Of a stretch of DNA of 64,000 nt, positions 1 through 64,000 are shown one piece after another. The notes under the pieces are model-generated. The model was given only the letters and a program-made list of their open reading frames with translations. It was not told where the DNA came from and did not search any database. How positions within the stretch are numbered: the stretch's first letter is position 1; every line of letters begins with the position of its first letter. Position numbers and translations under genes: made by a program. This DNA is from Candidatus Eiseniibacteriota bacterium (lineage in GTDB: Bacteria > Eisenbacteria > RBG-16-71-46): contig OY970342.1 of assembly GCA_963717505.1 (NCBI GenBank), positions 128,001 through 192,000 of the forward strand, written 5' to 3'.

Positions 1-40
1 GCTGCGCGCCGCGTGGGCGCGAAGGAGGGCCGAGTCGTGA
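1..40 (+). CDS. 3' end of upstream gene (possibly ECF sigma factor), partial
   Basis: Frame from position 2 reads LRAAWARRRAES-stop; TGA (38-40) overlaps the GTG start of the next gene (GTGA coupling). Sigma identity is inferred only from the anti-sigma-like neighbour. Confidence 0.4.
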   Translation, partial: LRAAWARRRAES

Positions 41-756
41 CCGACCGGCGGTTCGAACCCGACGATCTCGCCGAGCTGGCCGGACTCGCACCCGGCGATC
101 CGCGTCGTCAGGCGCTCGAGTCCGATGCGCGTCTGCGCGCCCGCGTGCGAGCGCTCGAAGACTTCGAGAATCCCGGTGCCATCCCCGAGGGCGCGCGCGT
201 CGCCGACGCCGAAGCTCGTCTGGCGGAAACCCTCGAACGGGAGCTGGGTGTGCCAGTGGCAAGGGCCGAGAGACCGGCATCGGAGCGCGTTCCAGTGTCG
301 GAAATGGAATGGCGTCGTCGTGCGCCGGCCGGGCGGCGTCGGGGATTTCTGGGACCGCTGTGGGTTCCCTCCCTCGCCGCCGCCGCCGTGCTGCTGGTGG
401 TCGCCGGCGCGTGGTTCATGGTTTCGACGAGGCAGCCCCAGTCGCCGATCATGCGCGGAACGACCCCTGGTCCGACGGGAGCACTCGTCGGCTCGACGAC
501 GCCGATTGCGCGCGGCGTGCGCCTGGAGTGGACTGCGCACCCCGAAGCACAGACCTACGTGATCACGATCCTGGCACCCGATCTCACCGAAATCCTTGCG
601 CTGGGTCCGGTGACCGAAACCCACGTCGACCTCGCGTTCGGCGCTCTGAACGAAACCCAGGCGCCCGAGGGACAAGTGCTGTGGCGCGTTCGGGCGATTC
701 GCGGCGATGACGAAGTCGGGCGCTCGGAGACGATGACCCTCGAGCTTCCGCGCTGA
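37..756 (+). CDS. Putative anti-sigma-like single-pass membrane protein
   Basis: GGAGGG RBS then GTG at 37; cytoplasmic N-terminus, one TM helix (LAAAAVLLVVAGAWF), MRG linker, beta-rich C-terminal domain. Confidence 0.6.
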   Translation: MTDRRFEPDDLAELAGLAPGDPRRQALESDARLRARVRALEDFENPGAIPEGARVADAEARLAETLERELGVPVARAERPASERVPVSEMEWRRRAPAGRRRGFLGPLWVPSLAAAAVLLVVAGAWFMVSTRQPQSPIMRGTTPGPTGALVGSTTPIARGVRLEWTAHPEAQTYVITILAPDLTEILALGPVTETHVDLAFGALNETQAPEGQVLWRVRAIRGDDEVGRSETMTLELPR

Positions 757-793
757 GAAGAGTGTTGAGCAGCCCGGCGGTGCCGCTCCTGGG

Positions 794-1639
794 CTAGAGC
801 CGGGCCGAGTTGAAGGTGTCGCCCTGCGACAGGTCGCCGGTTTCGAAGCCGCGCCGGAACCAGCGAATCCGCTGCTCCGACGTTCCATGGGTGAAGGCGT
901 CGGGAACCACCGTCCCCTGCGTGCGCCTCTGCAGGTTGTCGTCCCCGATCGCGCTCGCCGCGTTGAGGGCCTCCTCGACGTCGCCCGATTCGAGGATCGG
1001 CCGCATCTTCTCGGTGTGGTGCGCCCACATCCCGGCGAGGAAGTCAGCCTGAAGCTCGAGGCGCACTGAGAGCTGGTTGTACTCGACCTCGCTCAACCGG
1101 CCGCGCATCTCGGCCATCTGTTGCGTGATGCCGAGCAGGTTCTGCACGTGATGGCCGACTTCGTGCGCGATCACGTACGCCTGCGCGAAGTCTCCCGGTG
1201 CGCCGAGCTGGTCGCGCATGACGCCGAAGAAAGACAGGTCGATGTAGACCTTGGAGTCCGACGGGCAATAGAAGGGCCCGACCGCCGCGCCGGCCATGCC
1301 GCACGCCGATTCCACGCGATCGGAGAACAGCACCAGGCTGGGCTCGACGTACTGGCGGCCCTGTCGCGCGAACTCGGCGTTCCAGACATCCTCGGTTTCG
1401 GCCAGAATGGTCGACGTGAACGCCGCCAGCTCGTCCTGAGCCGGGTCGGGCGCGGTCTGGGACGGCGCCGACGTGTCGAGTTGCTGCATTTGCTGGAGGA
1501 GCGCGCGCGGGTCGGCGCCGAACAGCAGTGCCACCAGCAGGATGATCAGGCCGGCGCCGCCGCCGAGAATCACGCCGCCGGCCGGGCGCCCCCGGCGGTC
1601 TTCGACGTTTTCGCTCTGACGTCTGCCTTGCCAGCGCAT
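794..1639 (-). CDS. ypfJ: Neutral zinc metallopeptidase (YpfJ/Zn_peptidase family)
   Basis: Family-typical MRWQGRRQSENVEDRRG start, GPFYCP, AHEVGHHVQ (HExxH), ELQAD, FTHGTSEQR. Confidence 0.9.
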   Translation of the reverse strand: MRWQGRRQSENVEDRRGRPAGGVILGGGAGLIILLVALLFGADPRALLQQMQQLDTSAPSQTAPDPAQDELAAFTSTILAETEDVWNAEFARQGRQYVEPSLVLFSDRVESACGMAGAAVGPFYCPSDSKVYIDLSFFGVMRDQLGAPGDFAQAYVIAHEVGHHVQNLLGITQQMAEMRGRLSEVEYNQLSVRLELQADFLAGMWAHHTEKMRPILESGDVEEALNAASAIGDDNLQRRTQGTVVPDAFTHGTSEQRIRWFRRGFETGDLSQGDTFNSARL

Positions 1640-1708
1640 GGACGCTCCATTGAGAACCGGGATTGTCGGAGTCCACGGGGAAAACACCCGACCGCGACTC
1701 GATCGCGC

Positions 1709-2617
1709 CTATTGGCTCATGGCCACCGAGAAGCGCGCCGTCGTGTGCTCGGTCTGCTCGCCATAGAGGTTCTGGTAGAACGGCACCTGCACCAGGCCCT
1801 CGAGCGTCAGGCCGAGGGCGGTTCGCCACCTCAACCCCGGAGCCGCGTAGAGCACGGTCCCGCCGGTGTGCTCCCCGATCGAGCCGTCCTCGAAGTCGTC
1901 CTGCTCCGACGATCGTCCGTTGACCTGCGCGAGAAGCCGCAGGTTCTTCCACGGATTGGACAGGAAGCCGGCGTTGTAGAGCAACGCGTTGCCGTAGTGG
2001 TAGCCGTGGGAGTTCGTTCCGCTCACTCGCCCGATGAAGCTCGCATCCCACACTCCGGAATTCCCACCCAAGGCAAGGTTGAGCCCCGCAGTACCCGACC
2101 ACGCTCCGGTGCCCGGCTGCAGGTGCGCTTCGAGTCGCTCGCCGGCAGCGTTCTCGACGTTGTTTGATCCGGTCGGCGCGGTGACGCTGGCGACCACACC
2201 CAACGTCGCCGCCAGTGCACCAGAACCAGTCCAGAGGCCCGCGAGTGCGTGCAACTCCGCGTCCCCGAGTCCCTGAGAGTCTTCGACGAGGGTCCCCTCG
2301 CCTTCGGGTCGCTCGGTGATCTCCTTGAAGTTGTAAGGCAGTCGGCCGAGGAACGCGACTCGGTTCCACGGACGCCAGATGGCAAGACCCGCCACGCGAT
2401 GCTCGGTCTCGGTTTCGTCACCGGGCTCGTCATCGAGCGCGTTCTCCTTCGACAAGTAGCGCTCCTCGAGTCCGTAGCTGAACTGCATCGGCACGACGCC
2501 ACCCAGCACATCGGCGGGGAACGGCGCTCCGCACATGCACTGGCTGCATGCATTCGCGCCGGGCGCGAAGAACATCGTCAGCGCGAGAACCACGGCTGCC
2601 ATCAGAGTCTTAAGCAT
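1709..2617 (-). CDS. Outer-membrane beta-barrel 'transporter' (MetA-pathway-like) with N-terminal CxxCxC
   Basis: Signal peptide then CSQCMCG; GLGD and APTG...QPGTG motifs; alternating beta-strand pattern. Confidence 0.65.
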   Translation of the reverse strand: MLKTLMAAVVLALTMFFAPGANACSQCMCGAPFPADVLGGVVPMQFSYGLEERYLSKENALDDEPGDETETEHRVAGLAIWRPWNRVAFLGRLPYNFKEITERPEGEGTLVEDSQGLGDAELHALAGLWTGSGALAATLGVVASVTAPTGSNNVENAAGERLEAHLQPGTGAWSGTAGLNLALGGNSGVWDASFIGRVSGTNSHGYHYGNALLYNAGFLSNPWKNLRLLAQVNGRSSEQDDFEDGSIGEHTGGTVLYAAPGLRWRTALGLTLEGLVQVPFYQNLYGEQTEHTTARFSVAMSQ

Positions 2618-2761
2618 GATGCCCTCCGGGGGAGCGGCCGCCTGACATGGATCCACGGGACGGGGAGGGCGGGAGTTTACGCAACAATTGCATTCGCGGC
2701 ATCACGTATTTTTCGCGTCTCCGAGTAGCGCGCCAGCCCGGCCCCGCGGTAGCATTGGGCC

Positions 2762-3130
2762 ATGCGAAAGTCCCTCATCACCTCGACCCTTCTGCTGTTC
2801 CTGTGCCTGCCCGCCGCCGCGCACGCCGGGCGTGTCTTTGGCGATATCAGGCTCGCCGGGAAGCCGTTGCCCGCGGGAGTGCCCGTGACCATCACCCGAG
2901 TGCTGACCGTCGACGGCAAACCGAAACCCGCGCCGGCTGCGTCCGACACCACCAAGACCGACCAGTACGGCTCGTACAAGCTCATGGTGAAGGAAACCGG
3001 CAAGTGCATTCTCTCGGTCGCCTACGAGAAGCAGACCGCGTCGTTCGAGGTCTTCTCGAACAAAGAGGCGACGCGCTACGACCTGATTCTAGAGAAGAAG
3101 GACGGGAAACTGAAGCTGCGCAGGAAGTAG
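2762..3130 (+). CDS. Hypothetical secreted protein (small beta-sandwich-like)
   Basis: Signal peptide (AHA/G), KTDQYGSYKL segment resembling carboxypeptidase-regulatory-like folds; codon usage fits host. Confidence 0.7.
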   Translation: MRKSLITSTLLLFLCLPAAAHAGRVFGDIRLAGKPLPAGVPVTITRVLTVDGKPKPAPAASDTTKTDQYGSYKLMVKETGKCILSVAYEKQTASFEVFSNKEATRYDLILEKKDGKLKLRRK

Positions 3131-3131
3131 C

Positions 3132-4025
3132 ATGGCCGCTCCTGGACAGCGGGATTTCTGGGACAAACTCGCGATCATCCTTCAGCCGCTCGGTGGCTTG
3201 CTGACCGCGCTCGCCATCGCTCTGTTCGGCTACTTCTCCTCGGACTTCCTGAATCGCCGCCAGGCGATCGAGACCAATACCCGGCTCTATTCCGAGTTGA
3301 TGAGCCGGCGCGAGGAGTCCGAGAGCTCACTGCGCAAGGACATGTTCGTCTCGATCATCACGTCGTTCCTGCGCCCGACCGGCGGCGACATCGCGTCCGA
3401 CGTCTTGAACCTCGAACTCCTGGTCTACAATTTTCACGAGTCGCTGAACTTGAAGCCACTGTTCTTGGACCTCAAGCGGCGGATCACAAAGGAGCGGGCA
3501 GCGGCGGGCAGCGTGGCCGCCCGACAGGAGTACGACAGCTACGGCGACCGTCTCGAGCGCGTCGCCCGAGAGACCGCGCGCAAACAGATGATCGTGCTCG
3601 AAGGCGTCGGCAAGAAAGTCGATCGAACCATCGACCTGACGATCGACCCCGAAGGCACAACGCTGGAGCCGGCGTCCCTCGTGCTCGACGGGATCGAGAC
3701 CAACCTCTCGGTCGACATCTTGCGTGTCGATTGGCAGAACCGGGAGTTCGAGGTCAGCCTCACGGTCGAGACGCCGGATCCCGAATTGGGCCGCCAGACC
3801 AAGACCGCGCGGTTCTCGGTCAGCTATTTCGACTTCCCGATGATCGACAACACGCGTCTCGATCGCGGCCAGCGTTGCGCGGTGGTCCTCAACAGCTTCT
3901 CCGAGCAATCGGCGGACCTGACCCTGGTGATGTTCCCGGGCGCCTACGCCAGCCTCAAGGAGAAGCCGTACTACAACGAAGTTCTCGAGAGCGTCCTGAG
4001 CGCGAGCAAGAAGCTCGAACGGTAG
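3132..4025 (+). CDS. Hypothetical membrane-anchored protein
   Basis: Starts 1 nt after previous stop; N-terminal TM helix, coiled-coil, beta-rich C-terminus; no family recognised. Confidence 0.75.
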   Translation: MAAPGQRDFWDKLAIILQPLGGLLTALAIALFGYFSSDFLNRRQAIETNTRLYSELMSRREESESSLRKDMFVSIITSFLRPTGGDIASDVLNLELLVYNFHESLNLKPLFLDLKRRITKERAAAGSVAARQEYDSYGDRLERVARETARKQMIVLEGVGKKVDRTIDLTIDPEGTTLEPASLVLDGIETNLSVDILRVDWQNREFEVSLTVETPDPELGRQTKTARFSVSYFDFPMIDNTRLDRGQRCAVVLNSFSEQSADLTLVMFPGAYASLKEKPYYNEVLESVLSASKKLER

Positions 4026-4083
4026 AGTTACGAACGCCAGAGGCCAAGTGGACTGGCCCCTGGCGCGCTCTTCCCACCCTCGC

Positions 4084-5181
4084 CTATTTGCTTGCCGTCA
4101 ACTGGACCACGCGAGGGTCCGAGGCGATCGAGGCCAAAGCCGGCTCGCTCGCGAGATCGCGGTTCGAGTAACCAGCCGCGAACGCCTTCTCGAGTGTCGT
4201 GATCGCGTCCTCCTTCTTCCCGGCCTTCGCGTATTCGACCGCCGCGGTATACAACGTGTGGCCCGCCCTCGGACTCTTCGAGTCGGCAGCCCCTCGCACC
4301 AGGGCCTCCGCCGCAGGCGCGTGCTTCTCCTGGGCGCGCAGGGAATAGCCGAGGCTCGCCCAGGCGTCGGCGTCCTTGGGATCCTGATCCACCAGCGCGC
4401 GGTAGATCTTCTCGGCCTCGACGTAGTTCTTGCTCTCGTAGTGCATCTCGCCGATCTGCGCCCGCCGACCGCGATCGTCGGTGCTCGGGTTCAGGTAGGA
4501 GTACTCCATCGCCAGCGACGCTTCCGGCACCCAGGCGTACTCCATGTACATCGCCACGCCGTCGGCGACGCTGCGGCCGAGCAGGCGCGCCACCACGTGC
4601 AGCGACCCATCGATGCCGGCCGAGATGCCCGCGGTCGTGACCACGTGGCCGTTGTCGACGAAGCGCCGGCCGCGCTTCACCGACGCCTTCGGATAACTCC
4701 GCTGCAGGCCGTCGATCGCCCCGTGGAACGTGGTGACTTCGAGCCCGTCGAGCATGCCCGCCTTGCCCAGCACGAACGCGCCCGTGCATACCGACTGCGC
4801 GATCTCGGCCTCGAGAGCCACCTTCTTCGCCCACGCGAAGAACTCCGGATCGTCGGTGATCCGGTTGGACGGACCTCCGGGAAAGAGCACGATGTCCGGT
4901 TTCGGGGCGTCCTGAATCGAGTACGAGGGCACGACCCAAAGCCCCTGGGCGTTCACCGGCTCCTTGGTCTTCGACACGATGTAGACGTTGAACGCATTCT
5001 CGCCGTGGGCGGCGCCGAAGTGCGCTGCGTCGTTGTAGACCTCGAACGGCCCGCTCCAGTCGAGCGGCTCCGCGTGGTCGTAGACGACGATCGCGACGTT
5101 ACGCGTGTAGGGCTTCGCCTCGGCGCACGCCGTGGCGAGTGTGAGTGCTCCGGCCAGTGCGCCGGTAACGATGAGTCTCAT
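4084..5181 (-). CDS. DJ-1/PfpI family protein with C-terminal TPR
   Basis: Signal peptide; DWSGPFEV, PGG, SVCTGA nucleophile elbow, TTAGISAGID; TPR helices; AAGGAGGAGG RBS. Confidence 0.85.
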   Translation of the reverse strand: MRLIVTGALAGALTLATACAEAKPYTRNVAIVVYDHAEPLDWSGPFEVYNDAAHFGAAHGENAFNVYIVSKTKEPVNAQGLWVVPSYSIQDAPKPDIVLFPGGPSNRITDDPEFFAWAKKVALEAEIAQSVCTGAFVLGKAGMLDGLEVTTFHGAIDGLQRSYPKASVKRGRRFVDNGHVVTTAGISAGIDGSLHVVARLLGRSVADGVAMYMEYAWVPEASLAMEYSYLNPSTDDRGRRAQIGEMHYESKNYVEAEKIYRALVDQDPKDADAWASLGYSLRAQEKHAPAAEALVRGAADSKSPRAGHTLYTAAVEYAKAGKKEDAITTLEKAFAAGYSNRDLASEPALASIASDPRVVQLTASK

Positions 5182-5292
5182 GACCTCCTCCTTGGATGGG
5201 GTCCTCGCGGCCTGCCTTCGGCCACCCTGGGCCCCCCGGACGGTCGCGGGAACCAGGAAGCGGCGAACGGCTCCGGAGCTGCAGCGAACCGG

Positions 5293-6069
5293 TCAGGACC
5301 CGGGGCGAACCGCCGTCGCGAGCTGGGTCTCGAACGCGGCACGGCGGGTGCGCGACAGACGCACCCGGCTGCCGTCCGCCAGCACCAGCTCGCGATCGCC
5401 GCGGAACAGCGGGTGGATCTCGCGCACGCGATCGAGTCGGATGATCGTCGAGCGGTGCACCCGGAAGAACTGCACCGGGTCGAGGCGCTGCTCGAGCTCG
5501 TTCATGGTTTCGCGCAGCAGGTGCGATTCCCCGCCGACGTGGATCACCGCGTAGTAGTCCGCCGCCTCGATCCAGTCGATGGTGTCCACGTCGATCACGC
5601 GGGTGCGGTCGCGCTCGCGCACCAGAATCCGTCGCGTCCGCCGCGAGTGCTCGCGCAGGAGCGCGGCCAGATTCGGATCGGCCGGTTCGCCGCCGCGGCG
5701 CAGGCGCACCAGCTCCTTGCCACGAGCGAGCGCCCGAGCGAATCGCTCGTCGGCGATCGGCTTCAGCACGTAGTCGACGGCGTGGACTTCGAAGGCTCGC
5801 AGCGCGTGCTCGGAGTATGCGGTGACGAAGATGACGACCGGGGCCCGGTCGATTCCCAGTTCCTCGAGCAGGTCGAAGCCGTCGACCTCGGGCATCTGGA
5901 CGTCGAGGAACATGAGGTCGGGGCGGGTGCGCTCGACCACGGCGGCGCCGTCCACTCCGCTGCACTCGCCGACCACCTCGACCTCGGGATCGCCCTCGAG
6001 CAGCAGGCGGATGGCCTGCCGGGCGAGCGGCTCGTCGTCGACGATCATCACGCGCAGCCGTTCGCTCAT
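5293..6069 (-). CDS. LytTR-family response regulator
   Basis: REC domain (IVDDE, FLDVQMP, FVTAY, LKP) plus LytTR (FFRVHRS). Confidence 0.95.
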   Translation of the reverse strand: MSERLRVMIVDDEPLARQAIRLLLEGDPEVEVVGECSGVDGAAVVERTRPDLMFLDVQMPEVDGFDLLEELGIDRAPVVIFVTAYSEHALRAFEVHAVDYVLKPIADERFARALARGKELVRLRRGGEPADPNLAALLREHSRRTRRILVRERDRTRVIDVDTIDWIEAADYYAVIHVGGESHLLRETMNELEQRLDPVQFFRVHRSTIIRLDRVREIHPLFRGDRELVLADGSRVRLSRTRRAAFETQLATAVRPGS

Positions 6070-7128
6070 GACACCTCACGAAAGGGCAGCGAGACTCGGG
6101 CCAAAACTCCGCCATTGGATTCCGAAAGCTCGAGTCGTCCCCGGTCCCCGTAGAGCTCGGCCAGACGCGCCACCGTGGTCGAGAGCCCGATGCCGTTTCG
6201 GCGGATGGCGTCGAGTCGTCCGGTGTTGAAGATCTCGATCACCAGATTCTCCCCCTCCCGCGCCGAACGAATCGTGATCTTGCCCGGCGCCTCCGCTGCG
6301 CGCGATCCCGTGACGCACGGCGTTCTCGGCCAGCGGTTGGAGCAGCAGCACCGGCATGGCGCCGTGCAGCGTCTCCGGGGCCATCGCCATGTCCACGGTC
6401 ATCCGGTCGGCGAAGCGAATGCGCTGGATCTCGAGGTAGAGCCCGACCGTGCGGGCCTCCTCTTCGAGCGCAACAGTCGCGCCGCCGCGCTCGAGGGCGT
6501 AGCGCAGCAGGTCCGAGAGCCCGGCGATCATCGAGAGCGCCTGCGGATTCTGGCCCGCGCGGACCAAGGCGCCGATCCCGTTCAGCGTGTTGAACAGGAA
6601 GTGCGGCTGGGTCTGAAGCTCGAGCGCCGTCAGGCGCGCCTGCGCCAGCGACGCCTCGAGTTGCGCCGCCCTGCGATCGCGCTCACGCTCGAGCTGCGCC
6701 GCCCGATCGGCGTAATGCGCCAGCACAACCAGACCATAGAGGACCAGTTCGAGCGGCATCTGATAGATCGTGATCGACCTGAAGCGATGCGCGAAGTCGG
6801 TGGGGTTCATCGAATCGTAGGGCACGAGCAGGAACTCGGCCGAAACCCACAGCGTGGTGTGAATGAACGCGAACCCGACGGCCATTGCGAGGTGGAGCAG
6901 GAGCGCTCCGACCCGGGGTGGAGCCAGCGGCACGCGGTGAACGAGCCACACGATCGCGAGCGTGAATGGAATCCATACGCCCCAGACCAGCACCTGACAG
7001 GTGATGACGCGCGCCCACGAGTGGTGGTGCGAGAGCATGCTGATCTGAATTTGAAACGCGGAGATGACCCCGAACAGCATCCAGAAACCGACGATGACCA
7101 GGCGCCGCGCGGTCGCGTGGGAGATCAT
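6066..7128 (-). pseudogene. LytS/YehU-type sensor histidine kinase with +1 frameshift near 6293-6294
   Basis: PHFLFNTLN, LSDLLRYAL, LQPLAENAVRHG. Removing one G continues into EAPGKITIRS...NGIGLSTTVARLAELYG...LPFREVS-stop, whose TGA overlaps the ATG of the response regulator. Confidence 0.85.
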
Positions 7129-7252
7129 CCGCCGATGATGCCGCTCGAGGGCAACCCACCGCCAGGCGTTGCGGTCAACGGTGTCCTGGGTGCAGCGAAT
7201 CGGACCGGAGTCGGCGGGCAACCCCATGGGCGCGGCGACGAGGCCGCGCCGC

Positions 7253-8083
7253 TCATTCGATCTTCACGACACCCGGGCGGATCGTGCGGAAGCGCCGGAA
7301 CACACTCGGATCGTGCCCCGGCACGATGAGTCGCGGCGCGGCTGCCAGGCGTTTCATGCGGTCCTGTGCCGCCAAGTTCGACGTGGCGTCGAGCGTTTGG
7401 GCGATCGGGACGTGACGATCCAGGTTCTCGTAGAGGTAGACGTTGTCCGAAGCGAGGACGACCGTGCCCTTCGCGGTGCGAACCCCGACGTACTGCGAGG
7501 CGTATGTGTGCTTTCCGCCGGTGTACACGGTGATGCCGGGCAGGATTTCCTGGGCATCCCCGTCCGCGAGCTTCACCCGCCCGGCCGCCTCGAGCCTAGC
7601 AAACATCGCCGCGTCCAGGCTGTCGATCGCGTCGTGTAACGGGCTGCCATCGGCGCCCACGTAGTACTCGTACTCCTCTCGCTGCAGCCAGACTCGGGCG
7701 TTGGGAAACAATTCGGCCCCGCCCGCGTGGTCCCAGTGGACATGGGTGACGATCACGTCGGCGATCGAGTCCGGATCGACTCCAGATCGTCGAACCGCCT
7801 CGGAAGGGCGCACGAAGTCGGCGGGCTTCCACGCGTCGAGAAACTTCTGCTGGAAGAACCCCGCATCCACCAACACGCAACGTTCTCCCGGCCGCTTGAG
7901 GAGCCAGAACATCATCGCGATGTCGGCTGTCCGCGTTGTGTCGGCGCCTGCGACCAGGTAGCGGATCGGAAACGCGGGGACCGTGGCGTAGCGGATCGCG
8001 AAGACTTCCCAGTTTGGGCCTCGGGGAGCGGCGACGGCCCCGGACATCACGCCCAGCAGGAGTGCCGCGCAGGACAGCACCAC
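7253..8083 (-). CDS. MBL-fold hydrolase, N-acyl homoserine lactonase-like family
   Basis: LVDAG, THVHWDHAGG (HxHxDH), GKHT, ASD, PGHDP. Confidence 0.85.
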   Translation of the reverse strand: MVLSCAALLLGVMSGAVAAPRGPNWEVFAIRYATVPAFPIRYLVAGADTTRTADIAMMFWLLKRPGERCVLVDAGFFQQKFLDAWKPADFVRPSEAVRRSGVDPDSIADVIVTHVHWDHAGGAELFPNARVWLQREEYEYYVGADGSPLHDAIDSLDAAMFARLEAAGRVKLADGDAQEILPGITVYTGGKHTYASQYVGVRTAKGTVVLASDNVYLYENLDRHVPIAQTLDATSNLAAQDRMKRLAAAPRLIVPGHDPSVFRRFRTIRPGVVKIE

Positions 8084-8086
8084 GCC

Positions 8087-9619
8087 TTACCTCCCCAGCG
8101 CCCCGCGAATGAACTCCGACACGTCGCGTTTGAGCCGCGCCAGCTCGCCTTCGTGGATGTACATCATGTGTCCGGCCTCGTATTCGCGGGTCGTGACCCG
8201 GGCACGCTCGGCGGGCTCGAGGCCCAGGTGCGCGAGCGTGTACTCGGTGGCGAAGTAAGGGGTGGCCAAGTCGTAGTGTCCCGAGGCGACGAACAGTTTC
8301 ATGTCGGGGTTCTTCGAGAACGCCTGGCGCAGGGGGCCGCTCACGTCGGGGAAGCCGCTGCGGCCGGTGCCACCCCAGTCCCATGTGCCGATGCCGCCGC
8401 CGAGGATGTGGTAGACGCGGTCGGACTTGTAGCCCAGCTCGCCGCGCACGTATTGGTTCAGCATCGCGGTGTAAGGCGGGCGGATCGCGGCGAGGCTCGG
8501 ATCGAAGTCGGGAGTCTCGCCGATCGCGCCGTCGTCGATGCCCTTGAAGCGGCTGTCGAGTCGACCGACCGTGCGGCGCTCGCTTCTCAGCAGCTCCTTG
8601 CAGAAGTGCTGGATGTCCACGCGTAGGTCCGACAGGTCCAGATAGCGGCGGTCGAGTCCGGTGTAGCGGGCGAGCCGATCGAGCGCGGCGGCCCGTGCCG
8701 TGGTGTCGAGCGGGTAGCCCAATGCGAGCGTGCGCGCGTAGTCCCCGGTCGCCCACTCTTCGACCTCGCGCAGCACGAGATTCAGGTCGCGGCTCTGGAG
8801 GTCGGCGGGGAGCTTCTTGTGGTACCACGCGGTCGCGGTGTAGGTCGGCAGGTACAAGACGTAGGGCAGCTCGTTCCCGCGAGTGAATCCGGTGGTCTCG
8901 AAGTTGAGAATCGATGAGACCAGCAGGATGCCGTTGAAGGCGATGCCGCGTTCAACCAGGTAGCCCGAGAGCCCGGCGGCGCGCGTCGTGCCGTAGCTCT
9001 CGCCGACCAGGAAGAGCGGCGAGGCCCAGCGCTGGTTGCGAGTGAGGTAGAGGCGGATGAATTCCCCGACCGACTCGATATCGCCCTGCAGGCCCCAGAA
9101 CTTCTTCCCTAGTTCGGGCTTGGTGGCCCGACTGTAGCCGGTCCCGACCGGGTCGATGAACACGAGATCGGTTTCACCGAGCCAGGTGTCGGGATTGTCG
9201 ACCAGCACGTAGGGCGGGGACGGCATGGCGCCATCGGGTTGCATCTTGACGCGCTTGGGCCCGAGGGCACCCAGGTGGAGCCACACCGACGAGGAGCCCG
9301 GCCCGCCGTTGAAGGAGAACATCAGCGGGCGCTTCGCCGGATCCTGCGATCCGTCCAGCGTGTAGGCGATGAAGAAGATGTCGGCCTCGGTCTCTCCCTC
9401 GTCGTTCTTGAACGGCAGCATTCCAGTCGTGACCGTGTAGGCCAGGGTCTTTCCGCCCGCGCTCAGGCGATGACGGGTGACGACCGGGGCGGTGGTGTCC
9501 GCCTTCGCCTTCTCCTTGTCTTCGGTCTTGGGCTTATCTGCCGAATGCCCGGGCGGCGCCGCCAGGGCGACGAGGAGAATCGTGACGAGAGGTGACGGAC
9601 TCCAGTGTGGATTCCACAT
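8087..9619 (-). CDS. Peptidase S10 serine carboxypeptidase
   Basis: FNGGPGSSS, IDPVGTGYS, GESYG catalytic Ser, YDLATP, GHMMY. Confidence 0.92.
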   Translation of the reverse strand: MWNPHWSPSPLVTILLVALAAPPGHSADKPKTEDKEKAKADTTAPVVTRHRLSAGGKTLAYTVTTGMLPFKNDEGETEADIFFIAYTLDGSQDPAKRPLMFSFNGGPGSSSVWLHLGALGPKRVKMQPDGAMPSPPYVLVDNPDTWLGETDLVFIDPVGTGYSRATKPELGKKFWGLQGDIESVGEFIRLYLTRNQRWASPLFLVGESYGTTRAAGLSGYLVERGIAFNGILLVSSILNFETTGFTRGNELPYVLYLPTYTATAWYHKKLPADLQSRDLNLVLREVEEWATGDYARTLALGYPLDTTARAAALDRLARYTGLDRRYLDLSDLRVDIQHFCKELLRSERRTVGRLDSRFKGIDDGAIGETPDFDPSLAAIRPPYTAMLNQYVRGELGYKSDRVYHILGGGIGTWDWGGTGRSGFPDVSGPLRQAFSKNPDMKLFVASGHYDLATPYFATEYTLAHLGLEPAERARVTTREYEAGHMMYIHEGELARLKRDVSEFIRGALGR

Positions 9620-9638
9620 GGGCTGGCTCCTGGAGGAT

Positions 9639-11138
9639 CTACTTCGCCAGCTCGTACAGGTACTGCGCGAAGGACAACACCGCGCCGTCGAAGCCCTGCA
9701 CGTTCGGGTTCGCGGACTCGATCACGTAGTACTCGTCCGGGGCATGCGCGCCGCCGCCGTGGCCGAGACCGAAGTGGCCCGAGGCGAGCTTCAGCGGCTC
9801 GCCCGTGAACACGTAGCCCGGGTACGAGCCCGCATTGCGCGGCCACAGCACCGGCTCGATACCCGCGCGCTTCAACAGCGCGACCTGCGCCTGGATGAGT
9901 CGCGCCGACGCCGGCGTGGCGGTCGGGTCGTAGCCGCCGGTCACGTTCACCTCGATGTCGCCGAAGCCGTGCGCCGCGAGATGAGCCACGAGCGCCGCGA
10001 CGGCGGCGTCCTTCTTCATGTCGGGCACCAGCCGCAGATCCAGCTTTGCGGCTGCGCGGTGCGGCAGGATCGTCTTGCCGCCGGGGCCGGTGTAGCCGCC
10101 CACCAGTCCCTCGATGTTCACCGTCGGCTGCGACTCGAGCCGCTCGTTCGCCTGCACCCACGGCAGGTCGTCGATCCAGTGCGAGACCGAGAGCGACTTC
10201 TTCGACCTCTCCTCGCTCCGCCGCTTGGCGGCCTCGGCGATCATCGCGCGCTCCTCGTCCGAGAGCGGGCGCGGCTTGGGATAGTTGTCGATGGTGATGG
10301 TGTTGCCGTCCTCGGAGACCAGCGTGTCGAGCGCCTTGATGAGATGCCACGCCGGGCTGTCCACCATCGCCTTCAGCGACGAATGGATGTCCTTCGCCGG
10401 CCCCCGGCCCCACTTCTCGCCGCTCGAGACCAGCTCCAGCTCGACCACGCCCTTGGCGCCGAGGCTCACCGTGACGATGCCGTCGGGATCCTGCGACGCC
10501 GACGGCATGAACACGCCGACGCAGCGGCGGAGCGCCGCCTCGACCTCGGGCCGGTGCACGATCTGCCCGATGTGGGGCGAGCCGATCTCTTCCTCGCCTT
10601 CGGCGACGAGCACGAGGTTGACCGGCAGCTTCTTGCCGGCGCCGCGAATGGCGTGCAGCGCCGCGAGGAGCGCCGCCTCGGGCCCCTTCTGGTTCACCGC
10701 GCCCCGGCCCATGATCACCTTGCCGAAGCCGGGCTTGTCCACGATGCGCGCCTCGAGCGGCGGCGACGACCACTCGGCGGGGTCGTACTGCTTCACGTCG
10801 TACATGAAGTAGAGGCCCACCGTCTTCTTCGCGCCCGCATCGAGCGTGGCGAACACGCCCGGCTTCCCGTCGGTGGCCACGATCGTCACCTGCTGGAAGC
10901 CGGCGTCTCGCGCCAGCTGCGCCATGCGCTCGGCACCCTCCGCGGAGTTCAGGCTCTCGGCCGCGATGGACGGCAGCGCGATCCAATCTTGAAGCCGCTT
11001 CACCGCCTCATCGTGCCGCTTGGCGATTTCTCGTTTGAGGTCGGCGAAATCGTCCGCCGCACGGGCGATGCCGGGTGCGGCGAGGGCAAGGGCGAGTAGT
11101 GTCACGACGGTTGTCGCGCGAACATCGAATCGAGCCAT
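9639..11138 (-). CDS. M20/M25/M40 family metallopeptidase
   Basis: MYDV, GRGAVNQKG, EGEEEIGS, DIHS, GAHAPDEY; signal peptide. Confidence 0.88.
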   Translation of the reverse strand: MARFDVRATTVVTLLALALAAPGIARAADDFADLKREIAKRHDEAVKRLQDWIALPSIAAESLNSAEGAERMAQLARDAGFQQVTIVATDGKPGVFATLDAGAKKTVGLYFMYDVKQYDPAEWSSPPLEARIVDKPGFGKVIMGRGAVNQKGPEAALLAALHAIRGAGKKLPVNLVLVAEGEEEIGSPHIGQIVHRPEVEAALRRCVGVFMPSASQDPDGIVTVSLGAKGVVELELVSSGEKWGRGPAKDIHSSLKAMVDSPAWHLIKALDTLVSEDGNTITIDNYPKPRPLSDEERAMIAEAAKRRSEERSKKSLSVSHWIDDLPWVQANERLESQPTVNIEGLVGGYTGPGGKTILPHRAAAKLDLRLVPDMKKDAAVAALVAHLAAHGFGDIEVNVTGGYDPTATPASARLIQAQVALLKRAGIEPVLWPRNAGSYPGYVFTGEPLKLASGHFGLGHGGGAHAPDEYYVIESANPNVQGFDGAVLSFAQYLYELAK

Positions 11139-11271
11139 GGGGCACTCCCAGGGGTCAGTGTTGCGGCACGCTCCGGCGCCGTCGCCTCGAAGAAATATCC
11201 ATCGCGGCGATGTGAGGCGCGGAGTCTACGTCCGCGAGGTGGCGGGCTCCAATGGCCTGAGAATCGAACTA

Positions 11272-11300
11272 TTGTTCGTAGGGTCGATTTCGCTCATAAT
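11272..11300 (+). promoter_or_regulatory. Sigma70-like promoter for haloperoxidase gene
   Basis: TTGTTC-N17-CATAAT upstream of AAGGAG RBS and ATG 11346. Confidence 0.5.
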
Positions 11301-11345
11301 TGCACAGCCAGCCCGACCCGACATCCGTAGCAAAAGGAGATCCTC

Positions 11346-12635
11346 ATGCAACGCTGGCTTGCTCTTCTCGCCCTCGTCACAACTGCATCGGTCGCCGGCT
11401 GCGGTCGCCAGTTACCGCTGGCGCCGGTCGGCAACAGCGCGCCCGAAGGGGCCTCGCCCTTCGTTCTCGTGTCCGCCCTGGATCCCCGCCTGCCTGGGCC
11501 GCTCCTCGAGTCCGACGACGCGCCGCTTGACGAGCGCACATTGCTCGAGGGGACCCTTCGAGGCCGCGGAGAGAGCAGATCCTCATCCAACAACCCCGCT
11601 GTCTTCTGGAGCGAGCGCTGCACGCAATACGGCCTCGCCGGCCGATTGCCGCCTCCGCTGATGGCGCGCGCATACGCGCTCACCCACATCGCGATCTACG
11701 ACGCGCTGATCGCCAGTGGACATCCGCGGCGCGGCAGTCTACCCGAACCAGCGGCTGCAGCCGGTGCGGCATCCAAGGTGCTGATCTACCTGTTCCCGGG
11801 GAACTCGGCTGAAATCATGTCCGCCGCGATCGCCGAAGCCGACATGGGTGGGCGACGTTCGGAATCGGCCCGTCGCGCCTGGCTTCTCGGACGCGCCGTC
11901 GGGCAGCTGCTGGTGATCTACGGACGTCACGACCGCAGCAACACCGGCTGGGACGGCTCGATGCCCAGCGGAGAAGGCATTTGGTCCGGAACCAACCCGG
12001 CGCTTCCGATGTGCGGCACCTGGAAGACCTGGTTCACGTCGTCGGGCGCCGAGTTCCAGCCCGAGCCGCCCTACACCTTTGGCTCGCCCGAGGATCTCGC
12101 AGACGTTGAGGCGGTCTATCAGGCCTCGCTCCATCCGACCCCCGAGCAAGTCGCGATCGTTCACAAGTGGGCGGATATGCCGCCCCCTACGATCTGGTGC
12201 GGACTGCTCAACGAGCAGATTCTACGCAATCGGCTCGGGACTCTCGCCTCCGCCCGCGCCCACGCGTTCCTCAACGCGACGATGTTCGACGCATTCGTCT
12301 CCTGCTGGCGGACCAAGTACCACTACTGGACAGCGCGCCCGTTCCAGCGAGTCCCAGGCCTGGTGACCGTGATTCCAACGCCGAACTTCCCGACGTACAC
12401 CTCGGGCCACTCGACCATTTCGGGGGCGGCGGCACAGGTCATGGCTGCGCTGTTCCCGGCCGACGCAGCGGACTTCCAGGCCCAGGCCGACGAAGCCGCG
12501 ATGTCGCGTCTCTGGGGCGGTATCCACTTCCCGCACGACAACGACGCCGGTCTCGCCGTCGGCCGGCAGATCGGAGCCAAGGCAGTGCGAGCGATGGCCG
12601 GCCGTCGCGATATTGGGCCGATCGCAGCCCGCTAG
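11346..12635 (+). CDS. Vanadium-dependent haloperoxidase / PAP2 superfamily lipoprotein
   Basis: Lipobox VAGC; KYHYWTARP, PTYTSGHS, SRLWGGIHF vanadate/phosphate-binding motifs. Confidence 0.85.
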   Translation: MQRWLALLALVTTASVAGCGRQLPLAPVGNSAPEGASPFVLVSALDPRLPGPLLESDDAPLDERTLLEGTLRGRGESRSSSNNPAVFWSERCTQYGLAGRLPPPLMARAYALTHIAIYDALIASGHPRRGSLPEPAAAAGAASKVLIYLFPGNSAEIMSAAIAEADMGGRRSESARRAWLLGRAVGQLLVIYGRHDRSNTGWDGSMPSGEGIWSGTNPALPMCGTWKTWFTSSGAEFQPEPPYTFGSPEDLADVEAVYQASLHPTPEQVAIVHKWADMPPPTIWCGLLNEQILRNRLGTLASARAHAFLNATMFDAFVSCWRTKYHYWTARPFQRVPGLVTVIPTPNFPTYTSGHSTISGAAAQVMAALFPADAADFQAQADEAAMSRLWGGIHFPHDNDAGLAVGRQIGAKAVRAMAGRRDIGPIAAR

Positions 12636-12723
12636 ATCCGGGAATGCCGGGTCGGGCTTCACCGATCGCGACGCACAGTTCCGACAAAGTCGAACAGAGC
12701 GCTCAATGACTGTGGACGCGAGT

Positions 12724-12753
12724 CGAGCCGGGGAGCACATGCTCCCCGGCTCG
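12724..12753. terminator. 14-bp GC-rich hairpin, probable terminator
   Basis: CGAGCCGGGGAGCA-CA-TGCTCCCCGGCTCG between convergent genes; no U-tract. Confidence 0.55.
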
Positions 12754-12778
12754 CTCGCTCGCTCGCCGGTGGGCGGAC

Positions 12779-12919
12779 GTGAATGCCGGCGCCGTGGCCG
12801 ACGTTCAAACCGGCGGCGTTGCCTACCTCGCGCACGTTGGTGGGTCCGTCTTCGGGGCGGCGACGGCGCGGCTGTTCGAATTGCCGCGCCAGGTCGCCGC
12901 CCGCAGGCTGATCATCTAA
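12779..12919 (+). pseudogene. C-terminal remnant of a rhomboid protease
   Basis: Manual translation VNAGAVADVQTGGVAYLAHVGGSVFGAATARLF...LII-stop contains the rhomboid TM6 motif GGVAYxAHxGG; upstream in-frame stop at 12707, so the N-terminal part is missing. Confidence 0.7.
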
Positions 12920-12941
12920 CTCGAGTGGTCTCGCACTCCTG

Positions 12942-13514
12942 CTATGCCGGCTTCGGAGTCATCTGGTGGACGATGCCGCGCAGGCGGAAGCCGAGCATGA
13001 TGAGCAGCACGCCGAACAGCGTCGCGTACCAGCCGATGATCCACATGACCGCGAGCGCACCGGCGCCGGGCCGCGCGAGCATGAGAACTCCGAATGCGAT
13101 CGACAGCAGGCCGCCGAGACCCAGCATCCACTCGTTGTCGATGACCTTGCGCAACCGGATCGCGGCGGCGATCTGGAAGATGCCGATGGCAAGCGCCCAG
13201 CCCGCGATGAAGACGAGCAGCACCAGTGCCGTCATGCCGGGCCAGACGAACGTGAGAATGCCCGCCGCGATCCCGAGCAGCCCAATCACGACGAGCGACC
13301 ACATCGGCTTGCCGCCGTCGCGAATCCGGAACCCCGCGACGAGTGCGAACACACCATCGGCGATGGCGTAGGCGCCCCAGACGATGACCAGCACCGCCAG
13401 CGTGATCCCCGGCATCAGGAACGCGGCCAGCCCGAACAGAATGGCGACGAAGCCACGCAACACGATCCAGCCCCAGCTCGCGCGGAGGTGACCCATCATC
13501 GCATTCATTGCCAT
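12942..13514 (-). CDS. hdeD: HdeD/DUF308 family membrane protein
   Basis: WxxLRG...FG...PG repeat pattern, six TM helices, GAGGAGGA RBS. Confidence 0.85.
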   Translation of the reverse strand: MAMNAMMGHLRASWGWIVLRGFVAILFGLAAFLMPGITLAVLVIVWGAYAIADGVFALVAGFRIRDGGKPMWSLVVIGLLGIAAGILTFVWPGMTALVLLVFIAGWALAIGIFQIAAAIRLRKVIDNEWMLGLGGLLSIAFGVLMLARPGAGALAVMWIIGWYATLFGVLLIMLGFRLRGIVHQMTPKPA

Positions 13515-13848
13515 AGCGTCCTCCTCGATCGCCGCACCGAACGCGCTCCGGCGGCCGCGGCACGCTTCCGGAGGGTTCTGCAAATGAGCGCGAGGGATAC
13601 TACGCCCAATATGCGAGGCTGTCTCCCGTCACTTCAGGACGATCGGCACCACGGGCCCAGAGTGCGCTCATTCACTTGGTCAGCCACGATGGATCGGACG
13701 ATCCGACATTGTTGGCGCGGAGCGGCCGATGGTTCTCGCACAATTCTGACACGGTCCAGATGTGCGTCCTCTGCCGTTGCGCCCGGCCGAGGTCCTTCCT
13801 TGACGATCAAGTAAGATGGCCGGTCAACTGCATCGCAACGCTCCAGCT

Positions 13849-14526
13849 TCAGAAGCCCACTTCCGCCGAGATCACGACGGTGGGTTCTTCCCATCCCATA
13901 TTGAAAACGTGGGCCGTGAAGTCCATATCCTTGTAAGAGACGCCGGTCAGGAGACCGCGCTGGACGTCCAGTCCGGTTTCATAGGCGCGGGTTCGCTGTG
14001 CGACGAGGCCGACTCGCCACCATTCCGCCGGAGAGATGGTGAGCTCGGTCCAAACATAAAAGAAGTCTCCGGAGCCGCCCTCGAAATCGAAGACGTACTC
14101 GCCCTGGGAGTAGAACGCGAGCTTCGACCAGCCCAGTGTCAGTCCGTAGCCGGGAGCGATGCCCCTGAGATCGCCAAACATGCCGCCCAGCATTGGGGTG
14201 AAGTCCAAATGCAGCTGCGTGCCGGACTCAAAAGGATATCCGAGCCACACCGAGCCGGTCTCCAGCGCTTCGTAGTTGTACCGGGCCTCGAGATGCAGCC
14301 GACTGTGATCCGCAGTGAAGGTCGGCTGGGCATAGTCGCGGTCCTCGGGCACGAAATAACCGTAGACCGAGGCAGAGTAGGACCAAGCGCGACCGTCGGC
14401 GTCCCCGGTCACGACGTTGAGTGCTTGGGCCGCCGGCGCAGGCTCGGTCCTCCCCCCTGCGGCTGCGTGGCCCGCCGCAAGGATGAGCGCGGCGACCGTC
14501 ATTCCGAGTCTGTGTCTTGCGATCAT
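13849..14526 (-). CDS. Hypothetical outer-membrane beta-barrel protein
   Basis: ATGA-coupled to upstream gene; signal peptide, aromatic-rich beta strands, C-terminal Phe. Confidence 0.7.
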   Translation of the reverse strand: MIARHRLGMTVAALILAAGHAAAGGRTEPAPAAQALNVVTGDADGRAWSYSASVYGYFVPEDRDYAQPTFTADHSRLHLEARYNYEALETGSVWLGYPFESGTQLHLDFTPMLGGMFGDLRGIAPGYGLTLGWSKLAFYSQGEYVFDFEGGSGDFFYVWTELTISPAEWWRVGLVAQRTRAYETGLDVQRGLLTGVSYKDMDFTAHVFNMGWEEPTVVISAEVGF

Positions 14527-15182
14527 CCGCCAAGCGCGATCGTGAGCCAGACCAGTCCGCCCCCCAGCAGCACCATGGCGATGCCCATTCGCCATGCCCC
14601 ATGCCCGAGACAACGACCGTGCGCGTAGCCGACGAGGAACATCATCGAAACGGCGATGCCGTGGGAGGTGCGAAGCGCGCGCGCACCGTCGTGTACGAAT
14701 ATGAATGGGATCACGACAGGAAGCGTAGAAAGAACCAGGAGGAGCGCGATGCTGACGGCGCCGAACCAGTCGTCCTTGTCGAGCCGCGCGTGCGCGGGCG
14801 GTTCAGGAAGTCGCACCAGCCGTTCACGGATGGCCTCGAGCTCCGCGGGCCCGATTATGGACGCGACGACCTGCGGTAGGGCGCTGGCGATGGCTCGCTG
14901 CCCCGCCGTGGGATCGGCGGCTGCGCGCACCGCGCGCAAGGTGAGCAAGCCGCGGCCCTTTTCTGCCAGGCGATCCATGAGATAGAAGGCGCCATCGACG
15001 ATTCCCCAGGCCAGGCTGCACCCGAGTGCGCCGACTAGCATCCAACGAACTTCCGTACGCCCGAATGACGCGACGCTGAGCGACCCGGTGAAGGTGAGAA
15101 CCATGATCAGACCAAAGAGCACTTCGGAGAGGCGCTCAATCGGATCGAGGACGTGCTTTAGAGACTTTTTCGCGGAGTCCAT
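14523..15182 (-). CDS. VIT1/CCC1-like membrane protein
   Basis: LDPIERLSEVLFGLIMVLTFT, AWGIVDG, PVVIPF motifs; five TM segments. Confidence 0.7.
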   Translation of the reverse strand: MDSAKKSLKHVLDPIERLSEVLFGLIMVLTFTGSLSVASFGRTEVRWMLVGALGCSLAWGIVDGAFYLMDRLAEKGRGLLTLRAVRAAADPTAGQRAIASALPQVVASIIGPAELEAIRERLVRLPEPPAHARLDKDDWFGAVSIALLLVLSTLPVVIPFIFVHDGARALRTSHGIAVSMMFLVGYAHGRCLGHGAWRMGIAMVLLGGGLVWLTIALGG

Positions 15183-15360
15183 TGGCGCACCGCTTCGAGG
15201 TGGTTGGTTTCTTCCCAGGATCGCGGCCCGTGTCAGCGCGGCGCGGCCGAGGCAGGGGTTCGGCGACAGCAGCGCATCCTATCGTCGTCCCGACGAGGAG
15301 GGAAGAAGGACCGCGACAGTCACGGCGTTGTCTACGAGTTCACCGCCCGCGCGCCGCGTC

Positions 15361-16269
15361 GTGCGGCTCCGGACGGCTCTGCTCGCGGCCACCATCGCGT
15401 GCGGCCTGGCCACCCGGGCGAGCGCCCAGGACCTCGAGCCTCGGTCGTACTCGCCGTCACCGGTCGGCCTCAACTTCGCGGTGGTCTCGTACAGCTACTC
15501 GAGCGGTGCGGTGATTGTCGACCCATCACTCCCGCTTTCCGACGTCAAGGCCTCTATGAACGGCGTCGTGCTGGGATGGGGCCGCACGTTTGGCGTGGTC
15601 GGCCGACAGGCGCAGGTGGCCGCGTCCATCCCGTTTGCATTCGGCGAGGTGAGCGGCAATGTCCTCGAGCAGCGACAGAGCATCACGCGGTCTGGGCTCG
15701 CCGATGTCAGGGCCAGGTTCTCCGTCAACCTCTACGGCAATCCGGCCCAGACGCCGCGCGAGTTCGCCGCGCGGACGCATCGCTCACCCTACGCCGGCAC
15801 CAGCCTGACGGTCTCGGCACCGACCGGCCAATATCATGGGGACAAGCTCATCAACCTCGGGACCAACCGGTGGGCCTTCAGACCCGACCTCGGTGTCGGA
15901 GTTCCCTGGAAGCGGTTCGACTTGGAGGCGCAGGCCGGCGCCTGGCTCTACACCGAGAACCCGGACTTCTATCCGGGAGGCGCCGCCCGCCAGCAGGATG
16001 CGTTGTGGACGCTGCGCGCGCACGTCAGCTACACGTTCCGGCCGTCCTTGTGGCTGGCGGTCGACGGCACTTGGTATGGCGGTGGCGCGGCCTCGGTCGA
16101 AGGCGGCCCCAAGAGCGCGAAGCTCGACAACAGTCGCTACGGTGCGACGCTGTCGTACCCGCTGAACGCGAGCCAGTCGCTCAAGATCGCCTATAGCAGG
16201 GGCGCCATCGTGCGCGTGAGCTCGAACTTCAGCACGGTCTCGGCGTCCTGGCAGCTGCGCTGGTTTTGA
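15361..16269 (+). CDS. Outer-membrane 'transporter' (MetA-pathway/phenol degradation-like barrel); start uncertain
   Basis: ASA/QDLEPRSYS mature start, GLADVR, APTGQY...LINLGTNRW, terminal WF. Confidence 0.8.
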   Translation: MRLRTALLAATIACGLATRASAQDLEPRSYSPSPVGLNFAVVSYSYSSGAVIVDPSLPLSDVKASMNGVVLGWGRTFGVVGRQAQVAASIPFAFGEVSGNVLEQRQSITRSGLADVRARFSVNLYGNPAQTPREFAARTHRSPYAGTSLTVSAPTGQYHGDKLINLGTNRWAFRPDLGVGVPWKRFDLEAQAGAWLYTENPDFYPGGAARQQDALWTLRAHVSYTFRPSLWLAVDGTWYGGGAASVEGGPKSAKLDNSRYGATLSYPLNASQSLKIAYSRGAIVRVSSNFSTVSASWQLRWF

Positions 16270-16356
16270 CCACAGCGCGACCCCTACCAACGACTACCCC
16301 TCTCAGAAGAGAAATGAAAGCGTCGCCGGGTCGTACTGCTTCACCTCGTACATCGC

Positions 16357-17121
16357 CTACCGGATTCGTACGATGCTCGTCGTGCGAGAGCCATCCTCCG
16401 CATCCAGGCGGGCAAAGTACATCCCATCTGCCACTTTCCTGCCACGATCATCCCGCCCGTCCCACGAGAGCCGGTGCCGACCCGCCTCGACGGTCCCGTG
16501 CTGCAGGGTGCGAATGCGTCGCCCCTCGACGCTGAACACGCCGAGGACCACCGCCTGAGGTCTCGCGAGATCGAAGCTCAACTCGACCTCTCTCGTCGAG
16601 GGATTCGGGGCGGCGTTCATTGCCAGTTGCGACGATTCCGCCGATGGAATGACCGAACTGGTCGCGTTCGTGACGAGGTAGCCGGACCAGCACACCGTCG
16701 AGGCCGGATAGGTTAGTCCCGAGATACCGAATCGCAATGCCTCGCTTTCCGGGAAGACGATCCCGGTCGACCAGTTCATCCGCACCGGCCAATTGTGATT
16801 GCCGTTGGCGTCCCAGAGCCCTCCGGAGACCCAGCGAACGTCGGAGTTGAAGTTGAAATTGCGGACCCAGAACGAAACGGACCACGGCCCGGCCGCGGGC
16901 GGAGCCGGATAGCCCGTAGGTGAAAAGCTCAGGTCCGTGAGCACAAAGTTGTATCCCGTTGGAACCAGGTACAGCGACGTTTCCAAGAGCCCGATCCCAG
17001 CAACAATGCTGGTGCATCCGCTCTTCATGTCCGCGGGGTTGACCTGGGCTTTGGCATTCGCCGCGAAGCTGACGGCAATCAGAATTGCGACCACAAACCA
17101 ACTTCTCGGGCTGCGACTCAT
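16357..17121 (-). CDS. Secreted protein with C-terminal FlgD-Ig/T9SS-like domain
   Basis: Signal peptide; C-terminal PNP...VFSVEGRRIRTL...WDGRDDRG...GMYFARL. Confidence 0.8.
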   Translation of the reverse strand: MSRSPRSWFVVAILIAVSFAANAKAQVNPADMKSGCTSIVAGIGLLETSLYLVPTGYNFVLTDLSFSPTGYPAPPAAGPWSVSFWVRNFNFNSDVRWVSGGLWDANGNHNWPVRMNWSTGIVFPESEALRFGISGLTYPASTVCWSGYLVTNATSSVIPSAESSQLAMNAAPNPSTREVELSFDLARPQAVVLGVFSVEGRRIRTLQHGTVEAGRHRLSWDGRDDRGRKVADGMYFARLDAEDGSRTTSIVRIR

Positions 17122-17339
17122 GGCGACCTCCTCTTCTGAGTTGTGCGCTGGAGCTTCACTTGCCCCCAGGAGCCTAGCACCGTGGGCAGCCGCGTAGGGA
17201 CCATGGTGGGTGGACCGCCGACGGCGGCTGGGAGTCGCTGCGGCAAAGCCCGAGGCGCGCGACCGAGCGAGATCCTGATGAAAGGTCCGCCGCCGGCTGT
17301 TGCCCGAGTTGGGGAGTGACTCCCCTCCAGACGCGGAGC

Positions 17340-18917
17340 TTAGTCATCCCCCCGCAGCGCTTCGAGAAAAGCCTCGCCGTATCGCTCGAGCTTGACCGGG
17401 CCCACGCCGGAGAGCAGCAGCATCTCGACCTTTGTCTGCGGGACACTCTGGACCATCTGCCGGAGCACGGCATCGCTGAACACGATGTAGGCGGGCACGC
17501 CCTCGGCGTCCGCAAGGCGCTTGCGCACGGCCCGCAGCCTCGCGAACAGATCGGGGTCCATGTCGCGCTCAATGGACGTGGCCGGCCCGCCGACCGCGGC
17601 GCGCGAGCGTCTGCCCGCGGCGAGCTTGCCCAGGCCGCGCGTGTTCGGCACCAGCGCTTCGATGGATTCCCCCCGGCAGACGTCGCAGGAGGTGCTGCAC
17701 GCAGTCATCTCCTCGTCGAAATAGCGCACCAGCGCCTGGTGGCGGCAGCTGCCACGATCGGCCAGCCGGAACATCTCGACCGTCTTGCGCCGGGTCTCCG
17801 CGCGAACCTCCGCGTCTTCCATCTCGTCCAGGAACGCCTCGTAGCCGATCACGTCGGCCCACGAGTAGAACAGCACGCAGTCGCTGTCGAGCCCGTCGCG
17901 GCCCGCGCGCCCGATCTCCTGGTACCAGGCCTCAACGCTCCTCGGCATGTCTCGGTGCACCACGAACCGCACGTTGCTTTTGTCGATGCCCATGCCGAAG
18001 GCGACGGTCGCGACGATCACGTCCGTCTCGTCGCGGGCGAAGGCATCCTGGTGGCACGCGCGGGTCGCGTCGTCGAGCCCGGCGTGGTATGCGAGCGCCC
18101 GTACGCCGCGCGACCGGAGCCACTCCGTCATCGAGTCCACCGAGCGCCGGCTCAGGCAGTAGACGATGCCGCTGTCCCCTCGATGGCGTTCGACGATGCC
18201 CAGAATGTCCTTGCGCGTGTCACGCCGGGCGGAGACCTCGCCACCCTTGCGGTGTGCCGTGATGCGGAGGTTCGGCCTGAAGAAGGACCCCTTGAAGCCA
18301 TCAGGCTTCTGCATCGCAAGCTGACGGATGATGTCGCCCACCACGCGCCGCGTGGCCGTCGCGGTGAGCGCCAGTACGGGGATGTCCCCCAGCTCGCGCT
18401 TGAGGCCGCTGAGCCGGCGGTACGCGGGCCGAAAGTCGTGCCCCCAGTGGCTGATGCAGTGCGCCTCGTCCACCACGACCAGACTCACCGGACAGCCGGC
18501 GATCAGCGAGCGCAACGAGCCGCCGAGCGCCTCGGGGGCGAGGTAGACCAGCTCGACCTCGCCGCGCCGCAGCGCTGCCAGGCGCTGGCGGCGCTCGTCG
18601 AAGCTCAGCGTGGAGTTGAGCGCGGTGGCGCGGAACCCGAGCCGGGTCACGGCATCCACCTGGTCCTTCATGAGCGAGATGAGCGGCGAGATCACGAGCA
18701 CGGGCCCCGGCAGCATCTTCGCGGCCAGCTGGAAGGTGAGCGATTTACCCGCCCCCGTCGGCATCACCCCGATACAGTCACGGCCCGCGAGCACGGCGTC
18801 GATGATGCGGCGCTGCCCCGGCCGAAATTCCCGGAATCCGAACACGGACTCGAGGACCACCTGAGGGTCGGTGGGACGTGGGAGTGGGAGCGCGAGCGTT
18901 GCGGCTGTGCCATCCAT
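17340..18917 (-). CDS. recQ: ATP-dependent DNA helicase RecQ with HRDC
   Basis: MPTGAGKS, VDEAHCISHWGHDFRPAY, TATA, VATVAFGMGIDK, QEIGRAGRDG, Zn-binding Cys cluster, HRDC (VPAYIVFSD). Confidence 0.93.
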   Translation of the reverse strand: MDGTAATLALPLPRPTDPQVVLESVFGFREFRPGQRRIIDAVLAGRDCIGVMPTGAGKSLTFQLAAKMLPGPVLVISPLISLMKDQVDAVTRLGFRATALNSTLSFDERRQRLAALRRGEVELVYLAPEALGGSLRSLIAGCPVSLVVVDEAHCISHWGHDFRPAYRRLSGLKRELGDIPVLALTATATRRVVGDIIRQLAMQKPDGFKGSFFRPNLRITAHRKGGEVSARRDTRKDILGIVERHRGDSGIVYCLSRRSVDSMTEWLRSRGVRALAYHAGLDDATRACHQDAFARDETDVIVATVAFGMGIDKSNVRFVVHRDMPRSVEAWYQEIGRAGRDGLDSDCVLFYSWADVIGYEAFLDEMEDAEVRAETRRKTVEMFRLADRGSCRHQALVRYFDEEMTACSTSCDVCRGESIEALVPNTRGLGKLAAGRRSRAAVGGPATSIERDMDPDLFARLRAVRKRLADAEGVPAYIVFSDAVLRQMVQSVPQTKVEMLLLSGVGPVKLERYGEAFLEALRGDD

Positions 18918-19037
18918 GGCGGTGAGACTCCACGAGGGGGACGAGCGCGAGGGGCGAGGTATGGAATGTAAGGCATGACGGCGGCCCGATCCACGGCGGT
19001 CATCGGATCTGGCGGTCTGGCCATTTGAAAATAGTTC

Positions 19038-19075
19038 TTGTCCATTCACCGGAATGTCGCTACATTCCTCCTATG
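19038..19075 (+). promoter_or_regulatory. Sigma70-like promoter, probably leaderless
   Basis: TTGTCC-N17-TACATT-N6-ATG(19073), no SD sequence. Confidence 0.6.
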
Positions 19076-19666
19076 TCCACGGTCCGCGTCGTCGACAACC
19101 CACGCCACGCCGCATTGCTCGCCGCACCCCTCCGCCGGCAGATCCTGGATTCGCTGGTGAAGCCCGGCTCGGCGTCGTCGGTGGCCCGGTCGCTCGGTGT
19201 CGCGCGGCAGCTCATCGCCTACCATATTCGCCAACTCGAGTCGGCCGGCTACGTCGAGCTCGAGCGCGAAGAACCGAAGCGTGGCTGCGTGGAACGCATT
19301 GTGCGCCGGACGTCGCAGTACCTCGTCGCTTCGCAGGGCGTCCTCGGAACGCAGGGCGCCGACCCGCGCAAGATGAAGGACAAGTTCTCGAGCGGCTACC
19401 TGATCGCGCTCGCGAGCCGCATGGCCACGGAAGTCGGCGAGGCGCAAACCGCGGCCGAAAGAGCGGGCCGGCCGATGGCGACGCTGTCGGCGACGACGGA
19501 AGTGCGTTTGCGTTCGCCCCGGGATCGGCAGGCGTTCGCCGACGAGCTGCTCGACGCCATCACGAAGCTGGTCGACAAGTACCACGACACCAACGCGCCG
19601 GACGGTCGAAGCTACCGCCTCGTCGTCGGCGCCCACCCCATACGCGCATCGCGGAGGAAGTCATGA
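19073..19666 (+). CDS. ArsR-like winged-helix transcriptional regulator
   Basis: PLRRQIL, SASSVARSLG..RQLIAYHIRQLESAGYV HTH. Confidence 0.85.
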   Translation: MSTVRVVDNPRHAALLAAPLRRQILDSLVKPGSASSVARSLGVARQLIAYHIRQLESAGYVELEREEPKRGCVERIVRRTSQYLVASQGVLGTQGADPRKMKDKFSSGYLIALASRMATEVGEAQTAAERAGRPMATLSATTEVRLRSPRDRQAFADELLDAITKLVDKYHDTNAPDGRSYRLVVGAHPIRASRRKS

Positions 19667-20478
19667 CCAAGGAAGTGCAATCGAAGCGCACGCTCGAGAT
19701 GCACGTCGACGTGGAGGCGCCGATCGAGGCGGCGTGGAAGGCGCTGACCGAAGCGGAGGGCCTCGCGAACTGGTTCTCCCCCATCGCGAAGGTCTCGCGT
19801 CCCGGACTGAACAGTGAGGTCACTGTCGCCTGGAGCGAGGAAATGTCTTCGACGGCGCGTGTCGGCGCGTGGGAGCCCAACCGCCGCGTGCAATGGATCA
19901 ACGAGGGCATGATGGGGCCGGGCACGACGCTCGCCATGGATTTCCACCTCGAGGCTGCCGGCGGCAAGACCCGCATCCGGCTCGTCCAGTCGGGCTTCGG
20001 CGAGTTCGAGGGCTGGGACGACTTCTTCGAGGGGACCGAGACCGGCTGGGTGTACTTCCTCTACAACCTGCGCCTCTACCTCGAAACCCATCTGGGCCGG
20101 ACGCGGCGCATGATTTCGGAGCGGTTCCCGGTGAAGGCGTCCCGTGACGTCGCCTGGAAGCACATCGCATCGGCCGTGACGGGCATGGCGCCCCCGGACG
20201 TGAACCGGCTCGCGGCAGGAGATCGCGTCCGAGTCGCCTTGGACGGCGGCCCCACGGCAAATGGCGTGGTCGAAGTGGCCGTAGCGGGCAAGGCGCTCGC
20301 GATCCGGTTGCCCGACCTCACGGATTCCCTGCTCTTCATCGAGCTGGAGGGCGGTCCTCCGGAGTCGTTCCACACCGGCTTGTGGCTGTCGGTCTACGAC
20401 GCCGTTCGCGCGAAGGAACTCAAAGCGCCCGCGAAACGGACGTTCATTCGCATCCACGAGTCGATGCCGGCGAAATAG
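19663..20478 (+). CDS. SRPBCC/AHSA1 domain protein
   Basis: APIEAAWKALT..GLANWF, TRIRLVQSGF, GW..FLYNLRLYLE; ATGA-coupled to regulator. Confidence 0.85.
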   Translation: MTKEVQSKRTLEMHVDVEAPIEAAWKALTEAEGLANWFSPIAKVSRPGLNSEVTVAWSEEMSSTARVGAWEPNRRVQWINEGMMGPGTTLAMDFHLEAAGGKTRIRLVQSGFGEFEGWDDFFEGTETGWVYFLYNLRLYLETHLGRTRRMISERFPVKASRDVAWKHIASAVTGMAPPDVNRLAAGDRVRVALDGGPTANGVVEVAVAGKALAIRLPDLTDSLLFIELEGGPPESFHTGLWLSVYDAVRAKELKAPAKRTFIRIHESMPAK

Positions 20479-20502
20479 CGGCGCCTGCTGGATCAGATGT
20501 GC

Positions 20503-21468
20503 TCACGGGCCAATGAGACGCGTCAGCACCGGATAGGTGATGGATGGGTTCCCGCCCACCTGTTCGGGATCGACGACATCGTGGTTGAGTCCAAGCTCGG
20601 CCGGGAACTCGTAGGTCACCAAGTCACGGATTCCGTGGCGGCGCCAAGCGCTTACTGCTTCTGCGCACAGCCCATTGTCTACCGCCAGATCACCGCCGAC
20701 GGTCACCATCGCGAGAGAGCGGCAGCCCGGAGCGGCTCTCAACGCGCCCTCGCGGGTCCACCAGCCAAGTCTCAGAGTGGCCGCCACCGAGCGCGTCGAG
20801 AACCGAGGATAGACGTGCGTGGGTCCGGGCAACTCCTGCTTGCGGCGCGAATCCCACCAGATGAACCGATTGGGGAGAGCCCCGGTCAGCCGTGCCACCA
20901 CCGGGGTCCAGTGACCAGGCGCCCGCGCAACACCCAGCATCGGAGCGATCATCACCGCGCGATCGACGTCGGGGCGTTCCTGCGCGGCCCATGCCGCAAG
21001 GGTGCCGCCCACCGAGAGTCCCGTCACGGTTACGCTGTCGCCGAGTCCCTGCGCCGCGTCCACCACGCGATCCACGAAGGCCCGCAACTCCACGGCATCA
21101 GCGCGACCGAGTTCCTCGGTCATGCGGTCGGCGAAGCCATGACGGGGGAGGCGCGGAATCAACACGTTGGCGCCACGCGTGAACGACATTCGCCCCAGCG
21201 AATCGAATTGAGCGGGACAGTTGGTGAGGCCGTGCAGGAGGACGACGACATGCCGCGTCGGCCCCCCGTGTGTCAGCAGCCGTGTGCCACACTCGCGTGC
21301 GATGGCCGGTGAGTCCTGGGCACGCAGTGAATCCACCAGTCGCAGCGCTTCGGCATAGTTGGTGGTTGGATGCGGATCGGACTCGAGCCCACCGCGCGGC
21401 AGCGGGCTGACGAGCCATGCAACGATGAGGACCAGCATAACGAGTGCGGTTCCAAGGATTCGTCGCAT
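20503..21468 (-). CDS. Alpha/beta-fold hydrolase (carboxylesterase-like)
   Basis: LLHGLT, PRHG, GLSVGG nucleophile, D and NH catalytic candidates; N-terminal anchor. Confidence 0.85.
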   Translation of the reverse strand: MRRILGTALVMLVLIVAWLVSPLPRGGLESDPHPTTNYAEALRLVDSLRAQDSPAIARECGTRLLTHGGPTRHVVVLLHGLTNCPAQFDSLGRMSFTRGANVLIPRLPRHGFADRMTEELGRADAVELRAFVDRVVDAAQGLGDSVTVTGLSVGGTLAAWAAQERPDVDRAVMIAPMLGVARAPGHWTPVVARLTGALPNRFIWWDSRRKQELPGPTHVYPRFSTRSVAATLRLGWWTREGALRAAPGCRSLAMVTVGGDLAVDNGLCAEAVSAWRRHGIRDLVTYEFPAELGLNHDVVDPEQVGGNPSITYPVLTRLIGP

Positions 21469-21556
21469 GGGTCACGACTATAGTCGAGGCTTCTGGATAC
21501 GTTTCGGCGCTTCCACCCGGTCAGCCGCGGCCCGGCACCGATGGCAGCGGACGGGA

Positions 21557-22102
21557 TCAGACCCGTCCGTGCGTGGCCCTTCCGATCGCCCCCGCCACTA
21601 TCTTCCCGCTCATCGTCATGTACATCACGTCCTCCGTCACCGACAACTCGAACGCCGTCCGCCGCTCCAGTTGCGCGTACAGGGTCGCCAGCGGAGCGCC
21701 GGCGATCCCCAAGAGCTCTAGCGACTCCGCGCGGTGGATGCGCGCGCCGGCGAGCGACGCCCAGTAGCGTTCGACGTCGCGATGCGTGTAGACGGCGACT
21801 CGCGGTGCCAGCTTGCCGGCCCGATGGAGCCGCGCCGCGTCCGGCGCTCCGACCTCGATCCACGCCTTGAGCGTGCCCGTCAGGTCTCGCACCTCGAGGG
21901 CAGGCTGGTCGGCATCGGCGAGCCCCTTGGAGAACGCCAGCCCCTCCTGCAACTCCAGGCAGTACGCGAGCACACGCGCGCACATGAACTCCTCGCTCTC
22001 GGACGGGTGCCGCGCGACGCGCAGATCGAGCGTCTCGTAGACGCCGCGGTCCACGTGCGAGAGCTGCACGGTGAACTGGTGAACCGTGGAGCTGAGCGCC
22101 AA
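21557..22102 (-). CDS. yaeQ: YaeQ family protein
   Basis: TTG start MALSSTVHQF; VARHPSES, RVLAYCL, AWIEVGAPDAARLHRA. Confidence 0.9.
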   Translation of the reverse strand: MALSSTVHQFTVQLSHVDRGVYETLDLRVARHPSESEEFMCARVLAYCLELQEGLAFSKGLADADQPALEVRDLTGTLKAWIEVGAPDAARLHRAGKLAPRVAVYTHRDVERYWASLAGARIHRAESLELLGIAGAPLATLYAQLERRTAFELSVTEDVMYMTMSGKIVAGAIGRATHGRV

Positions 22103-22251
22103 TTTGGCCTCGGAATCAATTCGGGTGAGCGCTTGAGTCAGCCGGCCTGCCGCATCGTCAGACGCGCGCAGACCACACGCGCTTCGATGCAAGGTCAGTG
22201 ATTCTGCCATAGTCGCCAGTCCGATCTCCCAAAGAGGCCCTTCGCTCGCCC

Positions 22252-24052
22252 ATGACATTGTTGAGCCTCAACGACATCAGCCTCACCTTCACCGGGCCGG
22301 CGCTTCTGGACTCGGTGAGTCTCCAGATCGACGACGGCGAGCGGCTCGGGCTCGTCGGTCGCAACGGGGCGGGCAAGTCGACGTTGCTGAAGATCCTCGA
22401 GGGCACTCTGGCGCCGGACTCGGGCAACGTGGCGCGACAACCGCGGCTGCGCATCGCGAGCCTCCGGCAGGACGTTCCTCCCGATCTCGCGGGTTCGGTG
22501 CGGGCCTACCTGCACGTGGCCTGCGGAGCAGCGACCAGTGACCAATCCTGGGCCATCGAGACGCGCATCGATCAAGCGGCACACGACCTGACGCTGGACC
22601 TGGACGCGGCGATCGAGTCGCTTTCCGCCGGATCGAAGCGTCGCGTCCTGCTGGCGGCGGCGCTGGTGCGTGATCCGGACCTGCTGATCCTGGACGAGCC
22701 GACCAACCATCTCGACATCGACGCCATCCGACACCTCGAGGACGCGCTGCAGCGCCGGCGCGGCGCGCTGGTGTTCGTCACCCACGACCGCAGCTTCCTC
22801 CGCACCCTCGCCACCCGCATCCTCGATCTCGACCGCGGCGCGATCCGCAGCTACCGCTGCTCCTACGATGCCTATGTCGAGCAGCGCGAGGAAACGCTGC
22901 GCGTCGAGGCCGAACAGGCCAAGCTGTTCGACAAGAAACTGGCGCAGGAAGAGGCGTGGGTGCGACGCGGGATCAAGGCGCGTCGCACGCGGAACGAGGG
23001 CCGCGTCCGCGCACTCGAGGCGTTGCGTCTGGAACGCGGCGCCCGCCGGGACGAGACGGCGCGCGTCAAGGCGCAGCTGGTGGAGGCGGACCGCTCCGGG
23101 CGCATCGTGCTGCGCTGCCAGAACGTCACCTACGGGTACGCGGACGCGCCGATCGTGCGCGACCTCACGACGACGATCCTGCGCGGCGATCGCATCGGCA
23201 TCATGGGCCCGAACGGCTGCGGCAAGACGACGCTGATCGGGTTGCTCCTCGGCGAGATCGTCCCGCAGCAGGGCACGGTGACTGCGGGCACCAAGCTCGA
23301 GGTCGCGCACTTCGAGCAACTTCACGACATGCTCGACGACACGAAGTCCGTGATCGAGAACGTCGCCGAGGGTCGCGACATGATCGCGGTCGGCAGCGGC
23401 GAGCGCCACGTGGTCGGCTACCTGCGTGACTTCCTGTTCACGCCGGAGCAGATGCAGGGCGCGGTGACGCGACTCTCCGGGGGCGAGCGCCGGCGGCTCC
23501 AGCTCGCCAAGATCCTCTCCCGCCCCTGCAACATGCTGGTGCTGGACGAACCGACCAACGACCTGGATCTCGAGACACTCGAGCTGATCGAGGAGATGCT
23601 GCTCGAGTTCCAGGGCACGTTGCTCTTGGTGTCACACGACCGTGCGTTCATCGACAACGTGGTCACCTCGACGATCGTATGCGAGGGCCCGGGCGAGTGG
23701 AACGAGTACGTCGGCGGCTACGAGGACTGGCTGAGACAGCGTAAGCCGGAGGTGGCCTTGACTCCGGTGACGAAACCGACCCGGCCGGGCGCCGAGCGCG
23801 AGAGAACACGACCGCGGCGGATTGGCTTCAAGGAGAAGCGCGAGCTAGGGCGAGCTACCGGGGCGAATCGAGGCGTTGGAGGCCGAGAAGCAGCGCCTTT
23901 ACACGCTGATGTCTTCTTCGAGCTTCTATGCCTTGCGTGGAGATGAGATCGCGCAAGGGAAACAGCAGCTCGCGGCACTGGAAGCCGCGCTGCAGACGGC
24001 CTACGCGCGCTGGGTGGAGCTGGAGACATTGGCGACAAGCGGCGAAGGATGA
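22252..24052 (+). CDS. uup: ABC-F family ATPase Uup, +1 frameshift at 23848-23850
   Basis: Two ABC domains (GRNGAGKST, DEPTNHLD; GPNGCGKTT, LSGGE, DEPTNDLD), WVRRGIKARRTRNEGRVRAL linker. Removing one G restores the C-terminal coiled coil ELPGRIEALE...YARWVELE...-stop 24052. Confidence 0.88.
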
Positions 24053-24167
24053 GGCCGCGGTCCCCGATCCCAGCTAAACTGACAACACATCTCGATCGGG
24101 GCCGACATTCGCCGCCTGGCGCTGCGGTGACGGGCCACCTGGCCGGCGTGTCGACTTGCTGGCTGGC

Positions 24168-24782
24168 TCATCGACGGCGCATGACCCATGTCGTCATGCA
24201 ACGCTGATCCTGGACGACGGTCGTCTTCAGTGGATCGAGCAGCTCGCCGCCCAGCGCCTCGGTCCTGGCGAGCAGGAACGCTTCGTCCACGAGATACCGC
24301 TCGCTGCCGTCCGGCAGCCGGTGGCGCCGTCCCGCGACCGGTCGCACGCGGTTCTCCATGCCGATCGAGGAGGCGAGCCGCGAGAAGAAAACCCCGCCCG
24401 GCCGTAGCATGCGCCACGATCCGCTCAACATGGCCATGAAGTGGGCGTCATCGCGCGCGAAGTGAAGTACCGCGCTGCTGAGGACGGCATCCATCGACGC
24501 GGGCGCGAAGGACATCGCCTCGACCGGCTCCACGCGAAAGTTGTCGGCCGGCAGCCGCGGTGCGAGCTCGGCCCCCATCCCACGCACGTGCTCGATGGCC
24601 GCCGGATCGTCGTCCGCGCCGAACACCTCGAAGCCCGAGCGCATCAGGTGCACCAGGTTGCGCCCCTGTCCACAACCGGCGTCGAGCACGCGCATCGGCG
24701 GCGCGATGCGTCCGCGCAGCAGCTGGTCGAACAGGTAGATGTCGATCGGCCCGAACTGCCGGACGAGGTCGAGCAAAGTCAC
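24168..24782 (-). CDS. Class I SAM-dependent methyltransferase
   Basis: VLDAGCGQGRN motif I, SAVLHFA, LRPGG. Confidence 0.9.
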   Translation of the reverse strand: MTLLDLVRQFGPIDIYLFDQLLRGRIAPPMRVLDAGCGQGRNLVHLMRSGFEVFGADDDPAAIEHVRGMGAELAPRLPADNFRVEPVEAMSFAPASMDAVLSSAVLHFARDDAHFMAMLSGSWRMLRPGGVFFSRLASSIGMENRVRPVAGRRHRLPDGSERYLVDEAFLLARTEALGGELLDPLKTTVVQDQRCMTTWVMRRR

Positions 24783-24885
24783 ACGCGAGAGATTGCGTCG
24801 GTCGCGAGCACGACGTCCGAGTCGGTGCGGAGCAGCCGCTCACCCAGCCGCTGCGGTGCTTCGCCATGATTGCCGCGCCCCAAGG

Positions 24886-26448
24886 CTACTTCCCTCCCGC
24901 ATGCGACTCCGACATCGTTCGCATCACTTCATCGAGGTTGAAGCTCGCGGGCTTCTGGCGCGGGGGAAACTCCTTGAAGCTTGCCAGCCACTGGGCGGCG
25001 AACGCCTGCATCGGGACCTGGATGAATACGCGGCGGACCTGCCAGTCGGCGTAGTAAATGCTCGTCGGGCCCCGCTCGAAGGGGTCGGCCTTCAGGTTGT
25101 ACAGGTTCGGCACGCGCAGTTTCGTGAACTGGCCCTGCCAGACGCCGACGGGCATCTCGGCCGAAATCTCGGTGTGCTGCTCGAGGAACGTGGCCTTCCA
25201 CTGGTTGTAGCGGATGGCCATCAGGTCACCGTCGTCGCTCCAGTAGATGAACTCCTTTCGCGGCGACTCCTTCACTTCGCCTCTCAGGAATGGCATCAAG
25301 TTGTATCCGTCGAGGTGGACCTTGAAAGTCTTGCCGCTGGCACGGTAGCCCTTCTTGACCTTGGCGACGAGGTCGGGCTCGCCGGCGGCGGCGGCAAAGG
25401 TGGGGATCAAGTCCTCGTGGGCGCAGATGTCGTTGATCACCTGCCCGGGCTTGATGACGCCGGGCCAGCGGATGCACGTCGGCACTCGGAAGCCGCCTTC
25501 CCAGTTGGTCGCCTTCTCGCCGCGGAACGGAGTGGCCCCGCCATCTGGGAAGGTGAAGACTTCCGCCCCGTTGTCGGTGGTGTAAATGACGATGGTGTTG
25601 TCGGCAATGCCGAGGTCGTCGAGCTTCTTGAGCAATTGGCCGACCATGTCGTCGTGCTCGACCATGCCGTCGGGGTAGAGGCCCACGCCGGTCTTGCCAT
25701 CGCTCGCCGGCTTGAGATGCGTGAAGACGTGCATGCGCGTCGAGTTGAAGTAGCAGAGAAACGGCTTCTTGGCCCGGTGCTGGCGGTCCATGAAGTCCAG
25801 CGCGGCGGCGAGGAACTCTTCATCCACGGTCTCCATGCGCTTCTTGGTCAGCGGGCCGGTGTCTTCGATGGTCTGTCCGCCCTTGCCGTCGCTCTTGCAC
25901 TTGAGCACACCGCGCGGGCCGAAGCGCTTCTTGAAGTTCGGGTCCTTCGGGTAGTCGGGGTTCTCGGGTTCTTCCTCGGCGTTGAGGTGATAGAGGTTGC
26001 CGAAGAACTCGTCGAAACCGTGAGCGGTGGGAAGGAACGCGTCCTTGTCGCCCAGGTGGTTCTTGCCGAACTGCCCGGTGGCGTAGCCCAGTTGCTTCAT
26101 GAAGTCGGCGACGCTCGGATCCTCGGCGCGCAGCCCCACATCGGCGCCCGGCAGTCCGACCTTGGTCAGGCCGGTGCGGATCGGCGATTGCCCCGTGACG
26201 AACGCGGCGCGCCCGGCGGTGCAAGACTGCTGCCCATACCAGTCGGTGAACCTCGCGCCCTCGGCTGCGATGCGATCGATGTTCGGTGTGCGGTAGCCCA
26301 TGATCCCGCTGTTGTAGCAGCTCGGGTTGAACCACCCGATATCGTCACCCATGATCACGAGGATGTTGGGCTTGGCCTGCTGCGCGAAGGCCGAAGTGCT
26401 GGAGAACAGCACCACAGTTAGAAACACGAACGACATGAGCCGTTTCAT
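24886..26448 (-). CDS. Arylsulfatase (formylglycine-dependent)
   Basis: PNILVIMGDDIG, SCTAGRAA (CxAxR), GKNHLG, TTDNG, GEK; signal peptide; AAGGAG RBS. Confidence 0.93.
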   Translation of the reverse strand: MKRLMSFVFLTVVLFSSTSAFAQQAKPNILVIMGDDIGWFNPSCYNSGIMGYRTPNIDRIAAEGARFTDWYGQQSCTAGRAAFVTGQSPIRTGLTKVGLPGADVGLRAEDPSVADFMKQLGYATGQFGKNHLGDKDAFLPTAHGFDEFFGNLYHLNAEEEPENPDYPKDPNFKKRFGPRGVLKCKSDGKGGQTIEDTGPLTKKRMETVDEEFLAAALDFMDRQHRAKKPFLCYFNSTRMHVFTHLKPASDGKTGVGLYPDGMVEHDDMVGQLLKKLDDLGIADNTIVIYTTDNGAEVFTFPDGGATPFRGEKATNWEGGFRVPTCIRWPGVIKPGQVINDICAHEDLIPTFAAAAGEPDLVAKVKKGYRASGKTFKVHLDGYNLMPFLRGEVKESPRKEFIYWSDDGDLMAIRYNQWKATFLEQHTEISAEMPVGVWQGQFTKLRVPNLYNLKADPFERGPTSIYYADWQVRRVFIQVPMQAFAAQWLASFKEFPPRQKPASFNLDEVMRTMSESHAGGK

Positions 26449-26663
26449 GGGTCTCCTTTCAAGATCCTCGACGCTTGGCCGAGCGGGGTCTGAGGATTGG
26501 GCAGCGGAGTCCGTGAAGAAAAGCACCGCCCGGCTGGCATCGCAAGATCTACTCAGATCTGACCGGACGCCCTCCCCGCTACCGTCTCGCTCGACCAGCT
26601 GCGAGTTCGCGCGCTCTCGGCCGACGCACCAGCGCCCGTCAGAAGCTAACGCCCGCCGCCCCC

Positions 26664-26711
26664 TTGCATGCTGTCGGTCCGTATGCAATACTGAACTACA
26701 TGGTTCAGTAT
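26664..26711 (+). promoter_or_regulatory. Promoter and palindromic ArsR operator
   Basis: TTGCAT-N17-AATACT-N7-ATG; inverted repeat ATACTGAAC-N6-GTTCAGTAT (26688-26711) spans the -10 box and start codon. Confidence 0.7.
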
Positions 26712-27065
26712 GCGCGGGCCCGCCTCGATGCCTCGTTCGCCGCGCTCTCGGATGCCACTCGACGCGGCGTTCTGGAGCAGCTCGGGCGTTCCGACGCTTC
26801 GATCACGGACCTTGCCGAGAAGTTCCACATGACCCTCACGGGCATGAAGAAGCACGTCGGACTCTTGGAGCGGGCCGGGCTCGTCACTACGGAGAAGGTC
26901 GGTCGCGTGCGGACCTGCAAGCTCGGCACGCGCCGATTCGAGAAAGAGGCGGCATGGCTCGAGAGGTACCACCAAGTCTGGGACTCAAGGTTCGACGAAT
27001 TGGACAAGGTTGTCGAAGAACTGAAACGGAAGGAGAACATCGATGGACACAAGAAGAGAGAGTGA
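26700..27065 (+). CDS. ArsR/SmtB family regulator
   Basis: LDASFAALSDATRRGVL, KKHVGLLERAGLV, GRVRTC. Confidence 0.92.
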   Translation: MVQYARARLDASFAALSDATRRGVLEQLGRSDASITDLAEKFHMTLTGMKKHVGLLERAGLVTTEKVGRVRTCKLGTRRFEKEAAWLERYHQVWDSRFDELDKVVEELKRKENIDGHKKRE

Positions 27066-27555
27066 GCCCACCATGAAGAACCGTACGACGGTGGAACGGA
27101 AGTCCGAGCGTGAGCTGGTCGTCACGCGAACTTTCAACGGCCCGGCGCGCCTCGTGTTCGAGGCGTGGACCAAGCCCGAGCTGTTCAGGCAGTGGTGGGT
27201 GCCGAAGTCGATGGGAATGTCCCTGCTTTCCTGCGAAATGGATGTTCGTCGGGGGGGCAGGTACCGTTTGGAGTTCGCACACGGGGACTCACCATTGGCG
27301 TTCTTCGGCACGTACAAGGAAGTAACACCGCACTCGCGCCTCGTCTGGACCAATGAGGAAAGTGACGAGGGTTCCGTCACAACGGTGACCTTCGCGGAAA
27401 AAGGCGGCAAGACGTTGCTGGTCATGCACGAGCTTTATCCCTCGAAGGAAGCTCTCGACGCCGCCGGCACCGGGGCGGCGGATGCGATGGGAGAGACGTT
27501 CGAGCAACTGGACGAGCTTCTCGTCACCCTGGGCGCGAGCGTGGGACGGTCATGA
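27043..27555 (+). CDS. SRPBCC/AHSA1 family protein
   Basis: ELVVTRTFNGPARLVFEAWTKPELFRQWW, DVRRGGRYR; AAGGAG RBS. Confidence 0.9.
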   Translation: MDTRRESEPTMKNRTTVERKSERELVVTRTFNGPARLVFEAWTKPELFRQWWVPKSMGMSLLSCEMDVRRGGRYRLEFAHGDSPLAFFGTYKEVTPHSRLVWTNEESDEGSVTTVTFAEKGGKTLLVMHELYPSKEALDAAGTGAADAMGETFEQLDELLVTLGASVGRS

Positions 27556-27688
27556 AGTTGTCGCTTTCGCGGGCGGCACGGCTCATTCGTCCCGACCTCT
27601 ATCCGGCGGGAAACGGCGCTCGCGAACCGCCGCAATGCTGCGATGGAGGTGTTGGCGCTATCCAGGGGTATCGGGACGAGGCTGGTTC

Positions 27689-29032
27689 CTAGTGAGCAAC
27701 TGCCCTACCCGCGACGGTCCCCGACGACCAGGAGAACTGGAAGTTGAATCCCCCCAACCGGCCCTCGACGTCGAGAATCTCCCCGCACAGGAACAACCCC
27801 GGCACGATCCGCGACTCGAGCGTCGACGGATTGACCTGGTCCAGCGCCACGCCTCCCGCGGTGACCTCCGCCTTCTCGTAGCCCAGCGTCCCAGTCACCG
27901 GAAGTTCGCGACCGACCACGCGTGCGATTAGCGCTGCGCGCGATTCGCGTGACACCTGTGAAACGAGCGCGGAGGCGTTTACGCTCGCCTCCGCGCACAG
28001 GGCGACGACCAATCGATCCGGCAGCCGCTCGCCCAGCCAGCGGCGCACGATCGCGCGCGGTCGCGTCTGCGCCACCGACACCCACTCGGCCGTCAAGGCT
28101 TCGACCGTGACGCCTGGCAGGAACGACGCGGTCACGCGCCGCGGCGCATCGTCCGTCAACGACGCCCGCAGCCAATGTCGCGACAGATCCAGCGCCGCGG
28201 GGCCCGAGTAGCCGAAGTGAGCGAACAGAAACGATCCGCGCACGGTCTCGCCCTTGCGCCCTCCTACCCACAGCGATAGCTCGATATCGAGCGTCAGTCC
28301 CTGAAGCAACGTGCACCACGGGTCGCTCGCGGCCAGCGGCGTCAACGCCGGAATGGTCGGGACGATCGTGTGTCCCAGCGACTGCACGAGCGAATACCCA
28401 GCGCCGTCACTCCCGGTCCGCGGGAACGACAACCCGCCGGTCGCGAGCACGACGGCATCGGCCTCGAGCCACTCTTCGGGCTCCGCATCGATCAAGGGCC
28501 ACTCCGCACGTCCGACCGCGGCCACGGGAGCAAATGCCGTGCTGTCGGCCACGCGCTGGAGCCCCAAACGAAACCCGCGCTCGATCCGCACGACGCGCGC
28601 CCCTTGGCGCAACTCCACTCCCATCCGAGCAGCCTCGCCCAGCAAGGCATCCAGCACGGTCTGTGCGTCGTCGCTCACCGGGAAGTACTTCCCCGTATCT
28701 TCGAGCTTGAGCGCCACGCCCATCGACTCGAGCCACGCACGCGACTGCTCGGGGGTGAACGCACGCAGGACGCGTACCACGAATGGCCGCGAGCCGGCGT
28801 GGTAGTCGCGCTCGCCGACCTCGCGATGGGTCACGTTGCAGCGTGTGCCCCCCGACATCAGGATCTTCAGGCCGACTCTTGGGTGGGCGTTCAGGAGCAC
28901 GACGCGCGCGCCACCCTCGGCGGCCCGAATGGCCGCGGTGAGCCCGGCGGCGCCGGCGCCGACCACGGCGACCGTCTTGCGAACAGATGTGGGTTTGATT
29001 GGCTCCGGTTCCGGTAGTTCGGTCCGTGTCAC
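27689..29032 (-). CDS. HI0933/BaiN family NAD(P)/FAD-dependent oxidoreductase
   Basis: VGAGAAG, GLKILMSGGTRCNVT, LATGGLSFPRTGSDG, VTAGGV, GEILDVEGRLGGFNFQ. Confidence 0.93.
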   Translation of the reverse strand: MTRTELPEPEPIKPTSVRKTVAVVGAGAAGLTAAIRAAEGGARVVLLNAHPRVGLKILMSGGTRCNVTHREVGERDYHAGSRPFVVRVLRAFTPEQSRAWLESMGVALKLEDTGKYFPVSDDAQTVLDALLGEAARMGVELRQGARVVRIERGFRLGLQRVADSTAFAPVAAVGRAEWPLIDAEPEEWLEADAVVLATGGLSFPRTGSDGAGYSLVQSLGHTIVPTIPALTPLAASDPWCTLLQGLTLDIELSLWVGGRKGETVRGSFLFAHFGYSGPAALDLSRHWLRASLTDDAPRRVTASFLPGVTVEALTAEWVSVAQTRPRAIVRRWLGERLPDRLVVALCAEASVNASALVSQVSRESRAALIARVVGRELPVTGTLGYEKAEVTAGGVALDQVNPSTLESRIVPGLFLCGEILDVEGRLGGFNFQFSWSSGTVAGRAVAH

Positions 29033-29054
29033 GAATGCCCGGCCACCCAAAGAT

Positions 29055-29213
29055 TCAGGTGGCCGGGCCCGGTCTCCACGTCTTCGGAACCGAATCTACT
29101 CCAACAGGGCGAGCTTGTGGACGCCGAGCACTCTTCCGTCCACCTCGAACTGCACGAAGTAGACTCCGGCCGGCAACTTGGCCCGATCGGGCGAAGAGGT
29201 CTCGAGTCTTCAT
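29055..29213 (-). CDS. Possible small basic protein (52 aa)
   Basis: GAAAGGA RBS 7 nt before ATG 29213; no recognisable family. Confidence 0.3.
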   Translation of the reverse strand: MKTRDLFARSGQVAGRSLLRAVRGGRKSARRPQARPVGVDSVPKTWRPGPAT

Positions 29214-29242
29214 GGTCCGTTCCTTTCGTTGATCGCCGTGCG

Positions 29243-31219
29243 TCAGCGAACGCGAACGCCGGATTGTTTGAGGACGCGATCCCCGACGCGGAGCTGGACG
29301 ACGTAGAAGCCGGCTCCGAATTCGCGGCCGTTCGCGTCGCGGAAGTTCCAGGTCGCGTGGTGTTCGCCCGCCGGACGTCGCCCCTGGGCGAGCTGCGCCA
29401 GCTTCCGGCCGGCGAGATCGAAGACCGCGAGCGAAACGTCCTCGTCCTTGGCGAGCGTGAAGCGCAGGAGCACCTCGTCGCGCGCGGGGTTGGGAGCGGG
29501 AGCCGCCAGGAAGAATCGTTCGGTGCGTGCCGGGTCTTCGGCGCCGACGTTCTGCGGACGAATCACCGCCAGGTAGTCCTCGGTTTCTCCGCCGCGGAAG
29601 AACAGGTCCCCAGTCGGCCCGGCCGAGCCGTCCCACGGGAAGTCGTCTGACACCGGGGTCGCGGTCAGCGTGATCCGCACCCAGCCCTGGCCCACGTGCG
29701 GGCCCACGAGGAACGCGGGTGACGTGTGTTTCTCGCATCCGGGCGCCAGCGGGATGAGTCGGTTCTTGACCGCCCATTCGTAGGCGCATCCGGCCCCGGC
29801 GCAGGCGAAGTTGTCGTTCCAATCGCCGTCCGCGTTCATGTCGACCAGCACGTTGAGGAAGACTTCGCGGGGCAGGGTTTTGCAGTTGAAGGTCGAGAAG
29901 TCGACGGTGCCCGGGCGACAGGCGTTGAACGAGATCCAGGGCAGATCGACTCCGGCGTCGACGCCGTCGCCATAGCACTCGTCCTGCCCCCAGACCAGGC
30001 CCGAAAGCTCGGTGCAGTCGACCAGCAGGTTCGTGCTGCACATGCTGGCGAGCGCTCCCGTGTCGTTGGTCTTGCCGTCGGTCTCGCTGTCTACGGCAAG
30101 CGTCCCGGCGGTCGAGCAGCCGAGCCAGAATCCGAACTCGTCGTTCGCGGAGGCCAGGTGCTTCACGAATCCGGTCGGCCCCGGCGGCGTGCTGAGCGCC
30201 GGTACGCACGCCAACTCCTGCGTTCCGGGAATACCCGGGCCACTGCACGTCGGAAAACGTCCGGGCACGCCGGGATACGCGCGCGCTTCCTCGGGGGCAT
30301 CGCCCCAATCTTCATAGTCCAGGCACTCGCCGATCATCGACGGCAGGATGACCACCGGATAGTCCTCGGTCTCGCCATTGTGGAGGCTTTGGGTCGGCGT
30401 CCCGACCGAACCGTTCCACGGGAAGTCGTCCGGTGCCTGTTCGTCGCTGAGCGTAATGCGCATCCAGCCGTCGCCGGGGTTCGGTCCGACGCGGAAGGTC
30501 GGAACGAAGATCGTGTTGCACCCGGGCGCGAGCGTGACCAGGAAGTTCTTGACCGGCCACTCGAATGCACATCCGCTGGCGCAGTTGAAGTTGTCGTTCC
30601 AGTCGCCGTCCCGGTTCCAGTCCGCCAGGATGTTCAAGTACGCCGTGCGACTGACCGCGGCACAACTGAAGGCAGCGATCGTCCAGCCCACGTTGCCGGG
30701 GCCGCAGGCGGTGAGCGTGATCGGGGCCGCGAGCGCGGCGTCGCTGCTGCCATAGCCTTCGTCCTGGCCGAAGTTGAGGATCCCCGCGGTCTCGATGCAG
30801 TCGACGCCGACCGCGCCATTGCACGCGCTGATCGCTGAGCCGTTGTCGTTGACCTTGGCGTCGCTCTCGCCGTCGATCCCCATCGGGGGATTGCCCACCG
30901 GCGGACAACCGAGCCAGTAGCGGTCCGTGCCCGGATGCACGTGGCGAACGTAGCCAGTCGGCCCGGGGGCGGTACTGATCGGCGGACAAACGAACGTCCG
31001 CGTGCCGAGCAGCGCGCTGGTCGCGATGCAGCTCGGGAACTGTCCGGTCACGCCGGGATAGGCAAGCACCCCTTCGGGAGCGTCGCCGAAATCCACCGGC
31101 GCGGCGGGTCGCGTGCAATCGTCAGGACCATCCACGTCGGTGGCACGCGCGGGGTGGGGCGAATACCCGGCGCAGACCAGGCACAAAGTCACCAGGAATC
31201 GAACAATCGTTGGCCTCAT
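29243..31219 (-). CDS. Secreted Cys-rich protein with two GEVED-like modules and FlgD-Ig/T9SS-like CTD
   Basis: Two repeats D(F/W)GDAPE...D(W/M)NxDGDWND...RITL...GETEDY; C-terminal PNP...VFDLAGR...GFYVVQL; GGAGG RBS. Confidence 0.85.
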   Translation of the reverse strand: MRPTIVRFLVTLCLVCAGYSPHPARATDVDGPDDCTRPAAPVDFGDAPEGVLAYPGVTGQFPSCIATSALLGTRTFVCPPISTAPGPTGYVRHVHPGTDRYWLGCPPVGNPPMGIDGESDAKVNDNGSAISACNGAVGVDCIETAGILNFGQDEGYGSSDAALAAPITLTACGPGNVGWTIAAFSCAAVSRTAYLNILADWNRDGDWNDNFNCASGCAFEWPVKNFLVTLAPGCNTIFVPTFRVGPNPGDGWMRITLSDEQAPDDFPWNGSVGTPTQSLHNGETEDYPVVILPSMIGECLDYEDWGDAPEEARAYPGVPGRFPTCSGPGIPGTQELACVPALSTPPGPTGFVKHLASANDEFGFWLGCSTAGTLAVDSETDGKTNDTGALASMCSTNLLVDCTELSGLVWGQDECYGDGVDAGVDLPWISFNACRPGTVDFSTFNCKTLPREVFLNVLVDMNADGDWNDNFACAGAGCAYEWAVKNRLIPLAPGCEKHTSPAFLVGPHVGQGWVRITLTATPVSDDFPWDGSAGPTGDLFFRGGETEDYLAVIRPQNVGAEDPARTERFFLAAPAPNPARDEVLLRFTLAKDEDVSLAVFDLAGRKLAQLAQGRRPAGEHHATWNFRDANGREFGAGFYVVQLRVGDRVLKQSGVRVR

Positions 31220-31469
31220 GGCTCACCTCCAGCGCAGCCCACCGGGGGCAGACGTCGACTTGGACCTTCCAGGCCAAACTCTTCAACGCAATCCGGGCCT
31301 GGCGGCGGACATCCCCTGTCCAGCGCGTCCGCCATAGCCGTGCGCTTCCGTTCTTGAGGTGGAGCCCGGCGGGAAGCCGCCGGGCAGGGGGCATCGCGTG
31401 GGCATCGGCTGCCGCCGAGAGGCCTGCCATGCCATCATGCGAACCGCCCGGGGCGGCTCTGCCCGGGCC

Positions 31470-34400
31470 ATGGGGGCGTTCCGCGACGTGCAGGTCGATC
31501 GACTCAAGACGCTCTGGCCCGAGATCGATGCGCTGCTCGACCAGCTGCTCGAGCTGGACGAGCCCGAACGGTCGCGCCTGATCGACCGGGCGTTCGCCGA
31601 CTCGCCCGAGAAACGTCGCGCGGTCGAAGCCCTGCTGCGCGCGGATCACGAGTCGGGCGGCTTGATCGAGACGCCGCTGCCCCTGCCCGATCTCGCGGGC
31701 GATGTAGCCCCGAGTGAGTCGTCGGATGTCGTCAATGCTCGAATCGGACCCTACGTCGTGCGCCGCGAGATCGCGCGCGGTGGCATGGGCACCGTCTTGC
31801 TTGCCGAGCGCGACGACGGTCAGTTCGCGCAGCAGGTGGCGATCAAGCTGATCCGTTCCGACGTGCTGACCCCGGGAGCGCGGGAGCGCTTCCTGCTCGA
31901 GCGTCGCATCCTGGCCGGGCTCCAGAACTCGCATGTCGCACGCCTGCTCGACGGCGGCGTGCGCGAAGACGGTTCGCCGTACCTGGTCATGGAGTACGTC
32001 GACGGCAAACCGATCACCACCTGGTGTGACGAACGGCGACTCGACCTCCGGGCGCGGGTCGAGCTGTTCCTTCAGGTTTGCGACGCGGTGGAGTTCGCGC
32101 ACCGCCAGCTGGTCGTCCACCGCGATCTCAAGCCCGACAACATCCTGGTCACGGACAGCGGCGAAGCGAAGCTGCTCGACTTCGGAATCGCAAAGCTGCT
32201 CGAGGCGGGTGTCGAGGTCGCGATGACCGGCACGCAGGCCCGCGTCTTCACGCCCGCCTACGCGACTCCCGAGCAGTACCTGGGAGGCACGGTCACCGTA
32301 GCCTCCGACGAATACCAGTTGGCACTCGTGCTCTACGAGATGTTGACCGGCCGCCGCGCCCATGGGGACGCGGCGCATTCGCCGCTGCAGCACCAACGCG
32401 CGGTGCTCGAAACCGATCCTGAACGGCCGAGCCGCCGGGTCACTCGGGGTTCGGCCGCGACGCCCGCGGCGCCGTCCAAAGTCGATCCGCCCACGGACCA
32501 CGCGCTGGCTGGTGCGCGCGCGACCACGGTCCCGGCCCTGGCCCGCTCCCTGGCCGGCGATCTCGACGCCATCGTGCTCAAGGCGCTCGAGCGCGAACCG
32601 GCGCACCGCTATCCGACGGTCGAGGCGTTTCGGCGCGACCTCGAGGCCTGGTTGGCCGATCGACCGGTATCGGCGCGGCGCGCGACGTCGGGCTATCGAG
32701 TGCGAAAGTTCGCGCGTCGCCATCGCGTGGCCCTGACCACCTCCGCCGTCGTCCTGGTCACGCTCGCGTCCGGCGTTGCCGGTGTCCTGATTCAGGCGCG
32801 GGCGGCGGCGCGCGATCGCGACCTGGCGCGCGAGTCGGAGCGAAAGGCAACCGCGATCAACGACTTCGTGTTACGCGAGCTGCTGGAGTCGCCCACGCCC
32901 GAGCGAGCACTCGGCCGCTCGCTGAGCGTCGCCGAAGTGCTGGCCAACGCGACCCGCACCGTCGGCCACGCCTTCCCCGGCGAACCGGGTATCGAGGCGG
33001 CGGTGCGCCTGACACTGGCGCGCAGTTACCAAGCTCTTGGGCGACTCGATCCTTCCAGGGAGCAGGCCGAAGCCGCGCTCGAGCTGCTGTCGACTCGGTC
33101 GCCCGATGCGCACGAGCGCATGGACGCGCGCGCGTTACTTGCGGAATTGGCGCTCGACCAGGGCAAGGCCAAGGAGGCACAGGGCGACTTCGAGAAGCTG
33201 CTTGCCGACCAGGAGAAGGCACTCGGGCCCGGTGATCCGGCGACCATCCGCAGTCGCGGACAAGTGGGTCAGGCACTGGCCGCGCAAGGGCACTGGTCAC
33301 GCGCCGACACGGCCCTCAGCGCCGCGCTGGCCGCGATGCCTGCGCCCGGCGACACGCCGTGGCAGCTCGCAGTGGATCTGCGGAGCTGGATTGCGGGCGT
33401 GTGGATCAGCCAGGGGCGAACCGCCGAGGCCGAGTCCCTGATTCAGGAGTGTCTTGCGATCGAGCGACGTCACCTGGGTCCCGATCATCCGCAGGTCGCG
33501 GCCTCGCTCCGACTATTGGCGGTGGCGCTCGGACGGGATCTGCGCGCCGAGGAGGCCGGCCGCGCGCTCGCCGACGTACTGAAGATGACCGTGCGTCTCT
33601 ATGGCGAGGATCATCCTGCGACCGGCGACGCCTACGCGTCACTCGCGGTGAATTTCGATTCACGCCTGATGCGCGATTCCTCCCTGGCGGCGGCGATCGA
33701 GGCAGCCCGCATCTACCGGCAGGCACTCGGCGCCGACCACCCGAAGACGTTGCGCATGATGCGCAACCAGGCCATCGACCTGCGCCGCGCGCGCCGTTTT
33801 CGCGAGGCCGATCAGGTCTACACCGAGGTGTATCGCAGCTGCGCCCGCACGTTGGGCCGCGACCATTGGCAGACCATCGAAGCGCTCAAGGGGCTCTCCT
33901 ACCTGCGTCTCGACGAAGGGCGCACCGAGGAGGGGCGCGACCTGGCGCGACAGGTGATCGCATCGTACGAGCGCATCGCGGCCGACCCCGACGCCGATCC
34001 GGCACGGCTCACCGAGTATGCGATCTATCTGGTCGAAGCCGAGCCGCCGGATGTCCGCGATCCGCAGCGCGCGGTGGCGGTCGCACGGCGCGCGGTGGAT
34101 GCGACGCAGCACGGCGACTACCTGGCGCTCCGAGCACTGGGATTCGCCCAGGACGCCGCGGGCAATCCCGAGGCAGCGATCGCCAGCTTGCGCGAGGCCC
34201 TGTCGTTGCCCGACGGGGTGCGCTCCTGGACGACCGAGGACAAGCTGGTCGAGGTGCTGGCGAGGCACCGGACGGCGGCCGAACTCGAGCGGGTGCTGCT
34301 CGGGCGTATCGAGGACCTACGCCGGCTGCGCGGCCCCGACGACCGCTACATCGCCAAGACCGAGCGACATCTCTCCCGCCTCTACCAGCGGCAGGGTCGC

Positions 34401-34718
34401 GACGACGACGCCGAGCGCATGGCCCGCGAGTCGCTGGGACAACTGCGCAAGACGCTGGCAGAAAACCACTGGGAAGTGGGCCGGGCCAAAGCGGATCTCG
34501 GCGCTCTGTTGGTCGCGCGACGCGCCTACGCCGAAGCGGAATCGCTTCTGGTGCAGGGATTCCGGATACTCGATGCCGATCCGGACATTCTGTCTTCGGT
34601 CATCGAGAACGTTCGAAGCTCGCTGGTGCGCTTGTACGAGGGCGCGGGTCGCCCGGCCGAGGCGCGGGCCTGGCGGGCTCGGATCATTTCCGGACACCCC
34701 GCCACTCCACCCCTTTAG
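31470..34718 (+). CDS. Ser/Thr protein kinase with TM helix and TPR repeats (start uncertain)
   Basis: GGMG, VAIK, HRDLKPDN, DFG, YATPEQ, DLDAIVLKAL; repeated LGxDHP TPR units. Confidence 0.93.
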   Translation: MGAFRDVQVDRLKTLWPEIDALLDQLLELDEPERSRLIDRAFADSPEKRRAVEALLRADHESGGLIETPLPLPDLAGDVAPSESSDVVNARIGPYVVRREIARGGMGTVLLAERDDGQFAQQVAIKLIRSDVLTPGARERFLLERRILAGLQNSHVARLLDGGVREDGSPYLVMEYVDGKPITTWCDERRLDLRARVELFLQVCDAVEFAHRQLVVHRDLKPDNILVTDSGEAKLLDFGIAKLLEAGVEVAMTGTQARVFTPAYATPEQYLGGTVTVASDEYQLALVLYEMLTGRRAHGDAAHSPLQHQRAVLETDPERPSRRVTRGSAATPAAPSKVDPPTDHALAGARATTVPALARSLAGDLDAIVLKALEREPAHRYPTVEAFRRDLEAWLADRPVSARRATSGYRVRKFARRHRVALTTSAVVLVTLASGVAGVLIQARAAARDRDLARESERKATAINDFVLRELLESPTPERALGRSLSVAEVLANATRTVGHAFPGEPGIEAAVRLTLARSYQALGRLDPSREQAEAALELLSTRSPDAHERMDARALLAELALDQGKAKEAQGDFEKLLADQEKALGPGDPATIRSRGQVGQALAAQGHWSRADTALSAALAAMPAPGDTPWQLAVDLRSWIAGVWISQGRTAEAESLIQECLAIERRHLGPDHPQVAASLRLLAVALGRDLRAEEAGRALADVLKMTVRLYGEDHPATGDAYASLAVNFDSRLMRDSSLAAAIEAARIYRQALGADHPKTLRMMRNQAIDLRRARRFREADQVYTEVYRSCARTLGRDHWQTIEALKGLSYLRLDEGRTEEGRDLARQVIASYERIAADPDADPARLTEYAIYLVEAEPPDVRDPQRAVAVARRAVDATQHGDYLALRALGFAQDAAGNPEAAIASLREALSLPDGVRSWTTEDKLVEVLARHRTAAELERVLLGRIEDLRRLRGPDDRYIAKTERHLSRLYQRQGRDDDAERMARESLGQLRKTLAENHWEVGRAKADLGALLVARRAYAEAESLLVQGFRILDADPDILSSVIENVRSSLVRLYEGAGRPAEARAWRARIISGHPATPPL

Positions 34719-34751
34719 TCTCGAGCCGCCTCGGCCTAGCCTCCGCCGAGT

Positions 34752-35321
34752 TCATCGGTCGATCTCCCCCGCCAGTAGCTGGTGCAGCAGGGCGCGCGCC
34801 TTTCGCCAATCGCGCCTCACCGTGCGCTCGTCGCGTCCGATCGCCTCCGCCACTTCGGCCTCGGCGAGCCCGGCGAAGAAGCGCAACTCGACCACCAGCG
34901 ACAGGCGCGGGTCGATCTCGGCGAGCTTGCCGAGCGCGTCGTCGATCGCCAGGACCTCGTCGGAGCGATCGCCGGGCGCCGGCAGTTGGCTGTCGAGGTC
35001 GACGCGGACTCGATCGCCGCCGCGCTTGAGACTCGCGCGCTTGCGGGCATGATCGACCGCGATCTGCCGCATCGCCCGCGCCGCCACGGCGAAGAAGTGC
35101 TGGCGATCCGCGAACGCGAGGCGGGACCGATCGAACAGCTTGAGATAGGCCTCGTGGACCAGGGCCGTCGTGCCCAGCGTCGGATCGGACCGGCCACGGG
35201 ACAGCCGACGGCTCGCGAGGCCCCGAAGCTCCTGATACACCAGCGGCAATAGCTGGTCGATCGCGGACCGATCGCCGCCGCGGGCGCGCTGGAGCAGCTG
35301 TGTGACGTCGGAGCTGGTCAC
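34752..35321 (-). CDS. ECF sigma factor, TIGR02999-type (kinase-associated)
   Basis: VTQLL, LLPLVYQELRGLA, TTALVHEAYLKL, VELRFFAGL, RTVRRDWRKARA. Confidence 0.92.
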   Translation of the reverse strand: MTSSDVTQLLQRARGGDRSAIDQLLPLVYQELRGLASRRLSRGRSDPTLGTTALVHEAYLKLFDRSRLAFADRQHFFAVAARAMRQIAVDHARKRASLKRGGDRVRVDLDSQLPAPGDRSDEVLAIDDALGKLAEIDPRLSLVVELRFFAGLAEAEVAEAIGRDERTVRRDWRKARALLHQLLAGEIDR

Positions 35322-35414
35322 GGAGCCTCGCGCGAGGTCGAGACGCGGAGTCCAACCGCCCAGGGCCGAGCCCTGGGTGCGTTCACATCGATCGCTCCCT
35401 CGAAGCGTCGATCC

Positions 35415-35918
35415 CTACTCGCCAGCCATCAGCGACTTGCCGACCGGCTCCCACAACGACGTGAGCGCGGCCATCTGGTCGGGCTTCAAACCCTTGCTGG
35501 TCGCCGCACCCGTCAATGCCTGCCCCACACCGGCCACCGCGTCCGCGTTGAGATTCTTGCCCGAGAGTGCGGCCAGCAGGTCGGCACCGCTGCCGGTCGT
35601 GGCCTGACCGGCGGCCTTCGCGATCGAATTGTAGAGCCCGTCTTTGGCCGTCACGATGTCTGCAGCGCTCAGGGCTTGCGCGATCATCGGGTTCGCGCTC
35701 AGGTTGGTGCCGAACTGATCGGCGAGTGACGTGACGCCGGCCGAACCACCGAGTGACTGGTACAGCGATGCGGCGCCGGTCGCGGCGGCGGTGGCGCTGG
35801 CGGCCATCGACGAAGAAGACGAACCCGCCGTGCTGGTCTTGTTCGAGCTGGAGCAGCCTGCGAGCAGTGAAACCGCCAGAACCAGAACCCCCAGCGGGCG
35901 AAGCGTGCGGGACTGCAT
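35415..35918 (-). CDS. Lipoprotein with degenerate group-I truncated-globin-like domain
   Basis: Lipobox LAGC, Ser/Ala linker, SLYQSLGG...ADQF start typical of trHbN; no His anywhere in the protein; GGAGG RBS. Confidence 0.6.
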   Translation of the reverse strand: MQSRTLRPLGVLVLAVSLLAGCSSSNKTSTAGSSSSSMAASATAAATGAASLYQSLGGSAGVTSLADQFGTNLSANPMIAQALSAADIVTAKDGLYNSIAKAAGQATTGSGADLLAALSGKNLNADAVAGVGQALTGAATSKGLKPDQMAALTSLWEPVGKSLMAGE

Positions 35919-36057
35919 GGCGAACCTCCGAGGTAAGGGAACTCGGCTCCCGCCTTCAGGAGCCAGGGGAGCCTACACCCGGCGGCCTTGCGCGCGGCAA
36001 CGCGGGGCTTCATCCTGGTGTCCTCCCCGTTGAAATCAGGCCATCCGGAGGCCCCAA

Positions 36058-37212
36058 TTGCGCTCGCTCGTCGTTGTTGTCTGCTCGCTCGCGTCCCTGA
36101 TGCCGGCCACCAGCGGCGCTCAGGAACCCAGCGCATTCGTCGTCCGTCTGGGCGGCGACACCCTTTCCCTGGAACAGTTCACCCGCACACCAGCCCAGGT
36201 CCGAGGTGAATACGTCTTCCGCACGCCACGCAGCCTCTACCGCACCTACTTCATGGACTTGAACGCCGACGGCACCGTGCGCCGCTTCGAGCTGGTCACC
36301 CGCACGCTCGGCGTCGAGCCTGCCCCGCCTGTGTCCCGCGCCACCATCGAGTTCAAGGGCGACAGTGCGATCATGGTCACGCCACGCGGCGACAGCAGCG
36401 TGACGCGCACCATCGCTGCAGCCAAGGGCGCCGTGCCTTCGCTCAATGGCGTCATGGGGATCATGGATCAGATCGCGCGGCAGTATCGGGCAGCGGGTCG
36501 CGACACGCTGAAGCTCGACCTGGTCGCTCCGGGGGCGTCGCAGGTGCTCAAGGGCACCGTGACCCGGAGGAGCGCTGACAAGCTGCATCTGGACGTCGAG
36601 ACCTCGGTCGGCAAGATCCCGCCGTTCGTTCTCACCCTCGATCCGCAGGGAGGGCTCAAAGAATTCAGTGGCAAAGGCAGTGTGTTCCAGGCCGAAGGCG
36701 AGCGTATCAAGAACGTGAACCTAGTGGCGGCCACGGCGTTGTTCGAGTACCGGCCGCTCGGCGCGCTCTCGACGCGCGACACGGCGCGCGTGGCGTTCGG
36801 CGACTCGGCACTCTGGGTCGACTACGGGCGCCCGCAGAAGCGCGGCCGTGACATCTTTGGCGGCGTGGTGGCGTGGAACGAGGTGTGGCGCACCGGGGCC
36901 AATGCCGCGACTCAGTTCCACACCTCGGTCGAAATCGTGGTCGGCGAAGCCACGGTCCCGGCGGGCACCTATTCGCTGTGGACCGTGCCGTCCCCTACCG
37001 GTTGGAAGCTGATCATCAACCGTCAGTTCGGCCAGTGGGGCACGCAGTACGACGCGTCCCGCGACCTGGCTCGCGTCGATATGAAGGCCGAGACGCTCGC
37101 AACCCCGGTCGAGATGCTCACGATCGAGCTGGCGCCCGAGGGCGACGGGGTGACCCTCAAGATTTCGTGGGACAAGACACGCGTGTCGGTGCCGCTTCGT
37201 AAGAAGGCATAG
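36058..37212 (+). CDS. DUF2911 domain-containing secreted protein
   Basis: C-terminal VDYGRPQKRGRDIFG..V.WNEVWRTGANAAT, GTYSLWTVP, QWGTQY. Confidence 0.85.
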   Translation: MRSLVVVVCSLASLMPATSGAQEPSAFVVRLGGDTLSLEQFTRTPAQVRGEYVFRTPRSLYRTYFMDLNADGTVRRFELVTRTLGVEPAPPVSRATIEFKGDSAIMVTPRGDSSVTRTIAAAKGAVPSLNGVMGIMDQIARQYRAAGRDTLKLDLVAPGASQVLKGTVTRRSADKLHLDVETSVGKIPPFVLTLDPQGGLKEFSGKGSVFQAEGERIKNVNLVAATALFEYRPLGALSTRDTARVAFGDSALWVDYGRPQKRGRDIFGGVVAWNEVWRTGANAATQFHTSVEIVVGEATVPAGTYSLWTVPSPTGWKLIINRQFGQWGTQYDASRDLARVDMKAETLATPVEMLTIELAPEGDGVTLKISWDKTRVSVPLRKKA

Positions 37213-37286
37213 TGAGCGCCCTCCCCCGACCCGGCCCATCGGGCCGGACGAGGGAGGGCGTGGTGTCTGCTCAGGCGCCGCGTCGG

Positions 37287-38597
37287 TTACTGCGGAACGT
37301 CTCCGCCTCCCCGCGCGTTGTTGATCGCGCGGTAGAGTTCTGTGGCGCCCGCCACATCGGAGTCCCCGGCCGGAGCGCGCGCACCCGATGCCATGCGCGC
37401 CGCGGGCCCGGTGCGGTCGACGATCAACGACTCGCCGTACCACTGTAGCGATGCCATCAGTTCCGCATGGCCGACGATGCCCTTGCCGCTGAAGTGGTTC
37501 AGCTCGGTCACGAACAACTCCCTGCGCAGGTCCTCGATCGGATCCTTCGGCTTCTTGTCCAGAAGGTCGAGCGCTTCCTGGAACTCGGAGCCAGGGGTGA
37601 ACTGGTACACATCGGAGAAGAAGGCGCCTTCGATCTGGTTGAGGAGCGCGATGAGGCTGGCGGGTGTGAAGCCATCCTGGCTCTTGCCCTTCTTCGCATC
37701 TTTGAACACCTTGATCCAGAACTTCGCCGGAACGCCGGTGCTGGTCAGGACGCCCTCGTTGAGATCGGTGGTCAGTTCAGCGGTCTGCGGCTTGAAGCCG
37801 AAGTCGACGGTGGCGTCGGGACCGAGCGTGATGCCGACCGAAGTCGCCGTGGTCGCTGAGAACGACTGGAACAGGTCCTCGTTGAAGTCGCTGGCCGCAG
37901 TGGTGGCGTCGATACGCACCGTGTACGTGCCGTCGAGCCGGCGGAACGAGTAGCTGCCGTTGGCGTCGGTCGTGGCGCTCGCCGTGCCAGCGCCATCGAC
38001 CAGCGTAACCGTCACACCGACCTGTCCGGGCTCATCGGCGGGATCCTGGCTGCCGTTCCCGTCGGAATCCACGAAGACAATGCCCTCGATCACGAAGCCG
38101 CCGCACGGGCCGGGCACCACGGCGGTGTCGAATCCGTGGCCGGCCTTGACTGCGACGCGCGTCAGACCCTCCGGGACGTCGCCCGAGAATTTGATCGAAT
38201 AGGTTCGCGACGCGTTGGTCCCCAACGATTGGCTCCACTTGACGCCGTACCAGCAGGTGATCGGGTCGTTGCCAATCGATGCGCCCGACGGCGACGAATA
38301 CACCACCGCCGGCGCACAAGGCGGGAGCTGGATTACGAAGTTGCTGAGCGTGGGGTCGCAGCCAGTGCCACTCACCGTGTAGGTGAAGGTGGTCTTGCCG
38401 CTGGCCACGGTGCGGCCGTCGTAGCGGACGCTGTAGCCGCGGACGATGACGCTCGGGCCGAACGTCAGGGGGGCGGATCCCTCGAAGTCTGAAATGCCGC
38501 TGGATTCCGGTGCCGGCGACATCGGCGTCTGCTGGCGGGAACAGCTCGTGAGAAGCAGAGTTAGCGTGGACAAAGCAAGCAACAGGCCCTTGCGCAT
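37287..38597 (-). CDS. Lipoprotein with SdrD B-like domain
   Basis: Lipobox LTSC; IEGIVFVDSDGNGSQD..EPG..GVTVTL...TTDANGSYSF...DFGF. Confidence 0.75.
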   Translation of the reverse strand: MRKGLLLALSTLTLLLTSCSRQQTPMSPAPESSGISDFEGSAPLTFGPSVIVRGYSVRYDGRTVASGKTTFTYTVSGTGCDPTLSNFVIQLPPCAPAVVYSSPSGASIGNDPITCWYGVKWSQSLGTNASRTYSIKFSGDVPEGLTRVAVKAGHGFDTAVVPGPCGGFVIEGIVFVDSDGNGSQDPADEPGQVGVTVTLVDGAGTASATTDANGSYSFRRLDGTYTVRIDATTAASDFNEDLFQSFSATTATSVGITLGPDATVDFGFKPQTAELTTDLNEGVLTSTGVPAKFWIKVFKDAKKGKSQDGFTPASLIALLNQIEGAFFSDVYQFTPGSEFQEALDLLDKKPKDPIEDLRRELFVTELNHFSGKGIVGHAELMASLQWYGESLIVDRTGPAARMASGARAPAGDSDVAGATELYRAINNARGGGDVPQ

Positions 38598-38742
38598 GGT
38601 AGGTAATTCTCCTGGGTGGGGGGCCCAAAGGGGGTGTGATTGCGTAAACCGCAGCCCAACACGGTATTCAATCATCCCTCACGCCGTCAACGAGTTTCGC
38701 GATTCTGGCGAGCATTGGCGGCTGCATGTAGGCTCGGCGGCC

Positions 38743-41361
38743 ATGTTCTCCTCGGAAGACCAGCCGACCGTCGGACCACCGCGTCCGGCGGCGAAACCCA
38801 CGCCGCCCATGGAAGACGACGAAACGGTCTCGATTCGGCCGGGAAACATCGCTTCCGGGCTCACGGAATCTTCCTCCGGCCGCTACCAGTTGCTACAACG
38901 CATCGGCTCGGGCGGCATGGGCGAAGTCTTCGAGGCCCAGCAGGTCGAGCCGATCCGCCGGCGCGTCGCGCTCAAGCTGATCAAGCGCGGCATGGACACC
39001 GAAGCGGTGGTCGCACGCTTCGAGTCCGAGCGCCAGGCCCTTGCGCTCATGGATCACGAGTGCATCGCCAAGGTGTTCGACGCCGGGATGACCGCCGACG
39101 GGCGGCCGTTCTTTGCGATGGAATACGTCAAGGGCATTCCGGTCACCGACTACTGCGACCAGAACCAGCTCGGCATCCGCAAGCGCCTCGAACTGTTCCT
39201 GCAGATCACCGAGGGGGTCCAGCACGCCCACCAGAAAGGGATCATCCACCGCGATCTGAAACCTTCGAACGTCCTGATCACGGTCCATGAGAATCGTGCG
39301 GTACCCAAGATCATCGACTTCGGGCTGGCCAAGGCCACTGCGCAGTCGCTGACCGATCGGGTCTTGTTCACCGAGATCGGCGAGCTGATGGGAACCCCGG
39401 AGTACATGAGCCCCGAGCAGGCCGAGCGGACTGGGCTCGACGTCGACACCCGCACCGACGTGTATTCGCTCGGGGTGTTGCTGTACGAACTGCTGGCCGG
39501 TGCGCTCCCGTTCGATTCCAAGAGTTTGCGCGAAGGCTCACTCGACGACGTCCGCCGCCGATTGCGCGAGATCGATCCGCCGACGCCCAGCACCCGGGTG
39601 ACCACGCTCAGACTGAGTCCTGAAGAGGCCAAGCGGCGTTCGGTCCCGTTGAGCGCGCTCTCGCGGCAGCTCCGCGGCGATCTGGACTGGATCGTCATGC
39701 GGGCGATGGAGAAGGACCGCACGCGCCGCTATGCGTCGGCCTCGGAACTGGCGGCCGACATCGTGCGCCACTTGAACGACGAGCCGGTGCTCGCCGGCCC
39801 CCCCGGACGCCGCTACCGGATCGAGAAGTTCGTCCGGCGCCACAAGGTCGAAGTCGCTACCGGTGCGGCGGTGTCGGCGGCACTGCTGCTCGGTTTGATC
39901 GGGACCGTGATTGGATTCGTCCGCGCCCGTCAGGCGGAACGAATAGCCACCGAAGAAGCCGAGACCGCGCGACAGATCTCGGACTTTCTGGTCGGCATGT
40001 TCCAGGTGGCTGACCCCGAGTCGACGCTGGGCAACACCATCACCGTTCGCGAGATTCTCGACCGTGGCGCCGTGCGCATCGAGCACGGCTTGAACGATCG
40101 ACCGCGGCTCCAGGCGCGTCTGCTCGAAACCATGGGCCAGGTGTACAAGAGCCTGGGCCTGTACTCGGCCTCGCAGCCCCTGCTCGAGCGATCGCTCGCG
40201 ACTCGTCGCAACCTGCTGGGCGAGATCCATCCCGAGGTCGCGCTGTCGCAAACCGCACTCGGGGATCTCATGCGCGTGGCCGGTAATCTCTCGGCCGCGG
40301 AGTCGCTGCTCACCAGGGCCCTGGCCACACAGGAGAAGCTACTTGGCCCCGAGCACCTGACAGTCGCCTCCACGCTGGTCGATCTCGGATCGGTGTACGT
40401 GGCGCAGGGCAAGTTCAAGGAGGCCGAACCGCTGCTCGAGCGTTCGCTGGCGATCCGCGAGCGACTGCTGCCGCCCGAGCATCCGGACCTCGGGCGCAGC
40501 CTGAGCGAGCTGGGCATCCTGCGCTGGCGCCAGGGAAAGTACGCCGACGCCGAAGCCTTGCTCGGCCGCGCAATCACAGTTTGGGAGAAGAGCCGCGGGC
40601 CCGATCATCCGGATGTCGCGCGCGCCCTCAACAATCTCGCGATCGTGCTGCGCAACGCCGGCAAGCCGAACGCCGCGGTGCCGCTCTACCAGCGGGCACT
40701 CGCCATCTACGAGAAGGCACTCGGCCCCGAACACCCGCGTGTCGCGACGACACTCAACAACCTGGGGCTCGTGCTCTACAGTCAGGGCGACTACGCAGCG
40801 GCCGCACCGATGTTCGAGCGCGCACTCGCGATCCAGGAAAAGGTGCTGTCCCCGGACCATCCGAACCTGGCGGCGACGCTCAACAACCTAGCCAACCTGA
40901 GGAAAGCGCAGAAGAACTACCCCGCCGCGCGCGCCCTGCTTCAGCGCGCGCTCGCGATCCGCGAAAAGTCGCTCGGTCCGGATCACCCCGACGTGGCGTG
41001 GAGCATCGGCGACCTGGGGATCTTGATGCGCGAACAGGGCGACTACGCGGGCGCCGAGGTGCAGTTTCGTACGGCACTGGCGACGTTCGAGCGGATCGGC
41101 CAGCAGGACGGCGTGGCGTGGACGCTGAACGACATGGCTCTACTGAATCAGCGTCGCGGCGACACAGCCACTGCGGAGAGCTACTTCCAGCGCGCGATCG
41201 CGACCTTCGAGGCCAACGTCAGCACCTCGCACCCGGATCTCGCGGAGTTCCTCGACAACTATGCCGGGCTGCTCCGACAGTCCGGTCGATCGGCCGAAGC
41301 CGAGCCATTGGCCAAGCGGGCGGCGGCGATCCGGAGCGGACAGCCGGCGATCTCGAGCTAG
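38743..41361 (+). CDS. Ser/Thr protein kinase with TM helix and TPR repeats
   Basis: IGSGGMGEV, VALK, HRDLKPSN, IIDFG, GTPEYMSPEQ, GDLDWIVMRAMEK; kinesin-light-chain-type TPR units (LGPxHP..A..LNNL). Confidence 0.95.
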   Translation: MFSSEDQPTVGPPRPAAKPTPPMEDDETVSIRPGNIASGLTESSSGRYQLLQRIGSGGMGEVFEAQQVEPIRRRVALKLIKRGMDTEAVVARFESERQALALMDHECIAKVFDAGMTADGRPFFAMEYVKGIPVTDYCDQNQLGIRKRLELFLQITEGVQHAHQKGIIHRDLKPSNVLITVHENRAVPKIIDFGLAKATAQSLTDRVLFTEIGELMGTPEYMSPEQAERTGLDVDTRTDVYSLGVLLYELLAGALPFDSKSLREGSLDDVRRRLREIDPPTPSTRVTTLRLSPEEAKRRSVPLSALSRQLRGDLDWIVMRAMEKDRTRRYASASELAADIVRHLNDEPVLAGPPGRRYRIEKFVRRHKVEVATGAAVSAALLLGLIGTVIGFVRARQAERIATEEAETARQISDFLVGMFQVADPESTLGNTITVREILDRGAVRIEHGLNDRPRLQARLLETMGQVYKSLGLYSASQPLLERSLATRRNLLGEIHPEVALSQTALGDLMRVAGNLSAAESLLTRALATQEKLLGPEHLTVASTLVDLGSVYVAQGKFKEAEPLLERSLAIRERLLPPEHPDLGRSLSELGILRWRQGKYADAEALLGRAITVWEKSRGPDHPDVARALNNLAIVLRNAGKPNAAVPLYQRALAIYEKALGPEHPRVATTLNNLGLVLYSQGDYAAAAPMFERALAIQEKVLSPDHPNLAATLNNLANLRKAQKNYPAARALLQRALAIREKSLGPDHPDVAWSIGDLGILMREQGDYAGAEVQFRTALATFERIGQQDGVAWTLNDMALLNQRRGDTATAESYFQRAIATFEANVSTSHPDLAEFLDNYAGLLRQSGRSAEAEPLAKRAAAIRSGQPAISS

Positions 41362-41630
41362 CGTTCTCCGAATCGCACCCGAGCCCGCTCGCGTGCCCGC
41401 TGCGCTTCGACCTCGCGATCACGTGGGGGTGCGGTGGTCACCATCGAGTCGAGCAATCGGTGCGCGACGCGGGTGACGTCGTCCACCGCGCGGTCGAACG
41501 CTTTCTCGTTGGCGCGCGACGGCTTGGTCGTGCCGCTCAGTTTGCGGACGAACTGCAGACAGGCCGCGCGGACTTCCTCGTCGGTGGCCGGCGGATCGAA
41601 GTTGAACAGGGTCTTGATGTTCCGGCACAT
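41358..41630 (-). CDS. DUF2277 family protein
   Basis: MCRNIKTLFNFDPPATDEEVRAA.LQFVRKLSG signature; GAGG RBS. Confidence 0.9.
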   Translation of the reverse strand: MCRNIKTLFNFDPPATDEEVRAACLQFVRKLSGTTKPSRANEKAFDRAVDDVTRVAHRLLDSMVTTAPPRDREVEAQRARERARVRFGER

Positions 41631-41774
41631 GGCGTTCCTCGTGGATCTGGGTCGTTACGAACTCCGTGCAGTACCTTCCCGGCTCGCGCGCTATTCTAGC
41701 CGAACCCGAGCTCACCGAAACCCGGAGCGACGAACCCCGCCGGTCCGCGCGGGACCAACCCAGGAGCCATCCCG

Positions 41775-42425
41775 ATGTCCGAGACTTCGACCCTGGTCAC
41801 CGAGGAGCACTTTCATTACGTCGCAGCGCGCACCACCCCCGAGGACGATTTCCTGCGCGACCTGAAGCGCGCCGCCTCGGCGGCCGGCATTCCCTCGATC
41901 TGGATCGCGCCCGAACAGGCGAGCTTCATGCAGATCGTGCTCCGGCTGGCCAAGGCGCGCGACGTGGTCGAGGTCGGCACGTTGGCCGGCTACTCGGCGA
42001 TCGCCATGGCGCGGGCACTGCCCGCCGACGGCCGGGTGCGCACCATCGAGCTGGAGCCCAAGCATGCCGAGTTCGCCCGCCAGTGGGTCGCCAAGTCGGA
42101 CGTCGCCGGGCGCGTCGAAGTCGTTCAGGGCGCGGGCATGGACGTGCTGCCCGGCTTCGCCACCGACTCGGCCGACGCCGCATTTCTCGACGCCGACAAA
42201 TCGAGCTACTCCAAGTACCTGAAAGAATGCCTGCGCATCGTGCGGCGCGGTGGGCTGATCATGGTCGACAACGCGTTCGCGTTCGGTCAGCTGTTCGACG
42301 ACAGACCGGACGACAAGGAGGTCGGTGCGGTGCGCGCGTTCAACGACCACATGGCGAAGGTGAAGGAACTGCAGGGAGTGATCGTGCCGATCGGCGATGG
42401 GCTCTGGGTGGCCGTCAAGCGCTAG
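41775..42425 (+). CDS. O-methyltransferase (caffeoyl-CoA OMT family)
   Basis: VEVGTLAGYS, FLDADK, GGLIMVDN, PIGDGL. Confidence 0.92.
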   Translation: MSETSTLVTEEHFHYVAARTTPEDDFLRDLKRAASAAGIPSIWIAPEQASFMQIVLRLAKARDVVEVGTLAGYSAIAMARALPADGRVRTIELEPKHAEFARQWVAKSDVAGRVEVVQGAGMDVLPGFATDSADAAFLDADKSSYSKYLKECLRIVRRGGLIMVDNAFAFGQLFDDRPDDKEVGAVRAFNDHMAKVKELQGVIVPIGDGLWVAVKR

Positions 42426-42472
42426 ACACCGGTCCAGCGCCGCGGTTGCGACGGCGCACTCGACGCGTGGTG

Positions 42473-44032
42473 CTATCGCGCGCGCCAGCGTTCTCCGTCG
42501 CGTGTCGCGCGCCCCTCGGCTTCGAGCTTCAGCAGGTGCGCGAGCAGTGATCGCTCCGCTAACGCCCACAGCTCGCGCGGCGTCTCGGCGTACGCGCGCT
42601 CGACCAGCTCGGCGAGTGTGCGCGGCTCATCGGCCAGTGCGTCGACCACCTTGCGCTCGCGCTCGCGACGATGCGCAATCAGACTCGCGATGCGGCGTGC
42701 CACTCCCCCCTGCGGCGAGCCGTGCGCGGGGAACATGGTCGCCACTGACTCGCGCCCCAGGCGCTCGAGCGACTCGATGTAAGCCGCCATGTCCCCTTCG
42801 GGCGGATCGATGATCACGGTGCCGCCGCCACCCACGATGTGATCTCCGGTGAACAAGGACTGGGTCGGCTCGTGCACAAAACACAGGTGCCCGCGCGCAT
42901 GGCCGGGCGTGTGGATCGCACGCAGGTTCCAGTGGTGCTGGTTGGCACCGCCCGCCAGCTCCACCAGGTCGCCGTCGGCAAGCCTTCGGTGCACTTCGAT
43001 CGGCCTCGCGATCTGCGCGAGCTGATCCGCGGTCCGAGCGTGGGCCATGACCGGAATGCCGTAGCGCTCGCGTACCGCAGGGACGCCACCATAGTGATCC
43101 GGGTGCGCATGCGTCACCAAAACGCATGCCGGCGCACGCCCGGCAGCCGCCAGCGAGTCGATCAGCGAGAACAAGGTCTCGAGCTCGTCGGGATCGTCGC
43201 TCCCAGGATCGATCACCGCCATTCCCCGCTCGCCGACCAGATACGCGTTGGTATGAGTCGCGGGGGGCAGCGGTCGCGTCTGCATCGGCTGGAGCACGAT
43301 GCCGTAGCACAGCTCGATTCGCCGCGCCGGCTGGCCGGCGCGCTCGGGTCCGGTGCGCAGGCGCGCGGCCACGTCTGAGGCCATGGGGTCCAGGCCCTGA
43401 TTCGCCGCCTCGGCCAGGTCGCGGAGCGTCACCAGGATCGGCGCGGCGAAGATCGCGTGCCCCCGTAGCCAGGCGTCGAGTGCCTGCTCGGGGGCAATCC
43501 ACGCTCCCAACTCGAGCTCGCCGGGCTCGATGCGCGGCTCCTGACCTTCGGGCACGCGCGCCAGGAAGAACGTGGTGTCGAAGCGCGCGGTGGAGAACGG
43601 CGGCGTCATCCACCGGCCGGCGGGCTCCAGGGCCTCGGCGCGAAACGACCAACCTTGCGCGCGCGCGATCACGGGCAGGCGCCCCGTACCCTCGAGCAAT
43701 GCGCGCTGGGCGGCCTCGAGGGCGGCGGGATCGGCCGGCGCGGTCGCACCGAGCAACACGCCGGTCTCTTCGAGGGTCTCGCGGATCGCGCACGCGCGCA
43801 GTGCGCGGTCGCGGTCGTCACCGGCTCCGGTGAGGGGCAGCTCGAGGTCGTCTTTGGCCACGCCGCCACCCGGGAACGCGCGAAATCCCGGCATGTAGGG
43901 CACGGCGTCGCTGCGCAGTACCCAGAACACTTCGGTGGCCGGGCCGCGGCCGCGCACCAGCACGACCGCCGCCGACTCGCGAAAGCGCGGCGGAACCGGG
44001 GCCGAATCGTGCGTCGCCGCGTTGGATTTCAC
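42473..44032 (-). CDS. NUDIX + MBL-fold (LACTB2-like) fusion hydrolase
   Basis: FPGG...AIRETLEETG Nudix box, RFDTTFF; THAHPDH, TPGHARGH, TGDH, PAHG; C-terminal winged helix (AHLLKL). Confidence 0.9.
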   Translation of the reverse strand: MKSNAATHDSAPVPPRFRESAAVVLVRGRGPATEVFWVLRSDAVPYMPGFRAFPGGGVAKDDLELPLTGAGDDRDRALRACAIRETLEETGVLLGATAPADPAALEAAQRALLEGTGRLPVIARAQGWSFRAEALEPAGRWMTPPFSTARFDTTFFLARVPEGQEPRIEPGELELGAWIAPEQALDAWLRGHAIFAAPILVTLRDLAEAANQGLDPMASDVAARLRTGPERAGQPARRIELCYGIVLQPMQTRPLPPATHTNAYLVGERGMAVIDPGSDDPDELETLFSLIDSLAAAGRAPACVLVTHAHPDHYGGVPAVRERYGIPVMAHARTADQLAQIARPIEVHRRLADGDLVELAGGANQHHWNLRAIHTPGHARGHLCFVHEPTQSLFTGDHIVGGGGTVIIDPPEGDMAAYIESLERLGRESVATMFPAHGSPQGGVARRIASLIAHRRERERKVVDALADEPRTLAELVERAYAETPRELWALAERSLLAHLLKLEAEGRATRDGERWRAR

Positions 44033-44116
44033 GGGCGCGATTCTAGGCCGGTGGTGCTGCCCCGTCACTTCGTGCGGAATGCCCCGGTCTGGTGCGGCGA
44101 ACCCGCGGGTTCGACC

Positions 44117-45007
44117 TCAGTCGCCCGGGTCGGTTGCGACGTAGACCCGGCCGTTGGTCGTCATCAGACGGATCGGGGCCCCGCCCTTGCCGAGCTCGGC
44201 GCGGAAGCGCCGGCCTTGACGGTCCGTGTATCGCCCCTCGATCCCGATGTCCATCTGACCGTTGGTCGTCCCGGTTTCGAGCGTGGCGTTGTAGCCGACG
44301 GGAATCACCAGGTTGACGGCGCCGTTGGTGGTCTGCAGGTCGAGACCCGATCCCTGCCAGTGGTCGCCGTCGAGCGCGACCGCGAGGGCGCCGTTGGTGG
44401 TGCGCCCACTCACGTTCCCAGACACGCGCTTGAGCCCCACGGCGCCGTTCAGAGTCTCGAGGTCGATCGCCCCCGAGACACCCTCGATCCGAATGCCGCC
44501 GTTGAAGGCCTCGAGGTCGAGGTCGGTGACATTCGGGGTGTATATGCGAAGGCTGACGCCCCACCAAGGCCCCTCGGTGCCGCTTCGTTCGGGGCCGGTG
44601 GTTCGAATCTTGGCTTGGTCGGTTTCAACCTTGACCTGCTGGGCGAGTTCGCGCGCATCCGCTTCGGACTTTCCCCAGGTCTGGACCTTGGCGAGCACCA
44701 GGACGTCCTTCTGCTTCCAGCCCTTGACCTGAATGCTGCCGTTCATTCCCGCGTCGACAATCAGCCGCTTGGCCGCGGCCAGGCGTGTTTCGCGGACTTC
44801 GCAGTGCCCGACACTCTTCCCGTTCCAGTTGTGGCTTTGGGACTCGTCGCACCATTCGTCCTTGGCCGACGGCTCGGGAATTTCGTCATTGGAGACTCCG
44901 CGCATGCCGGCGCGAACCGACGTGGCGCTGCCATCGAAAGCGGAGGCGACCGCGAGCGCGATCCCGAGCAGGATCGCGATGGAGGGCCCAACGGGCGGCT
45001 TGGTCAT
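44117..45007 (-). CDS. DUF4097/adhesin-like beta-strand repeat protein
   Basis: Signal peptide, repeated (T/F)NG-x-(I/V/L) units. Confidence 0.8.
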   Translation of the reverse strand: MTKPPVGPSIAILLGIALAVASAFDGSATSVRAGMRGVSNDEIPEPSAKDEWCDESQSHNWNGKSVGHCEVRETRLAAAKRLIVDAGMNGSIQVKGWKQKDVLVLAKVQTWGKSEADARELAQQVKVETDQAKIRTTGPERSGTEGPWWGVSLRIYTPNVTDLDLEAFNGGIRIEGVSGAIDLETLNGAVGLKRVSGNVSGRTTNGALAVALDGDHWQGSGLDLQTTNGAVNLVIPVGYNATLETGTTNGQMDIGIEGRYTDRQGRRFRAELGKGGAPIRLMTTNGRVYVATDPGD

Positions 45008-45116
45008 GGGGAACTCCCATCCGGTTGGCCGGCAGTCGGGCCGCCGGCTGAGTGATCGTCGTCAGGGTCTAGGACAGGAGCGGCGGGAAAAGGGTTGGAC
45101 GCGATCTTGCGGGGGT

Positions 45117-46784
45117 TTAGCGACGAGCCAGCCACATTCGTCCCCCGAGGGCCAGAGCCAGGAATGACGCGGCCAGACCGGCCCACAAGAGGGGCAGCCC
45201 GCGGGCGACCGCCTCCGCCGAGCCACCGGTGTAGTCGAGGACGGCCACCCGGTTGATCGCCAGGTACCAGAGCAGCATGTAGAGCACTTCGAACAGTTTT
45301 CCGCTCCCGGTCCAGGCGCCGAGGGCGATCGCGAAGGCGGGTATGAAGCACGCCCCCGCGACGATCCCGGCGAGGTGCCCCCAGGCCCCGGCAATGAGGA
45401 CCCGCACGAGGACTGCGACGGCCACCAGGATCGCCAGCGCCACGCCGGCCATCCACGAGGCGAGCACCGGGCGTAGCACCGGACGCGGCGCCGACATCGT
45501 CAGCTCAACCGTGCCATGCCGTTGCTCGCGGCCTCCGAGGCTCGACCAGTGGAGCATGGGCCAGATCCAGAGGATCGGCAGCAGCCACTCGAGCACGACC
45601 GGCAGCGGCGCGAAGCACGCGCCGACCGTCAGCCCGAGGATCGGAACCCACCACCACCGGCTGGTGCCTTTCATGAGGAGAACGAACTCCTGAACGATGA
45701 GCGGCGCCAGAGTCGGGCGCCGGGCGTTTGCGGGGAGGGCGCTCAGATGCGTGATGCCCGCGGGCGCACCCACCGCGGCTGCCGGGGCGGCATCGACGAG
45801 TGAAACCTCCAGAGGCGCGCTCGCCGGCGCGCCGCGGATTTCGGGCTCGCTCGACGGACTCTTGCGTCGCCGGCGTGGCCGCTTGGGCTCGTCCTGCCGC
45901 TGGAATCGGTCGAAGATCAGCGAGGACACGCCGAGCAAGCCGAACGCGCCGGCGAGCCACGCGAACCGTCGCGACAGGATCTCGACGCTCCACTCGACAC
46001 CGGGCCACTCGAATGTTCGCGGCCGCCAGTTGGCATCCTCGTGGAAGTTGAGGCCGGCGGAGAAGTTTTCGAGCCGTGCGGGCTCCTGCGGATACGCGCG
46101 CGCTTGCGCCTGGTAGATCGAAGGCATCGCGGCCGAGAACCCGACGAAATCTGCGCCCGGCGGCGGATAGCGGCCGTCGCTCAGGCTGCCCGAGGTCTGA
46201 AGCATCGTGATCCACACGATGAAGAACACCACGTTGCCGAAACCGCCGCGCAACCAGGGCACGACCTCGAAGAACACCGCCACACTCGCGGTCACCGCCA
46301 TCGGCGGCAGCGCGATCCACAGAAACGGGGCCACCAGCGCCCACAGGTCGAGCCGCATGTCCTCGCCGCGCAGCAGCTGAAGTCCGCCGGCGGCGATCGC
46401 GACCACCGCGATCATCCCGGTGAGCAGGGCCATGTTGCTCAGCCACTTCCCCGTGACGTAGGCGAGACGCGTGAGCGGCGTGCTCGCGAGGATCTCGCCG
46501 ACGCGGGTCGCGCGGTCGCGATCCACCGCGTCCTTCACCAGATAGAACCCGGCGAACGACAGGAACACGCCGCACAGGATCGCGCACAGCAGGCCGACGT
46601 AGGCGGAGCTGTAGGCCGGTCGAAAGTTGTCGATTTGCATGGTGATGTAACGGGAATCGAACCGGGGCAGGAACACGTTGGCGGCCCCAACCATGGCGGC
46701 GGTGGTGACCAGCGTGCGATGCCGGCGTACGCGCTCGAGGAAATCGGCAGTCGCGACGGCGAGCGCGCCGCGCAGGAGACTCAC
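45117..46784 (-). CDS. ABC transporter permease
   Basis: GTGA-coupled to ATPase; DR..RVGEILASTPLTR..YV.GK ABC-2-type motif; multiple TM helices. Confidence 0.8.
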   Translation of the reverse strand: MSLLRGALAVATADFLERVRRHRTLVTTAAMVGAANVFLPRFDSRYITMQIDNFRPAYSSAYVGLLCAILCGVFLSFAGFYLVKDAVDRDRATRVGEILASTPLTRLAYVTGKWLSNMALLTGMIAVVAIAAGGLQLLRGEDMRLDLWALVAPFLWIALPPMAVTASVAVFFEVVPWLRGGFGNVVFFIVWITMLQTSGSLSDGRYPPPGADFVGFSAAMPSIYQAQARAYPQEPARLENFSAGLNFHEDANWRPRTFEWPGVEWSVEILSRRFAWLAGAFGLLGVSSLIFDRFQRQDEPKRPRRRRKSPSSEPEIRGAPASAPLEVSLVDAAPAAAVGAPAGITHLSALPANARRPTLAPLIVQEFVLLMKGTSRWWWVPILGLTVGACFAPLPVVLEWLLPILWIWPMLHWSSLGGREQRHGTVELTMSAPRPVLRPVLASWMAGVALAILVAVAVLVRVLIAGAWGHLAGIVAGACFIPAFAIALGAWTGSGKLFEVLYMLLWYLAINRVAVLDYTGGSAEAVARGLPLLWAGLAASFLALALGGRMWLARR

Positions 46785-47668
46785 GCGGCGGCGATCGTCA
46801 TGCGTGATTGGTGCACCGCGTCGAGATAGGCGTCCTCGAGCGTCGGCGTCGCCGGGCGGGCCTCGGCGGCCGGTGCGCTCGCGCCCACCGCGCGCACCTG
46901 CAGCCCGTCGGGACGCCGGGTGACGCCGACCACGGTCGTGCGTGCGCGAACTTCGGCCAGGGCCGCGGGTGCGATCGTCCACTCCCACACGCGCCCGGCA
47001 GCACGGGCAACCAGGGCTTCCGGCGACGCATGGGCGATCAGCCGGCCGCCGGCGATCAGGGCGATGGTGGTCGCCGCAGCTTCGACGTCCGAGACGATGT
47101 GGGTCGAGAGGATCACGATTCGCTCGCCGGCCAACTCGCCGAGCAGATTGCGAAAGCGCATGCGCTCTTCGGGGTCGAGCCCGACGGTCGGCTCATCGAC
47201 GATCAGCAGCGTCGGGTCGTTGAGCAACGCCTGGGCGATGCCGACTCGCTGGCGCATGCCACCCGAGAAGCTGCCCAGCGGACGATCCTTCGCGGCCGCG
47301 AGGTTGGTCAGCTCGAGCAGTTCACCGATCCGCCGCTCGATGGCCTGGCCGCCGAGTCCGCGCACCGCCGCCAGATAGCGGAGGAACTCGAGTGCCGTGA
47401 GATTGGGATAGACGCCAAAGTCCTGCGGCAGATAGCCGAGGCTGCGGCGCACGGCGTCGGGATCGCGCAAGGCGTCGATACCGTTCCAGGTCACGCGCCC
47501 GGCACTCGGCCGCGCGATGGTCGCGACGATGCGCATCAGCGTGGACTTGCCGGCGCCGTTCGGCCCGAGCAGGCCGAGCACGCCGGGGCTCAGTGTCAGG
47601 CTGAAGTCTTCGAGCGCGCGCACTCCGCCGCGGTACTGCTTGGAAACCCGATCGATGGTTAGTTCCAC
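46781..47668 (-). CDS. ABC transporter ATP-binding protein
   Basis: GPNGAGKST, FSGGMRQR, VDEPTVGLD, LSTH. Confidence 0.95.
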   Translation of the reverse strand: MELTIDRVSKQYRGGVRALEDFSLTLSPGVLGLLGPNGAGKSTLMRIVATIARPSAGRVTWNGIDALRDPDAVRRSLGYLPQDFGVYPNLTALEFLRYLAAVRGLGGQAIERRIGELLELTNLAAAKDRPLGSFSGGMRQRVGIAQALLNDPTLLIVDEPTVGLDPEERMRFRNLLGELAGERIVILSTHIVSDVEAAATTIALIAGGRLIAHASPEALVARAAGRVWEWTIAPAALAEVRARTTVVGVTRRPDGLQVRAVGASAPAAEARPATPTLEDAYLDAVHQSRMTIAAA

Positions 47669-47711
47669 GCGGGGAAACTACTCGGCGGCGGAACCGTCCG
47701 CCAGCGCGGCC

Positions 47712-47760
47712 ATGCGCTGGCGCTATGCGCTGGCGCTATGCGCTTTGGGCTACGCGCTCT
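47712..47760. repeat. Short 13-bp tandem repeat
   Basis: ATGCGCTGGCGCT x2 followed by degenerate copies running into the lat stop codon. Confidence 0.6.
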
Positions 47761-49087
47761 TGGCCACGCTCATCTCCAGCGCTCGCTTGAGAATCCCGAG
47801 CGCCTGGTCCAGCTCCTCAGTGGTCACGTCAAGCGGCGGCCGGAAGCGCAGGCCGCGTTCGCCGCACGGCAGGATCATCATCCCCAGCTCGTAGGCTTTC
47901 TCGCGCACCTGATTGCGCAGCGTGCCGTCGGCAAAGTCAATTGCGCACATTAGCCCGCGGCCGCGCGCGTTGGACATCAGGTCGGCGCGGTCGCCCTGCA
48001 ATTTGTGGAGCCCCGCGAGCAGGTGCTTGCCCGTGGCCTCGGCACGTTCGACCAGCTTGTCCGCTTCCATGATCTCGAGGAAGCGCTGGCAGCGCACCAT
48101 GTCGACCAGATTCCCGCCCCAGGTCGAGTTGATGCGGCTGCCGACCTTGAACACGTTCTCGGGCTCCTCGTCGAGCTTGCCGCCGGCCATCATGCCGCAC
48201 ACCTGCGTCTTCTTGCCGAAGGCCAGCAGGTCGGGCTCGATCCCCCAGTGCTGATGGGCCCACATGCGGCCGGTGATGCCCATGCCGGTCTGGACTTCGT
48301 CGAAGATCAGGAGTGAATGGTTCTCGTGCGCGACGTCTTTGAGCGCACGCAGGAACTCGGGCCGGAAGTGATTGTCGCCGCCCTCGGCCTGGATCGGCTC
48401 GATCAGGATCGCAGCGATCTCGTCCTGCCGATCGCGGAACGCGGAGCGAATCGCGTCGAGCGACTCCTTCTCGGCGGCCATCACCCGCGTGGTCTCGGCG
48501 TCGGTCACGGGGAAGCGCAGCTTGGGATTCGAAACCCGCGGCCAGTCGAAGTGCGCGAACAGCTCGAACTTCCTGGGGTCAGCTGTGTTGGTCATGCCGA
48601 CCGTGTAGCCGGAGCGGCCGTGGAAGGCCTCGCGGAAATGGAGGATCTGTGTGCCTTTCTCGCCGCGCACACCGCGCCGGCGATTCTGGCGCACCTTCCA
48701 GTCCATCGCGGCTTTGAGCGCGTTCTCGACCCCGGCAGCCCCACCGGCGATGAAGAACACGTGCGGCAGGTGCTCCGGCATCGCAAGCCGCGCGAAGGTC
48801 TCGACGAATTCGGCCATTTCGACGGTATAGACGTCGGAGTTGGTCGGATTGACCAGTGCAGCGCGCGTCAGCTTCGCCAGGAATTCGGGATCGCGCAGCA
48901 TGAGGTGCCCGGGGCCGACCGGCATGGTCGCAAAGAACGAGAACATGTCGAGGTATTCGCGCCCGGTGCGTGCATCGTGCAGGTGGCGCCCCCGGCTCTT
49001 CTCGAGATCGAGCACGAGATCGTAACCATCGGCCAGCATGTGGCGCGCGAGGGTCTCGTGCACGCGGTCCGGCGTGATGCGGGTCAT
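47750..49087 (-). CDS. lat: L-lysine 6-transaminase (class III PLP aminotransferase)
   Basis: HMLADG, YLDMFSFFA, VENALKAAMDWK, EPIQAEGGD, FDEVQTG, FGKKTQVCG, RINSTWGG. Confidence 0.93.
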   Translation of the reverse strand: MTRITPDRVHETLARHMLADGYDLVLDLEKSRGRHLHDARTGREYLDMFSFFATMPVGPGHLMLRDPEFLAKLTRAALVNPTNSDVYTVEMAEFVETFARLAMPEHLPHVFFIAGGAAGVENALKAAMDWKVRQNRRRGVRGEKGTQILHFREAFHGRSGYTVGMTNTADPRKFELFAHFDWPRVSNPKLRFPVTDAETTRVMAAEKESLDAIRSAFRDRQDEIAAILIEPIQAEGGDNHFRPEFLRALKDVAHENHSLLIFDEVQTGMGITGRMWAHQHWGIEPDLLAFGKKTQVCGMMAGGKLDEEPENVFKVGSRINSTWGGNLVDMVRCQRFLEIMEADKLVERAEATGKHLLAGLHKLQGDRADLMSNARGRGLMCAIDFADGTLRNQVREKAYELGMMILPCGERGLRFRPPLDVTTEELDQALGILKRALEMSVAKSA

Positions 49088-49578
49088 GGGGCGTCTCCTT
49101 CGGCTGCGGTCGAAACGAACGTTTCTTCCTTCTGGGTGGAAAGCACGAGCAGCGTGCGGGTCTGGCGCACGCCCTCGATCCGATTGATCTCTTCGAGCAA
49201 GAGGCGCTGGAGTGCGGCGACGTCGCGCACGCGGACCTTGAGCAACAGCGAGAACTCCCCGGTCACGTGGTGGCACTCGAGCACCTGGTCGACCTCGCGC
49301 ATGCGCTGGATGAACGCGTCTTCGTTGCGCGGGTGCTCGATGAACACTTCGACGAACGCAGTGACCGCAGCCCCGACAGCGGCCGGGTTGACCATGGCCG
49401 CGAACCGGCGGATCACCCCCGAAGCCTCGAGCTTGCGCAGACGCTCGTTGACCGCCGCAGTCGAGAGTCCGACGCGCTTGGCGACCTCGGCCTGGGGCAG
49501 CTTGCCGTCGCGTTGCACCAGGCTGAGGATCTTCCGGTCCTTGGCGTCCAGGAACCTATGGATATTCGGTGTCTTCAT
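49084..49578 (-). CDS. Lrp/AsnC family regulator
   Basis: LDAKDRKIL, VGLS..AV.ERLRKLE..GVI, ECHHVTGE; ATGA-coupled to lat. Confidence 0.95.
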   Translation of the reverse strand: MKTPNIHRFLDAKDRKILSLVQRDGKLPQAEVAKRVGLSTAAVNERLRKLEASGVIRRFAAMVNPAAVGAAVTAFVEVFIEHPRNEDAFIQRMREVDQVLECHHVTGEFSLLLKVRVRDVAALQRLLLEEINRIEGVRQTRTLLVLSTQKEETFVSTAAEGDAP

Positions 49579-49616
49579 GGACTGACGAGTATATGTTCGG
49601 CACATATCGTACGCAA
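49579..49616 (-). promoter_or_regulatory. Sigma70 promoter of lrp-lat with palindromic operator
   Basis: Minus strand TTGCGT-N17-TATACT-N9-ATG; inverted repeat ATATGT-N5-ACATAT (49591-49607). Confidence 0.7.
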
Positions 49617-49702
49617 CCGTAGAGTTTTCAGATCAACTGTCCCCGGGGACAGTTCGCGGGGCCCCGCGTGGTTTGGGCCGGCGTGCTAGGATGCTGCGCC
49701 CC

Positions 49703-50329
49703 ATGATCTTCGCTCTCGACCTCGAGGGGGTTCTCGCCCCCGAAATCTGGCCCATCCTTGGGGCCCACTTCGGCGTGCCCGAGCTGTCCCTGACCACCCG
49801 CGACATCGAGGACTTCGGCGAGCTGATGGCCCGGCGGGTCGAAGGCACCCGGGCCAAGAAGGTCCGGCTCAGCGACCTGGAGCGCGTCGCCCATCAGGTC
49901 GAGCCCTACCTCGGCGCCCGTGAGTTTCTGACCCGACTGCGGGGCCTCGGCCAGGTGGTCATCATCTCCGACACCTTCCACGAGTTTTCGGAGCCGCTGC
50001 TGCAGAAGCTCGGCGGGCACAGCCTGTTCGCCAATCGATTCGAACTGAACGGCGACGGGATGGTGCGCGGATTCAAGCTGCGCATCCGCGGCAAGAAGGA
50101 GCGCATCGTGTCGGGATTCCGCAGCGCCGGCTTCGCGGTAGCGGCGATGGGCGACAGCCTGAACGACTTGTCGCTGCTCCGCAGCTCGGACTATCGGGTG
50201 CTCTATCGGCCGGTCGATCGGCTGCGCGCCGAGTTTCCGGGCGATCCGGTCGCGGTCAATCTCGACGAGGCGCTGGTGTTCCTCACCACCGCGTGGCGCA
50301 ACGCGCAGGAAGAACGCGGCGCGAACTGA
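49703..50329 (+). CDS. thrH: Phosphoserine phosphatase/homoserine phosphotransferase (HAD)
   Basis: LDLEGVLAPEIW, LTTRDI.D..ELM..R, ISDTF, MGDSLND. Confidence 0.88.
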   Translation: MIFALDLEGVLAPEIWPILGAHFGVPELSLTTRDIEDFGELMARRVEGTRAKKVRLSDLERVAHQVEPYLGAREFLTRLRGLGQVVIISDTFHEFSEPLLQKLGGHSLFANRFELNGDGMVRGFKLRIRGKKERIVSGFRSAGFAVAAMGDSLNDLSLLRSSDYRVLYRPVDRLRAEFPGDPVAVNLDEALVFLTTAWRNAQEERGAN

Positions 50330-50593
50330 CTCTTGGTCAGTAGGTTGAACTAAGGCTATCTACAGCTTCGCTCGCGAGAATCAGTAGCGCAGCGTTTCCA
50401 ACCTGCGCCGGCAAGTCAACCGAAATGTGCCGACCGACCTCCTGTTCGGGCGCTGGTTGCCGCCGCACTCGCCCGGCGACGGAAAGGTGCCACCGGCCGC
50501 ACCGACACGTGAAATCGTGGCGGGCACCTCGCGTGCTCGCCGGCCCTCGCTTCCCACGCTCGAACCACTGGCGCTCAAGGCCCAAATACTTGC

Positions 50594-51208
50594 CTAGTCG
50601 CTCTTCGCGAGCCCCTTGACGACGCACTGGAACACGCGGTTCACGAACGCATCGTTCAACGGCTGGTGGCGGACGAACATGCGATAGAACAACGGCCCGA
50701 CGAGCAGGTCGACGATCACGAGGGCCGGCACGTCCTTGCGTAAAGCGCCTGACGCCTGCGCTTCCCGAATCATCTTCGCGGTCCCCTCGCTACGCGGATA
50801 GAACAGTCCATCGAGCAGTGCAGTGCGGATCTCCGGGTCGCGTTGTGCTTCGCCCAGGAGCGACGTCAGCAACCGCCCCATCAGGTGATCCGACGCCCCG
50901 GCGATGCCCCGCATCTCGGTGCGGACGGCTGCCAGCGGATCGGCGCCAGACGGCGGCGGCACGGCTTCCGCGGCCATGCCCATCAGCAGCTCCACCACCA
51001 GGGCCGGGCGATTGGGCCACCAGCGGTAGATGGTCGTCTTGGCGACGCCCGAGCGGGCGGCGATCGCCTCGATCGTCGCCGCTTCGAATCCGCCCTTCTC
51101 GACGAGGGTACGGGTCGCATCCAGGATGGCGCGCCGCGCCTGCTGGCTGCGGGGGCGTCCGCGCGGGGGCGCGGTGGCTGGCGCTGAGGTGGAACGCTTG
51201 GGAGCCAT
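50594..51208 (-). CDS. TetR/AcrR family regulator
   Basis: RGRPRS, ATIEAIAARSGVAKTTIYRWW HTH, GPLFYR. Confidence 0.95.
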   Translation of the reverse strand: MAPKRSTSAPATAPPRGRPRSQQARRAILDATRTLVEKGGFEAATIEAIAARSGVAKTTIYRWWPNRPALVVELLMGMAAEAVPPPSGADPLAAVRTEMRGIAGASDHLMGRLLTSLLGEAQRDPEIRTALLDGLFYPRSEGTAKMIREAQASGALRKDVPALVIVDLLVGPLFYRMFVRHQPLNDAFVNRVFQCVVKGLAKSD

Positions 51209-51310
51209 GGCGACAGGTTACGCTACGACACGTATCGTTATCAAGGCTTGGGGCCCGTTCCGCGCCCTCGAACGAAATACCTTGAATCGCTACGCTACGT
51301 ATCGTATCTA
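51209..51310. promoter_or_regulatory. Divergent promoters with two TetR operator candidates
   Basis: CGCTACG-N3-CGTATCG at 51221-51237 and 51288-51304; minus strand TTGATA-N18-TAACCT-N6-ATG; plus strand TTGAAT-N17-TATCTA. Confidence 0.75.
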
Positions 51311-51402
51311 TTAGTGACAACGGGTTGTCTCCGCCGGTCGCCGGGGTCCCGAGTCTTCGCCACCCGCCCGTGACGGGGCCACCCCTCATCCAAGGGGGAG
51401 CC

Positions 51403-52725
51403 ATGTCCACTTCGAAGATGGAATCTGTTCGCAGTCGTACCTCGATCCGAGCCGAACGCCCAATGATTGCTCTTCTACGATCTGGCCTGCTCGCCCTCGG
51501 ACTCTGCGCTGCCACCTCGCCGGCGGCGGCCCAGTGGTCGCGTGTCGACGCCGTTCCCGCGACCAATGTGCTCACGGTGCGGACCCTCGGCGACACCATC
51601 GTCGCGGGCACGTTCACCCGCGCCTACCTCAGCACCAATGCCGGTGCGAACTGGCAGCCCACCTCGCAGATCGGTGGCGGCGTGCCGATCCAGGCCGTGC
51701 TCGTGCGAAACGGCACGCTCTACGCCGGCACGAATCGGTCGGGCGTATTCACCAGCGGCGACTTGGGTCAGACGTGGCATGCGTTCAACGAGGGGTTGGT
51801 GGGCGGGATCGTGAACTCCCAGCTCGACGTCTCGGACCTCGAAGTGCTGGGGGACAGCCTGTATGCCGGGACATTCGGCGCCGGTGTCTATGTTCGTACC
51901 CTCGCCGGCGCGGGGACGTGGCACCATTTCGGCGAGGAGTTCGAGCCGAACCAGGCGTCCAACATCCGCGACCTCGCCGTGGGCGGGACGCGGCTGCTCA
52001 CCGACGCGGGCGCCAACGGCAGCGTGTTCTTCCGCGATCCCGGCGATGGCGATTGGACGATTTCCTGGCTCAACAACGTCGGTCTGCGTCCCAGCCTGGA
52101 GGCGTTCTCGACGGTGTGGACCGGAACGGGGTGGGTCGTGGCCACGGGTGTCGGGCGCGGCGTGTTCACGAGCACGCAGGGCCATGAACCGTGGACGTTC
52201 GTGGACCTCGGCCTCGGCTTGGTGAACTCGGGCACGGTGGCCACGCGCGGCCATCAGGTGTTCGGAGCGTTCAACCGCAACAACGACGTGGTGGTCGAAC
52301 ACAGTGGCGACGACGGCCTGACGTGGGATGTGCTGGACGTGCTGCCCAATGCGTTCGTCTTCCGGATGGCGACACACGGCACCGATCTCTATGCCGCTCG
52401 CGGCGATGGACTGTGGATCCGCTCGACCGCGACGGTGTCGGTGCCGGAACGTGGCCCGCACGCCACTCTGCGATTCGCGATCACAGGGCCGCAGCCGATC
52501 GGTGGCGTCGCACGCGTGCGCTTCGAGCTACCCGAAGCCGCTGCGGCAAAGATCGAAGTGTTCGACGTCACGGGGCGTCGCGTGGCTGAGCCCGTGCAGC
52601 AGCAGCTGGCGGCCGGTGCCCACGAGATCTCGTGGAACACACGCGACCTCGCTCCGGGCATCTACCAGGCGCGGCTGACGGCAGGGGGGCGGCAGGAGGC
52701 GGTGCGGCTGGTGCACGTGCAGTGA
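51403..52725 (+). CDS. Secreted beta-propeller (BNR/Asp-box) protein with T9SS-like CTD
   Basis: SxDxGxTW Asp-boxes (STNAGANW, SGDLGQTW, SGDDGLTW); C-terminal VFDVTGRRV...PGIYQARL. Confidence 0.82.
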   Translation: MSTSKMESVRSRTSIRAERPMIALLRSGLLALGLCAATSPAAAQWSRVDAVPATNVLTVRTLGDTIVAGTFTRAYLSTNAGANWQPTSQIGGGVPIQAVLVRNGTLYAGTNRSGVFTSGDLGQTWHAFNEGLVGGIVNSQLDVSDLEVLGDSLYAGTFGAGVYVRTLAGAGTWHHFGEEFEPNQASNIRDLAVGGTRLLTDAGANGSVFFRDPGDGDWTISWLNNVGLRPSLEAFSTVWTGTGWVVATGVGRGVFTSTQGHEPWTFVDLGLGLVNSGTVATRGHQVFGAFNRNNDVVVEHSGDDGLTWDVLDVLPNAFVFRMATHGTDLYAARGDGLWIRSTATVSVPERGPHATLRFAITGPQPIGGVARVRFELPEAAAAKIEVFDVTGRRVAEPVQQQLAAGAHEISWNTRDLAPGIYQARLTAGGRQEAVRLVHVQ

Positions 52726-52826
52726 TGCGCGCACGCGGCTAGCGCGGGGATGGCCATCGCACACAAGTTGCCCCGGTGTGATGACGATCGAGGCGGTGAG
52801 GGCTACGCGAGTTCGGCAGATGAAGC

Positions 52827-52875
52827 TCAGCCTCTCGTGACGCCGGTTCCGAAGCCGGTCGTCACGAGAGGCTGA
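52827..52875. terminator. 16-bp stem hairpin between convergent genes
   Basis: TCAGCCTCTCGTGACG...CGTCACGAGAGGCTGA. Confidence 0.6.
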
Positions 52876-52902
52876 TGTTCCTGGGACCGACCGTGTATCC
52901 GT

Positions 52903-53355
52903 CTACCTGTGCATTGCGAAAATGAACTTCCAGTCCGGAGTGTCCCCGAGCCCGTACTTGGCTTCGAATGCCATGTTCGGGTTGATGTGGATTCCGCCGA
53001 TGAGTGCCCCTCCGAATTCCCAGTCGCCATCGCCGCCTTCAAAGTCGTACCAGGGGAACGACAGGCCGGCACCGATATAGGGCCTGAGGTCGGAGCTGGT
53101 CTTGAGGACGTAGTGCGCATCCAGGTTCGGAATGATCATGAAGACGTTGTCACCCCAGCCGAAGTCGATGCTCGGCACGAGGTCCATCTCTTCGCCCAAC
53201 GGGCGGGCGTTGTAGTGAAACCCAACCAGGAAGGCATCGGGGTCGATCGCCCATCCGATCTGGAGTCCGGCGCCTGTGATGCCACCGGCATGGGCGGGAA
53301 CGGCGGCAGTAGTCAGGACCACCGCAAGGATCATGAACGGCAGGGTGCGGCGCAT
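52903..53355 (-). CDS. Small outer-membrane beta-barrel protein
   Basis: AAGGAG RBS, signal peptide AHA, LRPYIGAG, FEAKY strands. Confidence 0.75.
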   Translation of the reverse strand: MRRTLPFMILAVVLTTAAVPAHAGGITGAGLQIGWAIDPDAFLVGFHYNARPLGEEMDLVPSIDFGWGDNVFMIIPNLDAHYVLKTSSDLRPYIGAGLSFPWYDFEGGDGDWEFGGALIGGIHINPNMAFEAKYGLGDTPDWKFIFAMHR

Positions 53356-53797
53356 GGCGCTCCTTTCGACAAGTGGGGAACCAATGGGTCGTGGTCGGGG
53401 AGTGGTAGCGCTTGCCGCCCGTGGAGTCAAACATCCTTTCGGCTGGCTCACCCCCCGGCCCCCCACGGGCCCGCCCGAGCGGCCCCTCCGCACCCCTCCA
53501 CCTGCGGGATGCGCCGGATTCGCCAAACTCGACGTCACCTCCCGCACCGCCGCACGGCCCTCGCTTTCCTTCACTGCCCCTCTGGCGGGAGCCGACAGCC
53601 CGAACTTTGGTCGACATGCCAGGAACGCCCGCTCCCGCCGCGGGCGGCAGGCAACGGGTCAGACCATATGGAACGACCGGCTCGCGATCGTAAGGTCGTG
53701 CTTCTCGCGAGAGAAGACGACGGTGGCGGGGATGCCGCCACGCTCGATCGCGGGTTAGCGCTTGCGGCGCCAGAGCCGCATACGAAAGGAGCCGGTC

Positions 53798-54923
53798 GTG
53801 AGCTCGAACGCTATCACCTGGGTGGGGCTGGACGCACACAAGAACTCGATCCACGTCGCGATGCTGGTCCCGGGGCGGGAGGAGCCCCTGTGCTGGCAGG
53901 AAGCCAATGAGGAGACGGCGGTTCGGCGTCTGGCGCGACGGCTGACCCGCGAGGCGCCCGGTGAGGTGCGTGCCTGCTACGAGGCGGGCCCCCTGGGCTA
54001 TGCCCTCCAGCGGGCGCTCGAGGCCCAGCAGGTGATCTGCGAGGTGGTGGCGCCCTCGCTGATCCCGATCAAGCCCGGGGAACGGATCAAGACCGACTGG
54101 CGGGATGCGACGCAAGCTGGCCGAGCTGCTGCGCTCGGGGATGCTGACCGCTGTGCAACCTCCCAATGAGGCCGATGAGGCGTTGCGCGACTTGTGCCGC
54201 GGGCGCGACAGCGTGCGGCAGGACCTGATGCGGGCACGGCACCGCATGAGCAAGTTCCTGTTGCGCCGTGGCTATCGCTATCGCGACACCCAGCGTCACT
54301 GGGGTGTGCGACACATGAAGTGGCTACGGCCGCTCGGGTTCGAGCATGCCTCCGCCCAGGCGATCTTCGATCACTACCTGCTGACGATCGATCACCTCGA
54401 TGAGCGGTTGCGGCAGGTCGACGCCCACCTCGAGGCGTTCGGAGGACAGGAGCCCTATCGCCAGCCGGTGGCTTGGCTGCGCTGCTTCCGCGGCATTGAC
54501 ACGGTGACGGCGGTGAGTCTCGTCGCTGAGCTTCATGACTTCCGTCGCTTCCGATCGGCGCGTGCGTTGATGGCCTATCTGGGGTTGGTGCCCAGTGAAC
54601 ACTCCAGCGGTGAGCAACGCCGTCAGGGCAGCATCACGCGTGCGGGCAACCGCCACGTACGACGACTGCTGGTCGAGGCTGCGTGGCATCACCGCCATCG
54701 GCCCGTGCTCAGCCAGCCGCTACGCAAGCGTCGCGAGGGGCAACCCGCGCAGATCATCGCCATTGCGGATCGCGCGCAGGAGCGACTCCACGGGCGCTTC
54801 GTGCGCATGACCCGGCGTGGCATCCACTACAACAAGGTCGTCGTCGCCATGGCTCGCGAGCTCGTGGGCTACCTGTGGGCGACGCTTTATCCGCATGAGG
54901 TCGAGGCCCCACCCTCGACCTGA
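53798..54923 (+). pseudogene. IS110 transposase/recombinase with +1 frameshift at about 54110
   Basis: AAGGAG RBS plus GTG; GLDAHK, CYEAGP, KTDWRDA (DEDD); after removing A54110 continues RKLAELL...GID..TA..LVAE...F.SA..LMAYLGLVP.EHSSGE...GN..VRRLLVEAA...VVAMAREL. Confidence 0.9.
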
Positions 54924-54974
54924 ACGCTTGCGCAGCACGGAGAGAATCAGGAAGAAGGTCGGCACGATCCGAGG

Positions 54975-55190
54975 GCCGCGCGACTGCACTATGCGGTGAG
55001 CTAGCAGCATCGCCTGAATCCGCGATCTCAGACAGCGTGCCCTCTCGACGGAACACGGTCATGCGGCTCGGCCCGGGACGCCGGCGCAACCCGCGGATAC
55101 TAGAGTGACTCGTCGTCGAAGCGACCGGCCTTCTTCTTGATCCACTCCGAAGCGGGAACAAACCAAACGGGCCACCCGCTGGGGTGGCCG
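54975..55190 (+). ncRNA. Predicted bridge/seek RNA in IS right end (boundaries approximate)
   Basis: Two parallel hairpins with internal loops (guide-ATGCGG...CCGC-guide) matching the reconstructed target and donor; ends in hairpin GGCCACCC-N4-GGGTGGCC (55170-55189). Confidence 0.7.
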
Positions 55191-55230
55191 TAAGGGACGA
55201 AACTGTGCCTTGACCTAGGGTCGTTCCATA

Positions 55231-57201
55231 CTAGTGAAGCAGCGTCACACGCTGCGTCGCCGACCCGGATTCGGCACGTGCATGGATGAAGTACAGCCCA
55301 CTCGGCAAGCGGTGGCTGTCAAACGTGACCTCATGGGAGCCCGAACCGAGCGGATCGTCCAGGAGCAGCGCCACGCGGTGCCCCGAGACGTCGTACACGC
55401 CAATCGAGACGTGTTGTGGGCGGTCCAGCGACACGATGACTCGCCATGCCCCCACGCCGGGGTTCGCGGTCGCCAGCGCGAGAGAGAGCCGCGGCAGCGA
55501 CGGCGGCAGGACCGACGTCACCCCGACCACAAACGAACCCTGACTCGGCGGGCTTCCGCTGAAGGCGTTGTCCACGGCCCTTACGGTCCAGCCATAGTGG
55601 CCCGTCGGTAATCCGTGAATCGTCCACAGCGTGTTGCGGCTCACGTTGCCGGGCTGCGGGATGAGTCCCGCGACCGCCTCCGCAGACCCGCTCAATCCGG
55701 GCCGCGGCGCCCCCCCGCCGGTGAGTTGCAGCTCGTAGCTGAGCGACGCGGCAGGAGTGCCATCGTCGTTCGACGCGTTCCACGAGAGCATCACCGCGTC
55801 CGCTCCAACGCTTGCCTGGAGGTTGGTCGGGGCGCTGGGCGCCGCATTGTGGCCAGGAGCGTCATTGCGAAACAGTTGCGCGCGAGACTCGATCAGGCCG
55901 TTCCCGCCGGGTACGTAGTATCCGCCGGCCACGAAGTAGTCGAGATCGCCGTCGCCGTCGATGTCGAACCAGGTGAAGGCGCCGCCCGTGTTGCCGAAGT
56001 TGGGCGCTGGAAGGGACTCGCCGGCCAGCGTGAAGACGCCGCCCTCATTCGCATAGACTTCCGAACGGCCGACGATCTCACCATCCCCGAGTTGCTGGCC
56101 GGTGATGAGAAGATCGATGTCGCCATCCGAGTCGTAGTCCGCCCATGTCACGCCCTCGAAATCGAGCCACGGCTCCGTGGGGCTCTGGAACTCGTGGACG
56201 ACATCCACCGGCGTCCACCCGCCCGGGTTCCTGAAAAGAATACGCACTACCGTCTCGCCCGTCTCGTCGGGGCGCACGAGATTGCCGCCCACGACGATGT
56301 CGAAGTCTCCGTCACCGTCGGCATCGCCCAGGTCGGCGGTACCGTATGAGATCACCGCCAGCGCGGAATCCACACGCGCCAGTGTCCCGGAGTCGTTCCG
56401 GTACAGGTCGACCGTGGGAGGCTCGAACTGGCCCATGGTGGCCAACATCAGGTCGAGGTCGCCGTCCCCGTCCATATCGGCCCAGGCGGTGGCTGCGGTA
56501 GTGGCCACCGGCAGCGGCTGTCCCGTGTCCGTGAACGTCCACGCATCGCCGGTCGCCGGACCGTCGTTGCGCAACACCATGGCCGGCAGTCCCTCGAATT
56601 CGCCCGACACGCATGGCAACATCAGGTCGAGATCGCCGTCGTTGTCCACGTCCGCCCAGGTCATGCTGCGCTGATCCATGGTGAGGAAATCGGACTCCTC
56701 CTGGTACGCCGGGAGCACCGTGGACGTGCGCAAAAGCGTACCCGCGTCATTCCGATAGAGGGTCGTCGACCCCTCCCCGCCCACGACGGCGTCCGGATCG
56801 CCGTCGCCGTCATAGTCGCCCCACGCCAGGTCACCAGCGCCAAAGAACAGATCGGTGGCATCCACAGACACGGGTGTGAACGCCCACGAGCCCCCAGGCA
56901 CCGGGCCGTCGTTGCGGTAGAGCGTCAGAAGGTGTTCCACGGACCCGAAGTAGACGACGTAGTACCCGGCGACCAGGAGATCCAGATCGCCGTCCGCGTC
57001 CACATCCGCGGGTGCAACGCTGGCGATCCAGAAGTCGGTGTTCGGGCCGGTGTTGAACAGCGTGTCAGTGAGTGAGAGTTCGGTGAATTCGCCCTGGGCG
57101 CGCACGGGTCCCGGAGCGATGGCACTCGCGAGGAGCGCGAGCGCCGCGCAGACGGTGAGCCTGGCTGCGCGAGTGCGTGGTGGCGTAAATGTGGGGGCCA
57201 T
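55231..57201 (-). CDS. Secreted FG-GAP/VCBS repeat protein with FN3-like and T9SS-like CTD
   Basis: Repeated W(A/G)DxDxDGDxD and YRND motifs; APSAPTNL..WNAS FN3 segment; VYDVSGHRV...SGLYFI. Confidence 0.88.
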   Translation of the reverse strand: MAPTFTPPRTRAARLTVCAALALLASAIAPGPVRAQGEFTELSLTDTLFNTGPNTDFWIASVAPADVDADGDLDLLVAGYYVVYFGSVEHLLTLYRNDGPVPGGSWAFTPVSVDATDLFFGAGDLAWGDYDGDGDPDAVVGGEGSTTLYRNDAGTLLRTSTVLPAYQEESDFLTMDQRSMTWADVDNDGDLDLMLPCVSGEFEGLPAMVLRNDGPATGDAWTFTDTGQPLPVATTAATAWADMDGDGDLDLMLATMGQFEPPTVDLYRNDSGTLARVDSALAVISYGTADLGDADGDGDFDIVVGGNLVRPDETGETVVRILFRNPGGWTPVDVVHEFQSPTEPWLDFEGVTWADYDSDGDIDLLITGQQLGDGEIVGRSEVYANEGGVFTLAGESLPAPNFGNTGGAFTWFDIDGDGDLDYFVAGGYYVPGGNGLIESRAQLFRNDAPGHNAAPSAPTNLQASVGADAVMLSWNASNDDGTPAASLSYELQLTGGGAPRPGLSGSAEAVAGLIPQPGNVSRNTLWTIHGLPTGHYGWTVRAVDNAFSGSPPSQGSFVVGVTSVLPPSLPRLSLALATANPGVGAWRVIVSLDRPQHVSIGVYDVSGHRVALLLDDPLGSGSHEVTFDSHRLPSGLYFIHARAESGSATQRVTLLH

Positions 57202-57282
57202 GGTCCCTGCCTTTCTCGGCCATGTAGGGAGAATCTGAGACGAATGGCTGACAAGCTGGCAGCGGCGGGGTCGGGTGCGTAA

Positions 57283-58701
57283 CTAGCGAATCAGCGTCAC
57301 TGTCCTCGATCCCACGCGGGATCCGGACTCGAGCCGGACCACGTAGATGCCCGAAGGCATTACTCTGCCCTGGGAGTCTCGGCCGTTCCAGGTGAGAGTG
57401 TGGGGGCCCGCCGCGAACTTCTGGTCGGAAAGGACATTCAAGCGCCGGCCGGTCAGGTCATAGATTCCGATCTTGACCCGTCCCTCGAGCTTGAGCGCAA
57501 ACGAGAGAGTCGTCAGCGAATTCGACGGGTTGGGATGGACACCGGTGAGCATCGTCTGGCCGTCGACGGCACCCGGGTCCACCGACGCCGTTCCGTCGTC
57601 CACCGTCCACATCAATGCATGATCCAGATTGTCCCCGGCGACAGTGCCGGTGCCGATGATCTGACCACGATTGTTGATTCCCTTCGCGACACTGTAGTGG
57701 CCCCCCGGCCAAACGCCGAGGTCGATTGCCTCGCCGTTGCGCCAGAGGATCGCATGCGCGTCGATGTTCGGGGAGCCGGCGTATCCTGCTACGTCGCCGC
57801 GATTATTCACCGCGGTTGGCGTCGCGGAGAAGAATCCGGAAGGCATCGGCAGCTGATTGATCGTCGGCGTGCTGTTGGGGTTTGAAATGTCATATCCCCA
57901 GGTGACCGGATAGATGTTGCTCTTCCCGGCAATCAAACCCGTATTGCTGATCGCGTAGGCTTCGCTTACGACCTGACCGCTCAGCCCACCGAGGCCGATC
58001 ATCTGACCATTGCGCCAGAGGAACCCGCGAATCAGCGAGCCGACCGCGCCGTTGCCGACCACGTGGCTCAAATCGTTGATGCCGTAGGCTTCGCTGTAGT
58101 TCAAAGGAGTGCCTTGACCCAAGAAACCTAGATCAATGGCCTCTGTGTCCTTGTTGGGCCACAGAACGGCGTGCGTGTAGTAGTTCGGTGCGCCCTCCTT
58201 ACCCGTACCCACGAGCTGGCCCAGATTGTTGATGCCGTGAGCCCTGGTGTGAAGGCCTCCGTAGAAGGGGTCAACGCCCGCCATCGCGGGTAGTTCGAAG
58301 GCGTCCCCGGCGGAATTCCAGTAGACGCCTTGGTACACATTGTCACCATAAACCTCGCTGCCAGCCATTTCTCTGCTGTCATTGATGTGCTCCGGGATCG
58401 CAGTGCTGGCGGGACTCATGTTCTCCGCCATACCCACGATGGCTCCGGAGTTTGCGTTCCAAAATGGTCGCAGCAGGGCGAAGGTATTGTCGTTCGCCAA
58501 ACCAACGGCGATCGGCTCGTTGTTGATCGCCAATCCGCTTGACCCGGTCCCTTGGGGAAGCAGTCCGAGGTCGGTAATGATGATCCGTGACCCGCCGGGG
58601 GAATACTGGATCGACTTCTCCGCCTCGGCGCTGGAGATCGACAGGGTGCTTGCGACGGCCGTGACGACGATGACGTTCTTGACCCAGCGCGGGGATGGCA
58701 T
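57283..58701 (-). CDS. Secreted HAF-repeat protein with FlgD-Ig CTD
   Basis: Repeated DLG...SxAxGINxxGxxVG...HAxLW units; PNP...IYDLTGRR...WNGRDSQG...SGIYVVRL; GGAGG RBS. Confidence 0.85.
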   Translation of the reverse strand: MPSPRWVKNVIVVTAVASTLSISSAEAEKSIQYSPGGSRIIITDLGLLPQGTGSSGLAINNEPIAVGLANDNTFALLRPFWNANSGAIVGMAENMSPASTAIPEHINDSREMAGSEVYGDNVYQGVYWNSAGDAFELPAMAGVDPFYGGLHTRAHGINNLGQLVGTGKEGAPNYYTHAVLWPNKDTEAIDLGFLGQGTPLNYSEAYGINDLSHVVGNGAVGSLIRGFLWRNGQMIGLGGLSGQVVSEAYAISNTGLIAGKSNIYPVTWGYDISNPNSTPTINQLPMPSGFFSATPTAVNNRGDVAGYAGSPNIDAHAILWRNGEAIDLGVWPGGHYSVAKGINNRGQIIGTGTVAGDNLDHALMWTVDDGTASVDPGAVDGQTMLTGVHPNPSNSLTTLSFALKLEGRVKIGIYDLTGRRLNVLSDQKFAAGPHTLTWNGRDSQGRVMPSGIYVVRLESGSRVGSRTVTLIR

Positions 58702-59156
58702 CGCGATACCTCCATTTCCAGGGTAAATGCCTGGTCGCCAGGTGTCGGCGAATCCGTCGGCATCTGGAGGGGTCGTTGCCCGTCACGTTTCTGGCGGGAG
58801 ACCAGAATACAACTTTGGCAGCGGTGTCCAGCCAACAAATCATCGAGCAACCTGTGTGCCCGACCGCATGCGCGACATGCCTTGGGGCAAGTCCTTTCAT
58901 CGCATGACGGGGAACCGCGGCTCGGCGTCTCGTGAACCGCGGTGAGTCGGCCGGCCGCTGTCAACTTGGCAGCCGAATCGGAAATCCTGTCAGGGCCGCC
59001 CTGATCGCGGCCCTCATGCCGCGGCGCAAGTAGGGGCACCACTGAACGTCTCCCGACAATGAGAGGATCGCCATTGCCACGGGGCGATCGCGCCGATACC
59101 TTCAAGGCAGCGAGTCGGCTCCTTCCGGTTCGCCCGCGGAGGATCGAGGAGGTGCC

Positions 59157-59435
59157 ATGAGCGTTGGGTCTGTGTCCGTCGCTCCGGCGGTGTCGCCGGC
59201 ATCCACGAACGATCGCCCCGCTCATCCTTCACGCACGCGCGCCTGCATCGCGCTCGGGCTGCTCATCGCGCTCGTGCTTCAGGCCGGCGTTGCACTGATG
59301 ACGCCGCGCGATCGCTGGACCGAGGATCGGGCGAGCATGAAGGCGCTGCGGCATGGCGCGGCCACGGTGAGCGTACCCGGGCAGGTCGCCAAGCCGGGCG
59401 TCAATGCAAAGGGCGAGATCGACCCGAATTGCTGA
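59157..59435 (+). CDS. Small hypothetical single-TM protein
   Basis: GAGGAGGT RBS before ATG; hydrophobic segment IALGLLIALVLQAGVAL. Confidence 0.55.
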   Translation: MSVGSVSVAPAVSPASTNDRPAHPSRTRACIALGLLIALVLQAGVALMTPRDRWTEDRASMKALRHGAATVSVPGQVAKPGVNAKGEIDPNC

Positions 59436-59482
59436 CGACGCCGCCGCGGCCAGGGGGTGATCGTGCACCGTCAGCTCAACGC

Positions 59483-60376
59483 GTGACCCACCGCTGCCAG
59501 CACGGGACGCGCCGGTCGAGATGGGGATCGAGCGGGCTGCTCCTTCTCGCCGCACTTGCGTCAGGCTGTGGCGTCGCTGTCCCGCTCGAGATCCAGCCGT
59601 TCAGGATCGAGTCGAGCGACTGGTACCCCGCATGGTCTCCGGATGGTACGCACATTGCCTACCTCCACTACGCGTCCGAGTCGTATCAAGGCGTCTGGCT
59701 CGTGGACAGCGCGGGCGCCGCGCCCCACCAGATCGTGCCGGGCGCCTGGCAGAGCCTCGATTGGTCGCCCGATGGGACGCATCTCGCGCTTGGCGGGAAC
59801 GGCATCTATTCCGTCAACGTGAACGGCGGTCCGCCCCAGGCGATCACGACGTTCGGTTTGTTGCCGCGCTGGTCGCCCACCGGCAACGAGCTTGCCTTTC
59901 AGAGTTACGACACGAGCGGCGTCGGAAGCATCGGGCTCGTGTCGCAGGACGGCAGCGCGCTGCGAGCGCTCGCGCCACCAGACACCGAGAGCTGGAGCGA
60001 GCCTGACTGGTCTCCGGACGGCACGCACCTCGTCCACGTTCGCAGGCTGCCGCGCGACGGCCAGTCGGATCTCTTCGTGATGGACACGACCGGCCATGCC
60101 GCGGTGCGACTCACAACGGACGGCAACGAAGACCGCGGGCCCGTGTGGTCGCCGGACGGACAGTGGATCGCCTGGAGCATCGGGACGTTCCCGCCCTCGA
60201 ACGAACTCTGGCTCATGAAGCCCGACGGCACGGGAGCCCACATGTTGGCCTACGGCGGGGATCCGTCATGGTCGCCGGACTCGCGTCAGCTCGTATACAG
60301 CGTGCTCCAGTTCAATATCGTCCGGCTCTTCGCGATCGACATCACGACATCGCGAGTCAGGCAGATCACGCGATAG
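59483..60376 (+). CDS. TolB-like PD40/WD40 beta-propeller lipoprotein (start uncertain)
   Basis: Lipobox LASGC; six (P/D)xWSPDG-type repeats. Confidence 0.85.
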   Translation: MTHRCQHGTRRSRWGSSGLLLLAALASGCGVAVPLEIQPFRIESSDWYPAWSPDGTHIAYLHYASESYQGVWLVDSAGAAPHQIVPGAWQSLDWSPDGTHLALGGNGIYSVNVNGGPPQAITTFGLLPRWSPTGNELAFQSYDTSGVGSIGLVSQDGSALRALAPPDTESWSEPDWSPDGTHLVHVRRLPRDGQSDLFVMDTTGHAAVRLTTDGNEDRGPVWSPDGQWIAWSIGTFPPSNELWLMKPDGTGAHMLAYGGDPSWSPDSRQLVYSVLQFNIVRLFAIDITTSRVRQITR

Positions 60377-60381
60377 GCCGC

Positions 60382-60432
60382 CGCCGCGTCTTTAGCTCGA
60401 GATTGAAGGTTCGATTCCTTCGCGGCGTACCA
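60382..60432 (+). other. tRNA 3'-half fragment / tRNA-like minihelix
   Basis: T-arm GAAGG-TTCGATT-CCTTC (60405-60421), acceptor strand GCGGCGT, discriminator A, CCA; no full D or anticodon arm. Confidence 0.7.
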
Positions 60433-60475
60433 CTCTCCTCGCCCAACTGAGTCGCGATCCGGCCTGGTGTGCGGG

Positions 60476-61456
60476 CTACCTCCCCTGCTCTTCGCCCGGA
60501 TGAACGGTGTCTGCGGGCGCCCAGAATCGACTGAACTTGGCCCACCAAGCCCCAACGACTTCAGGCGCGGGAATGCCAGGCTTGTCGTAGAAGGTGATGT
60601 ATTCGCCACCCGTTCGGGCCAGAATCCGCTCGTCTTGTGTCGAATACATCAAGGCTTCCTGGACTCGTTCGCGCACGAACGGATTCGGGTCCGCGATCCG
60701 ATCGACGAGTACCGGCACGACCCCGGGGCCCATTCTTCCCAGTCTCTCGGAAGCGTCCCAGAAGACGATCTCGACTTCGGAACAGCCACCGATCGAGTAG
60801 AAGGATGTGTCGGGGAGTTTTGCGACGTAGTGCGCCAGCGTATCGGGGTCGATCTGCAGCTCGCTCGGACTGAATGCAACCAAAATTGGTGTCGGCTTAG
60901 GTATCCCGACGGCCATGACGCTTTCGGCCCATGCCTGCCCTCGCGCCATCTCCGCCCGCTGCGCGACGCCTCCGGGCCGATCGACCCAGCGTGAGAACTC
61001 CAGAGTGCCCTGATGGGTTTCGAGGCTGTCACGCAAGACTCGTTGCCGAAGCATGGAGGCCGCCTGGTCCGCAAAGCGCGCCGCCCGCTTCCTGCCGGGA
61101 GAACCCGAACGCATGCCGACCACCCACACGTCCGGGTAATGCCCGGTCGCGGCCGACGCTTCCCGATACATGCGCCCGAGCTGCGGAGGCGCGAACGTGT
61201 CGTGCTGAGGAACGTCGGGGTGCCGAAAGGGGATTACCTCGATCGCTTTTGGCAGTCTCGAGCGAAGGAAATCAAAGAGCTCTTGATCGAACAGAACGAG
61301 CACGGCCGTGCTGTCCGGAATACTGGTCGACGCGATCCTCGCGGCCAGGACGCGCCATGGCTCCTGGCGCGCATGGCTGCAGGAGAGCATTCCGACGCAG
61401 GCCGAGAGCAAAAGAAAGGCAGCGAGTGCTCGGGCCTGTGGCATGGTCGCGCTCAT
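60476..61456 (-). CDS. Hypothetical lipoprotein with C-terminal HEAT-like repeat (start uncertain)
   Basis: Lipobox-like MLSC; LGRMGPGVVPVLVDRIADPNPFVRERVQEAL HEAT pattern. Confidence 0.6.
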   Translation of the reverse strand: MSATMPQARALAAFLLLSACVGMLSCSHARQEPWRVLAARIASTSIPDSTAVLVLFDQELFDFLRSRLPKAIEVIPFRHPDVPQHDTFAPPQLGRMYREASAATGHYPDVWVVGMRSGSPGRKRAARFADQAASMLRQRVLRDSLETHQGTLEFSRWVDRPGGVAQRAEMARGQAWAESVMAVGIPKPTPILVAFSPSELQIDPDTLAHYVAKLPDTSFYSIGGCSEVEIVFWDASERLGRMGPGVVPVLVDRIADPNPFVRERVQEALMYSTQDERILARTGGEYITFYDKPGIPAPEVVGAWWAKFSRFWAPADTVHPGEEQGR

Positions 61457-61543
61457 CCCACTGGTTTTCGGCATCGGCCCGACGGTTTGCCAGCGGAGGC
61501 CAGGCGCCGACCCTACCACCGGGGAGACCGGCGGACTCTCGAC

Positions 61544-62233
61544 CTACAGCGCCCGCGCCCACTCCATCAGCAGATCCCGCTGCGTGAGATCGTCGAGCAT
61601 CAGATCGGGACCAAGGGCTTCCAGCTCTTCGCGACGCCGGGAACCCGTCGCCACCGCCACGACATGCGCGCCTGCGGCCCGCGCGCAGGCGATGTCGTGC
61701 TCGGTGTCGCCGACCACGACGCAGCGCGACGGCGACACGCCGTAGTCCCGCTCGAGACGCTCGACCGCCAGACAGGCGAGCGCATTGCGGTCGTGGGCTT
61801 CCTCCCCGTAGTTCCCGAAGCGAAAGCGATCAGCAATCGCGAAGTGCTCGAGCTTGATGCGCGCCATGCCAGTCATGTTGCCGGTGAGCAGGCCCATCAC
61901 CCAGCCCGGCTCGCGCTCGATCGCGTCGAGCACCTCGGGGACTCCGGCAAGCAGCCGGCCTCGCCCAGGAACGAGCCGAGCCCGCATGTGCACGAACACC
62001 GACTCCCAGAAGCGCTCCTCTTCGCCATTCGCGAACTTCTGGCCGTGCTTCTTCAGGATGTCGGCGAGGATCAGCGGCTCGGTTCGGCCGGCGAAGGCGA
62101 TGTCGCGCAGATCGTCGGCGGTGCCGAACTGATCGGCAACGGCGGCGGCGAATGCCTCTCGCGCCGCACCTTCGGTGAGCAGCAGCGTGCCATCGACGTC
62201 GAGCAGCCAGGCGAGCCTGGCGGGGGTCGTCAC
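61544..62233 (-). CDS. HAD family hydrolase (phosphoglycolate phosphatase-like)
   Basis: LDVDGTL, LLTGN, VVGDTEHDI..AR.AG, VATG. Confidence 0.9.
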   Translation of the reverse strand: MTTPARLAWLLDVDGTLLLTEGAAREAFAAAVADQFGTADDLRDIAFAGRTEPLILADILKKHGQKFANGEEERFWESVFVHMRARLVPGRGRLLAGVPEVLDAIEREPGWVMGLLTGNMTGMARIKLEHFAIADRFRFGNYGEEAHDRNALACLAVERLERDYGVSPSRCVVVGDTEHDIACARAAGAHVVAVATGSRRREELEALGPDLMLDDLTQRDLLMEWARAL

Positions 62234-62243
62234 TCGCGGGCTC

Positions 62244-63365
62244 TCACGGGCCCGCCGTCGCGCCGCCGCGGAAACGCACGATCTGATCCTTGAGGTACTG
62301 GTTCTTGGGATCGAGGCGCGCCGCGCGCGTTTCGACCTCGATCGCCTTGGCGGAATCGCCTGAACGAAAGTAGACCTCGGCGAGCGTGTCGAGGATGTCC
62401 ACGTTCTTGGGCTCGAGGGCGACGCCGCGCTCGGCCGCGAGTCGTGCCTGGTCGAGGAAGATCCCGCGCGTCGCGCACGACCAGGCGAGTCCGTTGAGCA
62501 ACGATGCGTCCTTTTCGCGCCGGGCCAGCGCCCGGTCGAGTGTCTCGCGTACCCGATCGCGCTCGACCGCCGCGAGATCTTCACGGCCGGCTCGGTCGTA
62601 CTGCTCGGCGTATTCGAGGTGAGCCGCCGCGCCGTGGAAGCCTTCGTGGATCTGCCACACGCGCCGGATCTCCTTGATCGCGTTCGGATGATCTTCGACG
62701 CGCAAATCCACATAGCGATGGGCGTGCTCCGGACGACCGCCGGGACGCACGACGATCAGGGCCGCCGACTGCATGCCGCGCTTGTCGCCACCGGCGGCCT
62801 GACCCGCCTCGAGCGACGCGATCAGACGCTCGGCCAACTCACCCTTCGACTCCAGGAAGCCGCGGGCCATGCCTGAGGCCACCGCGGGACCCGCGAGGAT
62901 GTTCCCTTGCACCGCGAATCCGGGCCCGGTTTCGCCGCCCGCCCAGTCCATGCATTTGGGTCCGGTCCAGTTGGCCGCGCGACCGCGGGCATCGACCACC
63001 GCCACCTGACGCGACTGCCATCCCGCCGAGTCGTTGGCGGCCAACGCGCGCAGAACATGGTCCGCCGACATCCCGCTTCGGAGCATCGCCAGAGCCTGCG
63101 GCCCGAAGGACGGGTTGACCGACGCCTGGGTTGCGACGGCGCCTACGCCTGCCTCGGCCCACGGGACCACGAGGCCGACGCTGAAGTACTTGGATTGGAC
63201 CGCGACGCCCAACTCTTGAGTCACCGAGTCGTACGCCACGATCGAAAAAGTGGAGGGATCGTTACGCGCCGACGCGGTCGCGCACAGGGCCGCAAGCAGC
63301 ACCGCAGACAGAAGCCCGGTGAGCGACAGCATACGACGTTGGCTCGAATGTTTCGCGAGGCTCAT
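62244..63365 (-). CDS. DUF1028 (Ntn-hydrolase-like) protein with C-terminal TPR
   Basis: TFSIVAYD...GVAVQSKYFSVG..VPW...GAVATQ, VQGNIL, GGDKRG.QSAA, DLRVEDH; TPR (ILDTLAEVY). Confidence 0.9.
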   Translation of the reverse strand: MSLAKHSSQRRMLSLTGLLSAVLLAALCATASARNDPSTFSIVAYDSVTQELGVAVQSKYFSVGLVVPWAEAGVGAVATQASVNPSFGPQALAMLRSGMSADHVLRALAANDSAGWQSRQVAVVDARGRAANWTGPKCMDWAGGETGPGFAVQGNILAGPAVASGMARGFLESKGELAERLIASLEAGQAAGGDKRGMQSAALIVVRPGGRPEHAHRYVDLRVEDHPNAIKEIRRVWQIHEGFHGAAAHLEYAEQYDRAGREDLAAVERDRVRETLDRALARREKDASLLNGLAWSCATRGIFLDQARLAAERGVALEPKNVDILDTLAEVYFRSGDSAKAIEVETRAARLDPKNQYLKDQIVRFRGGATAGP

Positions 63366-63409
63366 GGGTTTGCTCCTGAAGCGATGGGCGTCCGTCGTGG
63401 TCGAGGGCG

Positions 63410-63423
63410 CCATGCTAGCATGG
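63410..63423. promoter_or_regulatory. Palindromic bidirectional extended -10 element
   Basis: CCATGCTAGCATGG reads TG-N-TAGCAT on both strands, between divergent genes. Confidence 0.5.
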
Positions 63424-63457
63424 TGCTTCGCTCTGGTTCGTCCTTGCGAGGATCCCT

Positions 63458-64000
63458 GTGGATTTCGAGCCCCGTTCTCTTTCGTCACCTCGACTTCGGC
63501 CACCGGTAGTTGCGTTCCTCATGGCATGGATCGCGCTGCTGGCCATTGCCGCGTGCGCGGGAACAACCAGCGGCAAGGACGCACCCAAGACGCAACCGGC
63601 GCCGAGCACGAACAAAACTGCGCCCCCGCGCGTCGGGATTCCTGACCCTGCCCGGCTCACGATCGCCGAGTCCGAGATCCCGACCGACGCCGAGTTCAAT
63701 TGGTCGGTCACGCTCGAGATCGTGAACGCCGGCGACTCGGGCCTCTACCTGGACAGTTTGTTCTGTCTGGTCGAGGACCTCGATCCGGGCGAGACGCGCA
63801 TGCCGCGCAACCACACGCTCGACCTGCGATCACTGACCAAGCTGACGCCGTCACTGTCGGCCGGTGACGGCAACGTCATCCAGCACACCGGCCCCGCGAC
63901 CGCCGAGCACGCCAAGCTGACCTACACGATGCACTGTCATCGCTCGGTCGGTGCTCCGTTCACCTTGACCGTGGGCGTCGAAGCCAAGCCGGCTGGCTCG
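63458..64000 (+). CDS. Hypothetical lipoprotein, partial (runs off window; not in ORF track)
   Basis: GAGGA RBS plus GTG 63458; frame open to window end; lipobox IAAC; host-like codon usage. Confidence 0.7.
   Translation, partial: MDFEPRSLSSPRLRPPVVAFLMAWIALLAIAACAGTTSGKDAPKTQPAPSTNKTAPPRVGIPDPARLTIAESEIPTDAEFNWSVTLEIVNAGDSGLYLDSLFCLVEDLDPGETRMPRNHTLDLRSLTKLTPSLSAGDGNVIQHTGPATAEHAKLTYTMHCHRSVGAPFTLTVGVEAKPAGS

Follow-up and report, generated by a model that had tools for sequence, protein, structure and literature searches.

We found that an insertion sequence (IS) in the 64-kb window, that is, the whole stretch of DNA analysed here, sits in the stop codon of a host FG-GAP gene and brings a substitute stop with it (Table 1). 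Excising the 1572 nt in silico gives GGGTC-AG-TGAAGC, which on the minus strand reads ...RVTLLH-TGA, and the filled allele reads ...RVTLLH-TAG, just as the first-pass annotation had reconstructed. Without the supplied TAG, the next in-frame stop lies inside the element, 158 codons on. The accompanying claim that the protein is unchanged also holds, since the alignment column of the last residue is the same in 6/6 homologues (LFR, LSK, LIR, LLN, LLR and LLH). The host protein matches FG-GAP_3 (E 4e-30) and Por_Secre_tail (E 4e-4, below the curated cut-off), and the suggestion that CTD proteins here carry similar tails is roughly right, the window's four other CTD genes ending RVR, HVQ, LIR and RIR. 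We consider it probable that this is an IS1111-type bridge-RNA recombinase element with a target loop programmed for the last two codons of a gene plus its stop, here Leu-His-TGA.

Table 1. Features of the insertion sequence and its host gene (window positions).
Feature	Position	Strand	Basis or remark
GA of original host TGA, left in left flank	53659..53660	-	in-silico empty allele
IS1111-type insertion sequence, 1572 bp	53661..55232	+	7-bp left extension (starts with core AG), 3-bp right extension
Left core dinucleotide AG (CT on minus strand)	53661..53662	.	in-silico excision
Left subterminal inverted repeat, 11 bp	53668..53678	+	repeat comparison of both ends
IS110-family DEDD recombinase gene, two overlapping frames (53798-54169, 54105-54923)	53798..54923	+	frameshift near 54105-54115
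Predicted bridge/seek RNA, 25-bp outer stem, target- and donor-binding loops	54938..55149	+	fold, covariation; RNA ends inferred
Left target guide	54982..54990	+	last seven bases CTG CAC T (Leu-His + T of stop)
Right target guide	55025..55031	+	last four bases pair with core + GA, specifying TGA
Left donor guide	55053..55060	+	6/8 bases match left end
Right donor guide	55097..55103	+	identical to element's last 5 bases + core (7/7)
Predicted terminator-like hairpin with T-rich tail, facing host gene	55170..55189	-	about 40 nt past supplied stop
Outward -35-like hexamer	55210..55215	+	matching -10 across predicted circle junction weak
Right subterminal inverted repeat, 11 bp	55219..55229	+	repeat comparison of both ends
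Replacement stop TAG	55231..55233	-	T from core (55233), AG from element's last two bases (55231-55232)
Host gene, 656-aa FG-GAP repeat protein, C-terminal Por_Secre_tail/FlgD_ig-like domain, ends RVTLLH	55231..57201	-	Pfam
Right core dinucleotide AG	55233..55234	.	in-silico excision

The boundary call has support apart from the stop codon. The subterminal inverted repeats match at 11/11 positions and lie 7 nt (left) and 3 nt (right) inside the element's ends, the spacing given for IS1111 elements (repeats of 11-13 bp, left and right extensions of 7 and 3 bp) in the accessible part of the description (10.1101/2024.04.26.591405). The right donor guide equals the right end at 7/7 bases, and most relatives have the same end layout, with the ends of L070 and L079 assigned by hand. 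Throughout, the relatives analysed are those with 42-67% transposase identity, the 37 closest proteins (81-94%) being set aside. Within the 64-kb window no second copy of the element was found, two weak short matches being attributable to chance. A search of plasmid DNA returned no record spanning the element, and a search of phage DNA matched two distant records.

The element appears from its sequence to be an IS1111-type bridge-recombinase IS of the IS1533-like group. It shares with that family the subterminal repeats with 7/3-bp extensions, a long non-coding stretch after the transposase gene (about 310 nt, vs 137 nt before it), the combination of DEDD and Transposase_20 domains, and the lack of target duplication beyond the core. 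IS1533 is listed as an IS1111 family member in the accessible part of one survey (PMC11187229), and a row labelled IS1533 in the part of a supplement that we consulted (PMC11208160) closely resembles our element when judged by eye. The second transposase piece matches PF02371 (E 2e-23) and part of PF01548, while the first piece alone has no Pfam match; close homologues have both the DEDD RuvC-like and the Transposase_20 domains. Against the intact protein P0001, the pieces show 86% identity to residues 1-106 and 91% to residues 105-374. The frameshift is present in 0/34 aligned close homologues and, if it is real, the window's copy cannot move by its own enzyme. Pairwise matches of P0001 were to ISSfr2 (43.6%), ISSso6 (41.7%) and Leptospira IS110 elements (43%), and IS1111 itself was not among them. 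Unlike the window's element, ISSfr2-like donors supply no stop and the ISSso6 target is TTA.

A putative bridge RNA is predicted in the region downstream of the transposase gene. The stretch 54924-55232 folds with a z of -4.2, and the RNA consensus from 14 sequences has compensatory changes at 8/21 pairs; Rfam returned no match, and the guide loops folded singly were no better than shuffles (z -0.3 to -1.2). The guide that had been postulated from the empty site was found: CTG CAC T in the left target guide, seven bases that differ from the occupied site at one position, with GA added by the right guide, so that the programmed target is Leu-His-TGA. Across relatives, left guides track their sites at 193/270 bases against a shuffled mean of 79 (max 107, n=54), and right guides at 139/171 against 85 (max 105, n=57). 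Donor guides match the ends at 132/174 bases vs 103 in shuffles (max 117), a weaker control because the donor-loop columns are misaligned in some rows. The strands of the internal loops correspond to target and donor and change with them, as expected of a bridge/seek RNA. The right donor guide and the element end have changed together, being TAG in the window's element and TGA in L001. No other gene end in the window fits the guide with one mismatch or fewer, and the pooled guides have no codon-like GC pattern. Relatives whose target ends in Lys have GT/AT cores.

From what is known of the family, the element would excise as a circle and make an RNA from its long right end. The target loop would pair with CTG CAC T and with the core plus GA, guide-site covariation being known from the relatives. 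Every stop codon begins with T, and the donor's next two bases would complete a new stop, as in the sequence here and with a real empty allele in a relative, leaving the protein unchanged. The gene-carrying strand would be cut right after the invariant core T by analogy with IS621, for which a cut just after this base is described in the part of the report consulted (PMC11208158). The right-end hairpin would then probably end the host transcript. Three terminator-like sites occur in the element vs 0.8 in shuffles, and among relatives such a hairpin is found on the host-facing strand in 18/57 and on the opposite strand in 5/57, without being special to gene-end cases (7/17 vs 11/40). A sigma-70 promoter scan of the linear region found none.

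Stop triplets dominate the targeting of the relatives. Outside the Bacillota, 56/61 guides encode a stop triplet, and 56/63 targets carry one, against a background in which stops make up 7.7% of all CT-NN sites in the relatives' flanks. Of the 20 changes of the guide-encoded triplet on the tree, only five are between stop and non-stop. The earlier proposal of a guide for a stop combined with a donor-made stop is upheld, and its direction, TGA to TAG, is not: 46/57 non-Bacillota donors supply TGA and most targets there are TAG or TAA, so that the actual rule is stop-to-stop. The window's element, with its TGA target and TAG donor, represents the rarer reversed case, common to L010 and L070. The idea that the donor end arose in order to supply a stop is unsupported, as Bacillota relatives keep a TGA donor (12/12) with no stop target (0/11), and on this distribution the donor's stop is older than stop targeting. 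Several proteobacterial relatives (L085, L086, L090 and L095) have a TAG target and supply no stop.

The anticipated enrichment at in-frame gene ends is strong among the relatives, where 14/40 sites coincide with the end of a minus-strand gene and 1.9 would be expected given the same four-base context. When sites inside genes are excluded, the IS completes a true gene end at 15-16/35 vs 2.8-4.4 expected, an excess reached in 0/50,000 simulations at four caller settings. In the background, about 4-5% of stop triplets end a gene-like ORF (756/18218; 241/4554 after C). Pfam backs 14/17 ORFs called by the first criterion and 0/15 other ORFs tested. Gene-end sites account for 17/36 of donors with a stop vs 0/7 of donors without (Fisher p 0.031). 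These figures are to be read knowing that the expected counts are lowered by a gene caller that reaches just 70-83% of the flanks, and that sites within one clade share inherited guides. A real empty allele was also identified: L097 equals L082 minus the IS at 1200/1200 bases, with TAA in the former and TGA in the latter, and both encode the same protein accession (WP_060722576.1). L001 is the mirror case of the window's element, its host ending RVTLLD with TAG converted to TGA.

In hosts of the window's type, all testable sites (7/7) are the ends of secretion-CTD genes, compared with 5/84 other gene ends, and such targeting is seen in two transposase clades (the one-clade test used a 32-row set). 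In a single genome, the ends of two different FlgD_ig genes are occupied by one and the same element, as L072 and L074. Left guides read Leu-Lys, Leu-Arg, Leu-His and Pro-Phe.

An alternative is that guides settle on CTAG/TTAG-type words that are rare inside the genes of GC-rich hosts, and that insertions within genes are purged, so that gene-end cases pile up without any tuning of guides and the donor stop is an old accident. Indeed, only 154/499 CTAG and 57/239 TTAG sites fall inside called genes, vs about 70% for TCAG, and 19/40 of the relatives' sites are intergenic, with 3/40 inside genes. Ends of plus-strand genes at the left TAG also occur (4/40 sites, Pfam backing for 5/11 candidates), and L081, a copy identical to the L082 element, breaks into a gene at an out-of-frame TAG; the TGA donor retained in Bacillota would fit an old accident. 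The harmless insertion proposed earlier is a tendency and no rule: what the element reads is a DNA word, and the L081 copy breaks a gene. Gene-end insertion is not universal: about half of the sites are intergenic, Bacillota members target no stops, and at only 1/20 plasmid loci with annotation does an annotated gene end at the stop of the IS. However, the excess persists at non-genic CTAG/TTAG sites (12-14/26 vs 4.1-5.6) and at other non-genic sites (7/9 vs 0.9-1.6). TGA-type targets are common in genes (gene ends 99/3099), yet 5/7 relatives that pair a TGA target with a stop donor are at gene ends, and purging leaves the 7/7 CTD genes and the Leu-Lys, Leu-Arg, Leu-His and Pro-Phe guides unexplained. 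Purging probably contributes in the Solirubrobacterales group, but we regard it as unlikely to be the explanation as a whole.

We give very little credence to the view that stops are a by-product of an enzymatic preference for purines following the core and of a donor end fixed by the protein, with this locus a lucky hit. The donor triplet is highly conserved, as that view would have it (TGA in 46/57 and 12/12), and a U in the guide can wobble with G, which makes purine pairs easy to read. A purine rule, however, predicts TGG to be as frequent as the stops, and TGG is encoded by 1/61 guides though it makes up 11.5% of the background. Non-purine pairs occur in Bacillota and ISSso6-like members, in the window's element the donor end has switched from TGA to TAG along with its guide, and a by-product would not yield in-frame gene ends. 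A wrong boundary or assembly artefact is scarcely credible: the empty junction at this locus is an in-silico reconstruction and the frameshift's absence from the 34 homologues makes a nearby sequence error possible, but the repeats are perfect at the 7/3 positions, guides match both junctions, homologues end in register and the same layout recurs in dozens of other genomes.

Under programmed stop targeting, which we consider probable, right guides across the clade keep to TAA, TAG or TGA while left guides vary freely. In CTD-rich hosts the left guides spell the common Leu/Val-Lys/Arg/His tail, offering many low-cost sites. The stop bias would then be an evolved guide choice reinforced by selection. 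Since the element reads a DNA word and not a gene end, it also lands on out-of-frame or intergenic matches. We lean somewhat towards a wider reading in which the genetic code has moulded the bridge RNAs of the clade. The core T would serve as the first base of the stop, right guides would be held to the three stop triplets, and donor ends would return a stop, often with a terminator. Left guides would have converged on the secretion-CTD tail (Leu/Val-Lys/Arg/His) in two separate transposase lineages and on the SSB Pro-Phe tail in another, making a protein motif a multi-copy safe harbour.

Insertions that leave host products intact are familiar from phages and integrative and conjugative elements (ICEs), whose att sites lie in the ends of tRNA or protein genes, and from TA-targeting MITEs, which can overlap stop codons. 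Phage and ICE elements carry a copy of one gene end, whereas the window's element uses an RNA guide and needs only two donor bases; MITEs recognise an unguided dinucleotide, in contrast to an RNA-specified codon-plus-stop word found at many genes. IS621 is alike in its CT core with an invariant T and a tolerant first base and in its two loops for target and donor, as given in the part of the report consulted (PMC11208158). It differs in having its RNA in the left end and short repeats, and the window's element lacks the long RNA-bearing left end of the IS110 group. Past the core T position, the IS621 donor reads T-T (dT9, dT10) in that same part of the report (PMC11208158), and thus supplies no stop. 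Targets named for IS1111 elements in the portions of the literature consulted are attC sites, REP sequences and Tn21 inverted repeats. Our literature search, mostly outside subscription papers, turned up no description of an IS110/IS1111 element directed at the stop codons of host genes.

A clade whose guides spell stop codons would follow a different targeting logic from the non-coding repeats and recombination sites described so far. The prediction is testable on genomes alone, as guide matches should cluster at in-frame gene ends. Stop-codon logic also provides a boundary and annotation check for a group in which listed element ends are known to be unreliable, according to the accessible part of one survey (PMC11187229). 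Natural recombinase-guide pairs that insert DNA exactly at the last codon may be of interest for tagging or 3' cargo insertion. For the elements themselves, this is an apparent route into genomes at the ends of genes that leaves the protein unaltered.

We identified the insertion of the element within the stop codon of a minus-strand gene encoding a 656-aa FG-GAP protein, in which the match to a C-terminal secretion domain (CTD) is weak. Removal of the element in silico reproduced the empty junction and the replacement stop proposed in the first-pass annotation, since the gene ends RVTLLH-TGA once the element is removed and RVTLLH-TAG with it present. The protein had also been claimed to be unchanged; six of six homologues end at a common C-terminal alignment column, and therefore the insertion cost the host protein no sequence. 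Had the element brought no stop, the host frame would extend 158 codons into it. The window contains this one copy only, with no second copy found, and eight window sites match the 9-mer of the guide with at most one mismatch, the occupied site being the sole gene end among them, which counts against a general gene-end preference.

Coordinates of the element, its host gene and related features (loci with L numbers are on their own sequences)
Feature	Position	Remark
Core dinucleotides AG, both ends	53661-53662 and 55233-55234	element between them
Element	53661-55232	IS1111-type
Donor bases giving TAG	55231-55232
Recombinase frameshift	near 54105-54115	one base
Host FG-GAP gene	55231-57201	minus strand
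Further CTD gene	16357-17094	tail RIR
Further CTD gene	29243-31096	tail RVR
Further CTD gene	51325-52725	tail HVQ
Further CTD gene	57283-58701	tail LIR
L030	7427-7927	ssb stop codon
L079	7434-7883	ssb stop codon
L090	1893-3449	Klebsiella integron
L024 target gene	1668-4145	cytochrome P450, fused C-terminal ferredoxin
L078 interrupting DNA	from about 7150 onward	inside target loop

The element is of the IS1111 type, near IS1533, ISSfr2 and ISSso6. It carries a perfect 11-bp subterminal repeat, set in by 7 nt on the left side and by 3 nt on the right, and a long non-coding region 3' of the recombinase gene, features that define IS1111 according to 10.1101/2024.04.26.591405 and PMC11208160. None of 34 aligned close homologues shares the recombinase frameshift, which reflects either inactivation by mutation or an error in the assembly; the two gene fragments share 86% and 91% identity with an intact homologous transposase (P0001). 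The right end has a strong predicted fold (z -4.2). Across 14 aligned sequences, both target guides lie unpaired on opposite sides of an internal loop, and the stems flanking this loop show compensatory changes. A guide specifying CAC-TGA had been postulated, and the window guides indeed specify CTG CAC T on the left and core plus GA on the right, which together encode Leu-His-TGA; the right donor guide is identical to the element's right end. A terminator-like hairpin, oriented toward the host gene about 40 nt past the new stop, may function as a terminator; of 57 relatives, 18 have a minus-strand hairpin of this kind, including some that are not gene-end cases.

Based on one genome scan, we analysed the best 80 of 589 confirmed matches (42-67% identity), a sample lying outside the nearest relatives, which are 37 proteins at 81-94% identity. 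The 14 Bacillota loci were treated separately as their own clade, and the other 66 provided a left end with flank in 63, alignable guides in 61, a right end in 57, and two ends flanked by 450 nt or more in 40. Guides covaried with their own sites, matching them far more often than shuffled pairs did (193/270 vs 79, and 139/171 vs 85). Within these best 80 of 589, the target triplet was a stop in 56 of 63 loci against a background of 7.7%, and the right guide encoded TAG in 30, TAA in 17, TGA in 9 and a non-stop triplet in 5 (n = 61). The encoded triplet changes 20 times on a quick tree, with only five switches between stop and non-stop. Bacillota loci from the same 80 had TGA in 12/12 donors and stop targets in 0/11; therefore the stop in the donor is either older than the targeting strategy or has outlasted it.

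Four Bacillota relatives (L018, L075, L076 and L080) have longer right ends, of about 500-630 nt, and are inserted in repeated GC-rich palindromic sequences, which we take to resemble REP elements. A subclade (L025, L035, L042, L053 and L062) has a non-stop donor end, a left guide offset by one base and a palindrome-like CTAAG/CTTAG target. In L078, foreign sequence splits the bridge RNA region within the target loop and contains the beginning of what is apparently another IS110-type gene. Among the relatives examined, TAG-giving donors were found only in the window, L010 and L070, on separate branches and all with TGA targets. Donor and target may be kept distinct in this way, although five TGA-target elements retain a TGA donor.

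The supplied stop ends a minus-strand gene at 17 of 45 testable sites in the best 80 of 589 (simple ORF plus GC-frame rule), whereas only 4.1-5.3% of flank stop triplets are gene ends; Pfam supported 14/17 gene-end ORFs versus 0/15 other ORFs. The L024 target gene is among the features tabulated. As a second test, a codon-model gene caller was run on reconstructed empty alleles at 40 sites, with expectations matched on four-base context and computed for 38 of them. It placed a minus-strand gene end at the supplied stop in 14 (expected 1.9), a plus-strand gene ending at the left TAG in 4 (1.7), 19 sites between genes (19.9) and 3 inside genes (14.5). Counting non-genic sites alone, to allow for purging of within-gene insertions, gave 15-16 gene ends in 35 versus 2.8-4.4 expected, under four caller settings covering 77-83% of flanks. 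Gene-end location was found for 0/7 donors without a stop versus 17/36 with one (p 0.031). About half of the relatives' sites are intergenic, which counts against universal gene-end targeting.

A real empty allele was found in Pseudonocardia plasmids, where L097 lacks the element present in L082 and agrees with the prediction at 1200/1200 bases. The stop changes from TAA to TGA, and both records carry one protein accession. At L081, an identical element disrupts a gene at an out-of-frame TAG; therefore, recognition is of the DNA word. The proposed harmless targeting of gene ends is a tendency: the host protein is preserved at L082, and a gene is disrupted at L081. Across 20 annotated plasmid loci, obtained as IS neighbours (41-45% identical where protein identity is given), the stop given by the IS terminated an annotated gene in one. 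The first 16 included 13 with callable ends, of which 9 had stop-triplet targets, but 4 of those 9 elements have donors that give no stop. L090, a 42% relative carried by a class 1 integron of Klebsiella, lies between qacEdelta1 and arr-3, where it apparently occupies an attC core site, and its donor yields TGG, a non-stop.

CTD-gene ends were the target at 7/7 testable sites (the window, L001, L036, L049, L068, L072 and L074) versus a CTD in 5/84 other gene ends of those loci, by a profile partly built from six of the seven targets. An independent Pfam match was obtained for 6/7 targets, some below the curated cut-off, with none for L001. L001 comes from a Ca. Eisenbacteria genome, where it interrupts the stop codon of an FG-GAP gene (1879 aa, C-terminus RVTLLD); its site carries TAG, its donor gives TGA, and both guides are swapped relative to the window. 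L072 and L074 are the same element, found at two different FlgD_ig gene ends in a single genome. A Leu/Val/Ile plus Lys/Arg/His tail was present in 4/5 non-target CTD genes versus 1/79 non-CTD genes; the flank of L059, only 5 nt, reads LK. The domain occurs in 5/56 called window genes. The window and L001 form a supported clade separate from that of the Lys-ending group (one-clade test p-AU 0.034, 32 of 86 rows), and the two have likely converged on CTD-gene ends, a grade we adopt because the group was named only after the tree was seen. Related elements in different Actinomycetota genomes (L030 and L079) occupy the ssb stop codon, where SSB ends in DDIPF, and their guides spell Leu/Pro-Phe-TAG.

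In the literature searched, which covered text from 10.1101/2024.04.26.591405, PMC11208160, PMC11208158, PMC11187229 and PMC2229807 but not figure logos or older subscription literature, we found no account of this IS family targeting stop codons; in the text searched of PMC13604230 the word 'stop' does not occur. According to PMC11208158, the IS621 strand is cut directly 3' of a core T that is almost invariant, and the first core position tolerates other bases. Our element would work like IS621, with a putatively expressed bridge RNA, a presumed circle and a cut probably at the equivalent position. As every stop codon begins with T, two guide bases beyond the core T would suffice to direct the element to a stop, and two bases of the donor would restore one. 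Selection may be the cause of this stop targeting.

Follow-up and report, generated by a model that had tools for sequence, protein, structure and literature searches.

A candidate bridge (seek) RNA in the right end of an IS1111-type insertion sequence, and covariation of its loops with flanks and ends among relatives

The described systems closest to the locus considered here are the insertion sequences of the IS1111 group and IS621. In the parts of the literature on which we draw, the bridge RNAs of IS1111 elements lie in the right end (PMC11208160) and are predicted in 93.0% of the IS1111 elements in ISfinder (Durrant et al. 2024, PMC11208160), so that a bridge RNA in an element of this type is to be expected and is no surprise. 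The sections used here of the account of IS1111 seekRNAs (PMC11187229) place the segment complementary to the transposase-sense strand on the 5' side, give transposase lengths of 330-350 aa, name subterminal inverted repeats of 7-17 bp and a C-terminal motif GL-P----S(T)G as marks of the group, and describe only target matches for the short seekRNA. The donor loop of IS621 has been shown by experiment, according to the portion of PMC11208160 drawn on.

We analysed a window of 64,000 nucleotides (the whole stretch of DNA presented, in whose coordinates all positions are given) that contains one element of this type, together with related elements from other genomes and metagenomes. Comparison of the sequences makes it very probable that the right end of the element encodes an IS1111-type bridge (seek) RNA, in which a first hairpin would bind the target and a second the donor.

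Ends, gene and state of the insertion sequence

An element of the IS1111 type, within the IS110 family, occupies window positions 53661-55234. Homology to its relatives starts at the A of an AG at 53661 and stops at, or just before, a second AG at 55233-34 that is common to element and target. A search with the right flank for the empty site in 31 genomes (the host and 30 relatives) returned only paralogue-like matches of 67-69% identity that fall short of the 3' end of the gene; the uninterrupted site thus not having been recovered, the bounds of the element rest on where homology to relatives ends. The left flank GGGTC (53656-53660, + strand) finishes in TC, the left half of the target that the 3' side of the target loop would read. 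The non-coding left end (53661-53797, + strand, 137 nt) starts AG-AC-CAT and then enters the subterminal inverted repeat TATGGAACGACC (53667-78), while the non-coding right end (54924-55234, 311 nt) finishes at 55210-55234 (+ strand) with TTGACC (55210-15), the repeat GGTCGTTCCATA (55219-30), the tail CT (55231-32) and the AG (55233-34). The two repeats are 12 bp long and 100% identical, and are set back from the left and right ends by 6 bp and 4 bp respectively. Across the family the ends take the form left flank-[CT/TC]-AG AC nnn ATGGAACGACC ... GGTCGTTCCATA-[CT/TC]-A[G/C/T]-right flank. Two loci among the relatives have pieces of an element as flanks: to the left of L118 stands the right end of another copy (..GGTCGTTCCATATCT) followed by AGAC, and the right flank of L119 (1843-1880) is a fragment of the hairpin 2 region. 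Both loci, L118 (230-260) and L119, are cases of tandem or nested insertion.

The TTGACC at 55210-15 is conserved in almost all relatives and could be the first hexamer of a circle junction promoter; such promoters, at the junction of the circular form, are reported for ISEc11 and ISEc21. Inspection by eye found no convincing second hexamer across the circle junction here, and a scan of linear positions 53500-55400 found no promoter-like site. On the minus strand, a G+C-rich hairpin followed by a T-run (55170-55189) resembles a terminator facing transcripts that arrive from the interrupted gene. Many relatives have a strong hairpin, of differing sequence, at the equivalent position, with a T-run in 26/84 by a crude rule.

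The gene for the IS110-family DEDD/Tnp transposase (53798-54923, + strand) is divided between an N-terminal part (53798-54166) and a C-terminal part (54105-54923) in different frames, and alignment with four relatives identifies a single extra A at 54110 as what shifts the frame; the relatives encode one unbroken transposase of 372-374 aa that is 83-96% identical to the C-terminal part. Both Pfam domains, PF01548 and PF02371, are present, the C-terminal part scores 175 bits against NCBIfam NF033542 ('IS110 family RNA-guided transposase'), the translation of 54105-54923 contains the motif GLVPSEHSSG, and the context of the DEDD residues is visible in the translations. The first-pass annotation spoke of a new programmable recombinase, which overstates the case for this copy, the gene being frameshifted and the family already having a name in NF033542.

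The host genome is a single contig of 4.16 Mb, 86.68% complete, and searches of it found neither a second copy of the element, its protein or hairpin 2 nor extra orphan copies of the RNA; the sole other IS110-like match in it is a 404-aa open frame (G000:C1:2691648-2691890) with 35% identity over 82 residues. Given a frameshifted transposase, two mismatches between guide and site (below) and a genome without a second copy, this copy is probably inactive. Alone among 81 loci, it also has a base following the 5' target guide (A54991) that is at odds with its own 3' guide, which together with the frameshift suggests decay. To the left of the element, an open frame on the minus strand (52903-53574) has by eye the appearance of a small outer-membrane beta-barrel protein: its start resembles a signal peptide and its hydrophobic residues alternate.

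Structure of the right-end RNA domain

The predicted bridge (seek) RNA domain spans 54944-55142 on the + strand and is closed by a 20-bp stem pairing 54944-63 with 55123-42, which does not figure in the first-pass annotation. Within it lie hairpin 1 (54971-55046, + strand), whose putative target-binding loop carries a 5' guide UGCACUA (54985-91) and a 3' guide UCAG (55028-31), and hairpin 2 (55047-55114, + strand), whose putative donor-binding loop carries a 5' side GGUCA (55057-61) and a 3' guide AUACUAG (55097-103). The description of these as two structurally parallel hairpins is borne out by their common layout, xxxxAUGCGG...CCGCG...AGA, and the words picked out in them were correctly located: CACT at 54987-90, CCGC at 55020-23 and TCAG at 55028-31 in the first, GGTC at 55057-60, CCGC at 55091-94 and ATACTAG at 55097-103 in the second.

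Relatives were fetched with the C-terminal part of the protein, giving two sets of 80 loci, one from species-representative genomes and one from metagenomes; most of them show conservation of the non-coding end, hairpin 2 being its best conserved part. The consensus fold of 64 distinct sequences contains 57 pairs, 26 of which show changes on both sides; such changes occur at 14/18 pairs in helix 1, and the 5/5 pairs of helix 8 are invariant. Standard pairs fill 96.4% of the cells, compared with 38-48% after displacement of the 3' partners by 1-3 columns, a control that is somewhat favourable to the structure because the structure was predicted from the same alignment. No shuffle of 500 equalled the observed value on any of five structure measures, and the fold of the 213-nt domain has a z-score of -3.36. 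Pairs of G with U are frequent on the + strand (pair 22/197, for example, is UA in 27 sequences, UG in 21 and CG in 15), as would suit an RNA with the same sense as the transposase gene.

In the consensus fold each of the four guide segments is an unpaired strand of an internal loop, with sides at 54982-91 and 55025-34 for the target and at 55057-61 and 55096-104 for the donor; guide segments folded as paired stems would have counted against a bridge RNA, and the outcome is in its favour. The minimum-free-energy fold of the window copy recovers the closing stem and hairpin 2 but pairs part of the 5' guide of hairpin 1 otherwise.

A permissive Rfam scan of 53400-55500 gave four hits at chance level (E 1.1-6.8), none over the hairpins. 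Contigs from four RNA-library runs overlap the region at 80% likeness; contigs of this kind cannot show transcription, strand or ends. In one estuary run 28/30 bins are covered, with the top summed depth at 55039-55144, the sequences being mostly <90% alike and the depth reflecting conservation. One RNA-library contig of 122 nt starts at 55021, right after 19 letters that we take to be sequencing adapter.

Loops, flanks and ends among relatives

Joining the flanks gives a target that reads GGGTC-AG-TGAAG on the top strand, and circularising the element gives a donor junction ATACT-AG-ACCAT, both as reconstructed in the first-pass annotation. Its caution that the short matches alone could be chance was well placed: the longest word that the non-coding end has in common with the joined target is 6 nt, a length reached by 461/500 shuffles, and that in common with the donor junction is 8 nt, reached by 21/500. 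The weight of the argument is carried by covariation among the relatives, from which loop strands and junctions were extracted with regular expressions, yielding 81 loci with hairpin 1, 57 of them with a right junction and 65 with a left end.

In the target loop, the 5' guide, taken as the 7 nt before A/G-UGCGG, was scored against the reverse complement of the right-junction dinucleotide plus five flank bases. The mean over the 57 loci is 5.63/7 (7/7 in 14 loci, 6/7 in 16, 5/7 in 22, 4/7 in 2 and 3/7 in 3), as against a mean of 4.05/7 and a maximum of 4.53 when guides and flanks are paired at random, none of 10,000 shuffles reaching the observed value; the related sequences are not independent, so that this and the other shuffle counts overstate significance. 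Guide changes with site in natural variation, the only kind of change available here, which provides 37 distinct 5' guide 7-mers among the 81 loci together with their matching sites. Position 1 of the seven is mostly a constant C and matches in 26/57 loci, leaving a variable guide of 6 nt. Immediately 3' of these seven comes a base (54991 in the window) that varies with the final left-flank base, A accompanying T in 42 loci and G accompanying C in 19, with three exceptions, and the 5' guide thus comes to 7 nt again, covering four right-flank bases, the core and one left-flank base. On the 3' strand, the dinucleotide before AG equals the last two bases of the left flank in 57/63 loci (0/10,000 shuffles), the agreement extending to such rare states as TT (three loci) and AT (one); the third base back matches in 23/63 only. 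The two strands together read an 8-bp site, on the evidence of these comparisons, composed of two left, two core and four right bases. The visible match had been put at about 6 nt; a read-out of about 8 bp by overlapping guides of 7 and 4 nt replaces that figure. In the window the 5' guide UGCACUA matches TTCACTG at 5/7, with mismatches at G54986 and A54991, and the 3' guide UCAG matches TCAG at 4/4. Neither form of the 8-bp site is unique in the host genome, where the 8-mer specified by the guides occurs 20 times and that of the actual site 15 times.

In the donor loop, the two variable bases of the 3' strand, ATAxxAG, are the two bases that follow CCATA at the right end in 63/63 loci. The states of this tail are TC in 48 loci, CT in 14 and GC in 1, and a signal carried by three states implies few independent switches. 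After the AG of the loop (A55104 in the window) the 94 loci show C 55 times, A 31 times and T 8 times, although AGAC is kept at the left end. The reported match of ATACTAG to the donor, as right-end tail plus core, stands; its extension to an eighth base, A55104, lacks conservation among relatives. The 5' strand has a near-invariant GUC able to pair with G-A-C at the left end; the preceding base is G in elements whose left end goes on with C, and A in those going on with A or T, a proper pair forming only with T and an A-A mismatch with a left end ACA. No tracking of the three variable left-end bases by the 5' donor strand was found across relatives. With GUC and one partly tracking base, the left-end half of the donor guide is only partly supported, and so is the earlier equation of GGTC with the left donor. 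At positions resembling a handshake (the two bases after the donor-loop AG against the first two right-flank bases) there was no signal, the first base matching in 31/63 loci, a value that 3581/10,000 shuffles reach.

The limits of the donor signal leave room for an alternative that we regard as unlikely, namely that only hairpin 1 guides, as in a short seekRNA, and that hairpin 2 is a protein-binding scaffold, the ends being recognised through the subterminal repeats. The ATAxxAG match would then have been inherited along with the end and not selected as a guide. Such a role would suit the most conserved part of the non-coding end, several of whose helices are invariant (helix 8 at 5/5), as it would a 5' strand that does not track the variable left-end bases, a tail with only three states, and the short seekRNA, for which the text consulted of PMC11187229 describes target matches only. 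It sits less well with the agreement of loop and right-end tail in 63/63 loci and with the presence of the CT state among close relatives (83-93% identical) as well as remoter ones (61-72%), suggesting that the switch happened more than once; moreover, the loop of hairpin 2 has the same geometry as that of hairpin 1, and IS621 provides an experimentally shown donor loop (PMC11208160, in the part used).

That the region acts as DNA, whether through transposase-binding sites or through single-stranded guides like those of IS200/IS605, with no RNA made, we consider highly unlikely. Such a reading would agree with RNA-library contigs from which no transcript is shown and with the scan of 53500-55400 that found no promoter-like site, but many G-U pairs are kept on the + strand, which on the other strand would be A-C, non-standard in duplex DNA, and the protein family is one shown to use RNA. 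Least probable of all is that the words match by chance and the hairpins are a generic structured 3' region or a terminator of the transposase gene, since the target match, within chance for the single sequence (461/500 shuffles), belongs to loops that covary with flanks and ends across relatives, and no T-run follows the hairpins on the + strand.

The bridge RNA reading, which was also that of the first-pass annotation, is thus supported by the covariation of the loops with flanks and ends across relatives, homologues at different sites having different loop bases where identical ones would have spoken against it. From this covariation and from the placement of the guides we infer transcription, protein binding and recombination of the following kind. 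The right non-coding end would yield, from reading of the + strand, a bridge RNA (seekRNA) some 200 nt long that bears two internal loops. The 5' strand of the target loop would pair with the transposase-sense strand over four right-flank bases, the core and one left-flank base, and the 3' strand with the other strand across the core and two left-flank bases, both together reading an 8-bp site, here TC-AG-TGAA. The 3' strand of the donor loop (AUACUAG, that is, right-end tail plus core) would pair with the complementary strand of the circle junction, and the 5' strand (GGUC), weakly, with the G-ACC of the left end. Recombinase seated on each loop would then, on the model of IS621 and ISEc11, join target and donor and exchange strands beside the core.

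Core dinucleotide, target genes and known systems

The left junction is AG in all but one readable locus (the exception being GC), and the right junctions, all 63 read, comprise AG 38, AC 19, AT 4, AA 1 and TA 1. The A of the core is therefore conserved except in the single TA right junction, and the second base goes with the target and the corresponding guide: in 37/52 loci the 5' guide ends in two bases that are the reverse complement of the right junction. By these counts a target may depart from the donor in one of the two core bases, and as the sequences stand the left junction appears to retain the donor dinucleotide and the right junction that of the target. Read in the orientation opposite to the transposase, the core becomes CT, and mismatched cores put the crossover just after it, which agrees with the cleavage position in IS621, whose structures have the top strands cut between T9 and position 10 (PMC11208158, in the part drawn on). 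The question of one-strand or two-strand exchange is raised by a 2025 preprint, as far as its covered portion goes (10.1101/2025.10.25.684509), and the position of the crossover alone does not distinguish between the two. At one locus, L004 (3115-3130), the right junction CTAG-AG-CGTG has one AG more than the guide predicts. The dinucleotides of donor tail and target are swapped in 45/53 loci (TC with CT in 34, CT with TC in 11), identical in 4/53 and otherwise combined in 4; avoidance of cross-reading between the loops is a possible cause of the swap, and shared descent another.

The gene entered in the window is on the minus strand (55231-57201) and encodes a 656-aa FG-GAP repeat protein (FG-GAP_3, 104.6 bits) with a C-terminus like a secretion tail, which scores 21 bits against Por_Secre_tail, under the cut-off of 27. 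Its present stop codon TAG (55231-33) is made of the element tail CT plus A, read on the minus strand; the joined flanks would give TGA at the same place, so that the insertion, which falls right at the stop codon, leaves the protein unchanged. Read on the opposite strand, the right flanks of the relatives likewise encode the last residues of proteins with tails like ...GVYFxRL...TRKLVVLR that end at the junction, and the three bases after CCATA form a stop codon on the opposite strand in 100/110 right ends (TGA 84, TAG 16). Ten such tails of 110 aa were compared with domain models: six match FlgD_ig, Por_Secre_tail or both at E < 0.01, four of these above the curated cut-off, and the other four have no match. 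Of 9069 long open frames in the host genome, 88 have such a tail by a crude pattern, and the target is thus a repeated one, as with other IS1111 elements.

A distant clade was read from nine copies in one genome (L047-L060, L072) with a transposase 51-52% identical to that of the window; the copies are 99-100% alike, one of them at 86%, and their ends were defined by copy-to-copy comparison. They adjoin palindromic hairpin repeats (CCCGGTGCGTCAGCGCCGGG-like) and not gene tails, and these repeats look like a REP-like target. The 5' guide of the clade, CGGGCUA, matches its site at 7/7 in 7/9 copies and at 6/7 in 2/9, and the divergent copy has a guide GGGGCUA at a GGGGCTA site; two of the nine copies have identical flanks and may represent one site. 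Opposite the 3' guide UGUAG most copies have AATAG, which leaves one mismatch; in a single copy the agreement is exact. The clade thereby lends the reading of the target loop support that is independent of the main family.

Taking these features together, we offer as a tentative reading, one that we lean slightly against when its four parts are required jointly, that the main clade runs a gene-sparing, relaxed-core version of bridge recombination. Its 8-bp site may be read by overlapping guides, and only one core base may be invariant while the other is free in the target and set by the guide. Insertion may fall exactly at the stop codon of secretion-tail genes (FlgD-Ig / type IX sorting domain), with a new stop furnished in place by the tail of the element, CTA or TCA on the element strand, and the right-end hairpin with its T-run terminating the host gene. 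Lastly, the swap of CT and TC between donor tail and target may keep the loops from cross-reading DNA.

Bridge and seek RNAs are under development as programmable recombination tools, and the rules for the IS1111 group rest on few elements. The family described here is a natural data set of about 60 elements with 37 distinct guides, each with its own site, that gives direct access to the guide register, to how far the guides overlap on the core and to the tolerance shown at one core base. The useful additions here are the guide rules drawn from natural variation and, as the fresh element, the habit of inserting at the stop codons of secretion-tail genes, a large family whose frame is preserved and which, as a class of target, was not seen in the literature covered; the kind of RNA is itself known, and the window, with one decayed copy of a mobile element, is an ordinary result.

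The likeness is closest to the IS1111 elements with seekRNAs, ISEc11, ISPa11, ISKpn4 and ISPst6, which also have subterminal inverted repeats (Siddiquee et al. 2024, PMC11187229, in the sections used). In common with them the element has a long non-coding region downstream of tnp with the same order of guides, the GL-P----SG motif, and insertion without duplication at a repeated, conserved target. It differs in that the transposase measures 374 aa (372-374 in intact relatives), outside the described range of 330-350 aa, membership of the group being assigned from the end features and the motif; in that the hosts of the relatives are uncultured soil and sediment bacteria; and in that insertion is aimed at secretion-tail genes, at their stop codon and last codons, or in the distant clade at palindromic repeats. 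With IS621, as presented in the portions drawn on of PMC11208160 and PMC11208158, it has in common two internal loops with putative left and right guides overlapping on a 2-nt core, and when it is read opposite to the transposase the core is likewise CT and the 5' loop strands carry the left arm, as LTG and LDG do in IS621. Unlike that of IS621, the RNA lies in the right end and is thus inverted relative to the recombination geometry; the guides are shorter, reading an 8-bp site as against 11-14; the first base of the target core varies (CT, GT, AT, TT) while the donor keeps CT; and the handshake-like positions gave no covariation. The transposase itself is only distantly like those of IS621 (E 1.3e-6) and ISCro4 (E 3.7e-7). 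A further likeness, by description, is to ISPpu9/Ssr9 of Pseudomonas putida, in which, according to the part consulted of PMC12288879, an IS110-family element lies in repeated palindromic sequences and a small RNA gene lies downstream of the transposase gene.
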